From positions 17,997 through 81,996 of the forward strand of contig JAKATP010000001.1 of NCBI GenBank assembly GCA_021818685.1: DNA of 64,000 nt. The letters are read 5' to 3'. The DNA is from Bacillota bacterium. GTDB taxonomy: Bacteria > Bacillota > Sulfobacillia > Sulfobacillales > JAIMBI01. The translations under genes and the position numbers were made by a program. Under the pieces are notes generated by a model. The model was not told the DNA's origin. It did no database searches and was given only the letters and a program-made list of their open reading frames with translations. This document shows positions 1-64,000 of the stretch, in pieces (positions within the stretch are counted from its first letter, which is position 1; each line of letters opens with the position of its first letter).

Positions 1-1363
1 ATCCCTCCGGATCGAGCGGGTTGATGGGCAGGGCGTCTTCCAGTTCGGCAATGGCCCCGGCGGTTTCAGACAACAGCAGCACGCCGCGTTGATCGAGCTG
101 CGCGGCGACGAACTCCTTGGCCACGAGGTTCATGCCATCCATCAGCGAGCTGACGAGAAAGAAATCCGCCGCCCGGTACAGAGCAGCGAGGCGCTTCAGG
201 TCGAGGGGCTTGCGAATGGAGATGACCGGGACCCACCCGTCCGTGCCCCACCGGTGATTGAGATCGGCCACGGCCTCTTCGACCTGGTCGCCGAGGAGTG
301 CGTAATCCGGCACGTCCGAGCGGCTCGGCGCCACCACCTGTAAGAGGACGACCTGTCCCCGACGGTGCGGGTAGCGGCGCAAGAACATGTCGAGTGCCTC
401 AAGCCGGGGGAGGATGCCTTTCGAGTAGTCGAGGCGATCAACGGCGACGCCCAGCACGATGTCCCGGCGCTCCACACGGCGGCGAATGGCGGACGTGAGC
501 CGCCGGGCCGCCGGGAGCGCCGCCGTCTCAGCCACAAAGGGCGTGTCAATGCTGATGGGGAAATTCATGACCCGGACCATGCGCCCCTCGAGGTCAACCG
601 TCCCCTGCTCCATGTCCACCCGGTGGGGCAGCAGCTGGTTCACGCTGTCCAGGAAGCGGCGGCAGTCGTCCTCGGTTTGAAAGCCCAGCACGTCGGCGCC
701 CAGGAGTCCCTCCATAATCTCCTCGCGGTTAGGGCACAGACGGAGAAGCGTAGTGGGAGGCCAGGGAATGTGCCAAAAATGGACGATCCGCTGATTCGGT
801 CGCAGCGAGCGCACGAGCCCGGGCACGAGCGCGAGGTGATAGTCGTGACTCCAGATGGTGTCGGCCGGCACTGAGCAGTCGAGGATGGCCTCGGCGAATT
901 TGCGATTGACATCCTGGTACACGTTCCAGGCCTGACGGTAAAAACGCACGCGCTCCACCGCCAGGTGGCAGAGCGGCCAGAGCCCCGAGTTGGCATAAGC
1001 CAGGTAGTAGCCCCGCACTTCATCTTCCGTGAGGCGTACGCGGTGCAGCAGGTATCGGGGATCGCGCGGAGGAATCGGCACCTGACCGTCCGGTGCTTCG
1101 TCCCAGTCCCGCTCGCCGCTTCCCCACGCGATCCAGACACCCCCCCGGTGACGGAGAACGGGGTCCAGCGCGCTTACAACCCCGCCGGGCGTGCGGCGAA
1201 GCACCGTGCCATGCACCGTGGCCCGGTGAAGCCACGGTTCGCGGTTGGTGACGACGACTAGGGCGGGCGAATCGGGCGTGATGGCAGGCTCCCTCCTCAA
1301 CCGATAAACCGGTAGACTACCGGCCGTCCCGGTCAGCACCTGATTCTGGCAACTTCTCTTCAT
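1..1363 (-). CDS. otsA: alpha,alpha-trehalose-phosphate synthase (GT20, OtsA-like); C-terminus cut by window edge
   Basis: I translated the minus strand myself; the frame is absent from the ORF track because it runs off the edge. It reads ALVVVTNREPWLH, DYHLALVPG, HFWHIPWPP, VDRLDYSKGI and SSLMDGMNLVAKEF, which are GT20 hallmarks. The start is uncertain: in-frame ATG 1363, GTG 1339, TTG 1300, or an SD-preceded ATC at 1282. Confidence 0.8.
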   Translation of the reverse strand, partial: MKRSCQNQVLTGTAGSLPVYRLRREPAITPDSPALVVVTNREPWLHRATVHGTVLRRTPGGVVSALDPVLRHRGGVWIAWGSGERDWDEAPDGQVPIPPRDPRYLLHRVRLTEDEVRGYYLAYANSGLWPLCHLAVERVRFYRQAWNVYQDVNRKFAEAILDCSVPADTIWSHDYHLALVPGLVRSLRPNQRIVHFWHIPWPPTTLLRLCPNREEIMEGLLGADVLGFQTEDDCRRFLDSVNQLLPHRVDMEQGTVDLEGRMVRVMNFPISIDTPFVAETAALPAARRLTSAIRRRVERRDIVLGVAVDRLDYSKGILPRLEALDMFLRRYPHRRGQVVLLQVVAPSRSDVPDYALLGDQVEEAVADLNHRWGTDGWVPVISIRKPLDLKRLAALYRAADFFLVSSLMDGMNLVAKEFVAAQLDQRGVLLLSETAGAIAELEDALPINPLDPEG

Positions 1364-1594
1364 GATACCGTGAGCGGGTGTGCTCCGGCCACCCGTGCCT
1401 GAAGGGGATCGCGCCGTCGGAGGGGAGGGCTCGAGATTCGGTACAATAGCGAAGAGACACCGGGGCGGGACCGCCCTGGCCATTTGTGCGTGGTGAGGTG
1501 AACATTTCTGTCCGATCTCTCTGAACTTCTCGCGCTGTGGCGAATCTCCGACCATTGGACGGAGGTTACCGAGCGCATCCATGCCGGCCAGGAC

Positions 1595-4500
1595 GTGCAG
1601 ATCTTCGGGCTTGCGGGGAGCCTGCCCTCCCTCCTCACGGCCGCCCTGGCCGGGCGGGACCACCCGATGCTGGTGCTGACCCAAGGATGGGGCGAGGCGC
1701 AGCGGGTGGCCGTCGAGGTCGGGGAATGGCTCGGCGAGGATCGGGTAGTGCTGCTCCCGCCCCGGCCCGTGGTTTATGGGGCGGTCACGGCAGCGGGGCA
1801 TGAATGGGAGCACCGACGCCTGGAGGCATTCGATCGCATGCGGCGGCGTCCCGACGTTACCCTCGTCGCGCCGGCTGAAGCGGCGCGCCAACTTGTCCGG
1901 CCCCTCCGCTTCAGTCCAATTTCGCTGCGCGTCGGAGAGGTCGTCGACCGGGATGCCGTGGCCGAGCGTCTGGTTCGTCTTGGCTATGAGCGGCTCCCGA
2001 TGGTAGAGCAGCCGGGCCAGTGGGCGCTCCGGGGCGCGATTCTCGACGTGTTCCCTCCGGAGGGCGAGCCGGTGCGCGTCGAGTGGTTCGGGGATGAAAT
2101 CGATCTGGTGACACACTTTGATCCGGTGAGCCAACGCTCGACCGGTCGTGTCAGTGTGGCGAGTGTGGGGCCTGCGCGGGAGGTGCTCTATACGCGGGAG
2201 GAGGCCCTCCGCGCGGTGGATCGCCTCACGCGGGAGCTGAAGCCGGCTGCCGCAGCCCAGCGGAGTGTGGGGCGGCGGGACGTGGCCGACGCCATGGAGG
2301 CGCGCTGGGAAGAGCGCTTTGGGTGGCTTTTGGACGGACGGTCATGGCCCGGTATTGAGCGTATTATCAGCGCGTTCGGACCCGCGGTCCCCCTTCCCGC
2401 TCTGTTCGATGAGGAGCCGGTCGTGGTTTTTGTCGATCGTGAGCGGGTGCTGGAGGCGGTGCGGGGCCGGGATCTGGAGGAGATCGGCGAGCAGCAGCGG
2501 CGTCTCGAACGAGGCGAACTCCTGCCAGTGGAGTGCGAGGCAAGCTTGGGAGAGAACGAGTTGGCCGCGCGGATGCGGGGTAGGGCTGTCGTCTCGCTCT
2601 CGCTGCTTCCGCATCAGCGACGTCACCAGAGCCACGTCTTCAGCCTGGCGGGGAGACCGGCGCCGCGCGCCCATGGCCAGTGGGATCTGCTCCTGGCCGA
2701 GGTCCAACGTCTGCGAAAGGCTCGTCACCGGGTAGTGCTGGTGGTGAAGGACGCCCAGGTTCAGGCGGACCTGACGCACCGGCTCCTCGACGCCTCGGTG
2801 CCGGTCCGCCAGAGCCTTCCGGAACCGGGGGAGGCCGGCGTGCTGGTCGGTCATCTGGGTCAGGGGTTCATTCTTCCGGAGCTCATGCTGGCGGTCTTCA
2901 CGGAGACGGAGCTCACCGGGCGGGATGTCCGGATCCATCCCGCCCGGCGTCGTTCGGTGACAGGCCAGTCGCTGGTCAAGCTGGCCGAACTCAGTGTCGG
3001 CGACTATGTGGTGCACGTCACCCATGGCATCGCCGTGTACCGTGGCGTGCTCACGCTGGAGGCGGGAGGAAAGCCACGAGACTATCTGCACCTGGAGTAC
3101 GCCGGCGACGACACGCTTTACGTACCGGTCGAACAGCTGGACATGGTGCAGCGCTATGCAGGCGTGCAGGACCGGCCGCCCCGTTTGTCGAGGCTCGGTG
3201 GCGGCGACTGGAGCCGTACCAAAGAACGTGTCCGGGCCTCCGTGCGAGAGATGGCCGAGGAGCTCATTCGGCTCTATGCGGCCCGCAAGGCGCGTCCGGG
3301 TTTTGCCTTTGGGCCGGACACCCCCTGGCAGCAGGATTTTGAGAGCGCCTTTCCTTATGAGGAGACGCCCGACCAGTTGAAGTGTTCCCGGGAGATCAAA
3401 GCCGACATGGCCGAACCCCGGCCCATGGACCGACTGCTGCTGGGTGACGTCGGCTACGGCAAGACGGAGGTGGCGCTCCGGGCGGCGTTCAAGGCCATCA
3501 TGGCCGGCAAGCAGGTTGCCTTGCTCGTGCCGACCACCCTGCTGGCAGAACAGCATCTAGTTACCGCCCGTTCCCGCATGATGGGGTTCCCGATTGTGGT
3601 GGAGGTGTTGAGCCGGTTTCGCAGTGCCCGTGACCAGGCCTCGGTCCTGAAGGCCTTGAAGGACGGATCCGTGGACATGGTGATCGGGACCCACCGTCTT
3701 CTCGGTGCCGACGTGAACTTCCGGGACCTCGGCCTTCTGATCGTGGATGAGGAGCATCGCTTCGGTGTGGCCCACAAAGAGCGCATCAAGCGGCTGCGCG
3801 AGGTGGTGGATGTGCTGACGCTCTCGGCTACGCCTATCCCGCGTACTCTTCACATGGCGATGGTGGGGGTGCGTGACATGAGCGTGATCGAGACGCCGCC
3901 TGAGGATCGCTTCCCGGTGGAGACGGTAGTGGCGGAGTGGGACGAGGACCTTGTCCGCGAAGCGATGCGGCGGGAGCTGGAGCGCGAGGGCCAGGTGTAC
4001 TACGTGCAAAACCGCATCCTGGCTATGGATGGGACGCTGTCCCGGATCCGGGCCATGCTGCCGGAAGCGCGTGTCGCGGTCGCGCACGGTCGGATGGAGG
4101 AGGACCAGCTCGAAGAGGTGATGGCTAGGTTTTTGGCGCAGGAGTACGACATCCTGGTGGCGACCAGCATCATCGAGTCGGGGCTTGACATTCCTTCGGT
4201 CAATACCTTGGTGGTTGAGGACGCCGACCGTATGGGGCTCGCCCAGCTCTACCAGCTGAGGGGCCGGGTGGGCCGCTCGAATCGTTTAGCCTACGCCTAC
4301 TTTACCTTCCGCCGCGACCGGCGGATCACGCCGGAAGCCGAGCAGCGCCTCATGGCCATCCAGCAGTTCACCGAGCTCGGATCCGGCTATCAAATCGCCT
4401 TGCGGGATCTGGAAATTCGCGGAGCCGGGAACCTTTTGGGGCCGGAGCAGCATGGTTTTGTCGCGTCGGTCGGCTTCGAGCTTTATACACAGCTGCTGGC

Positions 4501-4990
4501 CGAGGCCGTCGCGGAGCTTCGGGGTCAGGCACCCGAGGTTCCAATCGAAACGGCTCTCGACTTTCATGTCACCGCTTATGTGCCGGATGACTACGTCGAA
4601 GACGAGCGCCAGAAAATTGCCCTCTATAAGCGTCTTGTATCGTCGGGGAGCCTCGAGGATGTGGAGAGCCTCAGAGAGGAGATGGAGGAGCGGTACGGAC
4701 CGCCGCCGGATGCGGTGCGCGATCTCATCCGCATCACGCGCATCCGGGTGCTGGCAAAAGCGCTCGGCCTCTCCCAGGTGACCCACCGCCGCGATCGCCT
4801 GGTCTTCCGGCTGTCGCACCGCGGCGAGGTGCAGGGAGAAGCCGTTCAGCGTCTCGGACAGAAATACCCCGGCCGGCTCGTACAAATGCAGGGGCGGCAC
4901 CCGGAGCTGGGTTTTCGCCTCCTGGATGGTCAGGAGGACGTACTCACGACGGCGGAGGATGTTCTGGCCACCTTGAAGGGCGTTTCCTGA
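1595..4990 (+). CDS. mfd: transcription-repair coupling factor Mfd
   Basis: 1131-aa ORF with a CarD/TRCF block (VGDYVVHVTHGIAVY) and SF2 translocase motifs GDVGYGKTEVA and VDEEHRFGV. Conserved position upstream of spoVT. The true start is probably upstream of the GTG at 1595 (see finding). Confidence 0.95.
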   Translation: MQIFGLAGSLPSLLTAALAGRDHPMLVLTQGWGEAQRVAVEVGEWLGEDRVVLLPPRPVVYGAVTAAGHEWEHRRLEAFDRMRRRPDVTLVAPAEAARQLVRPLRFSPISLRVGEVVDRDAVAERLVRLGYERLPMVEQPGQWALRGAILDVFPPEGEPVRVEWFGDEIDLVTHFDPVSQRSTGRVSVASVGPAREVLYTREEALRAVDRLTRELKPAAAAQRSVGRRDVADAMEARWEERFGWLLDGRSWPGIERIISAFGPAVPLPALFDEEPVVVFVDRERVLEAVRGRDLEEIGEQQRRLERGELLPVECEASLGENELAARMRGRAVVSLSLLPHQRRHQSHVFSLAGRPAPRAHGQWDLLLAEVQRLRKARHRVVLVVKDAQVQADLTHRLLDASVPVRQSLPEPGEAGVLVGHLGQGFILPELMLAVFTETELTGRDVRIHPARRRSVTGQSLVKLAELSVGDYVVHVTHGIAVYRGVLTLEAGGKPRDYLHLEYAGDDTLYVPVEQLDMVQRYAGVQDRPPRLSRLGGGDWSRTKERVRASVREMAEELIRLYAARKARPGFAFGPDTPWQQDFESAFPYEETPDQLKCSREIKADMAEPRPMDRLLLGDVGYGKTEVALRAAFKAIMAGKQVALLVPTTLLAEQHLVTARSRMMGFPIVVEVLSRFRSARDQASVLKALKDGSVDMVIGTHRLLGADVNFRDLGLLIVDEEHRFGVAHKERIKRLREVVDVLTLSATPIPRTLHMAMVGVRDMSVIETPPEDRFPVETVVAEWDEDLVREAMRRELEREGQVYYVQNRILAMDGTLSRIRAMLPEARVAVAHGRMEEDQLEEVMARFLAQEYDILVATSIIESGLDIPSVNTLVVEDADRMGLAQLYQLRGRVGRSNRLAYAYFTFRRDRRITPEAEQRLMAIQQFTELGSGYQIALRDLEIRGAGNLLGPEQHGFVASVGFELYTQLLAEAVAELRGQAPEVPIETALDFHVTAYVPDDYVEDERQKIALYKRLVSSGSLEDVESLREEMEERYGPPPDAVRDLIRITRIRVLAKALGLSQVTHRRDRLVFRLSHRGEVQGEAVQRLGQKYPGRLVQMQGRHPELGFRLLDGQEDVLTTAEDVLATLKGVS

Positions 4991-5234
4991 GATCGGAGCG
5001 CAGCTTCGGGATCGACACGCATAGCGTGCTGCCGCTCCGGCTACTCTATCGTCGAGCTTCGCGCGGAACATCTTCTCGGCCGACTCTCGTGTCGAATCAG
5101 GAGCAACGCCTGCGTACGCGAGTGGGGTCAGGGCCGACAAACCGCCGTCGTTCAACAATTTCCGAAGCGCTCGAGGCGTCTTGGCATCTGGTGTCCGCCG
5201 CCGGCAGTCGGCGACGGGCAGGGCCGCCGGAGAA

Positions 5235-5265
5235 TGCATAGGGCTCCTCCGGCCCCTATATACTA
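5235..5265 (+). promoter_or_regulatory. candidate forespore (sigma-F/G type) promoter for spoVT
   Basis: TGCATA (5235-5240), 18 nt spacer, TATACTA (5259-5265). This resembles the GCATA-N17/18-CATACTA forespore consensus and lies about 35 nt upstream of the spoVT ribosome-binding site. Confidence 0.4.
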
Positions 5266-5297
5266 GGGCAGGATCCGAGCTGCGAGGGGAGGGTGTC

Positions 5298-5855
5298 GTG
5301 TTGAAGGCAACGGGCATCGTGCGCCGCATCGATGACCTGGGCCGCGTGGTCATCCCCAAGGAGATTCGCCGGACACTCCGGATCCGTGAAGGGGATCCTT
5401 TGGAGATATTTGTCGACCGCGATGGCGAGGTAATCCTGAAGAAATACTCTCCCATCGGAGAGCTGGGGGACTTCGCCAAGGAATACGCTGACTCCCTCTA
5501 TGAAGCCGTCGGGCACATCACCCTCATCGCCGACCGGGACACGGTGATTGCCGTCTCGGGTGCGGCCAAGAAAGAATTTCTCAATAAGGCAGTCGGGGTT
5601 CTCTTAGAGAAATCCATGGATGAGCGTAAGACGCTGGTCTACAACCGCGGCGAGCACCGGCCCAAAGGCAGCGTCATCGGTGACGATGAAGAAGACAAGT
5701 TCGTGGCCGAGGTCATCGCCCCCATCATCTGTGAGGGCGATCCCATCGGCGCCGTCATCCTGTGCAGCCGGGAGCAGGATGCGAAGATGACCGAAATGGA
5801 AGTGAAGCTGGCGGAGACAGCTGCCGGCTTTTTGGCCAAGCAAATGGAACAGTAG
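5298..5855 (+). CDS. spoVT: stage V sporulation protein T (AbrB-family SpoVT)
   Basis: KATGIVRRIDDLGRVVIPKEIRRTLRIREGDPLEIF is near-identical to the SpoVT/AbrB swapped-hairpin N-terminus, followed by a GAF-like C-terminal domain. The track ORF (5181) is over-extended. An SD GGGGAGGG precedes GTG 5298 / TTG 5301. Confidence 0.9.
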   Translation: MLKATGIVRRIDDLGRVVIPKEIRRTLRIREGDPLEIFVDRDGEVILKKYSPIGELGDFAKEYADSLYEAVGHITLIADRDTVIAVSGAAKKEFLNKAVGVLLEKSMDERKTLVYNRGEHRPKGSVIGDDEEDKFVAEVIAPIICEGDPIGAVILCSREQDAKMTEMEVKLAETAAGFLAKQMEQ

Positions 5856-5876
5856 GCGACCTACCACCCGCCACGC

Positions 5877-5905
5877 ACGGACGCCCGCCAGGGGCGTCCG
5901 TTTGT
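5877..5905 (+). terminator. hairpin terminator candidate after spoVT
   Basis: ACGGACGCCC (5877-5886), 5-nt loop, GGGCGTCCGT (5892-5901), then TTGTG. The U-tract is weak. Confidence 0.45.
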
Positions 5906-5987
5906 GCGCGCGCGTTGGCAGTTCTCCCCGCGACTCGTTACACTTTAGGCGCACAGCTTGGTGACGCGGACTGCGGGGGGATGACTC

Positions 5988-6830
5988 ATGGCACGGCGGA
6001 CGACTCTCGTAGACATCGGGCGCATAGTGGCGGCGTCCACGCCGCTTGTAATGGTGACTGCCTATGACTTTCCGTCGGCGCGCCTGGCCGAAGAGGCGGG
6101 GGTGGACCTCATCCTGGTCGGGGACTCGATGGGTACGACCGTCTTCGGGGAGGCCGATACGCTTGGGGTGACGCTTGACGACATCATTCGCCACGCAGGC
6201 GTGGTGGTGCACGCCACCACGCGGCCTCTCATTGTGGGAGACCTCCCCTTCATGACCTATCAGGAGTCGGCCGAGCAGGCGCTTAGATCGGCCGGCCGTC
6301 TGATGCAGGAGGCGCGGGTCCAGGCCGTCAAGCTGGAGGGCGGGCGGCGATCGTCGGAGCAGATCCGGCGGCTGACCGAGGCCGGGGTGCCTGTGATGGG
6401 TCACATTGGTTTTACCCCCCAGTCTGTGTACGAGTTGGGGGGCTTTCGCGTCCAGGGACGGGGGTCGGCCGCGGACACTCTGATGGAAGATGCGCTGGCA
6501 GTCCAGGATGCCGGCGCCTTTGCGTTGGTGCTCGAGATGGTCCCGGGCCCGATCGCAAGAGCCGTCACGAAACGGCTCACCATCCCCACCATCGGTATTG
6601 GGGCGGGACCGGAGACGAGCGGTCAGGTGCTCGTATTCCATGATCTGGTCGGGCTCACGCTCGGCCGCCAGCCTCGATTCGCCCGGCGGTTCGCCGATGC
6701 GGCCGGCGTGATCCGCGAGGGCCTTCGCGCCTATGCGGCGGAGGTCCGGGCCGGTACGTACCCGGGCCCCGGCGAAACCTTCCCTGACGACGACGCCGAC
6801 GGGGCGACGGCCGGACATGGAGAGAGTTGA
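5988..6830 (+). CDS. panB: 3-methyl-2-oxobutanoate hydroxymethyltransferase
   Basis: 280 aa. LVMVTAYDFPSARLAEEAGVDLILVGDSMG and VKLEGG are typical PanB blocks. SD GGGGGGA lies before the ATG. Confidence 0.92.
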   Translation: MARRTTLVDIGRIVAASTPLVMVTAYDFPSARLAEEAGVDLILVGDSMGTTVFGEADTLGVTLDDIIRHAGVVVHATTRPLIVGDLPFMTYQESAEQALRSAGRLMQEARVQAVKLEGGRRSSEQIRRLTEAGVPVMGHIGFTPQSVYELGGFRVQGRGSAADTLMEDALAVQDAGAFALVLEMVPGPIARAVTKRLTIPTIGIGAGPETSGQVLVFHDLVGLTLGRQPRFARRFADAAGVIREGLRAYAAEVRAGTYPGPGETFPDDDADGATAGHGES

Positions 6831-7692
6831 GGAAGCGTCCGACCTCCGGCGGATTCTGGCATCCGTCCGGGCCGACGGGCGGCGCATAGGGTTCGTTCCA
6901 ACCTTGGGTGCCCTGCATGAAGGTCACCTGGCTCATGTGCCGATACTGGCCGCGCACACGGACTACGTGGTTATGAGCATTTTTGTCAATCCCCTGCAGT
7001 TCGGGCCCGGGGAGGACTTCGAACGATATCCACGCTCGCTCGACCGCGATGCGGAGCTCGCCCAAAAGGCCGGGGTGGGCCTCCTGTTTCATCCGCAGGT
7101 GGCGACCCTGTATCCCGCGGGGGCCGAGACCCTAGTCGAGGTGCCGGAACTCTCCGCCCAACTCGAAGGGGTCGTGCGCCCTACCCACTTTCGCGGCGTC
7201 GCGACCGTGGTGGCCAAGCTTTTGAACCTCGTCCGGCCAGACCTGACCTCGTTCGGTCAGAAAGACCTCCAACAGCTTGTCGTGGTGCGGCGTATGGCTT
7301 TAGACCTGCACTTTGAGGGGGAGATCGTGGCCGTGCCCACGGTGCGCGAACCGGACGGGCTCGCTCTCTCGTCGCGCAATACGTACCTCGATGCGCACGA
7401 TCGCAAGGCGGCGGTGGCCCTGTACCGGGCATGCCGGGCGGGATTCGAGGCGGTGGTGGCGGGGGAGCGGGTACCGTCTCGTGTCGAGGAAATCATGGCG
7501 GCGGTACTCGGGGCTTTTCCGCGCATCCGGCCCGACTATGCGGTGGTTCGCCGCCTGCACGATCTGAAGCCCATGGAGAGGCTCGTGGGTCGGGTTGCGC
7601 TGATGGTCGCGGCGCGGGTCGGATCCACCCGGCTCCTCGATAACCTGGTGATGGAGGTGGGCCCCGACGGGGTCCGGGAGACGCTCGCGTGA
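6817..7692 (+). CDS. panC: pantoate--beta-alanine ligase
   Basis: GFVPTLGALHEGHLAHV (HxGH-type motif) and SIFVNPLQF. The internal ATG at 6817 (MERVEE) overlaps the panB stop by 14 nt; the track ORF from 6733 is over-extended. Confidence 0.9.
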   Translation: MERVEEASDLRRILASVRADGRRIGFVPTLGALHEGHLAHVPILAAHTDYVVMSIFVNPLQFGPGEDFERYPRSLDRDAELAQKAGVGLLFHPQVATLYPAGAETLVEVPELSAQLEGVVRPTHFRGVATVVAKLLNLVRPDLTSFGQKDLQQLVVVRRMALDLHFEGEIVAVPTVREPDGLALSSRNTYLDAHDRKAAVALYRACRAGFEAVVAGERVPSRVEEIMAAVLGAFPRIRPDYAVVRRLHDLKPMERLVGRVALMVAARVGSTRLLDNLVMEVGPDGVRETLA

Positions 7693-8624
7693 ATGACCGC
7701 ATCGCGATCGTCGGCGGCGGCGCCATCGGCCTGTTGCTGGCGGCCCATCTGGCCCGGGCGGGCCTGGTTGTCACCCTCCTGTGTCGGACCGATGAGCAGG
7801 CGGAGGCCATTCGGCAGAGCGGTGTCGTGGTGGAGCGACCCGGTGAGGAGCACCCTTGGGCGACGCCCGTTGAGACCAGAGTCTTTCGTGCAGAGCGGGC
7901 TCTGCCGGCCCCGTGGGCTATTCTGTGCGTGAAGGCAGCGGACGTGGCTCCGGTACTGAAGGCGTGGCCGCCCGGGCTCGGGTCGGAGGCGGTGGTGACG
8001 CTTCAAAACGGCCTGTCGGCCGCACGCGAACTGCTGCAGGCGGTGGGACCTTGTCGTGCGCTCGTCGGAGTGACGAGGCTCGGCGCGATCCGCATGGGGC
8101 GGGCGCGGGTTCGGCAGGGTGGGTGGGGAGACACCCTCATCGGACCTCTCGATTCCCGGGCGACGAACCGGGCCGCGCAGTTGACCGGCCTTCTGGCCGA
8201 CGTGGGCCTCGAGGTGCGGGCGCTCCCCGACGGCCGGGCCGCCCTCTGGTGGAAGGCGGCCATTAACGCGGCCATCAATCCCCTGACGGCCGTACTCGGC
8301 GTCGCGAACGGCGAGCTTCTTATCCGAACAGAGTGGCACTGGCTGATGCGCGCCGCCGTCGACGAGACCGTCAGGGCGGCGGAGGAAGACGGTGTGGTGC
8401 TGAAGGCTTCGGCCCTTTGGGAGGATGTGCTGGACACGCTCCGGAGGACGGCTGCCAACCGGTCGTCGATGCTGGTAGACGTCGAGGCCGGGCGGCCGAC
8501 GGAGCTCGACGCCATTACGGGAGAAATTCTCGGGGCGTCTGAGCGGCAGGGCCTGCCGGCCGAAGCAAACCGCGCCCTTTATCATCTGGTCTTGGCTCGG
8601 ATTGGCACGGCCGGTCCCCGATAA
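7689..8624 (+). CDS. panE: 2-dehydropantoate 2-reductase
   Basis: Rossmann N-terminus IAIVGGGAIGLLLAAHL and an ApbA/PanE-like C-terminus (STLVDVEAGRPTELDAITG). The GTG overlaps the panC stop. Confidence 0.85.
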   Translation: MNDRIAIVGGGAIGLLLAAHLARAGLVVTLLCRTDEQAEAIRQSGVVVERPGEEHPWATPVETRVFRAERALPAPWAILCVKAADVAPVLKAWPPGLGSEAVVTLQNGLSAARELLQAVGPCRALVGVTRLGAIRMGRARVRQGGWGDTLIGPLDSRATNRAAQLTGLLADVGLEVRALPDGRAALWWKAAINAAINPLTAVLGVANGELLIRTEWHWLMRAAVDETVRAAEEDGVVLKASALWEDVLDTLRRTAANRSSMLVDVEAGRPTELDAITGEILGASERQGLPAEANRALYHLVLARIGTAGPR

Positions 8625-8713
8625 GCCTTGATGAGCTTCGACCATCAGCCCCGGTCAGCAGGCTCGGTCAGCCTCTGGGGGGCGCAACACGTTCGGAGAG
8701 CGAGGACAAATTC

Positions 8714-10000
8714 ATGCCAGCGTCTGCGTCCGATTCCTGGTTCTTGCGTGCCCGGGCCGTCATCCCGGGCGGGGTGAACTCGCCCTCGCGTTCCTTCCAA
8801 GGTATCGGGGGAGGAACGCCGGTGGTGATGGTGCGGGGCAGGGGAGCGTACCTCGAAGACGTGGATGGACGGCGCTACATCGACTACCAGGCGGCCTACG
8901 GCCCGCTGGTGCTGGGTCACGCGCATCCGGCGGTGACGGAGGCTATCCGCCGGCAGGCCGGGGAAGGGACGCTGACCGGTGCTCCCCACCCTCTGGAGAT
9001 TGAACTCGCGGAGCGGCTGTGCGAGACCATCGAGGGTCTCCAGCAGGTGCGGCTTGTCAGTACCGGCACCGAGGCGGTGATGTCCGCGGTGCGCATCGCC
9101 AGGGCCTATACCGGCCGGAACCGGGTGGTGAAATTTCGCGGGGCCTATCACGGCCACAGCGACGCCATGCTGGTCGATGCCGGCTCCGGGGTCGGGACGG
9201 TCGGGATGACGACGCCGGCGGGAATCCCCGCGGGTGTGGAGCAGGATGTGACCGGGCTTCCCTATAACGACCTTGCGGCCGTGACGGAATTCATGGAACA
9301 GCACGGGGATGCGGTGGCCGCGATCCTGGTGGAGCCGGTGGAAGGCAACATGGGGCTTGTGGAGCCGGAAGCGGGGTTTCTTGCGGGCCTGGCGGAACTG
9401 GCACGAGCCCACGCTGCCCTCCTGATCTTCGACGAGGTTATTACGGCCTTTCGCTTTCGTTACGGCGTCGCGGGTTTCCTGTACGGGGTGACGCCAGATC
9501 TGTACTGCCTCGGCAAGACCATCGGCGGGGGACTTCCCCAGGGTGCCTACGGTGGCCGGGCGGAGGTTATGGCGGCAGTGGCCCCGATCGGGCCTTCGTA
9601 CCAGGCGGGTACGCTCGCCGGCAATCCTCTCGCGGCCCGCGCCGGATTGGCACTTCTCGATGTGCTGCGCCAGGAAAACCCGTATCCGGAGATGGAGAGG
9701 CTCGGAAAGCTCCTACACGAGGGACTGGTGGAGCAGGCCTCCCGTCACGGCATTCCCGTGTCGCTGAATCGGCTGGGGGGGATGTTCACCCTGTTTTTTA
9801 CCGAGGGGGTGGTGCGAGACTACGACGGGGCGCTCCGTTCCGATGCGAAGCGATTTGCCCGTTTCTACCACGCGCTGCTGGCCGGTGGAGTCTATCTCGC
9901 GCCAAGCCGGCTCGAGTGCTGGTTCGTTTCGGCGGTCCACACAGAACGCGAGATTGCCCGCACGCTCGAGGTATCCGAGCAGGCTTTCGCTGCGCTCTGA
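8714..10000 (+). CDS. hemL: glutamate-1-semialdehyde 2,1-aminomutase
   Basis: 428 aa. GGVNSPSRSFQGIGG, YIDYQAAYGPLVLGHAHP and CLGKTIGGGLP (PLP lysine context) are typical of HemL. Confidence 0.92.
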   Translation: MPASASDSWFLRARAVIPGGVNSPSRSFQGIGGGTPVVMVRGRGAYLEDVDGRRYIDYQAAYGPLVLGHAHPAVTEAIRRQAGEGTLTGAPHPLEIELAERLCETIEGLQQVRLVSTGTEAVMSAVRIARAYTGRNRVVKFRGAYHGHSDAMLVDAGSGVGTVGMTTPAGIPAGVEQDVTGLPYNDLAAVTEFMEQHGDAVAAILVEPVEGNMGLVEPEAGFLAGLAELARAHAALLIFDEVITAFRFRYGVAGFLYGVTPDLYCLGKTIGGGLPQGAYGGRAEVMAAVAPIGPSYQAGTLAGNPLAARAGLALLDVLRQENPYPEMERLGKLLHEGLVEQASRHGIPVSLNRLGGMFTLFFTEGVVRDYDGALRSDAKRFARFYHALLAGGVYLAPSRLECWFVSAVHTEREIARTLEVSEQAFAAL

Positions 10001-10066
10001 GCGGTGCGGGAGAGGGGCCCGGCGCCGCCAGAACGGGCGCCGGGACAGGAGCGGAGGGATTCCGGG

Positions 10067-10903
10067 GTGGGGTGGGTGTACCGGGCGGACATAGACGGGT
10101 TCTGGGTGGAGGGACCGTGTGATCTGACGGAGATTGTGGCGCGTACCTTCTTTCCCTCCGACGCGCGGGTGCTATGGGTGGACGTTCATGGCCGCCCCTC
10201 CGAGCTTAGGTGGGAGACGCTCCGGGAACGCGCGTTGGTGGCCGCCGGCGAACGGGTTCGGCTCCCGGCAGATCCGCAGGGCGCGGGCCCCATGACGTAC
10301 GTGGTGGGGCGGCTTCGCGATCCGGACGGGTGCCCGTGGGATCGTGAACAGACTCCGCACTCGCTTGTTCGCTATCTTTTGGATGAGGCGTACGAGGCGG
10401 CGGCGGCTCTGCAGGCCGAAGACTGGGATCTCGTGCTGGACGAACTCGGAGACGTGCTGCTGCAGGTCGTCCTCCAGGCCCAGATCCAGGCAGAAGCCGG
10501 CCGCTTTGATTTTGACCGGGTGGCGGCCGCTCAGGCCCAAAAGCTCACCGGCCGCCATCCGCACGTCTTCGGTGGCACACCTGCGGCCTCCAGCGAGGAG
10601 GTGCTGGAGGCCTGGGAGAATCTGAAGGCACGAGAACCCCACCCTCGCCACGGCGACGAGCGGGTGATGCCTGCCCTGATGGCGTATAGCCGTGCTTGGA
10701 AGCGTGGCGAGGTGGCACTGGGCGCAGCCGGTGTCGCTTATCGGCAGCGCCTCGCCGAAGATGGGAAGGACCTTTCGGTCCGAGAGCGCAGGCAGCTTCT
10801 GGTCGACTGGTTGGCGGCGGGGGTTTCCGTGGCCCGAGCGTGGCATGAGGAGGCGGAGTGGGTCCTCCAATCGCACCTCGACGGGCGCCGAAAAAGGCCT
10901 TAA
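10067..10903 (+). CDS. mazG: MazG-family nucleoside triphosphate pyrophosphohydrolase (YabN-like position)
   Basis: RDPDGCPWDREQTPHSLVRYLLDEAYE...LDELGDVLLQVV...KLTGRHPHVFG. The start is taken at GTG 10067 (SD GGAGGGA 8 nt upstream); the ORF is open from 10004. An N-terminal stretch of about 85 aa has no function I can assign. Confidence 0.8.
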   Translation: MGWVYRADIDGFWVEGPCDLTEIVARTFFPSDARVLWVDVHGRPSELRWETLRERALVAAGERVRLPADPQGAGPMTYVVGRLRDPDGCPWDREQTPHSLVRYLLDEAYEAAAALQAEDWDLVLDELGDVLLQVVLQAQIQAEAGRFDFDRVAAAQAQKLTGRHPHVFGGTPAASSEEVLEAWENLKAREPHPRHGDERVMPALMAYSRAWKRGEVALGAAGVAYRQRLAEDGKDLSVRERRQLLVDWLAAGVSVARAWHEEAEWVLQSHLDGRRKRP

Positions 10904-11013
10904 AACGTTATGCCAAAAGGATTTCCGGGTATACTGGCGAATAGTGGACGGCGAGGAGCGATTCGCCAGCAGCCGGCCGTGCCATGGCAGGAGTACGAAT
11001 AAGGAGGGTTCGG

Positions 11014-11289
11014 ATGAACAAGGCGGAATTGGTCGCCGACGTCGCTGATCGCGCCGGCCTCACCAAGAAGGACGCCGAGAAAGCCGTTAACGCCGTTGTC
11101 GACACCATCGAAGGTGCCTTGACCAAGGGTGAGAAAGTTTCCCTCGTGGGTTTCGGCACATTTGAGGTGCGGACCCGCGCGGCGCGCAGCGGTCGTAATC
11201 CGAGGACCGGGGCCACCCTGCGCATCAACGCCAGCAAAGTTCCCGCATTCAAGGCCGGCAAGGCCTTGAAGGACTCCATCGGCAAGTAG
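11014..11289 (+). CDS. hup: DNA-binding protein HU
   Basis: [11 protein letters not shown]...[20 protein letters not shown]...[21 protein letters not shown] precedes ATG 11014. Confidence 0.95.
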
Positions 11290-11302
11290 CAGCGGGATTG
11301 GC

Positions 11303-11332
11303 GAAGCCAGGTCGCAAGACCTGGCTTTTCGT
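11303..11332 (+). terminator. rho-independent terminator after hup
   Basis: AAGCCAGGTC (11304-11313), GCAA loop, GACCTGGCTT (11318-11327), followed by TTCGTC. Confidence 0.6.
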
Positions 11333-11341
11333 CTATGGGAG

Positions 11342-11617
11342 GTGGCCATGCGGCTTGACAAATTCTTGCAGGTAAGCCGCCTCATCAAGCGGAGGACCGT
11401 GGCCAAGGAGGTGGCGGAAGAGGGGCGTGTGCGCCTGAACGGGCGCACCGCCAGACCCGCCACCCCGGTTTTTGTAGGAGACCACCTGCGCATTGAATTG
11501 CCCCGAGGCCCGATCGAAGTGGAGGTGCTGGAGGTGCGAGAGCACGTGCCGGCCAAGCTGGCGGCGAGCCTCTACCGGCTCGTAGAAGGACGGGGGCAGG
11601 CGCTGGATGAAGACTAA
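11342..11617 (+). CDS. yabO: S4-domain RNA-binding protein (YabO/Hsp15-like)
   Basis: MRLDKFLQVSRLIKRRTVAKEVAEEGRVRLNG is an S4 fold signature. ATG 11348 is an alternative start. Confidence 0.85.
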   Translation: MAMRLDKFLQVSRLIKRRTVAKEVAEEGRVRLNGRTARPATPVFVGDHLRIELPRGPIEVEVLEVREHVPAKLAASLYRLVEGRGQALDED

Positions 11618-12404
11618 GTTTCTGGGCGCCGGGCTGTATGTAAAAGAATGCGGTGACGGGCCGCCGATCTTCTTGCTGCACGGCATCGGGGCTGACGCGG
11701 ACACGTGGACTGACCTTATGGAGCGACTTGGCGGCAGATTTCGGATGTTGGCGTGGGACGCGCCCGGCTACCACCGGAGCGAAGATCCCCTGCGGCCTCT
11801 GACGCCCCTGGAGTACGGCCGAGCAGCGGCGGCGGTGCTGGAGGCGGCGGGAGTCGCACGGGCGGTGCTGGTGGGACATTCCTTCGGGGGTCTTGTAGCC
11901 CTTGAGTGTGCGGCCGCGGCTCCCGAGAAAGTCGCGGGCCTGGTCTTGATCGACGCGTCGCTCGGGCATGCGCGAGCCACGGATGCCGTGCGCGACGCTA
12001 CGCTTGCTCGGCGGATTCACGCCATCGAGGACCTGGGCGCGGAGGAGATGGCGCGGGCGAGAACGCCAGAGCTCTTGTCAGACGAAGCGCCAGACCGTGT
12101 TCGGGACGCCGTGGAACGGATCATGCGGCGGGTGCGGGCGCCGGGCTACATCTCGGCAGCGCGGGCCATTCACGACGCCGACGAGCTCTCCCACCTGACA
12201 GGTAGCGGCGCGCCCTTGCTCATCATATGGGGCGGGGCCGATACGGTCACGCCGCTTTCGGAGTGGGACCTCATCCGATCGGTTCGACCTGATGCCGAGA
12301 CGATGCTTTTGGCAGGATCCGGCCATCTCTCGTATCTGGAGGCGCCGGAGGCGGTGGCTGTCCGCATAGGTCGTTTTGCCGCAGAGGCCCTCGAGGGCCT
12401 TTAA
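11607..12404 (+). CDS. alpha/beta-fold hydrolase
   Basis: 265 aa. PIFLLHGIGADADTW and the nucleophile elbow VGHSFGG, with a distal H in GSGHLSYLE. Confidence 0.8.
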   Translation: MKTKFLGAGLYVKECGDGPPIFLLHGIGADADTWTDLMERLGGRFRMLAWDAPGYHRSEDPLRPLTPLEYGRAAAAVLEAAGVARAVLVGHSFGGLVALECAAAAPEKVAGLVLIDASLGHARATDAVRDATLARRIHAIEDLGAEEMARARTPELLSDEAPDRVRDAVERIMRRVRAPGYISAARAIHDADELSHLTGSGAPLLIIWGGADTVTPLSEWDLIRSVRPDAETMLLAGSGHLSYLEAPEAVAVRIGRFAAEALEGL

Positions 12405-12993
12405 CCATGACGCTCGCGCCATCCCTTCCCGGGCGAAGTCGCGAGGGGATTTGAACAGTCGAGCATCCGGGGGCTTTTGGCCGGCCCGGGCGGTTTTCCC
12501 TCTGGCCGCGACCTCGCGGTTGCCGTCTTCCCCAGGGCCATCAGCGGCATCCGGACTCGTCCCGAGACCGTGCCCGCCTCGTTGTGGATGTCTGTCGGCG
12601 GGGGTCCCTGGTAGTTTTCGCCTGCGGCTAAGATCCTGCTGCAGCGATTACGGGAGGCTTGCCGACGCGGCGGCGGAGCGAGTCACCGCGATTCGGGCCA
12701 AGCTCCTGACGATCGCCGGGGTCTGGACTCCACCCGCCGCACGCGATCCCGCAGCGGACAGTGGAGCGGCAACGCCCCTCGTGCGCTGAAGGGCCGCCAG
12801 AGGGGCCCCCAAAAGCGTCCGAAGACCCAGCAGAACGCTGCGCTCCCTCTCTCATGCGAACACAACGCGCGGCGGCGTGGCGGCTCGTCGTCATCCGTCT
12901 CGTCAATGGCACCGGAAGTGAGGCGGTGCGCTTTTGCAGTGCTGGAACGCCCACGTCTGTCATAGCGTCTCGTAGACGAGAAGGCGGGAGGGG

Positions 12994-13281
12994 ATGCGGG
13001 TGCCGGACGACGACCAGCACGAAGGACACGGGCTCACGCTGGACGCCCGCCGCATGCTTAATATCGCCGGGGTGACGCACGTAGACAGCTTCACCGAGAC
13101 GCATATCCTCCTGCAGACCACCATGGGGCCCCTGCACATCCGCGGCAAGAGTCTCACCATTGAGCGTCTCGACCTTGACGCAGGACGCGTCGTCGCGCAC
13201 GGGGATATTGACAGCCTCGTTTACCAAGAGGGTGGCCGCCGCCGTACGCGCGAGAATGTCTGGAGACAGCTCTGGGGCTGA
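12994..13281 (+). CDS. yabP: sporulation protein YabP
   Basis: 95 aa. The pattern LTLDARRMLNIAGVTHVDSFTETHILLQT..GPLHIRGKSLTIERLDLDAGRVVAHGDIDSLVY matches the YabP family. SD GGGAGGGG. Confidence 0.85.
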   Translation: MRVPDDDQHEGHGLTLDARRMLNIAGVTHVDSFTETHILLQTTMGPLHIRGKSLTIERLDLDAGRVVAHGDIDSLVYQEGGRRRTRENVWRQLWG

Positions 13282-13690
13282 TGTGGGAAGCCTAGACGCT
13301 CTATGGGGATTTGCCGTAGCGATGCTGGGCGGCGTGCTCCTGGGCCTTATCGAAGCCCTGTACAGCGCGCACCTGCGTCACGTCCGCTTCCATCGGGGAT
13401 TCCATGACGCCGCCGACTTCCTGCTGTGTTTGCCGGCGGCTTTGACCGCGGCGGCCGCGCTGGCCATTGCCGACTGGGGGCAGCTTCGGGCCTGGTCGCT
13501 GTTCGGCATGGGCGTGGGCGCCGCGACCTTCTGGTTTCTCGGGCGCGAATTTTGCCTGTGGTTGTTCGGTGCGATCCTGCGCATCCTCTGTCGTATGGCG
13601 CGGACCATGACGGGGTCGTTGACGGCGGTTGCCCGTGTTGTCCGTCAATCTGCACGCAAAGGCGCCGAGCGGGTACGACGACGAGTATAA
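13256..13690 (+). CDS. yabQ: spore cortex biosynthesis membrane protein YabQ
   Basis: Hydrophobic segments with YabQ-like spacing (LWGFAVAMLGGVLLGLIEALY...FHDAADFLLCL...DWGQLRAWSLFGMGVGA), immediately after yabP. The start is ambiguous (ATG 13256 or GTG 13283). Confidence 0.65.
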   Translation: MSGDSSGADVGSLDALWGFAVAMLGGVLLGLIEALYSAHLRHVRFHRGFHDAADFLLCLPAALTAAAALAIADWGQLRAWSLFGMGVGAATFWFLGREFCLWLFGAILRILCRMARTMTGSLTAVARVVRQSARKGAERVRRRV

Positions 13691-13791
13691 TCTTCAGGAG
13701 TCCGAAAGGCGGTCTTAGGTTTTTCTTCACCCTCTGCCGCTCGAGTCTATGTAAGCTCGTGGCACTGAGGGAGAAGGGATGTGCCTGTACG

Positions 13792-15282
13792 TTGACGACG
13801 GCAAATCCGGTGACGGTTCGCCTCTCTGAGCGGACGCGGAGTTTAAGAGACATGACAGCCCTGTTGGATGTTCCCACGGGGCGCCGCGTGAGTTATGGGG
13901 GGCTCGGGGCGTTAGTGGAGACCACCGCGCTGAGTCTGGTCCAGCACGGGCTCATGCCCGGTGCCCGGGTGGTGGTGGCTCTGCCCAACGGTTTGTCGTT
14001 TGCTGTCGTATATCTCGCCATTTTGAGCCGCGGCGGTACGGCCGTCCCCGCCAATCCCAACATGCCTCCGGCCGAGCTTGTGCGCCTCATCCGTAAGGTG
14101 GACCCGGTGGCGGTGGTGGGGCGACCGGATACGGTGGCACCGGGCGTAACATTTGTGCCTACCGGCGATATGGCCTTCGGTACGCCGCATCCGGATCTGG
14201 CGCTGGGCCGCCGACGCGACCCGGGTACGGGACACGTGCTGCTGTTCACCTCTGGCACGACGGGCGAGCCGAAGCAGGCACTGTTAGACCTGCCTCGGCT
14301 TCTCTATACGGCCAATGTAGTGGCGCGGCATCACAGACTGGGACCCGGCGAGGTGGGTTTTTCGCCCCTGCCGCTGTTCCACGTCAATGCACAGGTAGTG
14401 GGCCTTCTGGCTGCCCTGGAGTCGGGTAGTGCCCTTGCCATCGATGACCGCTTTCACGCCCACGACTTTTGGGAGCGGGCGGACGCGTCGTCGGCGACCT
14501 GGGTCAACGCGGTACCCGCCATTCTTACGATCTTGGCGGACCGCACGGGGGTGGTCCCCGATCGAGTGCGGTTCGTGCGCTCGGCGTCGGCGCCGCTGCC
14601 GCGCCCGGTGCTGGACCGTTTTGAGAGCAAATTTGGCCCGCTTATCTTAGAGACGTATGGCCTGACGGAGGCGGCAAGCCAGGTGGCTGCTAACGCACTC
14701 GACCCGGTTTACCGTCGCGCGGGCTCAGTCGGGTTTCCGATGGGGGTCCGTCTGGAAGTGGTCGATGAGTCCGGGCAGACGTGTCCGGCTGGAACGGAGG
14801 GCGAAGTTCGCATCGGTGGCCCGAGCGTCCTCGACGGATACCTGGATGCCGGCACGGGTAGTGCGGCGAACCAGAGCTTCCGCGACGGTTGGTTTTACAC
14901 CGGAGACTACGGATACCGGGATGACAGCGGTTATATTTTCTTGACCGGGCGTGTGCGTGAGCTTATCAACCGTGGGGGTCAGAAAGTCGCCCCGCGCGAA
15001 GTGGAAGAGATCCTGCTCGGACATCCGGGTGTGCTGCAGGCGCTTGTGATTGGCGTGCCCGACCCCATATTGGGGGAAGTGGTTCAGGCCCACGTGGTTC
15101 CGAGGCGGAGCGGGGGAGGCAGGCTTTTGACGGAGCTCGAGACGCTCTGTGCGCAGCACCTGGGTCCCTACAAGCGTCCCACCCGCATCGTATTGGAAAA
15201 ACATCTGCCAGCGGGACCGACCGGCAAGCTCCTGCGTCACGTGCTAAAGGCGCAGGTGCTCCAAGCGGTGAGCGAGGGCTGA
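13792..15282 (+). CDS. AMP-dependent synthetase/ligase (acyl/aryl-CoA ligase family)
   Basis: LLFTSGTTGEPKQALL (A3 motif), GYRDDSGYIFLTGRVRELINRGGQKV (A8) and PTGKLLR (A10). The start is uncertain: TTG 13792, GTG 13810 or ATG 13852. The track ORF from 13426 overlaps yabQ and is over-extended. Confidence 0.85.
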   Translation: MTTANPVTVRLSERTRSLRDMTALLDVPTGRRVSYGGLGALVETTALSLVQHGLMPGARVVVALPNGLSFAVVYLAILSRGGTAVPANPNMPPAELVRLIRKVDPVAVVGRPDTVAPGVTFVPTGDMAFGTPHPDLALGRRRDPGTGHVLLFTSGTTGEPKQALLDLPRLLYTANVVARHHRLGPGEVGFSPLPLFHVNAQVVGLLAALESGSALAIDDRFHAHDFWERADASSATWVNAVPAILTILADRTGVVPDRVRFVRSASAPLPRPVLDRFESKFGPLILETYGLTEAASQVAANALDPVYRRAGSVGFPMGVRLEVVDESGQTCPAGTEGEVRIGGPSVLDGYLDAGTGSAANQSFRDGWFYTGDYGYRDDSGYIFLTGRVRELINRGGQKVAPREVEEILLGHPGVLQALVIGVPDPILGEVVQAHVVPRRSGGGRLLTELETLCAQHLGPYKRPTRIVLEKHLPAGPTGKLLRHVLKAQVLQAVSEG

Positions 15283-16505
15283 TGGCAGCGTCGCGGCCGC
15301 ATCGTTATGAGATTGACATGGTCCGGGCCCTGACGATCGTGGGCGTGATGACGGTGCACACGACCTGGTTCACGAACACATCCACGTCGTTTTGGGCCAA
15401 TATGGTCATGGACTGCCTGCACTACACGCGTGAAGTCTTCCTGTTCATGACCGCCTTCGTGCTTTTCTACAACTACTACCACCGCCCCACGAACTGGCCG
15501 CAGTTCTGGAAGAAGCGCTTCCTCCTGGTGGGGGCGCCCTACGTGATCTGGTCGGCGGCCTATCTGCTCTACGGGCAGACGTACACCCCGACGCTTGGCG
15601 GCTATCTCTCGAAGCTCGGCTTTGATCTGGTGACCGGAACGGCCTGGTTCCACCTGTACTATTTGCTCATCACCATGCAGATTTATGTCATTATGCCCGT
15701 CTTCGTCTGGCTGGTGAAGAAGACCGAGGGCTATCACCTATGGCTGATGAGTGCCGCCGTGCTGGTCGAGGCGGTGATGATGTTCGTCTTCCAGTACGAA
15801 CCCGCGTGGGTGAATGGATGGTGGGGACCCCTCGGAGCCATCATGCAGTACCGCGGCCAGGTGTTCTTCACCTACGAGGCCTACCTCATGGCGGGCGCCC
15901 TGCTGGCGGTCCACCTCGACGAGGTGCATCGCTTCTTAGTGGCGCACCAGCGGGCGCTCGTGCGGGCACTCTTGGCGAGCCTCGCCCTCATGGTGGCCGC
16001 CTTCCTATTCTCGGTCGAGGTGCAGCATCAGCCGGTGAGCTTTGGGGCGGCCGTCCTGCAGCCTTTCATGGTGCCCTACGCTCTTCTCGTCATCGCCGGG
16101 TCTTATCTTCTGGGGCACAACTGGAACCTCCGGCGAGAGCAGCATCCGCATCTGTCGGCGCTGGTGCTGCTGATTTCCGACCTGTCCTTCGGACTCTATC
16201 TTATGCACCCCATGATCTTGGAGGACTACACCCGCCGCTACGGTACCATGCTGGCCGGTCTGCCTGGCATCGTGGCGACTCCGCTCACCCTGGTGGCGGT
16301 GGCGGTCACGACCATCATCATCACCCGTCTCATCGGCATGACGCCGGCATCGCCCTGGGTGCTGGGCCGCGCGCCGGTTCCTTTCAAAAAGCGACCGGCC
16401 GCGGCGCGAATGCCGTCTGCGGTTCCGTCCGACTCCTCCTCCGCTGGCGCCAGCGCCTGGGCCCCAACCCAGGTGGGCACGAGTCAGGCAGGCAGTACCC
16501 GCTAA
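15282..16505 (+). CDS. membrane acyltransferase, acyltransferase_3 (OafA/YrhL-like) family
   Basis: 407 aa and polytopic. The N-terminus EIDMVRALTIVGVMTVHT is typical of the AT3 family, with about 10 hydrophobic spans. The start overlaps the ligase stop (TGATG). Confidence 0.75.
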   Translation: MAASRPHRYEIDMVRALTIVGVMTVHTTWFTNTSTSFWANMVMDCLHYTREVFLFMTAFVLFYNYYHRPTNWPQFWKKRFLLVGAPYVIWSAAYLLYGQTYTPTLGGYLSKLGFDLVTGTAWFHLYYLLITMQIYVIMPVFVWLVKKTEGYHLWLMSAAVLVEAVMMFVFQYEPAWVNGWWGPLGAIMQYRGQVFFTYEAYLMAGALLAVHLDEVHRFLVAHQRALVRALLASLALMVAAFLFSVEVQHQPVSFGAAVLQPFMVPYALLVIAGSYLLGHNWNLRREQHPHLSALVLLISDLSFGLYLMHPMILEDYTRRYGTMLAGLPGIVATPLTLVAVAVTTIIITRLIGMTPASPWVLGRAPVPFKKRPAAARMPSAVPSDSSSAGASAWAPTQVGTSQAGSTR

Positions 16506-16550
16506 GCGTGCTCAGGACGGTCGCGCCCAGTCCCTATCTATAACCCCTGA

Positions 16551-16576
16551 TCCGGCGCGTCCCGGTGCGCGCCGGA
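16551..16576 (+). terminator. GC hairpin after the acyltransferase gene (weak terminator candidate)
   Basis: TCCGGCGCG (16551-16559), 8-nt loop, CGCGCCGGA (16568-16576). There is no U-tract. Confidence 0.3.
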
Positions 16577-16655
16577 TCGCCCTGCCCCATCCCAAACATG
16601 CGTTCCTGATTGACATTCACTGGCCGGGGAACGTAGGATCCGCCCTGTAGCCGTA

Positions 16656-16696
16656 TGTACACATGCTGTAATGAATCTGTACACAGCTTGTACACA
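16656..16696 (+). promoter_or_regulatory. three direct TGTACACA boxes (candidate operator array)
   Basis: TGTACACA occurs at 16656-16663, 16678-16685 and 16689-16696. The start-to-start spacings are 22 and 11 bp. The core TGTACA is self-complementary. The array lies 27 nt upstream of the GerE-like gene. Confidence 0.5.
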
Positions 16697-16722
16697 TTGT
16701 GTGGATAACTGGGGGGCGCGTC

Positions 16723-16968
16723 GTGCAGATCGAGATTCGTGGTCTCGAGCGCCTCTCCCACCGAGAGCGGCAAGTGGTGGCACTCAAGGAGACCGGACTT
16801 GGCAACGATGCGGTGGCGCGACGTCTGGGTCTAAGTCCGGCCACGGTGGCGACGCTGTTCAACCGGGCGCGGAGCAAGGGATATCAAGTGGTGCTGGTCA
16901 TCAGCGGCGACCCCTTGAATGTATTTCCTGCCGACGCGAACGATGACGAGGCAACGGAGGAGTCATGA
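16723..16968 (+). CDS. small LuxR/GerE-type HTH protein
   Basis: LSHRERQVVALKETGLGNDAVARRLGLSPATVATLFNRARSK matches the LuxR/GerE region-4-like HTH pattern. GTG 16723 is taken as the start. The stop overlaps the divIC start (ATGA). Confidence 0.65.
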   Translation: MQIEIRGLERLSHRERQVVALKETGLGNDAVARRLGLSPATVATLFNRARSKGYQVVLVISGDPLNVFPADANDDEATEES

Positions 16969-17240
16969 TCGCAACAGCTCTCAGCCGCTATCGCATTCGA
17001 TGGACCCGCATCGCCTTTCTCGCGGTCGGCATCTATGTGGGCGCGGGCATCTTCACATCGGCCCATCACTGGTGGATCCTGGACCAACAGGCCCATCAGC
17101 TGTCTGCCCAGCTGGCCGCAGTCCATCACAACAACATGATCCTGGCCCATGACCTCCGCCAGCTGCACAATCCTGCCGTGCTGCGGCGCATGCTGGCCGG
17201 CGAGGCGCCATTACCCAATGCGATCTGGCCCACGCCCTAG
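16965..17240 (+). CDS. divIC: septum formation initiator (DivIC/FtsB family)
   Basis: 91 aa with a single N-terminal TM (IAFLAVGIYVGAGIF) followed by a coiled-coil-like segment (LDQQAHQLSAQLAAVHHNNMILAHDLRQL). Conserved position between yabQ and yabR. Confidence 0.7.
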   Translation: MIATALSRYRIRWTRIAFLAVGIYVGAGIFTSAHHWWILDQQAHQLSAQLAAVHHNNMILAHDLRQLHNPAVLRRMLAGEAPLPNAIWPTP

Positions 17241-17274
17241 CAGAAAGGGAATGGAATGATCTGGGAACCTGTCA

Positions 17275-17304
17275 TTGACGCTGGGGCGGGCGGCCCTCTA
17301 TAAT
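17275..17304 (+). promoter_or_regulatory. sigma-A type promoter upstream of yabR
   Basis: TTGACG (17275-17280), 18 nt spacer, TATAAT (17299-17304). Confidence 0.55.
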
Positions 17305-17351
17305 GGAGTCGCAGCAAAAGCTTATTTGACGGAGGGGCGAACCACCGGTAT

Positions 17352-17771
17352 ATGCCAGCCTCGAGTCCGGGTGTCAGCATCCAAGTGGGTCAGATTATAG
17401 AGGGAACCGTCACCGGGATCACACGGTTCGGCGCGTTCGTAGCGTTGCCTAATGGTCAGACGGGTCTCGTCCACATATCGGAAGTCGCGGACAGTTATGT
17501 CAACGACATTACCGACTATGTACACGAAAACGAGACGGTTCAGGTGAAGGTGTTGTCCACCGATGACCGGGGTAAGGTGGCGCTGTCGATTCGGCAGGCG
17601 AAGCCGGGAAGCAGTCCAACCCGACCCGCGCGAGGCGGGGGAGGACCCCGTCGCAGTGCGCCCCCAGCCAGTTTTGAAGATAAGCTGGCCCGTTTCATGA
17701 AAGACAGCCAGGACCGGTTGACCGATTTAAAGCGGCATACCGAGAGTCGACGGGGCGGCCGCGGATCCTGA
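17352..17771 (+). CDS. yabR: S1 RNA-binding domain protein (YabR-like)
   Basis: GQIIEGTVTGITRFGAFVALPNGQTGLVHISEVADSYVNDITDYV is an S1 domain, followed by a basic Gly/Arg-rich tail. Confidence 0.9.
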   Translation: MPASSPGVSIQVGQIIEGTVTGITRFGAFVALPNGQTGLVHISEVADSYVNDITDYVHENETVQVKVLSTDDRGKVALSIRQAKPGSSPTRPARGGGGPRRSAPPASFEDKLARFMKDSQDRLTDLKRHTESRRGGRGS

Positions 17772-17772
17772 T

Positions 17773-17860
17773 GCCGGGATGGCGGAATAGGCAGACGCAG
17801 GGGACTTAAAATCCTCGGGGCGATGAGCTCGTACCGGTTCAAGTCCGGTTCCCGGCACCA
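17773..17860 (+). tRNA. tRNA-Leu (anticodon UAA), CCA-encoded
   Basis: Manual cloverleaf. Acceptor GCCGGGA/TCCCGGC. Anticodon stem GGGGA/TCCTC with loop CTTAAAA (anticodon TAA). A 16-nt class II variable arm. T arm ACCGG-TTCAAGT-CCGGT. Discriminator A plus CCA. Confidence 0.9.
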
Positions 17861-17864
17861 CTTT

Positions 17865-17888
17865 AACGCCTCATCCGAGGCGTTTTTT
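17865..17888 (+). terminator. rho-independent terminator after tRNA-Leu
   Basis: AACGCCTC (17865-17872), ATCC loop, GAGGCGTT (17877-17884), running into a T6 tract. Confidence 0.75.
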
Positions 17889-17980
17889 CACGTCCCGGGA
17901 CGTGCACGGCATGGTTTGAGCCCGCCCCGGTCACTCTAAGCCCAATCCGGGAAACGAGGGATCGAGGGGAGGCATTCACC

Positions 17981-18637
17981 GTGCCAAGCACGAAACGGCG
18001 TCTCAAGCTACTGTCGGCGGCCGCCGGCTTCGCCGTCCTCCTGGGGGGCTGCGGCCTAAGTGCCGGAGGTCCGGCTGGAGGCGGGGCCCGGTCGCCGTCC
18101 CATTCAGGCACCCACGCATCGGGAACCCACAAGGGCACCACCGGCACGGCCAAGCATTCGTCGAAGGGGACCGCCAAGAGCGGAGGCGCCCACACCAGTA
18201 CGGGAGCCGCCGCGGGGACGTTGCCCTGGATGACCTACTCCACCTACGCTCACACCGCGACCTTAAAGCTGGTGGCCGGGTACAATTCGGAACTCGGCGG
18301 CCTCAACTACAACGGGTATGGTCGGGGCAAGATGGTGGTGTCGGTCCCAACCGGGTGGAAGGTGACCGTCGACTTCAGCAACCAGGGCCGGCTTCCGCAC
18401 TCGGTGGCCATCACCCACTCGGCCAGGAGCACCGCGCCCGCATTTCCCGGTGCCGCCCTGCCACCGTCGGAGCTTACCGCTGGCATCGCACCAGGACGCA
18501 GCGCGGCCTTCACGTTTACGACGGGAACGCCTGGCACCTACCGCATCGCGTGTCTGGTTCCAGGACATCAGTCGGCCGGTATGTGGGACACATTCATGGT
18601 TACGGGGCCTAGCGTCACGCCGTCGGTCAAGACCTAG
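17981..18637 (+). CDS. cupredoxin lipoprotein, sulfocyanin-like type 1 copper protein
   Basis: Signal peptide with lipobox LLGGC. Candidate type 1 Cu ligands are PHSVAI (His) and IACLVPGHQSAGMW (Cys-x4-His-x4-Met), the latter resembling the sulfocyanin C-terminal motif. GTG start with SD GAGGGGAGG. Confidence 0.7.
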   Translation: MPSTKRRLKLLSAAAGFAVLLGGCGLSAGGPAGGGARSPSHSGTHASGTHKGTTGTAKHSSKGTAKSGGAHTSTGAAAGTLPWMTYSTYAHTATLKLVAGYNSELGGLNYNGYGRGKMVVSVPTGWKVTVDFSNQGRLPHSVAITHSARSTAPAFPGAALPPSELTAGIAPGRSAAFTFTTGTPGTYRIACLVPGHQSAGMWDTFMVTGPSVTPSVKT

Positions 18638-19073
18638 CCGGCACCGCGAGCGACGGATTGGCCGCAGCGGCCAGCCGGGCCCTCAACTCGGAAGGCCACG
18701 GCACGCTCGCGCTCTGGTCTTTGTTAACCAGCACCATCACCGACTCCCCCTGGCATACAACGCTGGTGCCGTCTGGATCGGCGGCCGGCACGACGCGGTG
18801 AGCCATGCGGATGGAGGAGCGGCCCACCGAGACGATATCGGTGAGCACGATGAGCTCGTCCGGGAAGTGGGCGGCCTTCAGGTAGTCGGCCCACTGCCGT
18901 ACCAGCACCAGGTTGAAGGGTCCCTCGGTCCAGGAAATCCCGAACGTCTCGATGTAGCGGGTGCGGGCCTCTTCGAAGTAAATGAAGTAGCTTACCTGAC
19001 TCACGTGACGATTCATGTCGGTCTCGCAGAACCGGACCCGTATAGGGGTCCGGTGTGACGCCACCCCGGCCAC
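18627..19073 (-). CDS. acyl-CoA thioesterase, hotdog fold (4HBT/YbgC-like)
   Basis: IRVRFCETDMNRHVSQVSYFIYFEEART is typical of the 4HBT family. The start is taken at GTG 19073 (SD GGGAGGTG 5-6 nt upstream). The 3' end overlaps the convergent cupredoxin gene by 11 nt. Confidence 0.75.
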   Translation of the reverse strand: MAGVASHRTPIRVRFCETDMNRHVSQVSYFIYFEEARTRYIETFGISWTEGPFNLVLVRQWADYLKAAHFPDELIVLTDIVSVGRSSIRMAHRVVPAADPDGTSVVCQGESVMVLVNKDQSASVPWPSELRARLAAAANPSLAVPARS

Positions 19074-19102
19074 GCGCGCACCTCCCTGTTGCTGCCAGGT
19101 CG

Positions 19103-19133
19103 ATTGTAGCAAGAGTCCGGCGCCTCTCGTCAC
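19103..19133 (-). promoter_or_regulatory. extended -10 promoter candidate for the thioesterase gene
   Basis: On the minus strand, GTGACG / TGACGA lies 18-19 nt before TGCTACAAT (a TGn-TACAAT extended -10), and the array sits about 30 nt upstream of the GTG start. Confidence 0.4.
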
Positions 19134-19153
19134 GCGGTGCAAAGGGGGAGGAC

Positions 19154-19594
19154 ATGCGGGCGCGACGTCGTGAACTTCGCACCACGCTCGGTGCGCGCCT
19201 CGCCGATCAGCTGGCGCGAGGTGCCGGATCGTGGCCGTTCATCCTGATCCAGACCATCTTGTGGGGAACCTGGATCGTGGTGAACCTCACTGTTCAGGTC
19301 CGCCGATGGGATCCTTATCCCTTCATCCTCCTGAATCTCGCCCTCTCGTTTCAGGCCGCCTACGCCGCCCCCATCATCATGATGAGTCAGAATCGCCAGG
19401 CGCGGCGGGACCGCGACCTCGCGCGCCGAGCCTTCCATCTCGAGCGACGGATGGCGCAGAAGCTTGCTACCGTGCAAGAACAGCTGGACCGGCTGGAATC
19501 CCTCCTCTCGTCTCGGGACGGCTCCTTCGGGAACCCCCCCGAAACGGCATCCGCATCTTACCGGTCGGACTCCGGGCCGAACGGTCCCCATTGA
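19154..19594 (+). CDS. DUF1003-family membrane protein
   Basis: GSWPFILIQTILWGTWIVVN...WDPYPFILLNLALSFQAAYAAPIIMMSQNRQ matches the DUF1003 pattern. ATG 19154 has SD GGGGGAGG. Confidence 0.75.
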   Translation: MRARRRELRTTLGARLADQLARGAGSWPFILIQTILWGTWIVVNLTVQVRRWDPYPFILLNLALSFQAAYAAPIIMMSQNRQARRDRDLARRAFHLERRMAQKLATVQEQLDRLESLLSSRDGSFGNPPETASASYRSDSGPNGPH

Positions 19595-19746
19595 TCGATG
19601 ATGTCGCCCGGTTGGAGCCTGTCTGACCCGCATGCGGATGGACATCGCCCCCGGGGGCGGCGCTTGAAGCCTGGGGAAGGCGGATGCTAGGGTGGTAAGG
19701 CGAGGGGGCAGGCAAGCTGACACTGCAGGATAGTCTTCCCGAACGT

Positions 19747-20877
19747 TTGTTGATGGGGCCCGGACCGTCGCCGGTACCGCCCAGTGTGCGTCTGGCGATG
19801 GCCAGTCCGGTTCTCGGCCATCTCGATCCGGCGTTTCTGGCCATTATGGACCGTGTTTGTGAGGACCTGCGGTTGACGTTCGGTACGACGAACCGTCTGT
19901 CGCTGCCGCTGTCGGGCACCGGCAGTGCGGGCATGGAGGCGGCGGTCGTTAATTTTGTGGAGCCGGGCGATCCGGTCCTGGTCGTGGTGGCCGGGTTGTT
20001 CGGACAACGCATGGCGGATGCCGCTGCGCGCCAGGGGGCGCGCGTTGACGTCCTGGAAGTGCCCTGGGGCCACGCCTTCGATCCGGGACAGTTGGAAGCC
20101 CGCTTGACGAGCGCCTTCGCTCCCTACCGCACCGTGGCCTTGGTGATGGCCGAGACCTCAACCGGGGTGCTCCAGCCACTGGATGGCCTGCCGGACCTGG
20201 TGCACGCCCAGGGCAGCCTGTTGGTGGTCGATGCCGTAACAGCCATTGGAGGTATGCCGGTGGAGGTGGACCGACGCGATCTTGACGTCGTGTTCGCCGG
20301 TAGTCAGAAGTGCCTGGCGGTGCCACCCGGTCTGGCTCCCCTGACGGCCGGCGACCGGGCGCTCGAGCGCCTGCGGGCGCGAAAAACCCCCATCCCGAGC
20401 TGGTATCTTGACCTGTCCATGCTGGAGCGGTACTGGGGTCAAGAACGTTTCTATCACCACACCGCCCCTATCAGCATGATCTACGCCTTGGCCGAAGGTC
20501 TCCGGCTGGTGCGAGAGGAAGGGCTGCCGGCGCGGTTTGCCCGTCATCGGCGTGCTAATGCAGCGATGGCGGCGGGGATCGAGGCGTTGGGGCTTACGGT
20601 CGGGGTGGCGGAGGATGTCCGTCTGCCCTCCCTCATCACGGTCGAGATCCCCCCGGAGGTGGACGATGCGGCCGTGCGCGGGCGCCTGCGCGACCAGTTT
20701 GACATCGAGATTGGGGGCGGTCTCGGTCCCTTGAAAGGGCGCATCTGGCGCATCGGTACCATGGGCGAGGGCGCGCGTCTAGAGCCGATCCTGCGGGTTC
20801 TGGAGGCCCTTGGCACGATTCTCGGGAGGACGGGTGGGGCCGACGCGGCCATAAAAACCTGGGAATCCTGCTCATGA
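19747..20877 (+). CDS. class V aminotransferase (alanine-glyoxylate / serine-pyruvate type)
   Basis: LLMGPGPSPVPPSV, SGTGSAGMEAA and FAGSQKCLAVPPGL (PLP-Lys context). Confidence 0.85.
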   Translation: MLMGPGPSPVPPSVRLAMASPVLGHLDPAFLAIMDRVCEDLRLTFGTTNRLSLPLSGTGSAGMEAAVVNFVEPGDPVLVVVAGLFGQRMADAAARQGARVDVLEVPWGHAFDPGQLEARLTSAFAPYRTVALVMAETSTGVLQPLDGLPDLVHAQGSLLVVDAVTAIGGMPVEVDRRDLDVVFAGSQKCLAVPPGLAPLTAGDRALERLRARKTPIPSWYLDLSMLERYWGQERFYHHTAPISMIYALAEGLRLVREEGLPARFARHRRANAAMAAGIEALGLTVGVAEDVRLPSLITVEIPPEVDDAAVRGRLRDQFDIEIGGGLGPLKGRIWRIGTMGEGARLEPILRVLEALGTILGRTGGADAAIKTWESCS

Positions 20878-21899
20878 ACTGGCTCGTTCTCCTGGCCGGT
20901 GGGCGGGGCGAGCGCTTCTGGCCGCTGTCGCGGCGGGCGCATCCGAAGCAGTTCCTGCCGCTTCTCTCGTCACGGAGTCTCCTGCAAGAAACCCGTGAAC
21001 GGGTGGTGGACCTGTTTTCCCCCGAGCGGGTACTGGTCGTCACAGGCGAAGCGTACGTGGGGTGCGTGCGCGAGCAGCTCCCCGATCTGCGGGCGGATCA
21101 GATTCTGGCAGAGCCCGCGGGCCGCGGTACAGCGGCGTCGGTGGCCTGGGCGGCCCAGTCCATCGCGGCTTCCGACCCGGATGCCGTGTTGGCGGTGCTC
21201 CCCTCGGATCATGCGGTGGCGCAGCCGAGCCGATTTCAGGAGCGGCTCGGGCGGGCCCTCGAGCACGCGGCCGCCCATGGGGAGATGACCCTCTTTGGCA
21301 TCGTCCCCGATCGGCCGGATACAGGCTTCGGCTACATCGAAATCGCCAGCGCGCCGGGCGACGGCGCGTCACGCGTCGTCCGCTTCGTCGAGAAGCCGGA
21401 CACCGGCGAGGCGGTGCGGATGGTAGAGAGCGGACGGTTTCTCTGGAACTCCGGCATGTTCATGCTGCCGCTGCCGGCCCTGGAGGAGGCATTCCTTCGC
21501 TTCATGCCTAGGTGCTGGGAAGCCTCGGGGGAGCTTCTGGCCTCCGGTTCGGTAGGGCCATTCCTCGAGCTCGACTCCGTGTCCCTCGACGTCGGCATCA
21601 TGGAGCGGATGGCCGAACTTGCGGTGTTCGCCCTCAACGTCGGATGGGATGATGTGGGAAGTTTCGAGGCGGTGGCGCGCCTTCAAAAAGGTCGGGCCAC
21701 GGAGGGGGTCGTGTTGGAAGACAGCCGGGACGTGGTGGTCCTGGGTGATGAGGGACCCCTGGTAGCCGGGATCGGACTGCAGGGGCTTGTCATCGTGCGC
21801 ACGCCCGACGCGGTTCTCATTCTGCCGCCGGAGCATGCCCAGAGCGTGCGGACCATCGTAAGACGTCTGCAGGCGGCAGGGCGTCCCGACCTTCTCTGA
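20874..21899 (+). CDS. mannose-1-phosphate guanylyltransferase (no isomerase domain)
   Basis: LLAGGRGERFWPLSRRAHPKQFLPL and GYIE...FVEKP. The start overlaps the upstream stop (ATGA). Confidence 0.85.
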   Translation: MNWLVLLAGGRGERFWPLSRRAHPKQFLPLLSSRSLLQETRERVVDLFSPERVLVVTGEAYVGCVREQLPDLRADQILAEPAGRGTAASVAWAAQSIAASDPDAVLAVLPSDHAVAQPSRFQERLGRALEHAAAHGEMTLFGIVPDRPDTGFGYIEIASAPGDGASRVVRFVEKPDTGEAVRMVESGRFLWNSGMFMLPLPALEEAFLRFMPRCWEASGELLASGSVGPFLELDSVSLDVGIMERMAELAVFALNVGWDDVGSFEAVARLQKGRATEGVVLEDSRDVVVLGDEGPLVAGIGLQGLVIVRTPDAVLILPPEHAQSVRTIVRRLQAAGRPDLL

Positions 21900-21928
21900 C
21901 GGGCAAGCCAGAAGGGAGTGTCTCCAGG

Positions 21929-22813
21929 ATGGCCGCCAGTACCATCACCCGGGCAGTGATTCCGGCTGCAGGCGCCGGAACCCGGCTCCTACCGGCAACC
22001 AAGGTGGTCCCGAAAGAATTGATGCCCCTCATCGACCGCCCCGTGATTCAGTGGGCGGTCGAGGAAGCCATAGCAAGCGGCGTGAATGACCTACTCATCG
22101 TGACGAGCCGCGGAAAGTCCCTGATTGCCGACCATTTTGACCGGCATGAGGAGCTTGAACATCTGCTGGAACGCCGGCAAAAGGAGCGGGAGCTGGAGGC
22201 CGTCCGCTCTGTGGGTGAGGGCGCCCGTTTTCACTACACGCGCCAGGCAGAGCCGCTCGGGCTCGGCCACGCCGTGTTGCAGGGGGCTGCTCACATCGGG
22301 CATCATCCCTTCGGCGTGCTCCTGCCCGACGACGTGATGGTGGGATCGCAGCCCGTCTTGGGGCAGCTGGCGGCCCACTTGCAGCCGGGGGTCTGTGTGG
22401 TGGCGGCTATACCGGTTCCGCGCGCCGAGGCGTCGCGTTACGGCATCGCGAGTGGCCGCATGCAGGACGGGGTCATGCAGGTCGAGCATCTTGTCGAAAA
22501 ACCGCCGCCGGGGAAGGTGACCACGGACCCCGCCTGGGCAGTCATGGGTCGCTACGTGCTGGACGGGGGAATTTTCGATGTGTTGGCGGGCCTGCCGCCG
22601 GGGGCGGGTGGGGAGATCCAGTTGACCGATGCCCTGGCGGAGCGTGCCCGGGAGGGCCGGCTGCTAGCCGTGGCGTTTGAGGGTAGGCGCTATGATGTCG
22701 GCGACCAGCTGGGGTATGTGAAGGCGGTGGTGAGGGCAGCGCTTGACCGTCCTGACCTGGCCCCGGCCGTGTCCCGCTATCTTCGCGATCTGATGGAGTC
22801 GGATCGCTGGTAA
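21929..22813 (+). CDS. galU: UTP--glucose-1-phosphate uridylyltransferase
   Basis: AVIPAAGAGTRLLPATKVVPKELMPLIDRPVIQWAVEEA and VEKP...GRYVL. Confidence 0.92.
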   Translation: MAASTITRAVIPAAGAGTRLLPATKVVPKELMPLIDRPVIQWAVEEAIASGVNDLLIVTSRGKSLIADHFDRHEELEHLLERRQKERELEAVRSVGEGARFHYTRQAEPLGLGHAVLQGAAHIGHHPFGVLLPDDVMVGSQPVLGQLAAHLQPGVCVVAAIPVPRAEASRYGIASGRMQDGVMQVEHLVEKPPPGKVTTDPAWAVMGRYVLDGGIFDVLAGLPPGAGGEIQLTDALAERAREGRLLAVAFEGRRYDVGDQLGYVKAVVRAALDRPDLAPAVSRYLRDLMESDRW

Positions 22814-23238
22814 TGGGCGGCGTCTATCATTCGTCGGCCGCGTTGTTCCGGGCAGAGATGGCGATTCTGTCGCACGTATCCTGGGTACTGGTGCCGCTCA
22901 CGCTCCTCATGGGCGTGGTGGCACTCGGACAGTACCTGAGACGGGCGCCCACGGTCTCCGGCCGATATCTCCACGCCACGCTGGTGCTCTTCTTGTGGTT
23001 GATGGCCTTCGGCGCTTTTTACTACGTGAACACTAATCCGAGCCTGGCCCACACGGGGGCGGCGAGCTGGTTTTTGGACCTGGCCGGGGCCTCGTTGGTG
23101 GGGGGCAGCCTCTTTGGGCTGACCCTGCGCCATGTAAAGCAGGGGCCGGGCCCCACGGCCCGCACGATTGTCGGCCACTGGTTCTTTGCCGCCGCCACCT
23201 CCGTCTTCCTGCTGGCAGCACTCTGGCCATACCGGTAG
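22813..23238 (+). CDS. hypothetical integral membrane protein (4 predicted TM segments)
   Basis: 141 aa with four hydrophobic stretches. I recognise no motif. Appears translationally coupled to galU (TAATG). Confidence 0.5.
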   Translation: MGGVYHSSAALFRAEMAILSHVSWVLVPLTLLMGVVALGQYLRRAPTVSGRYLHATLVLFLWLMAFGAFYYVNTNPSLAHTGAASWFLDLAGASLVGGSLFGLTLRHVKQGPGPTARTIVGHWFFAAATSVFLLAALWPYR

Positions 23239-23413
23239 GGGCTCCGTACGATGCGGCCCTTCGACCGTCCGGCCAAGGGGCTCCGTGCCAAAGTCCCTCC
23301 GCGGAGAGCCCGCGCTGGATCGGGAGTCCCGACAACCTCACGATCCCGCATCGTGCGGGCATTGGCGCGCGTACGACCGTTTTTCGCCGTTCATGCTGCA
23401 GCCGGGTTAAGCC

Positions 23414-24103
23414 CTACCGGGGAGGAATGGCCGGCCAGGATCCGGTCTTGAGTGATCGTTCTTCGGACCAGGCCTGTTCCCAGAACAGCCACTCGTAGCG
23501 GGAGCTGGCGTAGAACGCGCGCACCGCCTCCCCGTGATCGGAAGCCGCCGCCCGGGCGCCCGCCTCCTCCGCCATCGCCAGCGCTTCCGTGACCGACTGC
23601 CCGTACGCATCGCCGGCGTACGTGGCGATCCAGTCCCGGTAGGGTGTGTAGTCTGGAGTCGCGTCCTGGAGCCGGAGTCCCACTTCGCGATAGATCCAAT
23701 AGCAGGGCAGGACCGCCGCGACGAGAACTGGGTACGTGCGGTCATAGGCGGTGCGGACGAGGTGGTCGGCATACGCCGCCGTCACCGGACCGGGGGTGGT
23801 GTCGGCCAGGGTAGCGGGATCGAGTCCCAGGGTAGGGGCGAGTTCCCGGTGCAATTCCTGCTCCACCGTGTGCACCGTCTCGGCATGGGCGAGCCATGTG
23901 CGTTCGTGATGCCGGTACGGACTCTTGACGGCCAGCATGGCCAGCACGCGGCTGAAGTCCTTCAGGTAGGCGGCATCCTGTCCCACAAAGTAGCGAAAGG
24001 CGGAAGGAGGCAGGGAGCCGTCGGCCAGTCCCAGAATGTACGGGTGGGTGTAGACAGCTTCCCATATAGGGAGCGCAGGCGCGCGGAGCTCATCGGTCCA
24101 CAT
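23414..24103 (-). CDS. tenA: thiaminase II / aminopyrimidine aminohydrolase
   Basis: HPYILGLADGSLPPSAFRYFVGQDAAYLKDFSRVLA and the C-terminal YEWLFWEQAW fit the TenA family. Confidence 0.88.
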   Translation of the reverse strand: MWTDELRAPALPIWEAVYTHPYILGLADGSLPPSAFRYFVGQDAAYLKDFSRVLAMLAVKSPYRHHERTWLAHAETVHTVEQELHRELAPTLGLDPATLADTTPGPVTAAYADHLVRTAYDRTYPVLVAAVLPCYWIYREVGLRLQDATPDYTPYRDWIATYAGDAYGQSVTEALAMAEEAGARAAASDHGEAVRAFYASSRYEWLFWEQAWSEERSLKTGSWPAIPPR

Positions 24104-24122
24104 AAGGTCCTCCCTCTACAAA

Positions 24123-24758
24123 TTAAAGATGGGAACCCGAGAGAAGCCCACGCACGGCCTGCTCCGGGTCACGGGCGGTCGTCACGGCGTGGATGACGGC
24201 GAGACCGCGGACCCCGGTCTCCCATACCCCGCGCGCGTTTCCGGGCTCGATGCCCCCGATGGCGACGGGAACGATGGACCGCGGGAGCGCGCGCACCAGA
24301 GCCCTCATGCCCGAAAGGCCGAGGGGCTCTCCCGCATCTGCCTTCGACGGCGTGACAAAAACCGGCCCGATGCCAACGTAGTCGGGCTGAAGTGCTGCCA
24401 CGGCGCGGACCTCCGCCGCATTTCCGGCCGAGGCACCGAGGATGAGGCCGGGAGCGATCTGCCGGGCGATGTGAAGGGGCATGTCGTCCTGACCGAGATG
24501 CACACCGTCAGCCCCGGACGCGAGCGCCCAGTCCACGCGGTCGTTAATGATGAGGGTGAGGCGCCCCGCCGTGCGGGCCCGTACGGACCCGATGTACTGG
24601 AGCGCCGCACGGGTCGATCCCTGTTTGATGCGCACCTGTACGACCGTGGCGCCGCCCCTTATGATCGCGTCCAGAAAGGCCGGCAGTCCATCTTCCGGCA
24701 CGCGATCGGGATCAATCAGCACGTGCAGCCCCTCTACCGCCACGGCGTCATCCCCCAC
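24123..24758 (-). CDS. thiE: thiamine-phosphate synthase
   Basis: GGATVVQVRIK...LIINDRVDWALASGADGVHLGQDD...ILGAS...IGPVFVTPSK...VAIGGI. Confidence 0.9.
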   Translation of the reverse strand: MGDDAVAVEGLHVLIDPDRVPEDGLPAFLDAIIRGGATVVQVRIKQGSTRAALQYIGSVRARTAGRLTLIINDRVDWALASGADGVHLGQDDMPLHIARQIAPGLILGASAGNAAEVRAVAALQPDYVGIGPVFVTPSKADAGEPLGLSGMRALVRALPRSIVPVAIGGIEPGNARGVWETGVRGLAVIHAVTTARDPEQAVRGLLSGSHL

Positions 24759-25534
24759 TGGTGGTTCAGGGGGCCGTGACCATGCCCCAGTCCGGGCGCC
24801 TGTCTAAGGGCCCCTGCCACATAGCCCTCGGCCAGTCCGACCGCTTCCGGTACGGAAAGCCCGCGCGCCAAGCCTACCGCGATCGCGCTGGAGAGGGTGC
24901 AGCCGGTCCCGTGGGTGTGGGGGGTGTCGATCCGTTCCACAACGAAGCTCTGTTCCACGGGGCCGACGAGGTGATCGCGAATCTCCCGTCCCTGGCCATG
25001 CCCGCCCTTGATGAGGGCCCATCGTGCCCCGAGGGCGCGCAGGCGCCGCCCCGCCTCGATGCGGCTCTCCTCCGAGTCGAGCGACAGACCCGTCAACGCC
25101 TGTGCTTCCGGCAGGTTCGGGGTCACGACATGGGCACGGGGCACGAGGTGTGACAGCAACGCCGCCTCGGCAGACGGCTCCAATAGGGAGTGGCCGCCCT
25201 TGGCCCGCATGACCGGGTCCAGCACCACCGGCACACCAGCGACGGAGTCCAGCACTTCGGCCACCGTCTCGATGATTTCGGTGTTGAACAGCATGCCGAT
25301 CTTGATGGCATCGGCGCCCAGATCCTCCAGCACCATCGACAATTGGTCGCGGACGGCCTGCGGAGGAAGAGCCCACACGCCACCCACCCGAAGCGTGTTC
25401 TGGGCGGTCACGGCGGTCACCACCGACATCCCGTAGGCACCGAGAGCCTGAAAGGTTTTGAGGTCGGCCTGGATACCGGCTCCTCCCCCGGAATCGGACC
25501 CCGCGACCGTTAAGAGTCTCAGCATGTTGCACAC
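24734..25534 (-). CDS. thiD: hydroxymethylpyrimidine/phosphomethylpyrimidine kinase
   Basis: LTVAGSDSGGGAGIQADLKTFQALGAYGMSVVTAVTAQN...HTHGTGCTLSSAI. Confidence 0.92.
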   Translation of the reverse strand: MCNMLRLLTVAGSDSGGGAGIQADLKTFQALGAYGMSVVTAVTAQNTLRVGGVWALPPQAVRDQLSMVLEDLGADAIKIGMLFNTEIIETVAEVLDSVAGVPVVLDPVMRAKGGHSLLEPSAEAALLSHLVPRAHVVTPNLPEAQALTGLSLDSEESRIEAGRRLRALGARWALIKGGHGQGREIRDHLVGPVEQSFVVERIDTPHTHGTGCTLSSAIAVGLARGLSVPEAVGLAEGYVAGALRQAPGLGHGHGPLNHQWGMTPWR

Positions 25535-25648
25535 CTCCCCCCGAAACGCAATCGGTTCTCACGTTAACATCCTGATTCGGGTCTGTACACGAAGCTGTTG
25601 CTGTCAGGCTGTGTCGGTCGATTGTGCGGGTCTCCGTCAAGCGTCGGC

Positions 25649-27799
25649 ATGAATCATCGGGACAAGCTGGTATCGTGGGCGCGTCACCATCGGCAGTTTG
25701 GGGGGAGCGCCTTGACGGATCGCGCGCTTCCCCGACTCCGTGCCTCCTGGGCCCTCCTCGAAGACCGCGCCGCTCCGTGGGCGGGCCTCCTGGTGCTCGG
25801 GCTGGTACTGGGACAGGCCACCTTCTATCACCGTCCCGCGCCGTTCGCCTGGGGCATGCTGGTCGTCGTGTGGTCGGTTGACCGCCGGGACTATGGGTCC
25901 GCCCTCCTGGGGGCGGTGGCGGGCACCTTGATCGGCACCGGGCTTCTGCCGGCGCTGCTATTGGGTCTCTTGGGTATGGCCCTGATGGCGCTTGGCAACT
26001 GGCGTTTCCGCCCTCCCCTGGCGATTCTTTTGGGCCTCCTGGGATCCCTCGGACTTCTGTCGGTGGCGATGCCGTGGTCGTTGGCGGCCTCCCCTCTGGC
26101 CCTTCTCGCAGCGGGCGTGGGCGGAGCTACGGTGTGGCTCGGGCTTCGCGCCTGGCAGTATGTGGCCGAACCGCACCCCCGTCGCGAGCCGCTGGGGACG
26201 ACGCTGGCACTTTTCTCCTTCGCGGCGCTGGTAGCGGGCATGGAGGCGATCCACGTCGGCTGGTGGTGGCCGGGCCTCACACTCGGGGCGCTGGTGGTTC
26301 AAGTGGGAGCGGTGCTGGCTGGACCGGCGGGCGGCGCGCTCGCCGGGGCCACCTTGGGCGTGATCAGCGCGGTGGCGGGCGGGGGACTGGCCGACGTGGG
26401 GCTGCTCGTGGTGGCCGGCTTCGGTGCGGGTGTGGCCGGGCGGTCTCACTGGCGCTGGAGTGGAGTCGGGCTTTTGGTGGGATTCGCGGCTTACGCCCTC
26501 TACCTGAATACGCCGGCACGGCTCACCCCGCTGGCTCTGTCCCTCCTGGTTGGGGTCGCGCTGTTCAGCGTCCTGCCAAACGCCGTGTTTGGGATCCTGG
26601 AGGCGTGGCTCAGGCCCTTGGCCGATGCGGGATTGGGGCAGGCACGGAATCGCCTGCCCAAAGTGGCGGAGGTGCTGGAAGAAATGACGGGGGTGCTGAC
26701 GTGGCCGGACGATGACCGTCGGGATCCGAGTCCGGTTGAGCGCGTGGTTCGTGACGTTTGCCGACGTTGCTCGCTGTATCGGCGATGTTGGGAGGACGAC
26801 TTCTATCGCTCATATCGGGCGGTGCAGGACGAGATCAAGCGGGCGGAGGGGCGTCCGGTTAGCCCCGAGGATCTCGGCGCCTATCTCGATGAGGTCTGCA
26901 TCAAGCCAGAACGGGTCGCATTGAGCATCAACGCTATCGCGGATCGCAACGCGCGCGCCGCCCGCCACCACGAGGAGGCGACCGAAATCCGCAGCACGAT
27001 GCACGCGCACCTGAAGAGTCTATCGGCGCTGGTGGCGGACATGGCGGAAGATCTGGCGCGGGCCCCGGCCGTACGCCCCGCGGGACCACGTCTCCGGGTG
27101 ACGGCGGCGGCGGCCAAACGGCCCCGCCCAGGAGGTCAGGTGAGCGGCGATACGGTCCTCATCGAGGAGATCACAGACGGGCGGATCGTGGTGGGACTTT
27201 CGGACGGTATGGGCATGGGTCCCGATGCCGCCCTCGAATCGGGAGCGGCCGTAAACCTCCTCACCGAGGTACTGCGGCGCGGCTTCTCGCAGACGCTGGC
27301 CGTCCGGGTCGTCAACACCGCCCTCGTGTTTCGTTCGAGCGAGGAGCGGTTTGCGACCATGGATCTGACCCTCTTGGACCTCGACGGCTACCGCGCCGAA
27401 CTCCTGAAACTCGCGGCGCCGCCCACTTTCTGGCGGCGGAAGAATCATGTCGACGTGATCCGGGTCGAAGCGCTCCCGATCGGTATCCTGCGTGAAGTCC
27501 GCCAAGAGCCCGTTTATCATAGTATCGAGCCCGGAGACGTCGTGGCCATGGTGACGGACGGGGCGCTCGGGCCGCCCGACAGCCCCGGTGAGGAGACCTT
27601 CTCCGAGCTTTTCCGGACGATTCCCGTGACGCGAGCCGACGTGATGGCTGAAAGTCTCCTGCACCTCATGGAGGAGCGACTCGGATCGGGGCCCGACGAC
27701 GCGGCCGTGCTGGTGGCGATCGTGGCAGGTTCGCAGGCGCGGGTGCCGGTGCGGGTTGATGACCAAATCATTGGTGAATGGCGGCGGGTGACGCGCTGA
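25649..27799 (+). CDS. spoIIE: stage II sporulation protein E (membrane PP2C phosphatase)
   Basis: Long polytopic N-terminal region and a C-terminal PP2C block SGDTVLIEE...GLSDGMGMGPDAA...ATMDLTLLDL...VAMVTDG. The start is uncertain: TTG 25598, ATG 25649, or TTG 25712 (the last with SD GGGGGGAG). Confidence 0.9.
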   Translation: MNHRDKLVSWARHHRQFGGSALTDRALPRLRASWALLEDRAAPWAGLLVLGLVLGQATFYHRPAPFAWGMLVVVWSVDRRDYGSALLGAVAGTLIGTGLLPALLLGLLGMALMALGNWRFRPPLAILLGLLGSLGLLSVAMPWSLAASPLALLAAGVGGATVWLGLRAWQYVAEPHPRREPLGTTLALFSFAALVAGMEAIHVGWWWPGLTLGALVVQVGAVLAGPAGGALAGATLGVISAVAGGGLADVGLLVVAGFGAGVAGRSHWRWSGVGLLVGFAAYALYLNTPARLTPLALSLLVGVALFSVLPNAVFGILEAWLRPLADAGLGQARNRLPKVAEVLEEMTGVLTWPDDDRRDPSPVERVVRDVCRRCSLYRRCWEDDFYRSYRAVQDEIKRAEGRPVSPEDLGAYLDEVCIKPERVALSINAIADRNARAARHHEEATEIRSTMHAHLKSLSALVADMAEDLARAPAVRPAGPRLRVTAAAAKRPRPGGQVSGDTVLIEEITDGRIVVGLSDGMGMGPDAALESGAAVNLLTEVLRRGFSQTLAVRVVNTALVFRSSEERFATMDLTLLDLDGYRAELLKLAAPPTFWRRKNHVDVIRVEALPIGILREVRQEPVYHSIEPGDVVAMVTDGALGPPDSPGEETFSELFRTIPVTRADVMAESLLHLMEERLGSGPDDAAVLVAIVAGSQARVPVRVDDQIIGEWRRVTR

Positions 27800-27822
27800 C
27801 CGCCGCCGGGGAAGGTGGGGCG

Positions 27823-29139
27823 ATGGCGCGGCATCCGCTTATCGACCGGTTCTTGGCCGACATGGAGCACACCATGCTCTTGCCGCCGGGCGCTGCCCTC
27901 ACCGTTGGGGTATCGGGCGGGGGCGATTCCATGGCGCTCCTGGCCCTCTTGCGCGAGGGAGTTCCCCGATTCCGGTGGGACGTCACCGCGGTGCACGTGA
28001 ATCACGGACTCCGTCTCGATGCATCCGCGGACGAGGAGTTCGTGCGACGCTGGTGCGAGGGGGCCTCCGTGCGCTTTGACGCCGTCCGAGTGGCGGTGGC
28101 TCCGGGCCAGGGACGCTCGCTCGAGATGGCGGCCCGCGATGCGCGGCGGCACGCGCTGGTGGAGAAGGCCCGGGCGCGAGACGCGCTATTGGTTCTCGGT
28201 CATCAGGCAGACGACCAGGCGGAGACCGTGCTGTTTCGGATTCTCCGTGGGACGGGTGTGGGCGGCCTCGCGGCCATGCGGCCGCGGGTGGGCCGGATCG
28301 TGCGCCCGCTCCTTTCGTATCGCCGTGAGAATTTGCGAGACATGCTCACGGCCCTCGCCATTCCCTGGCGAGATGATGCCAGCAACGAGGATCGGGAAAT
28401 CGTCCGCAACCGTATCCGGCACGAGCTCTTGCCGCACCTGGCGGAAACCTACAACCCCCGCATCACGGAGGCGCTGATTCGTCTCTCGCGCGCCGCTCGG
28501 GCGCTGGACGATTGGGCAGCGGCGGAAGCTTGGAGCTGGTGCGAGGAACATCTGCTGCCGCTCGCTGATGACGGGGGTCTCCGACTTTCCACGTTCATGG
28601 AGCTCCCGGAGGGGCTCGGGCGGCAGGTCCTGCGGATGGCGGCCCTGCGTCTTCAGATGCGCGTCACCGAAGAGCAGCTCGACCGGGCGATCACGGGAGA
28701 GGCGGTGTGGCCCGGACACCATCGGGTCACCCGTGAGGGCGAGGACCTCGTCATCAGGCGAAGATCCCGGCCGGTATCCTGGCCGGATGACGCAGCGGTA
28801 CCCCTCTGGCCGGGGAAGGTGGCCCTGCCGGTGGGCTGTCTCGTGACCGCCAAGGATGGGCCAGGACCGCTTCGGCTGAAAGTGTCCGCCCACGTCGACG
28901 AGCTCCGTGTACGGGGATGGCGGCCCGGAGACCGAATCCGGAAGCCGGCTGGCCACCGTAAGCTGCAGGACGTCTTTGTCGATGCCAAAGTTCCGCGGGC
29001 GCTGAGGTCTGCGTGGCCGGTGCTGGTCGACCGCGCGGACTCCGTGGTGATGGTCCCGGGACTTGCGATCGACGCCAGGTGGTGTGCGCAAAGAGGTGAG
29101 CCTGGCTGGTCGGTGTGCTGGGAGCGTGACCCCGCCTAG
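27823..29139 (+). CDS. tilS: tRNA(Ile)-lysidine synthase
   Basis: PP-loop VGVSGGGDSMALLALL, HVNHGLR and LGHQADDQAETVLFR. ATG 27823; the track ORF from 27778 overlaps spoIIE. Confidence 0.92.
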   Translation: MARHPLIDRFLADMEHTMLLPPGAALTVGVSGGGDSMALLALLREGVPRFRWDVTAVHVNHGLRLDASADEEFVRRWCEGASVRFDAVRVAVAPGQGRSLEMAARDARRHALVEKARARDALLVLGHQADDQAETVLFRILRGTGVGGLAAMRPRVGRIVRPLLSYRRENLRDMLTALAIPWRDDASNEDREIVRNRIRHELLPHLAETYNPRITEALIRLSRAARALDDWAAAEAWSWCEEHLLPLADDGGLRLSTFMELPEGLGRQVLRMAALRLQMRVTEEQLDRAITGEAVWPGHHRVTREGEDLVIRRRSRPVSWPDDAAVPLWPGKVALPVGCLVTAKDGPGPLRLKVSAHVDELRVRGWRPGDRIRKPAGHRKLQDVFVDAKVPRALRSAWPVLVDRADSVVMVPGLAIDARWCAQRGEPGWSVCWERDPA

Positions 29140-29175
29140 GGCCCGCCAAGCGTTCGGTCAGGCAAGGAGGATTGG

Positions 29176-30300
29176 GTGGACACGGACGTGGTCGTCGTAG
29201 GGCTCGGCGCAATGGGTACGGCCGCGGCCCTCGCCTTCGCACGCGCGGGGGCTCGCGTGATCGGATTGGAAGCAGAGCCGGTGGTCGGTCATGCCGTGGG
29301 GTCATCGCACGGTGAGTCCCGTATCATCCGGCAGGCATATTTTGAAGATCCCGCGTATGTGCCGCTGGTGCAGGAGGCCTGGGACGGGTGGCAGAAGCTT
29401 GAGCGGGACACGGGCGCATCCTTGCTCACTCGCACGGGCGGACTCATGATCGGACGGCCGGAGGCAGACGTGGTGGCGGGCAGTGTGCGAAGCGCCCGGC
29501 TCCACGGGCTGTCGCACGAGCTCCTGTCGGCGAACGAGGCACGCCGGCGCTTTGGACAGTTTCGGTGGCGTGACGACGAGCTCGCCGTCTTCGAACCGAT
29601 GGCCGGTGTCTTGCGGCCCGAGGTCGGGGTGCGCCTCGCCGCAGATGAGGCGCGTGCAAAAGGCGCGGACCTGCGATGGGGCCGGCGTGTCACGGGTATC
29701 ACATCCGACGGGCGAGGGGTCCGGGTCGTATGCAGCGATGGCGGAGCTGTGCGGGCGTCGTGGGCCGTGCTAGCGGTGGGGGCGTGGTCCAACGCGTACC
29801 TGGGAGATCGTTTGAAGCTTCAGGTCGAGCGCCAGGTACAGCTTTGGTTTCCTTGGGAGCATGCCGGGCGTTGTACGCCCGCCACATCCCCCGTTTTCAT
29901 CCACGAGGCGCCCGGAGGGGGTCAGTACTACGGCTTTCCGAGTTTGGACGGACAGACCATGAAAGTGGCGCGCCATCATGGCGGGCAGGTGACCGAGCCC
30001 GACCGCCTCGCGCGCGGTTTGGAGGAGGATGACTGGCGGCCGCTCCTGGACGAGGCGCGGGAACTCGTGCCGGGACTCCGGAATGGGCCGCCCACGCGGG
30101 CAGCCGTCTGCATGTACACGAACTCGCCCGACGGCCACTTTATCGTGGGTCGGCATCCGGAGCGGGCACAGATCGTCGTGCTGGCCGGCTTTTCCGGTCA
30201 CGGGTTCAAGTTCGCGCCCGCCATTGGCCGCTTGGCTCGCGATCTCGTGTTGGGCGGCGCCGCTCCCCTCCCGCTGTTTGACCCGGCGCGCTTTATGTGA
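29176..30300 (+). CDS. FAD-dependent amine oxidase, monomeric sarcosine oxidase / N-methyltryptophan oxidase family
   Basis: VVVVGLGAMGTAAA (dinucleotide fold), SSHGESRIIRQAY and AAVCMYTNSPDGHFIVG (covalent-FAD Cys context of the MSOX family). Confidence 0.8.
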   Translation: MDTDVVVVGLGAMGTAAALAFARAGARVIGLEAEPVVGHAVGSSHGESRIIRQAYFEDPAYVPLVQEAWDGWQKLERDTGASLLTRTGGLMIGRPEADVVAGSVRSARLHGLSHELLSANEARRRFGQFRWRDDELAVFEPMAGVLRPEVGVRLAADEARAKGADLRWGRRVTGITSDGRGVRVVCSDGGAVRASWAVLAVGAWSNAYLGDRLKLQVERQVQLWFPWEHAGRCTPATSPVFIHEAPGGGQYYGFPSLDGQTMKVARHHGGQVTEPDRLARGLEEDDWRPLLDEARELVPGLRNGPPTRAAVCMYTNSPDGHFIVGRHPERAQIVVLAGFSGHGFKFAPAIGRLARDLVLGGAAPLPLFDPARFM

Positions 30301-30311
30301 CGGCCGGGAGA

Positions 30312-30737
30312 TCAGCTGCGAACGCCGGCCTCATACACCTGTACGCCTAATATGGCCAGGATGAGCACATGAAGCGTGGAGCACCAGATGCAGATATGGT
30401 GCAGCACATCGAATTCCACGAAAACGAGATAGATGACCACGATGGCGCCGGCGATGCTCCAGGCCATCAAGTAGGATCGTATCCGCTCCGATTGCCGTGA
30501 CATGAGAACGAGGGCGCCCGTCACGAGAAACCAGAACAGGCCCCAGAGGGGAACGGGGATGCCCAGCACGACCGACTCCGGGCTCGTCAGCACGTTCTCA
30601 CAGTTGATAAGCCCATGAGCCTGGCTTCCGAGACAGTAGAGCGGTACCCCCGTGTCATAGTGGAGCACGGTCAGATAAGCCGCAATGACGATACCCACGG
30701 CACTCATGAGGAGGAGGGCGAAACGCCGTGCCGTCAT
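30312..30737 (-). CDS. vitamin K epoxide reductase (VKOR) family membrane protein
   Basis: Loop cysteines at ...[16 protein letters not shown]..., redox CxxC at [10 protein letters not shown], and 4-5 TM segments. ATG 30737 overlaps the upstream stop (ATGA). Confidence 0.8.
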
Positions 30738-31645
30738 GGCACGCCCGGCAGGATGCTCTCCGCCGTGGAGATGCTGCTCTGGTCGCACACGGACGCGGGC
30801 CGGTTGCCGTCGGAGCGGCAGATGGCCGCGGTGAATTCGTTAGCGTTGGCCAGAATCGCGTCGGCGATAGCGCCCTGGCCGGAATGCACATCGCCTAAAA
30901 TGGCGGACCAGCTGGCCCCGGTCAGGACGCCGGGAGAATAGGGCGCCGAAATCCACAGATAGTGTCCACCGATTAGGATGAAGGGAATCGGATACGTACC
31001 TGCCTGGGTGGTGGCGGGTACGTAGGGCGGGACGTCATACCGCTTCAACATGGCGGCCTGATAAGCGGTGAGCCGCTGTACAGGTACGCCCTGACGGTTG
31101 TACTCTTCCACCAGCTGTGCCGAGATGTAGCGGCTGTGGTAGGTCGCGCCGCGATACGACATGGTCGGCGTATTCGGGAAAACATCGGTGGGAGACGAAT
31201 GCATGTACTTCAAGCCCGAAAAGCTGCCAAAGCGGGATAGCGCGATCGTGAGCGCCCAGCGGGTGGCGGCGCAGAACGGGCAGTACTCTCCGCCGATATA
31301 AAGGACCGTGGGGGCATGCAGCGCCATCGGGCGGGCCACCGCGGGCTGGGTGGACTGCTGGATGCCGACCGGATTCCAGGTCGACGCCGGAATCGTCGTC
31401 AGCTCCGTGACGATCGAGGCGGGAATGGGTTTACCGTTGTCGGCCGATACCGTGGGGCTGGTGGAAAGGGCCGAGAAGGCGATCACCACGACCACCGCCA
31501 CCAGAATACCTGCGAAGACCCAGGCCACGAGCGGTACCTGAAAGCCGCGATATTTGTCTTTGTAGCTTGCGGATCCACCTGGCTTGCGGCCAGACTTCTT
31601 GCCGCTCTTTTCCAATGTCGCCGCCTCCTGTTGCGTCCTTCCCAT
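30734..31645 (-). CDS. DUF929-family thioredoxin-like protein with N-terminal membrane anchor
   Basis: A TM anchor ([21 protein letters not shown]) followed by [18 protein letters not shown], the CPFC motif typical of DUF929. ATG 31645; the track ORF from 31753 is over-extended. Confidence 0.7.
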
Positions 31646-31775
31646 CCCCGGTTCCTCTGTCTCGCGACCAACCGATGGGGGCTCACATGTCGACCTATTG
31701 TAGCGCCTGTCTGTTAAGGGGAAAACTGAGACCAGGCTTGGAATGAGGTTCACTCCCGGACCGGGAAGTTCTCTG

Positions 31776-31784
31776 TGCTATAAT
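31776..31784 (+). promoter_or_regulatory. extended -10 element upstream of ftsH
   Basis: TGCTATAAT (TGn + TATAAT) at 31776-31784, about 40 nt upstream of the ftsH ATG. The -35 is weak. Confidence 0.4.
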
Positions 31785-31825
31785 GAAGCGCTTTTTTGGC
31801 GGCTCGCTTGCGAAAGGGGAGACCC

Positions 31826-33643
31826 ATGACCGGTCGTTGGCTTCGAGGCGTGGTCACCATTGTGCTCGTGGTGCTGTTTGTGGCCACGCTGATGGAGCTC
31901 CTAAACAGCCAGAGCACCCCCGTGCAGACTAAGCCCTTGAGTCAGGTCATGACCTTGGCGAAGAAACACCAGGTCGCGTCCGCCCAGGTTAATCCGCAGA
32001 ACGACCAGATTACCGTGACGCTCACGAACGGGAGCCACTTCAACGCGGTGTATCCGACGAGCGCCACGAACTTTTGGGCTCTCGAACTGATGAAGTACGG
32101 CGTCCAGCCGGTCACGGTGCTGAAGCCCGCCACCACGTCCTTCTGGCTGAGCCTAGCCGGCAACTTCCTGCCCCTCTTGCTGGTGGCGGGGCTCCTGTAT
32201 GTGCTGTTCAGTCAGACACAGGGCGGCGGTAACCGGGTCATGCAGTTTGGAAAAAGTCGGGCCCGGCTCCATACGGATGATCGTCGGCGCGTCACCTTCG
32301 ACGATGTGGCAGGGGTGGAAGAAGAGAAGCAGGAACTCATGGAGATCGTGGACTTCCTGCGCTATCCGAAGAAATACTTGGAGCTTGGCGCACGCATTCC
32401 CAAGGGGGTGCTGCTGTTCGGAGAGCCAGGCACCGGCAAGACCCTTTTGGCGCGGGCGGTGGCCGGCGAGGCGGGGGTGCCGTTCTTCTCCGACAGTGGG
32501 TCGGACTTCGTCGAGATGTTTGTCGGAGTGGGCGCATCGCGTGTGCGCGATTTGTTTGACCAGGCCAAGAAAAACGCACCCTGCATCGTCTTCATTGACG
32601 AGATTGATGCGGTCGGACGCATGCGCGGCGCTGGCTACGGAGGTGGCCACGACGAGCGTGAGCAGACGCTGAACCAACTCCTCGTGGAGATGGACGGCTT
32701 TGGCGTGAACGAAGGCATCATCGTCATTGCGGCTACCAACCGGCCCGACGTGCTTGACCCGGCGCTCCTCCGGCCGGGCCGCTTTGACCGGCAGATTGTT
32801 GTGCATCGGCCCGACGTCAAGGGCCGCGTGGCGATCCTCGAGGTGCACACCCGCGGCAAGCCGCTCGACAAGGATGTCGTCCTCCACACGATTGCCAAGC
32901 GCACGCCGGGATTCACCGGTGCGGACCTGGCCAACCTGGCCAACGAGGCCGCCCTCCTGGCCGCACGCGAGCGCGCCAAGCGGATCCATATGAAGCACTT
33001 CGAAGAGGCGACCGAACGCGTGATGGCCGGACCCCAAAAGAAGTCCCGCGTCATCAGCGAGAAGGAGAAGCGGACCGTGGCCTTCCACGAGTCCGGGCAT
33101 ACGCTGGTCGGCATGCTGACCGCACACGGCGATCCCGTCCACAAGGTGACCATCGTGCCGCGCGGGATGGCGATGGGCTATACAATGCCCCTGCCGGAGG
33201 AGGATCGCTATCTCATCACGCGCGACGAGATGTTGGATCAGGTGTGCATGTCCCTCGGTGGCCGCGCGGCCGAGGAGCTCGTGTTTGGCGAGATTTCGAC
33301 CGGAGCCCAGGATGACCTGGAGAAGTCAACCAAGCTGGTACGCCGCATGATCACCGAATACGGCATGTCCGATGAGCTCGGGCCGATGACGTATGGTACC
33401 CGCCATGACCAGGTGTTCTTGGGGCGCGACCTGATGCGTGATCGGGATTACAGCGAAGAGGTGGCCTCGGCCATCGATCGCGAGGTGCGTCACATCGTGA
33501 TGCAGCAGTACGACCGCGCCAAGAGCATCCTGCGCAATCACCGCGACGTGCTGAACCGGATGGCTCAGGCCCTGGTGGAGAAGGAAACCCTCGCAGCCGA
33601 GGAGATCCTGGCCCTCGTGGGTCCGGCCGAGCGGGCGAGCTGA
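31826..33643 (+). CDS. ftsH: ATP-dependent zinc metalloprotease FtsH
   Basis: Walker [12 protein letters not shown], Walker [13 protein letters not shown] region [19 protein letters not shown], and zinc site HESGHTL. Confidence 0.97.
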
Positions 33644-33698
33644 TTCGCCGCTCGCCCGTGCCGCGTTCCGGGGAAGACTGAGCCCGAGGGGGGAGCCT

Positions 33699-34979
33699 GT
33701 GTTCGCCGGTTCCGCACATGACGGGGTATCGGTATACGTGTACCCGACCGATCGCTTCAAGACCCTCTCGCTCTACGCCTGCTGGGTGGGGGAACTCGAC
33801 GCCGCCACGGCGGCGCCGAACGCTCTCGTTGCGTATTGCCTACGGCGGGGAACCAGGGACTGGCCTACGTTTACCGCCATGCAGGCCCATCTGGAGGAGC
33901 TTTACGGAGCATCTTTCCGGGCCGATGTCGGCAAGCTCGGCGAGCATCAACTCCTCTCCTTTCGTCTCGAGATCCCGGACGGGCGATACCTGCCCGGCCA
34001 TCCGGACACATTGGGGGCCGGCCTCGATTTCCTACAAGCGGTCATGCAGTCGCCGCACCTCACCGTGGCGGGAGAGTTCCCCGACGACGTCGTGGGGCAG
34101 GAAAAGGACCTCTTGCGGCGCCAGATTGAAGGCCTCATCAACGATAAGGCGCAATATGCGGTCCTGCGCTGCATTGAGGCCATGGCGGACGGGGCCAAAT
34201 TTGGCGTACCGCGGTACGGCCGGGTGGAGGATCTGGACGGCATCGACCAGCAGACCGTAGCGGCCCGTTGGCGGGAGGGTCGCAGACGCTGGCCGCTCCT
34301 GGTGTTTGGTGTCGGCGCGATAGATGCGGCCGACTTCGAAGCGGCCGTGCGCGATCGCTTCCAGGGGCCCGAAAGGGCCCGGTCGCTTCGGCCGTCCAAG
34401 CCGTTTACGGCTACGCATGAGGGGCGTCTTTTGGTGGATGAGGAGGATGTGCGGCAGGGGAAGCTCCACCTTGGTCTCGCGACCGGGGTGCGGCTGCCAG
34501 ATGCCGACTATCCCGCTCTCATGATGTACACCGGGGTGCTGGGAAGCTTCCCGCACTCGAAACTGTTTGTGAATGTCCGCGAGAAGGCGAGCCTCGCCTA
34601 CTACGCCTACGCGCGGGTGGACGCGGCCCTGGGGCTCATGATGATTGGCGCCGGCATCGAGTTCTCGAACTTCCGCTCCGCGCTCGATATCATACGCCGT
34701 CAGCTCGACGACATGCGCGAAGGGCGGATAAGTGAGGACGAGATGGCGTTCACGCTCGAAAGCTTCACGAACGAGCTCAAGGCTGAGGCAGACTCCCCGT
34801 CGGCCCTGATTGGCCGGGAGTTGGAGCGGCGGCTTTTGGGCGGCGGCCCCACCAGCGAGGAACTGGAAGAGAGCCTGGCGCGGGTGACCCGTGATGACGT
34901 GGAGAGGATTGCTGCGCAGGTGGACCTGGACCTCATCTACTTTCTCACCGCGCGTGGGGAGGTGCCGGCGTATGCGTGA
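33699..34979 (+). CDS. M16-family (pitrilysin-like) peptidase subunit lacking the HxxEH motif
   Basis: 426 aa with an insulinase-like architecture. I see no HxxEH. Paired with and translationally overlapping the next M16 gene (YmfF/YmfH-like arrangement). Confidence 0.7.
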   Translation: MFAGSAHDGVSVYVYPTDRFKTLSLYACWVGELDAATAAPNALVAYCLRRGTRDWPTFTAMQAHLEELYGASFRADVGKLGEHQLLSFRLEIPDGRYLPGHPDTLGAGLDFLQAVMQSPHLTVAGEFPDDVVGQEKDLLRRQIEGLINDKAQYAVLRCIEAMADGAKFGVPRYGRVEDLDGIDQQTVAARWREGRRRWPLLVFGVGAIDAADFEAAVRDRFQGPERARSLRPSKPFTATHEGRLLVDEEDVRQGKLHLGLATGVRLPDADYPALMMYTGVLGSFPHSKLFVNVREKASLAYYAYARVDAALGLMMIGAGIEFSNFRSALDIIRRQLDDMREGRISEDEMAFTLESFTNELKAEADSPSALIGRELERRLLGGGPTSEELEESLARVTRDDVERIAAQVDLDLIYFLTARGEVPAYA

Positions 34980-36255
34980 GACCGAACCCCTCATACAAGA
35001 GACGCTGGTCACCGAGGAGTTGCCCTCGGGCTTGCGGGTGTCGGTCATTCCCCGTCGCGGACAGCGCCGAACCTACGCGACTTTCGCGACCTACTACGGG
35101 TCCATTGACAGCCATTTCCGGTTGCCGGAATCGGGCCAGACAGTAGATGTGCCGGACGGCATTGCCCATTTTCTGGAGCACAAACTGTTCGAGAAGCCGG
35201 ACGGCGACGTCATGTCCGATTTCAGTCGGCTCGGTGCCAGCACCAATGCCTATACCGAGTACCTCACAACCACGTATTTGTTCTCGACGACCGAGCACCG
35301 TGAAAAGTGTCTGGAGATCCTCCTGAATTTCGTCCAGGACCCTTACTTCACGCCCGAGAATGTGGAGAAGGAAAAGGGCATCATCGAGCAGGAGATCCGG
35401 ATGTACCTTGATATGCCCGGAGATCGCCTGCACTCAAATCTGATGCGGGCGCTGTACGTTCGCCATCCGGTGCGGCTCGACATTGCGGGATCGGTGGAAT
35501 CGATCCGTCAGATTACACCCGAGGAGCTTTACCAGTGCTACCGCACGTTTTACCATCCGTCCAACATGTGGGTGTTTGTGGACGGCGACGTCGATCCCGA
35601 CCGCGTCATTGCCGCGGTCTTTGAAAACCAGGCGGGCCGAGACTACAAGCGCCAGCCGCCGATCCCGCGCATCCTGCCGGAAGAGCCGCCGACCATTCAT
35701 CAGGAGCGTATCGCCCAGCGCATGCCCGTAGCACTTCCCATGCTGGCCATCGGTTACAAAGATCCGGTAGAGAACCTTAGCGGCCCAGCACTGGCGCGCC
35801 GTGAGCTCGTGACCGACCTCATGTGGAGTCTCGCGATCGGACGGTCGTCGGCGCTCTTTTTTGAGCTTTACGAAGCCGGCCTCATCAACGACCGCTTCGG
35901 TGCGCAGTTCGAGGCTGCTCCCAGCTATGCGTACTCTGTCCTGAGCGGCGAAACCCGGGATCCGGACGCGCTTCTCGAACGCATCGAACGGGGGCTGCAA
36001 AAGGTCCACTTTGACGAGAAGGCCCTCGAACGCCACAAGCGTCGTCATCGCGGACAGTATCTGGCCCTCTTCAACAACCCGGGTCAGCTCGCCTATGCCC
36101 ACAACAGCTTTTACGTGCGGCAGGTAGACCTCTTTCATTACTTGGAAGACCTGGACGGCATTACGCTTGCCGCGATCGAAGAGCGATTTCACGAGCACGT
36201 ACGCGCGGACCGGCGGGCGCTCTCGTTGATTGAACCGGAGGATGCGAAGCGGTGA
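34972..36255 (+). CDS. M16-family zinc peptidase (HxxEH-containing subunit)
   Basis: GIAHFLEHKLFEK is the inverted zincin HxxEH motif. ATG 34972 has SD GGGGAGGTG and overlaps the upstream stop by 8 nt. Confidence 0.8.
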   Translation: MRETEPLIQETLVTEELPSGLRVSVIPRRGQRRTYATFATYYGSIDSHFRLPESGQTVDVPDGIAHFLEHKLFEKPDGDVMSDFSRLGASTNAYTEYLTTTYLFSTTEHREKCLEILLNFVQDPYFTPENVEKEKGIIEQEIRMYLDMPGDRLHSNLMRALYVRHPVRLDIAGSVESIRQITPEELYQCYRTFYHPSNMWVFVDGDVDPDRVIAAVFENQAGRDYKRQPPIPRILPEEPPTIHQERIAQRMPVALPMLAIGYKDPVENLSGPALARRELVTDLMWSLAIGRSSALFFELYEAGLINDRFGAQFEAAPSYAYSVLSGETRDPDALLERIERGLQKVHFDEKALERHKRRHRGQYLALFNNPGQLAYAHNSFYVRQVDLFHYLEDLDGITLAAIEERFHEHVRADRRALSLIEPEDAKR

Positions 36256-37769
36256 GCATGGCCGGGTCCATTGACGGCGAGCATCTCACCATCGATGACG
36301 TGGTCGCCATTGCCTGCCAGCGGGCGCCTGTTCCTGCCATCGCACCTACGGCTATCTACCGCATGGCCCAAAGCCGCCAGGTAGTCGAGCGCGCGGTCCA
36401 GGAAGATCGGCCGGCCTATGGCATCACCACCGGGTTCGGCCGCTTTCAAGACGTAGCCATTCCGGCCGAAAGCCGACGTGAGCTCCAAAAGAACCTCCTC
36501 CGCAGTCACGCCGCCGGCGTCGGCCCGCTGCTGCCGGCGGAGGTGGTGCGCGCCATGCTGCTGTTGCGGGCCAACGCCCTCGCCAAGGGCTATTCGGGCG
36601 TGCGTGCGATCGTGGTTGAGCGCCTGCTGGATTTTCTCCGGCACGATCTCCTGCCGGTAATCCCGAGCCGCGGCTCGGTGGGGGCGAGCGGAGATCTGGC
36701 GCCGCTTGCCCATCTGGCCCTGGCGCTTTTGGGCGAGGGAGACGTCTTCTACCGTAAAGAACGCCTGTCAGCTCGCGAAGCGCTCCGGCAGGCCGGCCTC
36801 GATCCTCTGGAGCTAGAGGCGAAGGAGGGTCTCGCGCTCATCAACGGCACCCAGATGATGACGGCCTACGGGACGCTTTTGATTGCTCGGGCACGACATC
36901 TCGCCGACGTGGCTGATATGGCCGCGGCGCTGTCGGTGGACGTGCTGCGCGGCATCCCGGATGCCTTTGCGGCCGAGGTGGCCGCGGTCCGCCCCCATCC
37001 CGGCCACGCTCTCGTCGCCTCCCACCTGCGGAGCGCTCTCTCCGGCAGCCGGCTTACGACCCGCCCCGGCCAGATCCGGGTACAGGATGCTTATTCCTTG
37101 CGCTGCACGCCGCAGGTACATGGTGCGGCCCGGGATGCGCTCTACCACGTGGCCGAGGTGGTGACGCGCGAGCTGAATGCGGCGACGGACAACCCGCTCA
37201 TCTTCGCCGAACAGGACCAGGTGGTGTCGGCCGGCAATTTCCATGGGGAGCCCCTGGCGCTCGCGCTTGACTACCTCGGAATCGCATTGGCGGAGTGGGC
37301 CAGCATCAGCGAGCGCCGGCTCGAGCGGATGGTGAATCCGGCGCTCTCTGGTCTTCCGGCCTTTCTCATCGAGGAGGGCGGCCTTCATTCCGGTCTCATG
37401 CTGGCGCAGTACACGGCCGCCGCCCTGGTATCGGAGAATAAGGTGCTGGCCCACCCGGCAAGCGTCGACTCCATCCCCACTTCGGCCAATCAGGAGGACC
37501 ACGTCTCCATGGGGTCAGTCAGCGCGGAGAAGGCGTGGCGCATTCAGGCCAACGTCGAGTACGTGCTGGCGGCCGAGCTCATCGCCGGAGCGCAGGCGGC
37601 GGACATCGTGGGCGCAGACAAGCTTGGTGCGGGAACGGCGCGGGCCTATAGGTTCGTGCGCGAGAGCGTGAGCTTTCGCGACCGCGACCGGCCGCCCGGG
37701 GTCGAAATTGAAGCCGTCGCGGCACGTCTGCGGGAAGGTGACTTTCCTCGCATCTTTGCCGATTCGTGA
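36252..37769 (+). CDS. hutH: histidine ammonia-lyase
   Basis: 505 aa. GSVGASGDLAPLAHLA is the MIO-forming Ala-Ser-Gly, with QEDHVSMG near the C-terminus. Confidence 0.92.
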   Translation: MSMAGSIDGEHLTIDDVVAIACQRAPVPAIAPTAIYRMAQSRQVVERAVQEDRPAYGITTGFGRFQDVAIPAESRRELQKNLLRSHAAGVGPLLPAEVVRAMLLLRANALAKGYSGVRAIVVERLLDFLRHDLLPVIPSRGSVGASGDLAPLAHLALALLGEGDVFYRKERLSAREALRQAGLDPLELEAKEGLALINGTQMMTAYGTLLIARARHLADVADMAAALSVDVLRGIPDAFAAEVAAVRPHPGHALVASHLRSALSGSRLTTRPGQIRVQDAYSLRCTPQVHGAARDALYHVAEVVTRELNAATDNPLIFAEQDQVVSAGNFHGEPLALALDYLGIALAEWASISERRLERMVNPALSGLPAFLIEEGGLHSGLMLAQYTAAALVSENKVLAHPASVDSIPTSANQEDHVSMGSVSAEKAWRIQANVEYVLAAELIAGAQAADIVGADKLGAGTARAYRFVRESVSFRDRDRPPGVEIEAVAARLREGDFPRIFADS

Positions 37770-37808
37770 TATGCGGCCTCTTTTATCAGCCCGGTGACGG
37801 TTCGCCTG

Positions 37809-38831
37809 TCAGTGGGCCGCGAGCGATGCCGGGAGCGGCGTCGCCATGACGGTGGCCAGGTGTTCCATCATCACGTTGGCGCCCGTCACCACGGCGACGA
37901 CCGGTCCATCGCCCGGAACCTCTCCCCGTAAGAGCGCCGCCACCCCCGCCGCGCCGGACGGTTCCGCCAGGACCCGTTCGCGCTCCAGGAGGAGCCGCAT
38001 GGCGACAAACAATTCGTGATCCTCCAGACGCACGAGGACCCGTGCGGCCGCACCGACGATAGCGAGGGTCCTGTCTGTCACGGTGCCGGGGGCGAGCCCG
38101 TCCGCCATCGTATCCACATGGTCCAGCGTGACGACCCGATGCTCGGCGATGGAGCGAAGCATGGCATCGGCGCCGCTCATCTGCACCCCGACCAACGAGC
38201 AGGCGGGGGCGTTCTGAAAGAGCGAAACGGCTATGCCAGCCGCCAGGCCGCCCCCGCCCATCGGGACCACGACCTCTCTCACATCCGGGAGCGCCTCGAC
38301 GATCTCCAGGCCCACGGTCGCCTGTCCGGCAATGACCCGCGGGTCGTCAAACGGGTGCACCCACACCCCGCCCGTCTCTTCGGCAAACGGGATCGCCTGA
38401 CCGGCGAGCTCATGGTACGTGCGGCCCCCGCGGCGGACATCAGCACCGAGTGCCCGGATACCGGCCACCTTCACGGGGTTCGCCTGTTCCGGTACGAAGA
38501 CGGTGACTGGCCGGCCGAGCCGCCGTCCCGCATAGGCGACGGCCAGGCCGTGGTTTCCCGCCGACGCGGTCACGAGGCCGCTCGTCTCGCCCTCTGCCGC
38601 CAGTTCTTCAGCCTTGACCAGCGCGCCGCGCACCTTGAAAGCCCGGATCGGGGTGACCGTCTCCAACTTCAGCCACACCGGTCGCTTCAGGAGGGCACTC
38701 AAACTGAGGCTCTCAACGAGCGGCGTGGGCGGGAACACCCGGCGCACCACTTGATAGGCGTGCTGCAGCCCCTCGGCCTGCAGCGCAGGATCTAACACAC
38801 GGGCGTCCAAATCCATCGGTCCCTGAGCCAT
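37809..38831 (-). CDS. PLP-dependent threonine/serine dehydratase (no regulatory ACT domain)
   Basis: WLKLETVTPIRAFKVRGA (PLP-Lys), SAGNHG and MGGGGLAAG. ATG 38831 has SD GGGGAGAG; the track ORF from 38996 is over-extended. Confidence 0.85.
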   Translation of the reverse strand: MAQGPMDLDARVLDPALQAEGLQHAYQVVRRVFPPTPLVESLSLSALLKRPVWLKLETVTPIRAFKVRGALVKAEELAAEGETSGLVTASAGNHGLAVAYAGRRLGRPVTVFVPEQANPVKVAGIRALGADVRRGGRTYHELAGQAIPFAEETGGVWVHPFDDPRVIAGQATVGLEIVEALPDVREVVVPMGGGGLAAGIAVSLFQNAPACSLVGVQMSGADAMLRSIAEHRVVTLDHVDTMADGLAPGTVTDRTLAIVGAAARVLVRLEDHELFVAMRLLLERERVLAEPSGAAGVAALLRGEVPGDGPVVAVVTGANVMMEHLATVMATPLPASLAAH

Positions 38832-39021
38832 GATCTCACTCTCCCCGGCGGCTTCTCGTGGACCAGGGCTTCGGCACCCATGCGGGCGACCCCTCCCGCC
38901 TCCAAGAGGTTGGCGGCCGTGCGGACTGGTTCGCACGCTGTGCTGAGGGCCGTACGTCACGCACCACGGCCCATCCCCACGAGGGGTCCGGATCAAGGTC
39001 GCGCCTGCCTATCCGGACGCC

Positions 39022-39357
39022 TTATCGCGTTGGCTCTGGTTGTTCCGACAACGTCTTCAAGCGCTGCAGGGCGGCGGGCCAGTATCGCTCATAGAGGGCG
39101 ACCCAGGGCGCGAGTGACTCCGCGACGACCTGTGCGTCGATCGTGTAGAGTCGCACCCGGCCTCGTCGCTCCACCGTGACGAGGCCCGTAGCGCGCAATG
39201 CCGCGAGGTGCTTGGAAATCCCTGATGGCACCAGGTGGGGAAACTCCGAGGCGATCTGGCCCACGCTAAGCGGCCCCCTTGCGGCCAAGAGGTCGAGGAT
39301 GTGTCGCCGGGTGGGATCGGCCAGCATCCGGAACAACTCATCACGTGGGCTGGCCAT
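39022..39357 (-). CDS. ArsR/SmtB-family transcriptional regulator
   Basis: ELFRMLADPTRRHILDLLAARGPLSVGQIASEF...SGISKHLAALRATGLV is a winged HTH. ATG 39357. Confidence 0.85.
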   Translation of the reverse strand: MASPRDELFRMLADPTRRHILDLLAARGPLSVGQIASEFPHLVPSGISKHLAALRATGLVTVERRGRVRLYTIDAQVVAESLAPWVALYERYWPAALQRLKTLSEQPEPTR

Positions 39358-39775
39358 CGCCGACCACTTCGGCCAGCCGCTCCAGAATGCGGTGCCGGTC
39401 TGCCCCTCGCTCGTAGGCCTGGACCGTGCTGGGCCACGAGGCCTTACCGATGCCGGGGAACCCATCATGGCTGAGACTCACACGCGTGCCAGCCTCCGTC
39501 GGGACGAGCGTGAAGACCAGGCGGGCCGGATGCACCCAGTCACTGCCCTCCTCGAACCACGACAGGACGAGGGACCCTTCCGGTACCACCTCCAGCACCG
39601 TGCCACGGACCCAGGTGTCCTGCCCTTCGTTCCGCAGCCGGTAGGAGCCGCCGACTTGAAGGTCGATCTCCAGATGCGGGGTGATCCACTGACGCAGACC
39701 GTCCTCCGTGGCGAACCATCGCCACACGACACTGGGCGGGCTTGCAATCTCGATCGAACGGGCGACCGACGGCAT
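39341..39775 (-). CDS. SRPBCC (Aha1/START-like) domain protein
   Basis: 144 aa. SIEIASPPSVVWRWFATEDGLRQW...GGSYRL fits the AHSA1/SRPBCC pattern. Co-transcribed with the ArsR gene, a common pairing. Confidence 0.7.
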   Translation of the reverse strand: MPSVARSIEIASPPSVVWRWFATEDGLRQWITPHLEIDLQVGGSYRLRNEGQDTWVRGTVLEVVPEGSLVLSWFEEGSDWVHPARLVFTLVPTEAGTRVSLSHDGFPGIGKASWPSTVQAYERGADRHRILERLAEVVGDGQPT

Positions 39776-39842
39776 AATCTCCCTCCGATATATTACTAAT
39801 CGGTAAGTTGTCGTCGTGTCAAGATGAAGCGGGCGGAGGCGG

Positions 39843-40673
39843 CTAGCGCGCCAGACCCCCGATGGGGGCGCCCATAGCGTCGTGCGCCCAGGCGACAGCC
39901 TCCACCACCGGATCGCGGCTTTCAGGGTCGGTGACGTAGTCGGCGATCGCCCGCGCGTCGCCGTGACCGGTGCCTATGGCGACGGAGTGGCCCGCCCAGC
40001 GCATCATGCGCAGATCATTGAGCCCGTCACCGACGGCCAGGATTTCGTCCCGGTCGATGCGGAGCCGTCGGGCCACGGCCGCGACAGCCTCCACCTTGTC
40101 GACGCCGGGGGCGCACACATTGACTTCCCGCACCTCGTGTTCATGGGGAAACACGAGGGCCTCATAACCCGGACCTTCGGGTCCGAACCGGGCCAGAAAG
40201 CTGTCGACTTCCCAGGTTCCAAACAAGAAGATCTCGACCGGGGCCCGGTCGAGTACGGTGTTGAGCGTCGGCTCGGCCCGGTCTTCCGGGCGGAGGAATG
40301 ATGCGCGATGCTCCGCGGTAAAGAAGTTGAACAGCACCGGACTCCGGTACCCCACATAGTAGCGCAGCATGATCCGGCGGGCCGTAGCCCACGCGGCCAT
40401 GGCGCGGGCGGCGCGGACCGGCACACGGCGCGAATAAATCTCGCGGCCGGTGCGGGTGTCAAACGCGTAAGCCCCATTGTGGGCAACGATGGGGCCGGGA
40501 GCGTCCAGGAGTTCCTGAACGCGGACTGCGGTTCGCCAACTGCGCCCGGTGGCGATGACAATGGCTGTGCCGGCGCGCCAGAGCTCATGAAGGTGGGCGC
40601 ATGTCGCGACTCCCACCGTTCCGTCGGCGCGGAGCAGAGTACCATCCAGGTCGAGCGCCACCATTCTCAACAA
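39843..40673 (-). CDS. Cof-type HAD-IIB phosphatase
   Basis: VALDLDGTLL (motif I), IATGR and AVGDGLNDLRMM (motif IV). The start is taken at TTG 40673, 7 nt after AGGAGG; ATG 40664 is an alternative. Confidence 0.8.
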   Translation of the reverse strand: MLRMVALDLDGTLLRADGTVGVATCAHLHELWRAGTAIVIATGRSWRTAVRVQELLDAPGPIVAHNGAYAFDTRTGREIYSRRVPVRAARAMAAWATARRIMLRYYVGYRSPVLFNFFTAEHRASFLRPEDRAEPTLNTVLDRAPVEIFLFGTWEVDSFLARFGPEGPGYEALVFPHEHEVREVNVCAPGVDKVEAVAAVARRLRIDRDEILAVGDGLNDLRMMRWAGHSVAIGTGHGDARAIADYVTDPESRDPVVEAVAWAHDAMGAPIGGLAR

Positions 40674-40687
40674 CCGCAAGCCTCCTA

Positions 40688-40714
40688 TCCCGTCTCTCCC
40701 GTCTCTCCCGTATC
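40688..40714. repeat. three tandem 9-mers TCCCGTMTC
   Basis: TCCCGTCTC, TCCCGTCTC, TCCCGTATC at 40688-40714. They lie in the HAD/addB-like divergent intergenic region and abut the HAD gene SD on the minus strand. Confidence 0.7.
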
Positions 40715-40784
40715 GCTTCAGGGACCAATCGGGCTCGTCACCCACTAGTCTGTCTTCGTCATCATACCCACGGCGGGAGGGGTC

Positions 40785-43325
40785 TTGGGCCCGGGGGGCG
40801 AAGAGCGTGGCATGCAAGAGGCCGCCCCGGGACGCCCGCTACTACATCTCGCGCCTCCATCCGCGCTTTTGGAAGCGTGGCGGGAGTGGTCCCGGCGTGT
40901 CGGCATGTCCCCCCGCCTCACGGTCACCCCGGGGGCGCTCGTATCCCGCTTCCTGTTGTCCCGCCTTCCCACTTCGCTCGATCATCGGATATCCACCCTG
41001 CCTGAAGTCGCCTGGACGCTCCGTCCGTCCCGCCTGACGTACCTGCCCGACGAGATTCTGCCGACGCTTCTCGCCGACGATGTTCGCGCCGCCGTCCCGG
41101 CGCCGTGGCGGGGACCGGGTGCTGCCGAGGCGCTTATCGAAGCTGCCGTGCGCATTCGCCGTCACGGGGAGACGCCGGATTCCCTGCCCGCCATTCCAGC
41201 GGGATGGCGGGACGCCATGGACGTCGCCTGGAGCCGGCTTGCGCGAGCGCTCCGGCGCGCCTGCGACGAAACAGGGCTATATCGGTATGCCGCGACGAAC
41301 TCATTCGCCCCTCTCTCCGGTACCCGGATGGCGGTGTTTGGCATGCTGGAGGCCAGACCGGCCCCCGCCTCGATGCTGGCGGCCCTGGCCCGCGAGCTGC
41401 CCATGACGGTCTTCGTGCCTTGGCTTTCTGAGAGTGCTGATCGCTACGTCGAGCCATGGGTGGAGTGGTGGCGGGAGCAGGGAGCCCATATCGAAGAGGA
41501 GGGCCGCGGCGCGGGCCGGTCCCATTTGGTGGGAATTTCGACGCCGGGAGCGGGTCTCGACTGGATCCGAACCGTCATCGAGGAGGGCGCCCGAACAGAA
41601 CCAGCGGCGACGGGATGGGCGCTTGCGGCCCCGTCGGTGGAAGAGGCCCAGACCTCCGCGCGCTGGCTCAGGCGTCAAGGAGTGCCGGTCGTAAGCGCGC
41701 GGGAACCGGTCCACCTGTCTGAGCGGCTCCGCACGGCGCTCCGGGCTGCCGCGAACGACGCCGGCGCTGATGCGATCCTCACCTGGCTTCGGCAGTCGTC
41801 TTACGACATTGCGGAGGCGGACCGAGAGACCCTCCGGGCGAATGCCCGGCGGCCGAGCCTATGGCCGCGCGCGGTCGTGGACCGCCACCAGGACCTCCGC
41901 CAGGCCCTGGAATCTCTCCTCCGGGCCGCGCGCTTTTCGGATGTCCCCGCGGCCCTCGGACGGCTCGCAGAGGCGGCCGGCATCCCGTTTGTGTGGCCGG
42001 CCGAAGCCGTGGAGCAACTGTCGACATGGGACGCGGCCGGCATTGCGCCCGCTAAAGACAGCCTCCGCGTGTGGATTGAACGGGCGGCCGTCGCAGGTCC
42101 GGTGACAGGGTCCGGACTCCTGGTAGAGAGCCTGTGGGAGTTTCGCGGTACGTATCACGCGCGGCTCATTGTCACGAGCCTTGACACCGAGGCGGTCGAA
42201 CCGGCGCCGGAGTGGGATCTCGGCCCTGGGGAGGGGTGGATTGTCGCCTGGCACCCGGAGCGGCGTGCCCGGCGGGAGATGGCCCTCCACCATTTGAAGG
42301 CGCTGGCCCTCCTGTCGGCCGACGTGGTGTACGTGGCCGGATCGCCCGATCGGCCCTGGCCGCCGGACCTGCGTCCGGCGGTCGTCATCGAGGAGGGACC
42401 GTCCGTTAGAGGTCCGGGGCTCGCCGTCTCCCGGATGCGACGTGACGCGAGGTACGGACCCTTTGACGGCCTGTTCGATGCCAACACCATCACACGTCCT
42501 GGCACGCCGAGCGGGTACGAGACCTTTGGCCGATGTCCCTTGCAGTACGCTTTCAAGACGCTCGGAGTCGCCGCGTGGCCGTCCGACCGACCGGACCCGG
42601 ATCCCACTGAGCTTGGGACCTGGGCCCACTTTACTCTTGAACACGTGTTGTCAGGGTCCAGGCGGAGTCGGCCTGAACTTCCCAGCCTCCTTCGGGAAGT
42701 GCGACGCCAGGTGTCCCGGGCGGTGGCCCTGCGGCCGCCGTCGGAAGGCGTCCTGCCAGCTTTCCTGGAATGGAGTGAGGAGTCGCTGGCGGCGGACCTC
42801 GCGTGGTATCTAATGAACGACTGGCCGACCGGCAAGGTAGAGACGGAGAAACAGTGGGAACTGGACGGCCTGTCGGGGAGAATAGACCGAGTCGAGCACC
42901 GCGACGACGGAGTCGTCGTGGTCGATTATAAGACGGGCAGAATGCCGTCCGCCACCCTCTCTCCCCTGGCGCTTCAGCTCCCGATCTACGCGGCGGCTGC
43001 GGCGAATCTGTACGGGGTCACGCCAGATCGCATCCAGGCCCGCTATCAGGGAGTCCGTGCTCATAACGGCTTCCGGTCGGTTGAGCTGCCTGGCCCGACG
43101 ACCGCCCGCATTTTGGAGGCGAGGAGGATCGTGGCCGGCATCGATGACGCCATCGCCGCCGGTCACCTGTATTTGAACCCGCACGAGGCCGCCTGCCGGT
43201 CATGCGAGTTCCGTCCCGCCTGCACGTATGAGGCGGCGCGGGACGCCGTGCGCAAGCGTCCGCACGATCCCGTGTTCGCCGCGCTCTGGGACGACGACCC
43301 GCATGGCGGCGAGGAGGGGCTCTGA
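40785..43325 (+). CDS. addB: AddB/RexB-like PD-(D/E)XK nuclease subunit with 4-Cys cluster; no Walker A seen
   Basis: C-terminal nuclease GRIDRVEHRDDGVVVVDYKTG and QLPIYAAA. Cysteines at FGRCPLQY plus CRSCEFRPAC (C-x2-C-x5-C), as in the AddB iron-sulfur staple. I found no GxxxxGK[ST]. Sits immediately upstream of, and coupled to, the addA-like gene. Confidence 0.7.
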   Translation: MGPGGEERGMQEAAPGRPLLHLAPPSALLEAWREWSRRVGMSPRLTVTPGALVSRFLLSRLPTSLDHRISTLPEVAWTLRPSRLTYLPDEILPTLLADDVRAAVPAPWRGPGAAEALIEAAVRIRRHGETPDSLPAIPAGWRDAMDVAWSRLARALRRACDETGLYRYAATNSFAPLSGTRMAVFGMLEARPAPASMLAALARELPMTVFVPWLSESADRYVEPWVEWWREQGAHIEEEGRGAGRSHLVGISTPGAGLDWIRTVIEEGARTEPAATGWALAAPSVEEAQTSARWLRRQGVPVVSAREPVHLSERLRTALRAAANDAGADAILTWLRQSSYDIAEADRETLRANARRPSLWPRAVVDRHQDLRQALESLLRAARFSDVPAALGRLAEAAGIPFVWPAEAVEQLSTWDAAGIAPAKDSLRVWIERAAVAGPVTGSGLLVESLWEFRGTYHARLIVTSLDTEAVEPAPEWDLGPGEGWIVAWHPERRARREMALHHLKALALLSADVVYVAGSPDRPWPPDLRPAVVIEEGPSVRGPGLAVSRMRRDARYGPFDGLFDANTITRPGTPSGYETFGRCPLQYAFKTLGVAAWPSDRPDPDPTELGTWAHFTLEHVLSGSRRSRPELPSLLREVRRQVSRAVALRPPSEGVLPAFLEWSEESLAADLAWYLMNDWPTGKVETEKQWELDGLSGRIDRVEHRDDGVVVVDYKTGRMPSATLSPLALQLPIYAAAAANLYGVTPDRIQARYQGVRAHNGFRSVELPGPTTARILEARRIVAGIDDAIAAGHLYLNPHEAACRSCEFRPACTYEAARDAVRKRPHDPVFAALWDDDPHGGEEGL

Positions 43326-46282
43326 TGGGTGAAGACCGTCCGCGTCCGGCGGACTGGGCGGAACGAGAACGCGTCCGGACCGATTTCCACCACAACCTGG
43401 TGGTGGAGGCGGGGGCCGGAACAGGCAAGACCACCCTCTTGGTGGAGCGTACCCTCTACGCCATCGCCACGGGTACGTTGCAACTCTCCCGGATGATTGT
43501 CGTGACGTATCTGGAAAAGGCAGCCGTCGAGCTCCGGCAGCGAATCCGGACGCGGCTGGAAGAGGCGCTGGCCGCCGGGGACGAGGCAGCCCGCCCGTTC
43601 TTGGAGCGCGCGCTGCATGAACTGCCCACGGCGCGTATCGGCACCCTCCACGGCCTCGGGCACGGCATTCTCTTGCGGCACGCCGTCGAGCTGGGGCTTG
43701 ACCCCAGGATGACAGTCTGGGATGCGGTGGAGACCGAGCGGCAGCGAAATCTCGCGCTTCGGCAGTGGTTCATGAGTCCACACCCGGAAGTGCTCCATGC
43801 CATGCGGTTGGGTGTGAGCTACCAGGACTTTGAGATTCTGCTGCGGACGGTCGCGGGGTTGCCCGGAGATGAGACGGCGTGGGGCGAGCCGCCCGAGTCA
43901 GCGGACGCCCTGTTGACGGCGTTTTTGACCACGCTCGATCACCTCGCTCGGGTGATAGCGACGGTGGCACCCGATCCCGAGGATCGCGGTGTGCGGCAGG
44001 TGGCCGAATGGCGCGAGATCTTCGGACGGATCGGAGACCTGCCGGCGGCGTCCGCCGTCGCTCGTCTCTATGGGCTCAAGCTCTCGGCGCCCGCGGGAAG
44101 TCAGGCCCGCTGGGCACGTGAACGAGTTCACCTGGTCGAACAGAAGGCAGAGCTGCAGGCACTCCGGGAGCGTCTTCAGGCATGGCAGGCGGCAGCGGCC
44201 GCGAGTGCAGGCCAGCGTCTGGTGGCGGCCGCCAGGGACTTCTCGCACTTCTTTCAGACATGGCGTCGGGAGCGACGGGCCGTGATCTACGACGACCAGG
44301 TCCGCCTCGTGGCGGCGGCGCTCTTAGACCGCGACATTCGGGAGGAAGAAGCCGCCTCGATTGACGCCATCTTGGTGGACGAGTACCAGGACACCTCACC
44401 GATCCAGGTGGAGATCGTGAGCGCGCTCGCAGCGGGACCGGGCGGAACCGCCGCCGAGGCACCCCCGCCGGGACGGCTCGTCCTGGTCGGCGACCCGAAG
44501 CAGTCCATCTATGGATTCAACGGTGCGGATCTGGCGCACGCCCGGCGCTGGGCCGAGAACCTCCTTACGGGGGGAAGTGCGGTGCTGGTTCCCATCACCA
44601 CCAACTTTCGGAGCCGACCCGCCATCCTCGACGTGGTCAATCAGACGTTTTTGGCGGTCTTTAATACAGACGCGATGCGCGACCCGGAATACCGTCCGCT
44701 CGTGCCCTATCGGGAGCCCCACGCGGATCCCGCGGTCCATCGCTTCCGCCTGTACGAAGAGGGGGAGGATCTGACCTCGGACGCGGCGCGGGCCCGCGAG
44801 GCGGCGGCCGTGGCGTCGATCATCCGGTGTGCGGTCGACGAAGGGTGGACCGTTGCCGACCAGGGTCAGCATCGCCCTCTCCGATTGCGGGATGTGACGA
44901 TTCTGGTTCCGCGGCGGACGGGTCTCGACCTTTATCGCCGTGCTCTCGATGATGCGGGTATTCCCGTGCGGGGCGGGGCGGGGCGCGATTTCTACCGCCG
45001 CGACGAGGTGCGCGGGTTGTCTGCGGTGCTGCGGGCGGTGGTTTTGCCAGAAGATGGGCTGGCCGTGCTCGCGGCGCTTAGATCCCCTTTCTTCGGGATC
45101 GAAGACCGCGAACTGATGCGGCACCGGAAAGAGGGTGGCCACTTTGCTCTTGGCGGATCGAGAGGTCCGGAGGGACCCGTGCGCGACGCACTGGGTATGT
45201 TGCAAACCTGGGCCGACGCATGGCCCGATGCGCCGCTCGCCGACTTATTGGAGAAGGTGGCGGCACCGGTGCGGGAGCAGTTTGATGCTCGCGAAGCGGC
45301 CAATGTCGACGCCCTCATCGAGGAATGTGCGCGCTACGCGCCACGATGGGGAGGCGCCGAGTATGCCGAGTGGTTGTGGGCGCGGGTGGTAGCTGGCGAC
45401 GAAGGCGACGAAGCGGTGCCGGACGCGGCATCTGACGCTGTCAGCTTCTCGACGATCCACCGCGCCAAAGGACTCGAGTGGCCCCTGGTCATTGTGGCGA
45501 ATCTGCGACACGAGCGGGCCGTGCGTCGCGACCCGGTCGTATTCGACCGTAAGAGTCAGCAGTTTGGACTGCGCATCGGCGGCCGCAAGACGGGGTCATT
45601 CTCAGGAGTGGAAGAGGAGGTCCGGGCTGAGGAAGATGCCGAGCTCCGGCGGCTTTGGTATGTGGCGCTTACGCGGGCACGAGACCATCTGGTGATTATG
45701 GAGACGGACCCCGAAGTCGTGCTTTTCCGCCATCTGGCCATCCGGAGCCAGCCCGGCCCGGCGCCCGCCGCGCGGCCGCCCGTAACGGTGGCCCCGACCC
45801 GTCGGCAAGCCGTCTTAGGGTCGGGACAGCTCCTCGGGCTGGAGGCCTCCCCCGCCGGGTCGATCGGCCGGGCTTCCTCGAAAGGCGGGGAGATGCGGCT
45901 GTGGGTGCGCCGCCTGCTGTCGGATGCGGCCTCAAACCGCACCGCTTGGCTGGCCCGTGCGCCCTCCTCGCTCCGCCCCGGCCTTCAGTGGATGCAGGGG
46001 CGGCCGTGGGTCCCGGACCAGCCGGTCCGCACTGGCATTCCGGTTCATGTGGAGGGGGAGCCGGCGGTCGATGACGTCATCGACGTGATGATCGAGACGG
46101 AGGCGGGAGCCGTGTTGGTGCAGGTACTTGACGGCGGCGAAGCGGACCAGGTCCGGGGAGCCCTGGCCCGCACGCTTGCGGCCCTGGCCGCGGCAGGGAT
46201 GCCTCTGAAAATGGGTGTGCTGATCGCCCCCGAGCTGGGCTGCGAGTGGCCGATCGATCCCGGCGGGAGCATTTCGGATTAG
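43325..46282 (+). CDS. addA: UvrD/Rep-family helicase, AddA/RexA-like
   Basis: EAGAGTGKTTLL (Walker A), ILVDEYQDTSP, GDPKQSIY, FSTIHRAKGLEWPLVIV and YVALTRARDHLVI. The C-terminal region resembles a RecB-type nuclease fold, but the (D/E)xK position reads LDG. Confidence 0.8.
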   Translation: MGEDRPRPADWAERERVRTDFHHNLVVEAGAGTGKTTLLVERTLYAIATGTLQLSRMIVVTYLEKAAVELRQRIRTRLEEALAAGDEAARPFLERALHELPTARIGTLHGLGHGILLRHAVELGLDPRMTVWDAVETERQRNLALRQWFMSPHPEVLHAMRLGVSYQDFEILLRTVAGLPGDETAWGEPPESADALLTAFLTTLDHLARVIATVAPDPEDRGVRQVAEWREIFGRIGDLPAASAVARLYGLKLSAPAGSQARWARERVHLVEQKAELQALRERLQAWQAAAAASAGQRLVAAARDFSHFFQTWRRERRAVIYDDQVRLVAAALLDRDIREEEAASIDAILVDEYQDTSPIQVEIVSALAAGPGGTAAEAPPPGRLVLVGDPKQSIYGFNGADLAHARRWAENLLTGGSAVLVPITTNFRSRPAILDVVNQTFLAVFNTDAMRDPEYRPLVPYREPHADPAVHRFRLYEEGEDLTSDAARAREAAAVASIIRCAVDEGWTVADQGQHRPLRLRDVTILVPRRTGLDLYRRALDDAGIPVRGGAGRDFYRRDEVRGLSAVLRAVVLPEDGLAVLAALRSPFFGIEDRELMRHRKEGGHFALGGSRGPEGPVRDALGMLQTWADAWPDAPLADLLEKVAAPVREQFDAREAANVDALIEECARYAPRWGGAEYAEWLWARVVAGDEGDEAVPDAASDAVSFSTIHRAKGLEWPLVIVANLRHERAVRRDPVVFDRKSQQFGLRIGGRKTGSFSGVEEEVRAEEDAELRRLWYVALTRARDHLVIMETDPEVVLFRHLAIRSQPGPAPAARPPVTVAPTRRQAVLGSGQLLGLEASPAGSIGRASSKGGEMRLWVRRLLSDAASNRTAWLARAPSSLRPGLQWMQGRPWVPDQPVRTGIPVHVEGEPAVDDVIDVMIETEAGAVLVQVLDGGEADQVRGALARTLAALAAAGMPLKMGVLIAPELGCEWPIDPGGSISD

Positions 46283-46321
46283 GCATGGCCGACAGCGGCG
46301 GTCATATCCTGTCGGCGGGGG

Positions 46322-47332
46322 ATGTTGGTGCCGCGCACGCTCTTCGTCATCATTACGTGTGTGCTGGCCCTGCTCCTCGTCGTGGTGGTTCTGCGGCGGC
46401 CCGCGCCGCAGTCCAGAGTTCGGTGGCGAAGCCAGGTCATCGCGACACTCGCCGTCGGCGACGGTCCCGATGCCGTGGCGTCGTACACCGGGCTTGACGG
46501 GGAAACGTACGGCCCGCTGGCCTTTGCCGTTCATGGCAACCAGCTGTGCGTGCTGGACACCTACCGGTCTCAAGTGTGGATTCGGCGTCAGGCTGCCCGC
46601 GGCCGCGCGTCCTGGAAGCACATCGTGATACCGGACAGTCTCTTGGAGGCCGTCGCGTGGGACCCGCGCACGCGATCGTGGCTCGTCGCCGACAATGGGC
46701 GCCTTACGGTATTCTCGGTGGCTCGCGGACGTGCGCGACCTCTCATCCGCCTGGGGGGAGAGAAGGGCACCACGTCGGCGATTGAACAGATGGCGGTCGG
46801 TCCCGGGGGTCAAATCTTTCTCAGCTGGATCGCCGCCGGGCATGGCACGGTCCAGGCCGTCCTCGGGCAGTACCGGAGCGATGGACGCCGCCTGCACGAG
46901 CATGCCGTGCTTCTCAACCAAACGGCGTTTGGCCGAACAGCTTCGGCGTCCAATGTCGTCCTGCTATCCCTCTCGGGCGTCAGCGCGGCACCCGACGGTA
47001 CCCTCGATGTCCTGGGGCCCGGCCCGTCCGTGCTGGTCGTCAATCCGGCCACACTCCAGGTGACCGCACGTATCTCCCTGCCGCGTTCCGCCCGCCGCGG
47101 GACCCTAATCGGTCTGACCCGGGATCGTCATATCTACATCGTCGAACAGGCGTTTAGGCGACCCGCCTTCGTAGCGGCGTATAATGCCGAAGGTCGTCTC
47201 CTTTCACGGGTCGCCCTGGTCCATCAGGCTCTGTCGACCAATGTCTACGCGGATGTGAGCCCTTCGGGTCGGCTATATCTTCTTAAGACGACGGCGGATC
47301 GTTATCGGATCGTCGCCATCACGCACCCGTGA
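46322..47332 (+). CDS. hypothetical membrane-anchored protein (possibly beta-propeller-like ectodomain)
   Basis: N-terminal TM (LFVIITCVLALLLVVVVL) followed by repeated beta-rich segments. I recognise no motif. Confidence 0.5.
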   Translation: MLVPRTLFVIITCVLALLLVVVVLRRPAPQSRVRWRSQVIATLAVGDGPDAVASYTGLDGETYGPLAFAVHGNQLCVLDTYRSQVWIRRQAARGRASWKHIVIPDSLLEAVAWDPRTRSWLVADNGRLTVFSVARGRARPLIRLGGEKGTTSAIEQMAVGPGGQIFLSWIAAGHGTVQAVLGQYRSDGRRLHEHAVLLNQTAFGRTASASNVVLLSLSGVSAAPDGTLDVLGPGPSVLVVNPATLQVTARISLPRSARRGTLIGLTRDRHIYIVEQAFRRPAFVAAYNAEGRLLSRVALVHQALSTNVYADVSPSGRLYLLKTTADRYRIVAITHP

Positions 47333-48158
47333 GGGGGTTTTTTCGAGCCACGAAGAAGCCGCCGTCCGAGTGTACCCGGAATGGACCGTTGGCGCGAATG
47401 CGAGCCGCAATGGCGTCGCGGGCCAGATCGAGGGCGCGGGCGTACAGGGCCTCGTCCTGGCCCGCGTCGCCGAGATGATGGCGGAGCGGTCCCGAGTCAA
47501 GGTACCGTACAGCTGGCTCGGCGCTCGGGAACAGGAATCCACCCGACCGCCTGATCCGTTCCGGAACCTCGGGGAAGAACTCTGCCCCATTTTCCAGGGA
47601 AAATCGGTGCGACACGGACGCCAGGGCGGTCGGGCCGAGCCCCAAGGCCCTCCGCACTTCCTCACCAATGTCGATAAATTCCCGGTACGCGTAGGCACCA
47701 TTGGTAGCACAGGCGAGGAGGCCTCCGGGCCTCAACACCCGCCAGGCTTGGGACAGAGCCTGCCGGATGTCGGGGACATGATAGAGCACAAAGTGGCATC
47801 CAACCCAATCAAACCGGTGGTCTTCGAACGGGAGCCGTTCGGCGTCACCGAGGAGGACGTGGGCGTGCTGGTCGTTTGCGGTCTCCTGACGGAGCCGGTC
47901 GAGGATGCCCGCCGAACGGTCGAGGCCGACATACTCCGGAGAGGCAGGGATGATTCGACGGATGGCGCGGTACCAGGCGCCCGTGCCGGCCCCGACATCC
48001 AAAACGGCGGTGGGCACGGGCCCGCGTTCGAGGAGACTCGCCGTGATGACGGCAAAGATGTCGCGATCGCCCACGCCATAGTGCCGGTGGGTATCGATGC
48101 GGACCTGAAGCCGCTCATCAGTTCCATACTGGGCGTCAAGCTGTCCCGGGTCGGTCAT
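47319..48158 (-). CDS. class I SAM-dependent methyltransferase
   Basis: VLDVGAGTGAWY (motif I) and LRPGGLL (post-II). Overlaps the upstream peptidase stop by 4 nt. Confidence 0.8.
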   Translation of the reverse strand: MTDPGQLDAQYGTDERLQVRIDTHRHYGVGDRDIFAVITASLLERGPVPTAVLDVGAGTGAWYRAIRRIIPASPEYVGLDRSAGILDRLRQETANDQHAHVLLGDAERLPFEDHRFDWVGCHFVLYHVPDIRQALSQAWRVLRPGGLLACATNGAYAYREFIDIGEEVRRALGLGPTALASVSHRFSLENGAEFFPEVPERIRRSGGFLFPSAEPAVRYLDSGPLRHHLGDAGQDEALYARALDLARDAIAARIRANGPFRVHSDGGFFVARKNPLTGA

Positions 48159-50347
48159 GATGGGGCCTTTTCCAGCGACGGGTCGCCTGCGAGCGGTGGA
48201 TCACCGAGGCCCCCATGGTGGTGGAGCCAGTCTCGCAGGCGGGTCAGTCGGTCGACGGCGCGGGTGGGGCGAGTGATGGCATGGTGCTCCCCGGGATAGA
48301 CGATAAGCGCGGTCTCGACTCCGCGCTTCTTGAGCGCCATATAAAGCTGTTCCGCCTGGTCCAGCGGGCAGCGCCAGTCAATCTCACCGGCCGTGATAAG
48401 GACGGGGGTCCGGATCTGGTCTACCCCGCTCATCGGAGAAATCTCGCGGTAGAGATCCTTGTTCTGCCAGGGCACGCCCAGGTCATCCTGCCACCAGGAG
48501 TGACAGTCGTCGCTCCCGAAGGCCGCTTCGTAGTTCCACATGCCGTGCTCGCTCACGGCGGCGCGGAAACGGTCAGAATGGCCGACGGCCCAGTTGGTCA
48601 TGATGCCGCCCTGGGAAAAGCCCGTGCAGAAGAGGCGATCCGGATCCGCCCAGCCGAGCCGGATGAGTTCGTCGACGCCGCACATCACATCATCGTGCTC
48701 CATCGGCCCCCACCGGCCCTGGATGATGCGACAGAAGTCCTCACCATACGAGATCGAGCCCCGATAGTTTACCTGCAGGACGACATAGCCAAGTCCGGCA
48801 AAGTACTGGGCGTCGAAGTCGAAGGCGGGGGCATCAAAGGCCATGGGACCGCCATGGATCATCACGAGGAGTGGAGCCGGGGGAGCCTCACCGGCAAGAA
48901 AACCCGGCGGCAGGGTCACAAGCGCCTCGACCTCAACCCCGTCGTGGTCAGCGTAGCGGATGACGCGCACCTCAGCCGTGTTCCGCCCGGCCAGCCACGC
49001 ATTTTGCAGCGGTGAGATCGCCACGGCGGGAGTCGACTCGTCGACGCGGTAGATGCTCTGACCCGACTGCGGCGAATCGATGACGGCGACGGTTCGCCGT
49101 CCTTTGGCGTCGAAGCCCGTGAGCGTGGCGAGTCGTTCCGTCGGCTCCTGCAATTCCCAGCGCCCCTCGGGGTATACGGAGGATAGCCGCCATTGGCCCT
49201 CGTGTCCGGCCATCGCTACCAGGCGCCCGGGCTCGGGCCAGGTCAGGTGAACGACCGGTCCCCGCATGCCTTCCGTGAGGATCCGAGCCGGGGTGCGCTC
49301 GGCCGCAACCGGGTACACCCGGGCGTTTTGCACGGGGTCGGGACCCGAATCGTCGGGCACCACACCCCCAATCTCCGTCCACCCCTGGCCGATGAAGCTC
49401 TCGAGGTTCTCGACCGCCAGCCCGTCGGCCACATTCATCACCAGCACATGCTGGACCACGTACGCGTTCTCAGGCTCGCGCCCGGAAATGAAGCCCACCT
49501 GCGCACCGTCCGGCGAGAACACCGCACTGGCCGCATTCACGTCCCCACGCGTGAGACGGCGCACGGTACGGGTCTCCGGATGGATGAGCCAGAGATCGAC
49601 CCGGCCATTCTGGTCCGGATCGCCCGTGCGATTCGACGAAAACAGGATGGAGTCGTCGACGGGCGACCATATCGGATTGGTCTCCGAGGCCGGCCCGGCG
49701 GTGAGACGGGTCTCGGACCGATCGGCCATGTTCACGATAAAAAGGTGGTGGGGCACATCGTCCAGGAAGCCTGCGCCGTCCGCCTTGTGCTGCACACGGG
49801 TCAGGACAAACGGGCCTGGCTTCTTCTTATTCCGGAGGCTCTTGAGGTACGCCTCCTGCTCCGGCGACGGATCGCGGCTTTCTACGACCATCCGGGTCCC
49901 GTCCGGACTCCAGGCAAATGACTCCACGCCTTCCGGGCGTCGGGTCAGCTGCCGCGGCTCACCGCCACGGTGTAAATCCAACACCCACACCTGCGCCTTG
50001 GGTTCGCCGTCATTGTCGCCGTCCGGCCCGCTCTTCTCGGCGCTGGTGGGTTCCGGCTGCCTGCTCTCCGCTACTTCCCATTCGTCCGGGCGGTTGGAGA
50101 GAAAGGCCAGATAATGCCCGTCATGTGAGAACTGGGGCCGGGAGTCCTTAAATGCCCCCCGGGTCAGGCGGTGCGGTTCACCGGGAGCCTCGAGATTCAG
50201 CAGATAGAGGTTCGGCATGCGGTCATCGTCGGCCCGCCGCGGAGCCTCCAGCACAAAGGCCGCGCGGGTTCCGTCGGGGGCCAGGGATATCTCGCGGACC
50301 TGCGCGTACCGGTAAATGTCGTCAAGCGTGATGCGTGTCTTCACCAA
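48155..50347 (-). CDS. S9-family serine peptidase (prolyl oligopeptidase / acylaminoacyl-peptidase type)
   Basis: 730 aa with an N-terminal beta-propeller region (repeated SPDG/WSPD motifs) and a C-terminal hydrolase domain with nucleophile elbow GFSQGG and a distal D and H (YPGEHH). Confidence 0.85.
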   Translation of the reverse strand: MVKTRITLDDIYRYAQVREISLAPDGTRAAFVLEAPRRADDDRMPNLYLLNLEAPGEPHRLTRGAFKDSRPQFSHDGHYLAFLSNRPDEWEVAESRQPEPTSAEKSGPDGDNDGEPKAQVWVLDLHRGGEPRQLTRRPEGVESFAWSPDGTRMVVESRDPSPEQEAYLKSLRNKKKPGPFVLTRVQHKADGAGFLDDVPHHLFIVNMADRSETRLTAGPASETNPIWSPVDDSILFSSNRTGDPDQNGRVDLWLIHPETRTVRRLTRGDVNAASAVFSPDGAQVGFISGREPENAYVVQHVLVMNVADGLAVENLESFIGQGWTEIGGVVPDDSGPDPVQNARVYPVAAERTPARILTEGMRGPVVHLTWPEPGRLVAMAGHEGQWRLSSVYPEGRWELQEPTERLATLTGFDAKGRRTVAVIDSPQSGQSIYRVDESTPAVAISPLQNAWLAGRNTAEVRVIRYADHDGVEVEALVTLPPGFLAGEAPPAPLLVMIHGGPMAFDAPAFDFDAQYFAGLGYVVLQVNYRGSISYGEDFCRIIQGRWGPMEHDDVMCGVDELIRLGWADPDRLFCTGFSQGGIMTNWAVGHSDRFRAAVSEHGMWNYEAAFGSDDCHSWWQDDLGVPWQNKDLYREISPMSGVDQIRTPVLITAGEIDWRCPLDQAEQLYMALKKRGVETALIVYPGEHHAITRPTRAVDRLTRLRDWLHHHGGLGDPPLAGDPSLEKAPS

Positions 50348-50556
50348 GGCGTCCGCCCTTCTTCATGCCGGGGAATCTGGATAAAGCGTCTCCAGGAACT
50401 TTTTCGCCGGGGGGGAGTCCCAATCCTTGCTGCTGTTCCGTCAGGTTATTGTCCGGGCAGCCCGGGAGCGGAGGAGGCCGCCTGTCCTTGAACCGCCGTC
50501 GCAAAACGGAGTAGGGTGACGTGTCGGGCTGTGCCCGACAGGAGGGGGAGAGGGCC

Positions 50557-51333
50557 ATGCCGTCCCTGTTTGTGGCTCATGGGTCGCCGATGGTCGCCAT
50601 CGAGGACAGCGCTTACGGGCGGTTTCTTGACGGGCTCGCCCAGACCATGGCCCGTCCTCGCGCCCTAGTCATCTTCTCCGCCCACTTCGAGGCGGATACC
50701 GAGCATGTGCACCGCACGGCCCGCTACGAGACGATGTACGATTTTGGAGGATTTCCCGACGCCCTCTATCAGATTCGCTACGAGCCGCCGGGCGACCCCG
50801 ACCTGGCCGATAACATCTTGGAGCGCCTTGCGAGCGCGGGCATCGCGGCGCGCCCGGAGGAGTCACGGGGGCTCGATCACGGAGCCTGGACCATCCTGCA
50901 CCGCCTGTACCCGGAGGCCGACATCCCGGTGGTCGAAATGTCGGTCAACAAGAGGCTGTCGGCCCGGGACCAGTTTCACGTGGGCCGCGTGCTGGCTCCG
51001 CTCAGCGGGGAGGTGCTGTTCGTGGGCAGCGGCGTCACCGTGCACAATTTCACTATGCTCCGGCACGCGCGTGATGAGGGCGAACCAGCGCCTTTTGCCG
51101 TTGGCTTTGAAACCTGGCTGGAGGCGGTGCTGGGTGAGGGGCGGCTCGAAGACCTTTTCCTCTACCAAACCCGGGCCCCATATCGGGAGGAGGCTGTTCC
51201 GCAAGCGGCCAGCGAGCATTTCGCTCCGCTCCTGTACGTGGCCGGTACGGGAGATGGGAGCGGACGGGCACGGCTTCTGTATCGCGACTACCTCTGGGGT
51301 GTCATGAGCAATTCGGTTTATCGCTTCCAATGA
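50557..51333 (+). CDS. class III extradiol ring-cleavage dioxygenase (LigB / 4,5-DOPA dioxygenase family)
   Basis: MPSLFVAHGSPM...VIFSAHF...GLDHGAW...VTVHN fits the YgiD/LigB family pattern. ATG 50557 has SD GGAGGGGGAG. Confidence 0.8.
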   Translation: MPSLFVAHGSPMVAIEDSAYGRFLDGLAQTMARPRALVIFSAHFEADTEHVHRTARYETMYDFGGFPDALYQIRYEPPGDPDLADNILERLASAGIAARPEESRGLDHGAWTILHRLYPEADIPVVEMSVNKRLSARDQFHVGRVLAPLSGEVLFVGSGVTVHNFTMLRHARDEGEPAPFAVGFETWLEAVLGEGRLEDLFLYQTRAPYREEAVPQAASEHFAPLLYVAGTGDGSGRARLLYRDYLWGVMSNSVYRFQ

Positions 51334-51454
51334 ATCGTGCGCCCCGTGCGACCCGCGGACAGGGTGAGCGGCGGGAGGCGAGGCGTCGTCCCTTCGGGGC
51401 TTCATGGCATAAGGAGGCGGCCAGATCGCGCGCTTCATCCCGGTAAAGCCTGAG

Positions 51455-52474
51455 GTGGCAGCCGACCTCATTTCGGCCGGTTTTCCCCTGCCCGAAGGTG
51501 TCGAAGCAGCCCTGCTGGGGCTTCCCGCCGAGTGTGGGGAAATTGCGGGGGCGCGGCCGTTTTCGATGCGAGCGGCTCCTCACCTGGTTTGGTGGGCCGG
51601 TGGGCGGCATGAGCTTTTGGCATGGTGTCGGGCGGCTTTCGTGGATCCTGAGCGGCGGTGGACGACCACCTGGGCGCTTCCCGGAAGGGCTGTCACGCTC
51701 GGTCGTGAGGGTGCCGTGGTGGGCGTCGTGAATCTGACGCCGGATTCCTTCTCGGACGGGGGCCGGTACGATACGCCGGGTCGTCAGGCGGCGCGGGTCC
51801 GGGAGCTCTTCCGAGAAGGCGCTCTGCTAGCTGACGTGGGGGCGGAATCGACCCGGCCCGGACACATCCCGGTTGATCCCGACACGGAATGGCGGCGCCT
51901 GTCGCCCCTGCTTGAGGCGTTGGGACCGAAGGAAATCGCGCGGCTGTCGCTCGATACGCGTCACGGCGAAACGGCGCGGAGGGCGGTGGAGATCGGGATT
52001 GCCGTCATCAATGATGTGTCGGGGCGCCCGGATCCTGCCATGCGAAACGTACTCGCGTCGGGGTCCGTCGGGTATGTTTTTATGTTCAACCGGAACACGC
52101 CCTTCTCGGCGGGAACGTTCGGGATTGGCCGGATGCTGCGGGAAATGGACGAGATGTTGGCCGATCTTCTGGACCGGACGGTCGATCGGTGCCGGGTCGC
52201 GGTGGATCCGGGATTGGGTTTCGCCTACGGCGGGGACGAGAATCTCTCCGTGCTGAGGCATCTGAGCCTGTTTCGTCTGTTTGACCGGCCGGTCTTCGTA
52301 GGAGGAAGCCGCAAGCGCTTCGTGGGTCGGGTCACGGGGCGGCCGGTGGCGGAGCGAGATCCAGCGGGTACGGCCATGGCCGCACTGATGCGGCACTACG
52401 GCGCCGACCTCATCCGTACCCACGCCGTGCGGGACGCAGTGGACGCTCTCAGGATGGCGGAGGCGATCGGATGA
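51455..52474 (+). CDS. folP: dihydropteroate synthase with an unusual ~85-95 aa N-terminal extension
   Basis: VVGVVNLTPDSFSDGG, DVGAESTRPG, SLDT, INDVSG and DPGLGF. The start is unresolved: GTG 51455 (no SD), an SD-preceded ATC at 51425, or internal ATG 51566 / GTG 51641. Confidence 0.88.
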   Translation: MAADLISAGFPLPEGVEAALLGLPAECGEIAGARPFSMRAAPHLVWWAGGRHELLAWCRAAFVDPERRWTTTWALPGRAVTLGREGAVVGVVNLTPDSFSDGGRYDTPGRQAARVRELFREGALLADVGAESTRPGHIPVDPDTEWRRLSPLLEALGPKEIARLSLDTRHGETARRAVEIGIAVINDVSGRPDPAMRNVLASGSVGYVFMFNRNTPFSAGTFGIGRMLREMDEMLADLLDRTVDRCRVAVDPGLGFAYGGDENLSVLRHLSLFRLFDRPVFVGGSRKRFVGRVTGRPVAERDPAGTAMAALMRHYGADLIRTHAVRDAVDALRMAEAIG

Positions 52475-52827
52475 CGGCCTGTCGGATCTTTGTGCGGGAC
52501 ATGCGCTTTTTTGCCCGCCATGGCCTCTTGGATACGGAGACGCGAGTAGGTCAGTTGTTCGCGGTGGACGTCGAGGTCGTGCTTGATGCGCCCGGGGCCG
52601 CCGAGTCCGGGAGCCTCGTCGACACAGTGGATTATCGGAGGGTGTGGGAGGTCGTCCACACCGTGATGATGGGAGCGCATGAAGACTTGATGGAGCGTCT
52701 CGCCTATCGCATCGCCGCGGCTTTGCTAGAGGCACCGGCACGGAGTGTCCGGGTCCAGGTGCGCAAGCTGACCCCTCCGCTAGGAGGCCCGACTGCGGAG
52801 GTTGGAGCGGAGGTGGTTCTTGAGTAA
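52471..52827 (+). CDS. folB: dihydroneopterin aldolase
   Basis: 118 aa. IFVRDMRFFARHGLLDTETRVGQLFAVDVEV...VDYRRV fits the FolB pattern. Overlaps the folP stop. Confidence 0.88.
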   Translation: MTACRIFVRDMRFFARHGLLDTETRVGQLFAVDVEVVLDAPGAAESGSLVDTVDYRRVWEVVHTVMMGAHEDLMERLAYRIAAALLEAPARSVRVQVRKLTPPLGGPTAEVGAEVVLE

Positions 52828-53320
52828 GGCGTTCGTGGGGTTGGGCTCGAATGTGGGTGATCGGGTCCGGCACCTGCGGCGGGGGGTCCAGGCCCTCGGC
52901 AGGACCGGAGAGATTGTCCGGGTCTCGAGCCTTTACGAAACAGAACCCGTGGGCGGCCCGCCCCAAGGTCTCTACCTGAACGCGGTCCTCGAGATTGAAA
53001 CGGATCTGACGGTTTTCCGACTTCTGCAGGCGCTGCAGGCCATCGAACAGGCGGAAGGTCGGGAGCGGACCGTACCGCTCGGCCCGCGTACGCTGGACCT
53101 CGATCTGCTGTGGTGGAATGGGGAAACGATGCGCTCGGACACGCTCACCCTGCCGCACCCTCGTGCCCACGAACGCCGGTTCGTGCTGGAACCCTGGGTG
53201 GAGGTGTGGCCGGAGGGGACCCTTTGTGGCAGACCTCTCGTCTCCTGGAAGGAACGGGCGGGTCCCGGCGGCGTACGGCGGCGGGAAGGGCCAGGATGGG
53301 TGACGGAGGCAGGGCTATGA
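52820..53320 (+). CDS. folK: 2-amino-4-hydroxy-6-hydroxymethyldihydropteridine diphosphokinase
   Basis: AFVGLGSNVGD...SSLYETEPVG...PRTLDLDLL...LTLPHPRAHERRFVLEP. TTG 52820 lies 6 nt after GGAGG. Confidence 0.88.
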   Translation: MSKAFVGLGSNVGDRVRHLRRGVQALGRTGEIVRVSSLYETEPVGGPPQGLYLNAVLEIETDLTVFRLLQALQAIEQAEGRERTVPLGPRTLDLDLLWWNGETMRSDTLTLPHPRAHERRFVLEPWVEVWPEGTLCGRPLVSWKERAGPGGVRRREGPGWVTEAGL

Positions 53321-54270
53321 ACGCACCGTTCTGGCGGCCGGGCGAGGCCTGGCCGGTGACGCGCCTGTCGGGGCCCGAATGGGCCGCCTATTACGCGGCA
53401 GGCTTTCGGTGGCAGGAGCGGGGAGGGCTGAGGGTCTTGCTGGACGGGCCGGGGACACTCCGGCTCCAATCGCTACCGCGCCATTTAGCCGCGGACCCGC
53501 CAGCCGGGCGGTTTTCCTGGCACCTATACGATACCCTCCCGTCCACCATGCCCGTGGCGCACGACCTCTTTTTGTCGGAGGGGGTGCCGCTCGCGGTGGT
53601 GGCTGACAGCCAGACGGCGGGCCGCGGTCGTGGTAAGCGGACCTGGTACGCGTCCCCCGCGGGAGGTCTCAACCTGTCTCTTGCCTGGGAGGGGTCGGAC
53701 ACCATGCTGTCCGGTGTGCTGACCCTGGCGCTTGGTGTGGGGGTGGCGAAGGCCATCCGGCGGATGACGGGCCAGGAGATCGGACTCAAGTGGCCCAACG
53801 ACGGGCTTATCGACGGCCAGAAGTGCTTCGGCATTCTCGTGGAAGCGGCTCCACACCCGCGCCCCCATTTCGTAGCCGGCATCGGCGTGAACGTCAACGG
53901 CGTGCCTCCGAGCGAGGCGGGCGGTGGTGCGGTGAGCCTGGAGACGGCGACGGGTGCGCCCTGGTCCCGGCTGGTGCTGGCCGTGCGGATTGCCGCGGAG
54001 ATCGCGCTGGTGCTGGACGAGTGGAGGCGTGACGGCCCCAAGCCCTTTTTGGAGGCCTGGAGACAGTTGTCGGTCACGCTCGGCCATGCAGTCGTGGTTG
54101 TCGACGGCTCCACCCACCTGGAGGGCAAGGCACTTGACATTGCCGACGACGGGTCGCTCCGTGTTGCGTTGGCCAGCGGTGTCCAAACGCAGGTGTACGC
54201 ACAAGACGTCAGCCTTCGGATGCTGCCGTCGCCAGGCGGCTCCGCAGGGACACCATTTCCAGTGCCGTGA
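53317..54270 (+). CDS. birA: biotin--[acetyl-CoA-carboxylase] ligase family protein (no obvious N-terminal wHTH)
   Basis: ADSQTAGRGRGKRTWYASPAGGL (GRGRxGRxW motif), LKWPNDGLIDGQKCFGILVE and a C-terminal SH3-like tail ending DVSLR. ATG 53317 overlaps the folK stop (ATGA). Confidence 0.8.
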   Translation: MNAPFWRPGEAWPVTRLSGPEWAAYYAAGFRWQERGGLRVLLDGPGTLRLQSLPRHLAADPPAGRFSWHLYDTLPSTMPVAHDLFLSEGVPLAVVADSQTAGRGRGKRTWYASPAGGLNLSLAWEGSDTMLSGVLTLALGVGVAKAIRRMTGQEIGLKWPNDGLIDGQKCFGILVEAAPHPRPHFVAGIGVNVNGVPPSEAGGGAVSLETATGAPWSRLVLAVRIAAEIALVLDEWRRDGPKPFLEAWRQLSVTLGHAVVVVDGSTHLEGKALDIADDGSLRVALASGVQTQVYAQDVSLRMLPSPGGSAGTPFPVP

Positions 54271-54709
54271 GCGCCGCGTGCGCACCGGCGTTGCCGGCCT
54301 TGCCGCCGGCCCGGTCGCGCGCTTGTTCCATGGTGTCGCAGGTCAAGATACCGAGCACCACCGGCGTCTCGCCACGGGCGTTCAGGGCGGCGACGCCTGC
54401 CGTGCTATGCTGGGCCACATACTCGAAATGGGGCGTCTCGCCCCGGACGACGGCTCCAACGCAGATCACGGCTGCGTATCCACGAGCGTGGGCGAGGCTC
54501 GCGGCGTACGGAATTTCAAAGGCCCCCGGGACGCGGATGACATCAATCCGCGCTGGGTCCACGCCGTGGCGTATCAGCGTGTCGACCGCCCCTTCCGCCA
54601 GCGCGTCGGTCACCGTCTGGTTAAAGCGGCTCTGGATGATGGCGAACCGTGTATCGGGCCCCACCACCAAGACCCCTTCCAGCACCCTGACTTTGGTGCT
54701 GATGTTCAT
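54209..54709 (-). CDS. ribH: 6,7-dimethyl-8-ribityllumazine synthase
   Basis: [16 protein letters not shown]...[11 protein letters not shown]...[19 protein letters not shown]...GILT. ATG 54709. Confidence 0.92.
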
Positions 54710-55947
54710 CGGCTGCCTCCTGTTCCACTCGATTCGAGCCAATGTCCAAGCCGGTCGCGCTTGGTGGCCAGGTAGCGGGCATTGTCCGGGCCCGGCTCCA
54801 CCTCTATCGGCACCCGCTCGGTAATCGTGAGCCCGTAGGCTTCCAGCGCGTAGTACTTGTCGGGGTTGTTGGTCAAGAGCCTCACCGCATGGACGCCGAG
54901 ATCCGTCAGGATCTGAGCACCGACCCCATAGTCGCGAAGGTCTGCTGGGAAACCCAGCGCTTCATTGGCACTCACGGTGTCGTATCCGCGGTCCTGCAGC
55001 GCGTACGCGCGGATCTTGTTGGCGAGACCGATGCCCCGACCCTCCTGGCGCATGTACAACAGCACCCCGCGACCCGTCTCGCCGATTTGGCGGAGGGCTT
55101 GGTGAAGCTGTGGTCCACAGTCGCAGCGCCGGGAGGCAAACACATCGCCGGTGAGGCATTCGGAGTGGACCCGGGTCAACACGGGCGTCCCGTCGTCGAC
55201 GGGCCCCATCGTGAGGGCCAGATGGGTGAGATCGGCAAGAGGCTCCCGGTAGGCATAGGCCATAAAGACACCGTAATCGGTCGGGAGCCGACTCTCGCCG
55301 ACCCTCTCGAAGAGCCGCTCGTCATGCAGGCGGTAGCGGATGAGGTCGGCGATTTCGAGGACGGGAAGTCCGTGGCGGCCTGCAAACGCCCGCAACTCCT
55401 GCTCTCGCATCATCGACCCGTCTTCACGCAGGATCTCGCACACGACACCGACGGGCCGAAGGCCGGCCAGGCGAGCCAGGTCCACCGCCGCCTCCGTATG
55501 TCCGGGACGGCGGAGCACGCCGCCTGGCTTGGCAGCCAGAGGAAAGATGTGGCCGGGTCGAACCAGATCGGCAGGAGTGCTGTCTGGACTGGCGAGGACG
55601 GCGATGGTGCGGGCCCGATCCCCTGCCGAAATCCCGGTGGTGACCCCGTCGCGGGCATCGACCGAGACCGTGAACGCCGTTCGCATGGGATCCTCGGGCG
55701 CGGTCACCATGAGAGGTAGCTGCAGGGCTCCGAGACGCTCGGGCGTCATGGGCACGCAGATGAGGCCGCGGCCGAAGCGGGCCATGAAGTTGATGGCGTC
55801 CGCCGTGACGTGCTGCGCCGCCATCACCAGATCGCCCTCATTCTCGCGGCTCGCGTCGTCAATAACGACGACCATGCCGCCTGCCCGGATGGCGGCGACC
55901 GCCGCCTCCACCCTTGCCCGGACTTCGTGTTCCTCCGGCTCCGTCAT
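54706..55947 (-). CDS. ribBA: bifunctional 3,4-dihydroxy-2-butanone-4-phosphate synthase / GTP cyclohydrolase II
   Basis: [19 protein letters not shown] (DHBPS) and [19 protein letters not shown]...[12 protein letters not shown] (GCH II). ATG 55947 overlaps the ribE stop. The 589-aa track ORF is an over-extension across ribE. Confidence 0.92.
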
Positions 55948-56609
55948 GCGGATGCCCCCTTCTGAGTCGCCTGAGGTCCAAAAGGGCCCTGGAATTGCCC
56001 GATCGGATCGGTCTCGGGGATTCTGGCGCCCCGGCTCCAGTGCCACACGTATTTGGCCACCAGGTCGTATTCGAGATTGACAGCTGCCCCTTCGGCCAGT
56101 CCTCCGAGGGTGGTCAGCGCGAGCGTGGTGGGGATAAGCGCCACGGTAAAATGAAGCCCCTCCGCCTCGACGATGGTCAGCGACACCCCGGCCACGGCGA
56201 TGGAACCCCGATCCACCAGATAAAACGCCCCGTCGGGCGTCGCTTCCAGTTGGAACCGGACCGTTCCCCCCTGCTCCGAGCGCGTAATCAGATGGCCCAC
56301 CCCGTCCACGTGCCCGGCTACCAAGTGCCCTCCCAGACGGTCTTGCAGTCGGAGGGGCCGTTCGAGGTTGACCAACTGGTCCGGATGGAGAGCGCCCAGC
56401 GTGGTGCGGTGAAGCGTGGTAGTCACAATATCGGCGGTGAAACTCTGGGCATCCTGGCCGGTGACGGTCAGGCATGCTCCCTCGACGGCAATGCTGTCGC
56501 CGGCCGCAAGCTCCCTCGCCAGCGGCGTCGCCACGCGAAGTTCAACCCCTTCACCCTTCCCATTCAATGTGATGACGCGGCCGGTTCCCTCAACGATGCC
56601 GGTAAACAC
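55944..56609 (-). CDS. ribE: riboflavin synthase alpha chain
   Basis: (V)[11 protein letters not shown]...[13 protein letters not shown]...[12 protein letters not shown]...[11 protein letters not shown] shows two lumazine-binding repeats. GTG 56609. Confidence 0.9.
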
Positions 56610-57715
56610 CGGATCCTCATCTCCTCCCACGACGTGGCCACCCAAGCTTCGTACAATACGTCAGAGCCGAGACTTCGCACTCGCGGACGGGTAAGGCGCC
56701 AGGCGTCCGCCAGGGCATCGAGCGGCGCACCGACCACCAGCGGGAGCCCTTCTCCGCCCAGGAGAAGCGGTGCCCAGTACAACTGCAGCGCGTCGTAGAG
56801 CCCCGCCTCCAAAAAGGCACCGTGGATCGTAGGGCCGCCCTCCACGACGAGCGACAGCAGTCCTCTTTCACCGAGATCCGCCACGACTTCGCGGAGATCG
56901 ACGTGTCCCCCGCTGGTCTTGACCCGTACCACCTCGGCTCCCGCCTGGTAGAGGGATCGCTCGAACGATACCGGAGTCTCGTCGGCCGTATACACCAAGG
57001 TAGGGGCTCGACTGCCCGTTTGCAGCATCCGCGCCGTGGCGCGCATCCGCCCGCGGCTGTCCAAAACGACACGTACGGGATCGCGTGCCCGAGAGAGGCC
57101 CCGTACGTTCAAGGACGGGTCGTCGGCGAGCGCCGTCCCGCTACCGATAATGATGGCGTCGACCCGGCTCCGCCTGCGGTGTACATGCCGCCGAGCTTGG
57201 TCACCGGTCAGATATCGAGACTCCCCGGTCCGGGTCGCCACCCGCCCGTCGACAGAGGCGGCTCCCTTCATGGTGATCCAAGGACGCCGCCGCACGACCC
57301 ACGAGAAGAACGGGAGATTCATCTCCAAGGCTTCGGCCGCTCCGTCGCCCACATCCGTGGGAATCCCGTATTCCTTCAGAACGTCCGCCCCTCCCCCCGC
57401 CTTGGGGTTCGGGTCCGGGATGGCGGCCGTCACCCGGGTCACGCCCGACCCTCGTATGGCCTCGGTGCAAGGTGGCGTGCGACCTGTGTGCCGACAGGGT
57501 TCAAGCGTGACGTACAGGCTTGCCCCCCGCGCGCGCGCGCCCGCGTCGCGCAGTGCCTGCACCTCCGCGTGCGGGGTAGCGGGCCCGCGGTGAAATCCGC
57601 GGCCCACCACCACGCCGTCTCGCACCACCACGGCCCCCACTGTGGGATTGGGATGGGTTCTCCCCTGTCCGTGTCGGGCGAGGCGCAGTGCCTCCCGCAT
57701 GAATTCGCTGGTCAC
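56564..57715 (-). CDS. ribD: bifunctional riboflavin biosynthesis deaminase/reductase
   Basis: HPNPTVGAVVV...PHAEVQAL...YVTLEPCRHTGRTPPC (CDA zinc site), followed by a reductase domain (ITMKGAASVDGR...). The 3' end overlaps ribE by 46 nt. Confidence 0.92.
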   Translation of the reverse strand: MTSEFMREALRLARHGQGRTHPNPTVGAVVVRDGVVVGRGFHRGPATPHAEVQALRDAGARARGASLYVTLEPCRHTGRTPPCTEAIRGSGVTRVTAAIPDPNPKAGGGADVLKEYGIPTDVGDGAAEALEMNLPFFSWVVRRRPWITMKGAASVDGRVATRTGESRYLTGDQARRHVHRRRSRVDAIIIGSGTALADDPSLNVRGLSRARDPVRVVLDSRGRMRATARMLQTGSRAPTLVYTADETPVSFERSLYQAGAEVVRVKTSGGHVDLREVVADLGERGLLSLVVEGGPTIHGAFLEAGLYDALQLYWAPLLLGGEGLPLVVGAPLDALADAWRLTRPRVRSLGSDVLYEAWVATSWEEMRIRCLPASLREPAASSH

Positions 57716-57725
57716 GTTTCACCCC

Positions 57726-57752
57726 ACAAAAAATCCCCGCCTCCGGCGGGGG
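57726..57752 (-). terminator. attenuator terminator of the FMN riboswitch expression platform
   Basis: Minus strand: CCCCGCC-GGA-GGCGGGG followed by ATTTTTTGT, located between the aptamer and the ribD SD. Confidence 0.75.
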
Positions 57753-57782
57753 TAAGAGAAAACGGGCAGCCCAATGCTGCCG

Positions 57783-57930
57783 CACCTTCTCCCATCCAGA
57801 CTTTACTGTCGGTACCGGAGTCACACCGGTTCCTGCCCGTAGGCTCGCGGACTTGTCGCCCTGTGGCGCATCACCGCCGGTCCGGAATCGGGATTGCTCC
57901 CTCACCGTGCCCCGAAGGTCCTCTTCAGTG
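57783..57930 (-). promoter_or_regulatory. FMN riboswitch (RFN element)
   Basis: Minus strand reads ...GAGGACCTTCGGGGCACGGTGA...TCCCGATTCCGGACCGGCGGT...GTCCGCGAGCC...CCGGTGTGACTCCGGTACCGACAGTAAAGTCTGGATGGGAGAAGG. This matches the conserved RFN blocks (TTCGGGGCAGGGTGAAATTCCC, ACCGGCGGT, CCGACAGTAAAGTCTGGATG.GAGAAG) and sits directly upstream of ribD. Confidence 0.9.
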
Positions 57931-58051
57931 TATGGAGCAAAGCCTTAGGCGTCAATGAACGCTCGCGCACGCGAGGGGATCTGGGAGATCCGGAGGTTCT
58001 GACGCTGTCGGTCGCGAAGTGCCGATCACACAGTCAAAGCGGGGGATGACC

Positions 58052-58822
58052 ATGGCAGTTGTCAGTACGGAACGACGCGACGGATACGCGATTGTCACCA
58101 TCAACCGGCCTCAGGTCTTAAACGCGCTCAATCGCGAGGTGCTGGAGGCCTTGCAGGAAGCGGTAGCCGCCATCGAGGCAGATGCCGCCATGCGGGCTCT
58201 CATCGTGACCGGTGCGGGGCGCGCGTTCGCTGCGGGCGCTGATATCCGCGAGATTCAGGCCCTCGCCCATCCTGCCGCGGCGGAAGCTTTCTCCCAATTT
58301 GGCCAGCACATCATGACCCTCATCGCACAAAGCCGTCTCGTCTCCATCATGGCGATCAACGGTTTTGCCCTCGGCGGCGGGCTGGAGCTGGCCATGGCGG
58401 GCGATTACCGGATCATCGCTGAGGGCGCCGAGTTAGGGCAGCCAGAAATCTTGCTCGGCATCATACCGGGTTTCGGCGGCACCCAGCGCCTCAAAGACCT
58501 CTGCGGAGCGGGCCGCGCGCTCTGGCTCATTGCTTCGGGAGAGCGCATCGACGCGGCCCACGCGCTCGCCTGGGGAATCGTTGATGAAGTGCAGCCGGCC
58601 AACGAGGTGCTGCCGCGGGCGGAGGGCATGGCATCGGCACTGGGAACGCGGGCTCCGCTCGCGCTGGCGGCTGCCAAGCGGGCCGTGAGAGCCGAGGGGC
58701 AACTGTCTCATCGTCTGCTGTTCGAAGCGGCCGAGTTCGGCCTCATCGGATGCTCGGATGATGCGCGAGAGGGCACGGCTGCGTTTCTCGAGAAGCGGTC
58801 GCCAAGGTTCCAGGGCTCGTAG
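58052..58822 (+). CDS. enoyl-CoA hydratase/isomerase (crotonase) family
   Basis: ITINRPQVLNALN...LIVTGAGRAFAAGADI...AINGFALGGGLELAMAGD...PEILLGIIPGFGGTQRL. ATG 58052 or 58046. Confidence 0.9.
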   Translation: MAVVSTERRDGYAIVTINRPQVLNALNREVLEALQEAVAAIEADAAMRALIVTGAGRAFAAGADIREIQALAHPAAAEAFSQFGQHIMTLIAQSRLVSIMAINGFALGGGLELAMAGDYRIIAEGAELGQPEILLGIIPGFGGTQRLKDLCGAGRALWLIASGERIDAAHALAWGIVDEVQPANEVLPRAEGMASALGTRAPLALAAAKRAVRAEGQLSHRLLFEAAEFGLIGCSDDAREGTAAFLEKRSPRFQGS

Positions 58823-59907
58823 GGGGCTTGATAGCAGTCCCGGCGCACGTTGGTAGCCGTATCGGGGGATCTCGCGGCGGGGGGCACGACGGTGCGGCCA
58901 GGCGGACAGGCGATCGCTTGGTGTGCTCGGGCACCCGCATGGTGTGCGCCGCTTCTGCCGGCAGAGCGGGCAGTGTCTCAGGCTTCGGATCGATTCGGGG
59001 CTGGACGGCCGGCCGTCGGCGTTACCCCGCTCGAAATCAAGCGGCCGATAGGGGATGCCCCCGTCCGAGAGCTGTTAAGCAGCGTCGCATGGCGATCCAT
59101 GCGATCCAGAGGTACCTCGGCCCCATCCTATCGTGTGATCGCGATACCCGCCGACAGACAACGTGTCGATCTCCGCTCTAGCTGGGGCCGGAGCCGGTTT
59201 TCGGTTAGTCTCCGGTGTCAGAGAGTTTCGCAGGATCCCACAGCGTGTCGCCCGTGGCCGTCCCCGTGCGGCTGCAGAAAGAGAACGAGGATAGACCCAG
59301 CAAAGGGGTGCGGTCAGGGTTCGGCGGCCCGGATGGGCCGGCCGCCCTTCCCTAGGAGACGGCCCCAGAGTACCGAGACTACGCGCGCAGGCGCGCACCA
59401 AGGACGCTACTGACGTCTGAGCCCCCACGGCGGCGATTCGGGCTCCTGTCGGGGGCTCGCCGGAGTGGGGCCCGGATCCGGGATCGTGCCTAAGCCCGCC
59501 AGGCTTGTGGGCCAGCGATCGAGTGAGCGCCTGGGCCACGAACATGCGCATTGGGTAGACCATAAAGAGCACGTGCGCCGCAACCGGCGCATCCCCCGTG
59601 CTTCCCGGACGCGCCCGCCCGTGCGAACTTTCTAAGTCAGGTCGTGTAGTGCGTGAGGAGGCGCGGGCGTTGCGGGTGGCGGATGGAGAGGCGTCCTGCC
59701 GGGCAGTTCTTGGGACCTCGGAACTCCGGCCCCACCTTGCGGCGACCGGTGCGCTCACGGGCCTTCACAGCCAGGGCCTCCTGGCTGCTACCATGTACCA
59801 CATGGGCCGGGCGCGACGTTGGTAGATCGTCGACGGCAGGGAATTTGCTTCGATTCGCGGAAACATTTTCGGGTTCTTACGCTGTTTTCGGACCGGACGT
59901 CAACCTA

Positions 59908-59931
59908 TCGCCATATCGCCATATTGCCATG
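59908..59931 (+). repeat. three tandem 8-mers TCGCCATA / TCGCCATA / TTGCCATG
   Basis: 59908-59915, 59916-59923 and 59924-59931. The array ends at the moxR SD (GAGGA 59931-59935). Confidence 0.7.
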
Positions 59932-59944
59932 AGGACGTGAGCCG

Positions 59945-60916
59945 ATGAATGATGACAATGCCTCGGTACAGGTAAAAGAAGAAGAGAGGCTGGCGGCGGT
60001 GGCTGCCCAGATCGAGCGGGCCGTGGTTGGCAAGGCCTCCGTGGTGAAGCTGCTCCTAACCGCACTCGTGACGGGCGGCCATGTTCTTTTGGTCGACGTG
60101 CCCGGCGTGGCCAAAACACGCCTCGCGCGCTCCCTGGCCCTCTCATTGGATTTAAGCTTTGCCCGCATTCAGGCCACGCCGGACTTGCTGCCGGGCGACG
60201 TTATGGGCGTGTCGGTCTACGACCCTCAGAATGGTGAGTTCCGGTACCGGCCGGGCCCCGTCTTAAACCAGCTGGTGCTGGTGGACGAGGTGAACCGAGC
60301 CACGCCCCGCACGCAGTCGGCCCTCTTGGAAAGCATGGAAGAACATCAGGTGACCGTAGACGGGGTGAGCCATCAAATCCCCTCTCCATTTATGGTGCTG
60401 GCGACGCAGAACCCGATCGAAATGGAAGGCACTTACCCCCTTCCGGAAGCTCAACTGGATCGATTCCTGTTGGCAACCCCGGTCGGATACCCGGAACTCG
60501 CCGATGAAATGGAGATGGTGAGCCGCTTGGGTCAGGATGAGCCGATGGATCGGTTCGAGGCTTTGGCCGGACCTGACGATGTGCTGCGATGGCGCCGAGC
60601 CGCCCTCAAGGTCCACCTGTCCGAACCCGTTCAACGGTATCTGGTGGAGGTGGTGCGCCAGACCCGGGCGCTTCCACGCATCCAGCTCGGCGCGAGCCCA
60701 CGGGCGACTCTATGGTTTTCGCGGGCCGTGCGGGTGTACGCCTGGCTTGAGGGGCGGACGTACGTGCTGCCCGATGACGTGAAGGCCCTGGCGGGACCGG
60801 TTCTCGCTCACCGGCTCCTCCTGTCGGCTGACGCCGAGGTTCTGGGGCGGTCGGGGTCCTCGGTGGTGGAGGAGGTTCTGGCGGCGGTGCCGGTACCGAC
60901 CGAGCAGATCGGATGA
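59945..60916 (+). CDS. MoxR-family AAA+ ATPase
   Basis: GHVLLVDVPGVAKT (Walker A variant typical of MoxR), LVLVDEVNRATPRTQSALLESMEE and ATQNPIEMEGTYPLPEAQLDRF. Confidence 0.9.
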   Translation: MNDDNASVQVKEEERLAAVAAQIERAVVGKASVVKLLLTALVTGGHVLLVDVPGVAKTRLARSLALSLDLSFARIQATPDLLPGDVMGVSVYDPQNGEFRYRPGPVLNQLVLVDEVNRATPRTQSALLESMEEHQVTVDGVSHQIPSPFMVLATQNPIEMEGTYPLPEAQLDRFLLATPVGYPELADEMEMVSRLGQDEPMDRFEALAGPDDVLRWRRAALKVHLSEPVQRYLVEVVRQTRALPRIQLGASPRATLWFSRAVRVYAWLEGRTYVLPDDVKALAGPVLAHRLLLSADAEVLGRSGSSVVEEVLAAVPVPTEQIG

Positions 60917-62127
60917 ACCGAACGACGGAGATCCTGCGTGACATCGCGATCCTGGTGGCAGTGGCAGGACTCTTCACCGGGCGGCCGGCAGTGGTGGCGG
61001 CGGCGGTCTTCGTGGTGGGTTTATGGGTCATCTCCAACCTGTTTGCCCGCAGAGCCCTGCGCTATATGTCAACGACGCAGCGCCTGAGCCCTCACGCCGT
61101 CGCCATCAATCAACTGGCCGATCTGGCCGTCACCGTGACCAACGCGTACAACTGGCCGGTGCCACTCCTCGAGTGGTCGGATCAGCTACCGGACGGTGTG
61201 GAGGCCGTGGCGGCCAAGACGTCCATGATCTCGACATCCGAAGGTCGGCGGCCGGCGGTGTACGGTCGCTACAGCATGCGGCGCTGGGAGGAGGTGACCC
61301 AACATGTCGCGGTGAAAAGCCAGCGCCGGGGCCGGTATATTCTGGGCCCGATTTACGTCGAGCTGCGCGATCCGCTGGGAGTGGCCGACGCCGACAAGAG
61401 CACACCCGCGTCCGCGGTGCTGACCGTGTTTCCGGCCCTGTTTCCCTTGCCGTCCCCGCTCGCCATGCCGACTGCGCGGCATGGGGAGCGGCGGGGCCCG
61501 CCCTGGAATCCACCCGACCCCACACGATACATCGGCGTGCGGCCCTATGAACCGGGCGACTCACCACGACTCATCCATCCTCACGCGAGTGCCCGTACCG
61601 GCACACTGCAGGTCAAGCGTCTCGAAACCGAGGCCGACAATCAGGTGGAACTGGTGGCGCTGGCAGCTACGGCTCCGTTCCTGTGGGAAGGCATCGACCC
61701 GAACCGGTTGGAGTCCTTGATCTCGGCGGCCGCCTCGGCGGCCAACTACTACATCCTGCAGGGTACGGCGGTGGGGTTGTCGCTGGCCGGATCCGTCTAT
61801 GGCCAGCCGCGAGGCGTTTCCCTGACGCCCAAACCGGGACGAGATCAGTGGCTTCGGATCCAGACCGCACTGGCGTGGGTCACCCCGGGGGGAGGAGAAG
61901 CGGGTGACCTTACCCGCACCCTCCAGCGCCTCGTCAGTCATGCGCGGCCGCGCACGCAGGTCTTTATCTTTACATGCTACTTTTCCGAGGCCTGGCTACC
62001 CTACATTGACCGGATGCGTCGGCGACAGTTGCAGGTGGTCTGGGTGGCAGTGGGGGATCGAGGCCACTGGCCTCAGATCCCCGGGGTGCGGATGGTGCAT
62101 TGGACGCCCGCGGTGGAGATACCGTGA
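60913..62127 (+). CDS. DUF58-family protein (vWA-like MoxR partner)
   Basis: Two N-terminal TM segments and the DUF58 signature region IGVRPYEPGDSPRLIH. Start overlaps the moxR stop. Confidence 0.8.
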   Translation: MNRTTEILRDIAILVAVAGLFTGRPAVVAAAVFVVGLWVISNLFARRALRYMSTTQRLSPHAVAINQLADLAVTVTNAYNWPVPLLEWSDQLPDGVEAVAAKTSMISTSEGRRPAVYGRYSMRRWEEVTQHVAVKSQRRGRYILGPIYVELRDPLGVADADKSTPASAVLTVFPALFPLPSPLAMPTARHGERRGPPWNPPDPTRYIGVRPYEPGDSPRLIHPHASARTGTLQVKRLETEADNQVELVALAATAPFLWEGIDPNRLESLISAAASAANYYILQGTAVGLSLAGSVYGQPRGVSLTPKPGRDQWLRIQTALAWVTPGGGEAGDLTRTLQRLVSHARPRTQVFIFTCYFSEAWLPYIDRMRRRQLQVVWVAVGDRGHWPQIPGVRMVHWTPAVEIP

Positions 62128-63218
62128 TGCGACAGCGCATTGTGAGCCTGGTGCTCGAAATCGGGTGGATGGTGCCCTGGCTGATTGCGTTGGGCGCGGG
62201 GGCATCCTGGTGGGTGCCGATCTTAAGCGGACTCGCCCTGGTCGTGATATCGACCTCGCGCCGCCGGGGGACGTTTGGCCCCCTGGCGGTCCTCGCGGGC
62301 GTCGCGATCGGCTACCTGATGGGGAGCGGGTTCGGGGCAGTGGCGGCCGGGATTGGGGCCTGGCGGGGCTGGGCGGCCCACGGCCGGCCGACCCGCAGTG
62401 GGCTTCTGGGCCGACTCGTGGTGGTGCTTATCGCCCTGTCGGCGCTCGTGATCTGGCACCCCAACTGGTGGCCGGTGCTTCCCGCCTCCCTCATCCTGGC
62501 GGTGGCCGGCATGGCGGAGGCGTCGCGGCCTCCGGGGGTGGGCAGTGAGGAGTGGTGGAGCCTCGGGTCCGCGTTTGGGCTCGTGTCACTGGGTGCGGCG
62601 CTTGTGGTGTACGGACTCGCCTTTTGGGGGCCCTGGAAACACCTGGCCGGCCCACTCAACGCCGTCCTGGCGTTTGCGATCGGACTTATCTCCGACACCA
62701 TCGTGCGCCTCTTGTCCCGCATACACTTTCACGGACACCTGCACATCCCGAAGATCCAGAGGAGTTCTGCCAACGCCCACCGGCCGCCGCCGCCCCGCCT
62801 CGTGGCGGGCCATCACCTTGTGTGGGTGATCCTCATAGCGGTGGTCGGGGCCATTGTGGTGACCCTCGGCGTCTGGTGGATCAGCCGGGCGCTGGCCAAC
62901 TGGAATCCGAAACCCGCCGAAGATGAGGAGCGGCTGGAACGTCGTCGTGTCGGTGACCCGTACCGAGGCCACCCGGGACGCGTGCGCTTTACCCGCCGGG
63001 TTGTGCGGGTGCGGCTTAAAAGTGCCGTTCGGCGACAAAAGGGGGCCAGCCCCAACGAGACCCTGCGAGAGTGGTTCCGCCGGGTGCACCACGAAGTGCC
63101 AAGCCCGGTGACACTCTATGAAGAAGTGAGATACGGAGGAGTACGGGACACGGCGGAGCGAGCACGGCGCACCCATAGGCAGTGGCCGCCGGAACCGCAG
63201 CCGCCGCCTAAAGGCTAG
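62127..63218 (+). CDS. polytopic membrane protein with C-terminal DUF4129-like domain
   Basis: About 6-7 TM segments followed by a basic cytoplasmic tail with ...ETLREWFRRVHHEVPSPVTLYEEVRYGG..., which resembles DUF4129. Third gene of the MoxR operon. I see no transglutaminase Cys-His-Asp core. Confidence 0.55.
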   Translation: MRQRIVSLVLEIGWMVPWLIALGAGASWWVPILSGLALVVISTSRRRGTFGPLAVLAGVAIGYLMGSGFGAVAAGIGAWRGWAAHGRPTRSGLLGRLVVVLIALSALVIWHPNWWPVLPASLILAVAGMAEASRPPGVGSEEWWSLGSAFGLVSLGAALVVYGLAFWGPWKHLAGPLNAVLAFAIGLISDTIVRLLSRIHFHGHLHIPKIQRSSANAHRPPPPRLVAGHHLVWVILIAVVGAIVVTLGVWWISRALANWNPKPAEDEERLERRRVGDPYRGHPGRVRFTRRVVRVRLKSAVRRQKGASPNETLREWFRRVHHEVPSPVTLYEEVRYGGVRDTAERARRTHRQWPPEPQPPPKG

Positions 63219-63271
63219 AGGAGCGCGGCCGCGCGTAGTCATATACGGATCTGGATCGGTGAGGTAAAATG

Positions 63272-63285
63272 CTGTCTTTAGACAG
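63272..63285. promoter_or_regulatory. perfect 6-2-6 palindrome CTGTCT-TT-AGACAG (operator candidate) next to a TAAAAT -10-like hexamer
   Basis: TAAAAT at 63265-63270. The palindrome at 63272-63285 lies 12 nt upstream of the GTG of the HTH gene. Confidence 0.4.
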
Positions 63286-63296
63286 ACAGGGGGCAG

Positions 63297-63845
63297 GTGG
63301 AATCGGTGGACCTGGTCCGCATCGGCGACAAGCTCGTCAGCGTGGAACGGGTTCTGCGGACCGTCGAGGACATTTTCCGTCTGAGGCAAGCGGGACTGAG
63401 TCAGGCGGAAGTCGGCGAGAGGCTGGGACTCGACCGGACCGTGGTGTCGCGCCTCGAAAGTGTAGGCGAGATCGGGAAGGGACACGCTATCGCGGTGATT
63501 GGCTTCCCCGTGGCCAATCGGGACGAGGTGCGCACGCTGTGCCGTGATCGCGGCGTCGAGTTTGTCTGGGTGATGTCCGATCGGGAGCGCCGCGACTTTG
63601 CGGAAAGCCGATCCGGAGCAGCGCTGATTGACGAAGTGCTGCAGTTGGCGGGGCGGGTGCGCCAGTTCGATGCCGTCATCCTGATGGCATCGGATCGGAG
63701 GCTCCGACTGATGGAGGCGCTGTTGGATCCGCGGCGGGTGCTGCCCATCGTACTGGGCCACACCCCCCTGTCACGTGATGTGGCCGTCGATCTCGAAGCG
63801 CTGGACGCGGCCATTCGCGCCTTAACCCCGGCAGGAGATCTTTGA
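63297..63845 (+). CDS. HTH domain protein of unknown function
   Basis: 182 aa. The N-terminal LRQAGLSQAEVGERLGLDRTVVSRLE is a clear HTH. I do not recognise the ~120-aa C-terminal domain (AIAVIGFPVANRDEV...AVILMASDRRL). Confidence 0.6.
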   Translation: MESVDLVRIGDKLVSVERVLRTVEDIFRLRQAGLSQAEVGERLGLDRTVVSRLESVGEIGKGHAIAVIGFPVANRDEVRTLCRDRGVEFVWVMSDRERRDFAESRSGAALIDEVLQLAGRVRQFDAVILMASDRRLRLMEALLDPRRVLPIVLGHTPLSRDVAVDLEALDAAIRALTPAGDL

Positions 63846-63951
63846 CGCGCGTCGAAACTGGGGCGAACAAACTCAGACCACATAATGTCGTTCCGCCACG
63901 CGTGATGGGGCGGCGGAATACTTGGATCGGGACGGGAAAGAGGGGCCCAAT

Positions 63952-64000
63952 GTGAGTGAGCGAGAAGTGCTGGTATCGGCCGAGGGCTTGAAGAAACTCG
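63952..64000 (+). CDS. greA: transcription elongation factor GreA (first 16 codons only)
   Basis: (V)SEREVLVSAEGLKKL matches the GreA N-terminal pattern (x-KE-x-LT-x-EG-x-KL). SD GGAAAGAGGGG. Truncated by the window edge. Confidence 0.55.
   Translation, partial: MSEREVLVSAEGLKKL

Follow-up and report, generated by a model that had tools for sequence, protein, structure and literature searches.

Bacterial pseudogenes usually shrink by deletion, a tendency known as deletional bias. The GDSL/SGNH hydrolase family is defined by its block I GDS(L) motif, which carries the nucleophilic Ser. The DNA studied here, an interval between a crotonase-family gene and moxR, resembles a bacterial pseudogene of this family under relaxed selection (Pfam PF13472, Lipase_GDSL_2): it lies at the position and on the strand of the intact orthologs in relatives, and a residual identity of 43% over 61 aa persists. 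As in other bacterial pseudogenes, catalytic residues and codon periodicity have been lost, and polymorphism is at a neutral level. Unlike a typical bacterial pseudogene, however, the interval is clearly recognisable only in the C-terminal third, and in length it exceeds the intact gene region. Large structured bacterial non-coding RNAs (OLE, ROOL, GOLLD, HEARO, and raiA) offer a second likeness, as the interval is a non-coding stretch of about a kilobase with normal G+C and many local stems; in contrast to these RNAs, it has no covariance-model match, no conservation in relatives, and no excess stability, and its polymorphism is high. The present evidence gives no reason to count it among these RNAs, either by descent or by mode of action. 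Clusters of REP/BIME-type palindromes and MITEs share with the interval a group of short, G+C-rich palindromic hairpins in an intergenic setting, but the stems of the interval all differ in sequence, so that no repeat family is formed, and the interval has no other copies in the DNA searched and no convincing terminal inverted repeats or target duplications. The analysis below indicates that the interval probably consists mostly of the eroded remains of a GDSL/SGNH esterase-type gene, that is, of non-functional, neutrally drifting DNA.

The crotonase-family ORF occupies 58019-58822 of the window (the whole 64-kb stretch of DNA that was analysed), with its stop at 58822, and the ATG of moxR lies at 59945. 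This leaves a gap of 1122 nt (58823-59944), with the same boundaries as in the preliminary description, where it had been presented as gene-free. A crude coding-like filter also confirmed that this is the largest non-coding stretch of the window; one rival region, 30942-31786, was rejected because it lies inside a 339-aa ORF that resembles a real protein (judged by eye only). The G+C content is genome-like, as had been stated (66.4% versus 65.8% for the whole window). The interval can be divided into the following features:

58823-59119, no strand: spacer after the crotonase stop codon, without detectable homology (blastn, nhmmer, and tblastn against relatives returned nothing)
59120-59263, plus strand: possible, marginal remnant of SGNH residues ~23-75 (Smith-Waterman), in the frame of the shadow ORF 58850-59413
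59264-59624, no strand: core with a hairpin cluster, ~360 nt where SGNH residues ~76-134 (~180 nt) would be expected
59625-59825, plus strand: GDSL/SGNH hydrolase pseudogene remnant, C-terminal ~60 codons, ortholog residues 135-196 (tblastn, BLASTP, ortholog profile, and synteny)
59833-59880, plus strand: conserved block GGCAGGGAATTT...GCGGAAAC.TTT.CGGGTT, 65-112 nt before the moxR ATG (blastn, nhmmer, and alignments)
59906-59930, plus strand: tandem repeat TATCGCCA, 3.1 copies (Tandem Repeats Finder score 43, 94% matches)

The identity of the 3' part emerged from relatives. Within the species itself, six fetched assemblies were 99.4-99.8% identical over 58019-60916, and the gap length was equal in all of them. 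No MoxR protein with an identity between 100% and 82% was present in a collection of 5.8 billion proteins, and the species is therefore isolated. In L007 ('Clostridia bacterium', MoxR 82%), the synteny of ribD, crotonase, and moxR is kept, and the crotonase-moxR interval of 830 nt contains an intact gene (4449-5048, plus strand) for a GDSL/SGNH hydrolase of 199 aa (Pfam Lipase_GDSL_2, 4.8e-23). In a third lineage, L089, the crotonase gene is followed by a 200-aa SGNH gene (1127-1729) and then by the moxR start, within an interval of 832 nt. The spacer between crotonase and the SGNH gene measures 120-137 nt in these two loci. The window, L007, and L089 are about equidistant by crotonase identity (71, 69, and 72%). 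The interval of the window is 292 nt longer than that of L007 and ~290 nt longer than that of L089. This comparison with the nearest syntenic relatives revealed what the Pfam, NCBIfam, and Rfam libraries had missed.

When the whole 64-kb window was searched by tblastn with the L007 protein, residues 135-195 matched 59625-59801 on the plus strand (61 aa, 43% identity, E 3.5e-7). Between the two intact orthologs, the identity is 70.5%. The 75-aa ORF containing the remnant (59598-59825, stop codon at 59823-59825) matched the ortholog in BLASTP with an E-value of 8e-11, a profile of four orthologs scored 18.6 bits on the remnant (E 6e-8), and a frameshift-aware alignment reached a score of 83 versus 25±5 for shuffles. 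At the DNA level, a profile built from the L007 and L089 intervals matched 59756-59878 (nhmmer, E 1.6e-10). In position and strand, the remnant also corresponds to the 3' end of the SGNH gene that L007 and L089 have intact, and the conserved block ahead of moxR begins shortly after it. The remnant escaped both the general Pfam models and a family profile of 61 sequences; similarity was found only against close orthologs and only in the C-terminal third. Where the aligned orthologs have the block V motif TADG(I/V)HMN, the remnant reads AATGALTG, in which the catalytic Asp of DxxH has become Thr and the catalytic His has become Leu. Because both residues are replaced, this sequence is a remnant and not a functional family member, and it should be marked as a pseudogene in the annotation. 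The preliminary description had named a fully decayed element as its second candidate. That idea holds for the 3' ~200 nt in the form of a decayed gene, given the GDSL/SGNH homology and the synteny, but apparently not in the form of a mobile element, as no transposase, TnpB, or IscB signal was present in any frame, the flanking inverted repeats are weak, and no second copy turned up in the DNA searched. Two of the observations that the preliminary description had listed as refuting it were made: most of the interval shows no conservation in relatives, and its 3' part matches a pseudogene remnant.

The N-terminal part of the gene left fainter signals. Smith-Waterman alignment at 59120-59263 with three orthologs scored 45 against P0002 (null 27.9±4.5, p 0.004), 37 against L007 (p 0.06), and 28 against P0003 (p 0.49). 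A collinear chain of HSPs with a PSSM for the SGNH N-terminus scored 120 versus 99±10, yet the reverse complement scored 115. Frameshift-aware scores for the N-terminal 136 residues were 36-41 versus 31±4 for shuffles, and HMMER with the ortholog profile found nothing for these residues in the gap. Judged by such alignment scores, 59120-59263 is a possible, unproven SGNH remnant. The block I GDS(L) motif, which reads FLGDSIT in the orthologs, was not recovered from the gap: two candidate strings, 'TGDRLVCSG' (58903-58932) and 'IGDAPVR' (59048-59068), score no better than chance, which is what a dead gene would be expected to show. Upstream of this region, the spacer 58823-59119 is longer than the crotonase-SGNH spacer of L089 and L007, and its 5 hairpins do not differ significantly from the expected 3.1±1.7. 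Downstream, the core 59264-59624 would hold ~180 nt of extra orphan sequence if residues 23-75 sit at 59120-59263. Positive identification extends to only ~200 of the 1122 nt.

The following course of events probably accounts for this arrangement. The common ancestor shared with the nearest known relatives would have carried a GDSL/SGNH esterase gene of ~200 aa on the plus strand, between crotonase and the moxR-DUF58 operon. In the lineage of the window, this gene has probably lost its function and been eroding since. Its last ~60 codons (59625-59825) are the part that is still recognisable, with the catalytic Asp and His lost, and its first two thirds have degraded to the edge of detectability. 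The ~290 nt of extra sequence may have accumulated through indels, small duplications, or an insertion, and 59826-59944 presumably retains a promoter or operator for the moxR operon, along with its 5' leader. Since two of the three about equidistant lineages have the gene intact, its loss in the lineage of the window is the parsimonious reading. That the gene was lost here, and not gained twice elsewhere, is our inference, as is the origin of the extra sequence. Ordinary genome decay, rather than a large RNA of a new kind, is hence the likely nature of the gap.

The position upstream of moxR is a variable slot among relatives. The crotonase gene nearly abuts moxR in L008, a 408-aa orphan gene lies upstream of moxR in L094, an ABC transporter and a 363-aa gene occupy the slot in L090, and L092 has a gene-poor stretch of 1.8 kb and no crotonase. 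No match to the gap was obtained by tblastn with the 408-aa protein of L094, the 161-aa protein of L092, the 363-aa protein of L090, or the 251-aa protein of L095. When metagenomes were scanned with the crotonase protein, the relatives obtained were all distant (identity of at most 52%) and thus useless for footprinting. The tblastx matches between the gap and the fetched loci were discarded; they were scattered and non-collinear, with inflated summed E-values, and are typical of shadow frames in G+C-rich DNA.

Within-species variation is dense in the gap. Over 14 kb compared in the six assemblies, 14 of the 56 variable sites fall in the gap, which makes up 8% of the compared sequence (binomial p 1e-4). 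The density in the gap is 12.5/kb; in the surrounding genes, it is 7.0/kb for third codon positions and 1.4/kb for positions 1+2. The gap is under relaxed constraint, with polymorphism at a neutral level. In the remnant ORF, two double substitutions fall at codon positions 2-3 (hand reckoning). Variation is uneven along the gap: 58823-59196 has 7 variable sites (18.7/kb), and the core 59197-59627 has 2 in 431 nt (4.6/kb), which is below the rest of the gap, based on small numbers, and is compatible with the third-codon-position rate for a stretch of 431 nt.

The core is the part of the interval for which other origins have to be considered. At ~59197-59627, no homolog was found anywhere searched, perfect hairpins are ~3 times as frequent as expected, and polymorphisms are few; the hairpin-rich core amounts to about a quarter of the interval. 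It is improbable that these ~290-430 nt are a lineage-specific element, whether a young structured RNA born in a dying gene or a new small hairpin-rich insertion. The insertion would be a piece of ~180-430 nt within 59197-59627, either a non-autonomous mobile element (MITE-like) or other foreign DNA, that landed inside the dying SGNH gene. It would explain the extra length together with the hairpin cluster: L007 and L089 have intervals that are ~290 nt shorter, the best-supported SGNH pieces (59120-59263 and 59625-59801) leave ~360 nt for ~60 residues, the hairpin excess is concentrated exactly in the core, and the G+C content peaks there at about 70%, the highest of the gap. Nevertheless, we regard it as unlikely. 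The core is not flanked by convincing terminal inverted repeats or by a convincing target-site duplication; among inverted pairs, the best (14-21 nt, 81-93%, best 17/21 nt) have arms that lie outside the core or within the SGNH remnant. A second copy of the gap sequence was found neither in the 64-kb window, where blastn and tblastx gave only noise, nor in 1.35 Mb of related loci. In blastn, the gap matched no plasmid or phage, and an exact 28-mer of the core had 0 matches in metagenome contigs. In addition, no frame yielded a transposase-like translation, and Pfam, NCBIfam, and billion-scale protein searches with the two longest ORFs gave no transposase, TnpB, or IscB signal, contrary to the mobile-element idea in the preliminary description. 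The minus-strand ORF 59075-59758 had 0 homologs among 1.84 billion representative proteins.

Decay of the SGNH gene also has to be weighed against a structured RNA, which the preliminary description had put forward as its first candidate, listing six perfect stems. All six were found in place. Counted as distinct perfect hairpins with a stem of at least 6 and a loop of at most 30, the gap has 21, versus 11.4±3.3 in dinucleotide shuffles (0.5% of which reach 21) and 11.7±3.7 in comparison windows of 1122 nt (0.9% of which reach 21). The excess clusters at 59320-59605, with 11 hairpins versus 3.6±2.0 expected, in a sub-window that was picked after the data had been seen and in which several hairpins share arms or GGCC/GCGC-type low-complexity sequence; two other 286-nt windows of the 64-kb stretch reach 10 and 9. 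The reported hairpin density was therefore real as a count of perfect stems, a modest excess of about twice chance, but not in thermodynamic terms, where the MFE z was ~0. The z-scores were 0.03 (plus strand) and 0.01 (minus strand) for 59197-59627 and -0.72 for 58823-59800, so that neither the core nor the whole interval was more stable than composition-matched shuffles. Among 150-nt windows, the mean z was -0.32 (plus) and +0.31 (minus) for the gap, -0.30 and -0.19 for the flanking genes, and about -1.7 to -2.1 for the positive control, the FMN riboswitch region. The stems thus exist and are somewhat more numerous than expected, but they fold no better than random sequence of the same composition. 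They are probably a by-product of a G+C content of 66-70%, GGCC/GCGC-type low complexity, and lost coding constraint. The data do not show, however, that such stems are a general property of non-coding DNA in this group of genomes, because the non-coding stretch of L092 has no hairpin excess (11 versus 10.9). In DNA of ~67% G+C, stem counts made by eye are a poor guide to RNA structure.

Searches with covariance models agreed with the folding results. The whole window was scanned with Rfam 15 at gathering thresholds, and no match fell in the interval; elsewhere in the window, only an FMN riboswitch (57780-57923, minus strand) and one tRNA were found, and the detection of the riboswitch indicates that the scan worked. 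The models for the large RNA families OLE, ROOL, GOLLD, HEARO, and raiA, which the preliminary description had named for an Rfam scan, were negative. Those for RNase P, tmRNA, SRP, cobalamin, and group II introns were negative as well, in line with its failure to find their signature blocks. When the threshold was relaxed to E<=10 over 58700-60100, six chance-level matches of 9.7-19.7 bits to unrelated models appeared in the interval (eukaryotic microRNAs, a lncRNA exon, and archaeal snoRNAs, the best, at 19.7 bits, being a microRNA model). Conservation with covariation was not seen either: in the nearest relatives, whose MoxR identity ranges from 82% down to 65%, nothing homologous to the interval was present outside 59756-59878. 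The large structured RNA thus was not upheld, with no Rfam match, no conservation in the nearest relatives, no excess folding energy, and polymorphism at or above the third-codon-position level. The result is mainly a negative one, in that a conspicuous, 'hairpin-dense' gap of 1.1 kb in G+C-rich DNA appears to be a pseudogene remnant plus drifting filler.

A narrower version of this idea places a lineage-specific structured RNA within the pseudogene remains, which would be either a stand-alone sRNA or part of the moxR operon transcript as a long 5' leader, with the cluster 59320-59605 as its fold. The enrichment of perfect stems over dinucleotide shuffles and other windows is in keeping with such an RNA, as are the lower polymorphism of 59197-59627 (4.6 versus ~19/kb in the rest of the gap), the variant 59384 C>T, one of two in the core, which would retain a G-U pair on the plus strand, and the fold of the plus strand, which is 43 kcal/mol more stable than that of the minus strand. 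However, this strand asymmetry is expected from the G>C and T>A skew through G-U pairs, and the low polymorphism amounts to 2 sites where ~3-5 are expected. The MFE z-scores given above are flat, no Rfam family matches even at E<=10, and with no homolog anywhere searched, covariation cannot be shown. Moreover, the core is situated upstream of the block that may serve as the moxR promoter and is therefore probably not in the moxR leader. Taking both sides together, we give this RNA only a small chance.

A protein product of the long plus-strand frame also has to be considered. The ORFs of the gap (58850-59413 on the plus strand, 59075-59758 on the minus strand, and several shorter ones) are rich in Arg, Pro, Gly, and Ser. 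All ORFs of at least 46 aa were scanned with Pfam and NCBIfam; Pfam found no family in the eight gap ORFs or in all six full-frame translations, and NCBIfam gave only noise for the gap ORFs (E 0.2-0.26). G+C by codon position is flat in the two long ORFs (65/70/66% and 68/70/64%), versus 68-74/43-56/75-77% in the genuine neighbours crotonase, moxR, DUF58, and ribD, and an earlier hand tally by phase over 59401-59640 was reproduced at 71.3/72.5/61.3%. With no family match and flat codon-position G+C, the earlier statement that no ORF of the gap is protein-like was confirmed. It is very improbable that 58850/58877-59413 encodes an orphan protein of 178-187 aa: the ORF is open in 6/6 assemblies of the species and is gene-called in three of the six (L003, L004, and L006; stored as protein P0148), but its codon-position G+C is unlike that of genuine genes, its composition is that of the other gap ORFs, it matches only itself (own species) among 5.8 billion proteins, without a Pfam or NCBIfam match, its within-species variants are distributed 3:3:2 by codon position (hand count) versus 5:6:27 in genuine genes, and the opposite strand has an ORF of equal length, as is common where high G+C creates shadow frames. 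We recommend that the annotation no longer list the 178-aa 'hypothetical protein' of some assemblies.

The 3' end of the interval differs from the rest. The TATCGCCA repeat lies directly 5' of the ribosome-binding site of moxR and is absent from L007 and L089 in the alignment. The window, L007, L089, and L092 all have the conserved block, at 74-127 nt before the start of moxR, and L094 has part of it. Two ideas about this block were rejected: as an RNA structure, it has no consensus fold (-2.3 kcal/mol, with an unfavourable covariation term), and as a sigma-54 promoter, it has a fitting GG-N10-GC spacing in the window, but L007, L089, and L092 do not share the -12 TTGC (by eye). Conservation between species in the interval is confined to the surroundings of this block (nhmmer match 59756-59878), which in blastn is 84% identical to L007 over 43 nt. 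The block at 59833-59880 is probably a promoter or operator of moxR, and it is the only piece likely to be of regulatory value. It lies within 59826-59944, which presumably also includes the 5' leader of the operon and is probably the only part of the interval that is still working.

Upstream of moxR, a short block is conserved across species, and a tandem repeat lies immediately before the ribosome-binding site:

Window 59833-59880, + strand: conserved block of ~50 nt upstream of moxR, recognized by cross-species conservation
Window 59906-59930, + strand: tandem repeat TATCGCCA x3.1, abutting the moxR ribosome-binding site on its 5' side

The block is kept among species whose MoxR proteins are only 74-82% identical, while the remaining intergenic DNA is not conserved. 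A consensus RNA fold was sought for this block and none was found. For the moxR-DUF58 operon, the block is a candidate promoter or operator. The repeat is absent from two related loci, L007 and L089 (both with an intact SGNH hydrolase gene before moxR), and may act as an operator or as a slippage-prone sequence affecting moxR expression.

On the other side of the gap, two features were examined:

Window 58019-58822, + strand: crotonase gene, adjoining the SGNH pseudogene
Window 57780-57923, - strand: FMN riboswitch (Rfam RF00050, 91.9 bits)

Within-species polymorphism of the crotonase gene is unusually high (11.2 sites/kb, against an average of 4/kb and 0-1/kb in moxR and DUF58), with variable sites distributed 2:2:5 over the three codon positions. 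The gene is entirely absent from the related locus L092. Like the adjoining pseudogene, it may be under relaxed constraint. The riboswitch, located upstream of the ribD-ribE-ribBA-ribH operon, shares 80-91% nucleotide identity with its copies in L007, L092, and L094.

The region upstream of moxR was also inspected in two relatives:

L092 2390-3184 and 3185-3688: gene-poor stretch upstream of moxR
L094 2732-3958, + strand: 408-aa ORF in the crotonase-moxR slot

In L092 (MoxR 74%, same sample set), the gene-poor stretch extends 1.8 kb from the FMN riboswitch to moxR and shows no sequence relationship to the window's gap; a single gene was called there, a minus-strand, lipoprotein-like ORF of 161 aa with a signal peptide containing LLAGC. 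The ORF of L094 (MoxR 73%) has no Pfam domain and no similarity to the gap.

Elsewhere in the window, two 286-nt stretches (~43187-43472 and ~34178-34463) contain 10 and 9 perfect short hairpins, counts that match that of the hairpin cluster in the gap. A further ORF was noted:

Window 30734-31753, - strand: 339-aa ORF

Its product has a membrane anchor at the N terminus and also contains a CPFC motif. This ORF lacks the genome's usual G+C codon-position pattern, and was therefore marked as a "gap" by the crude coding filter.
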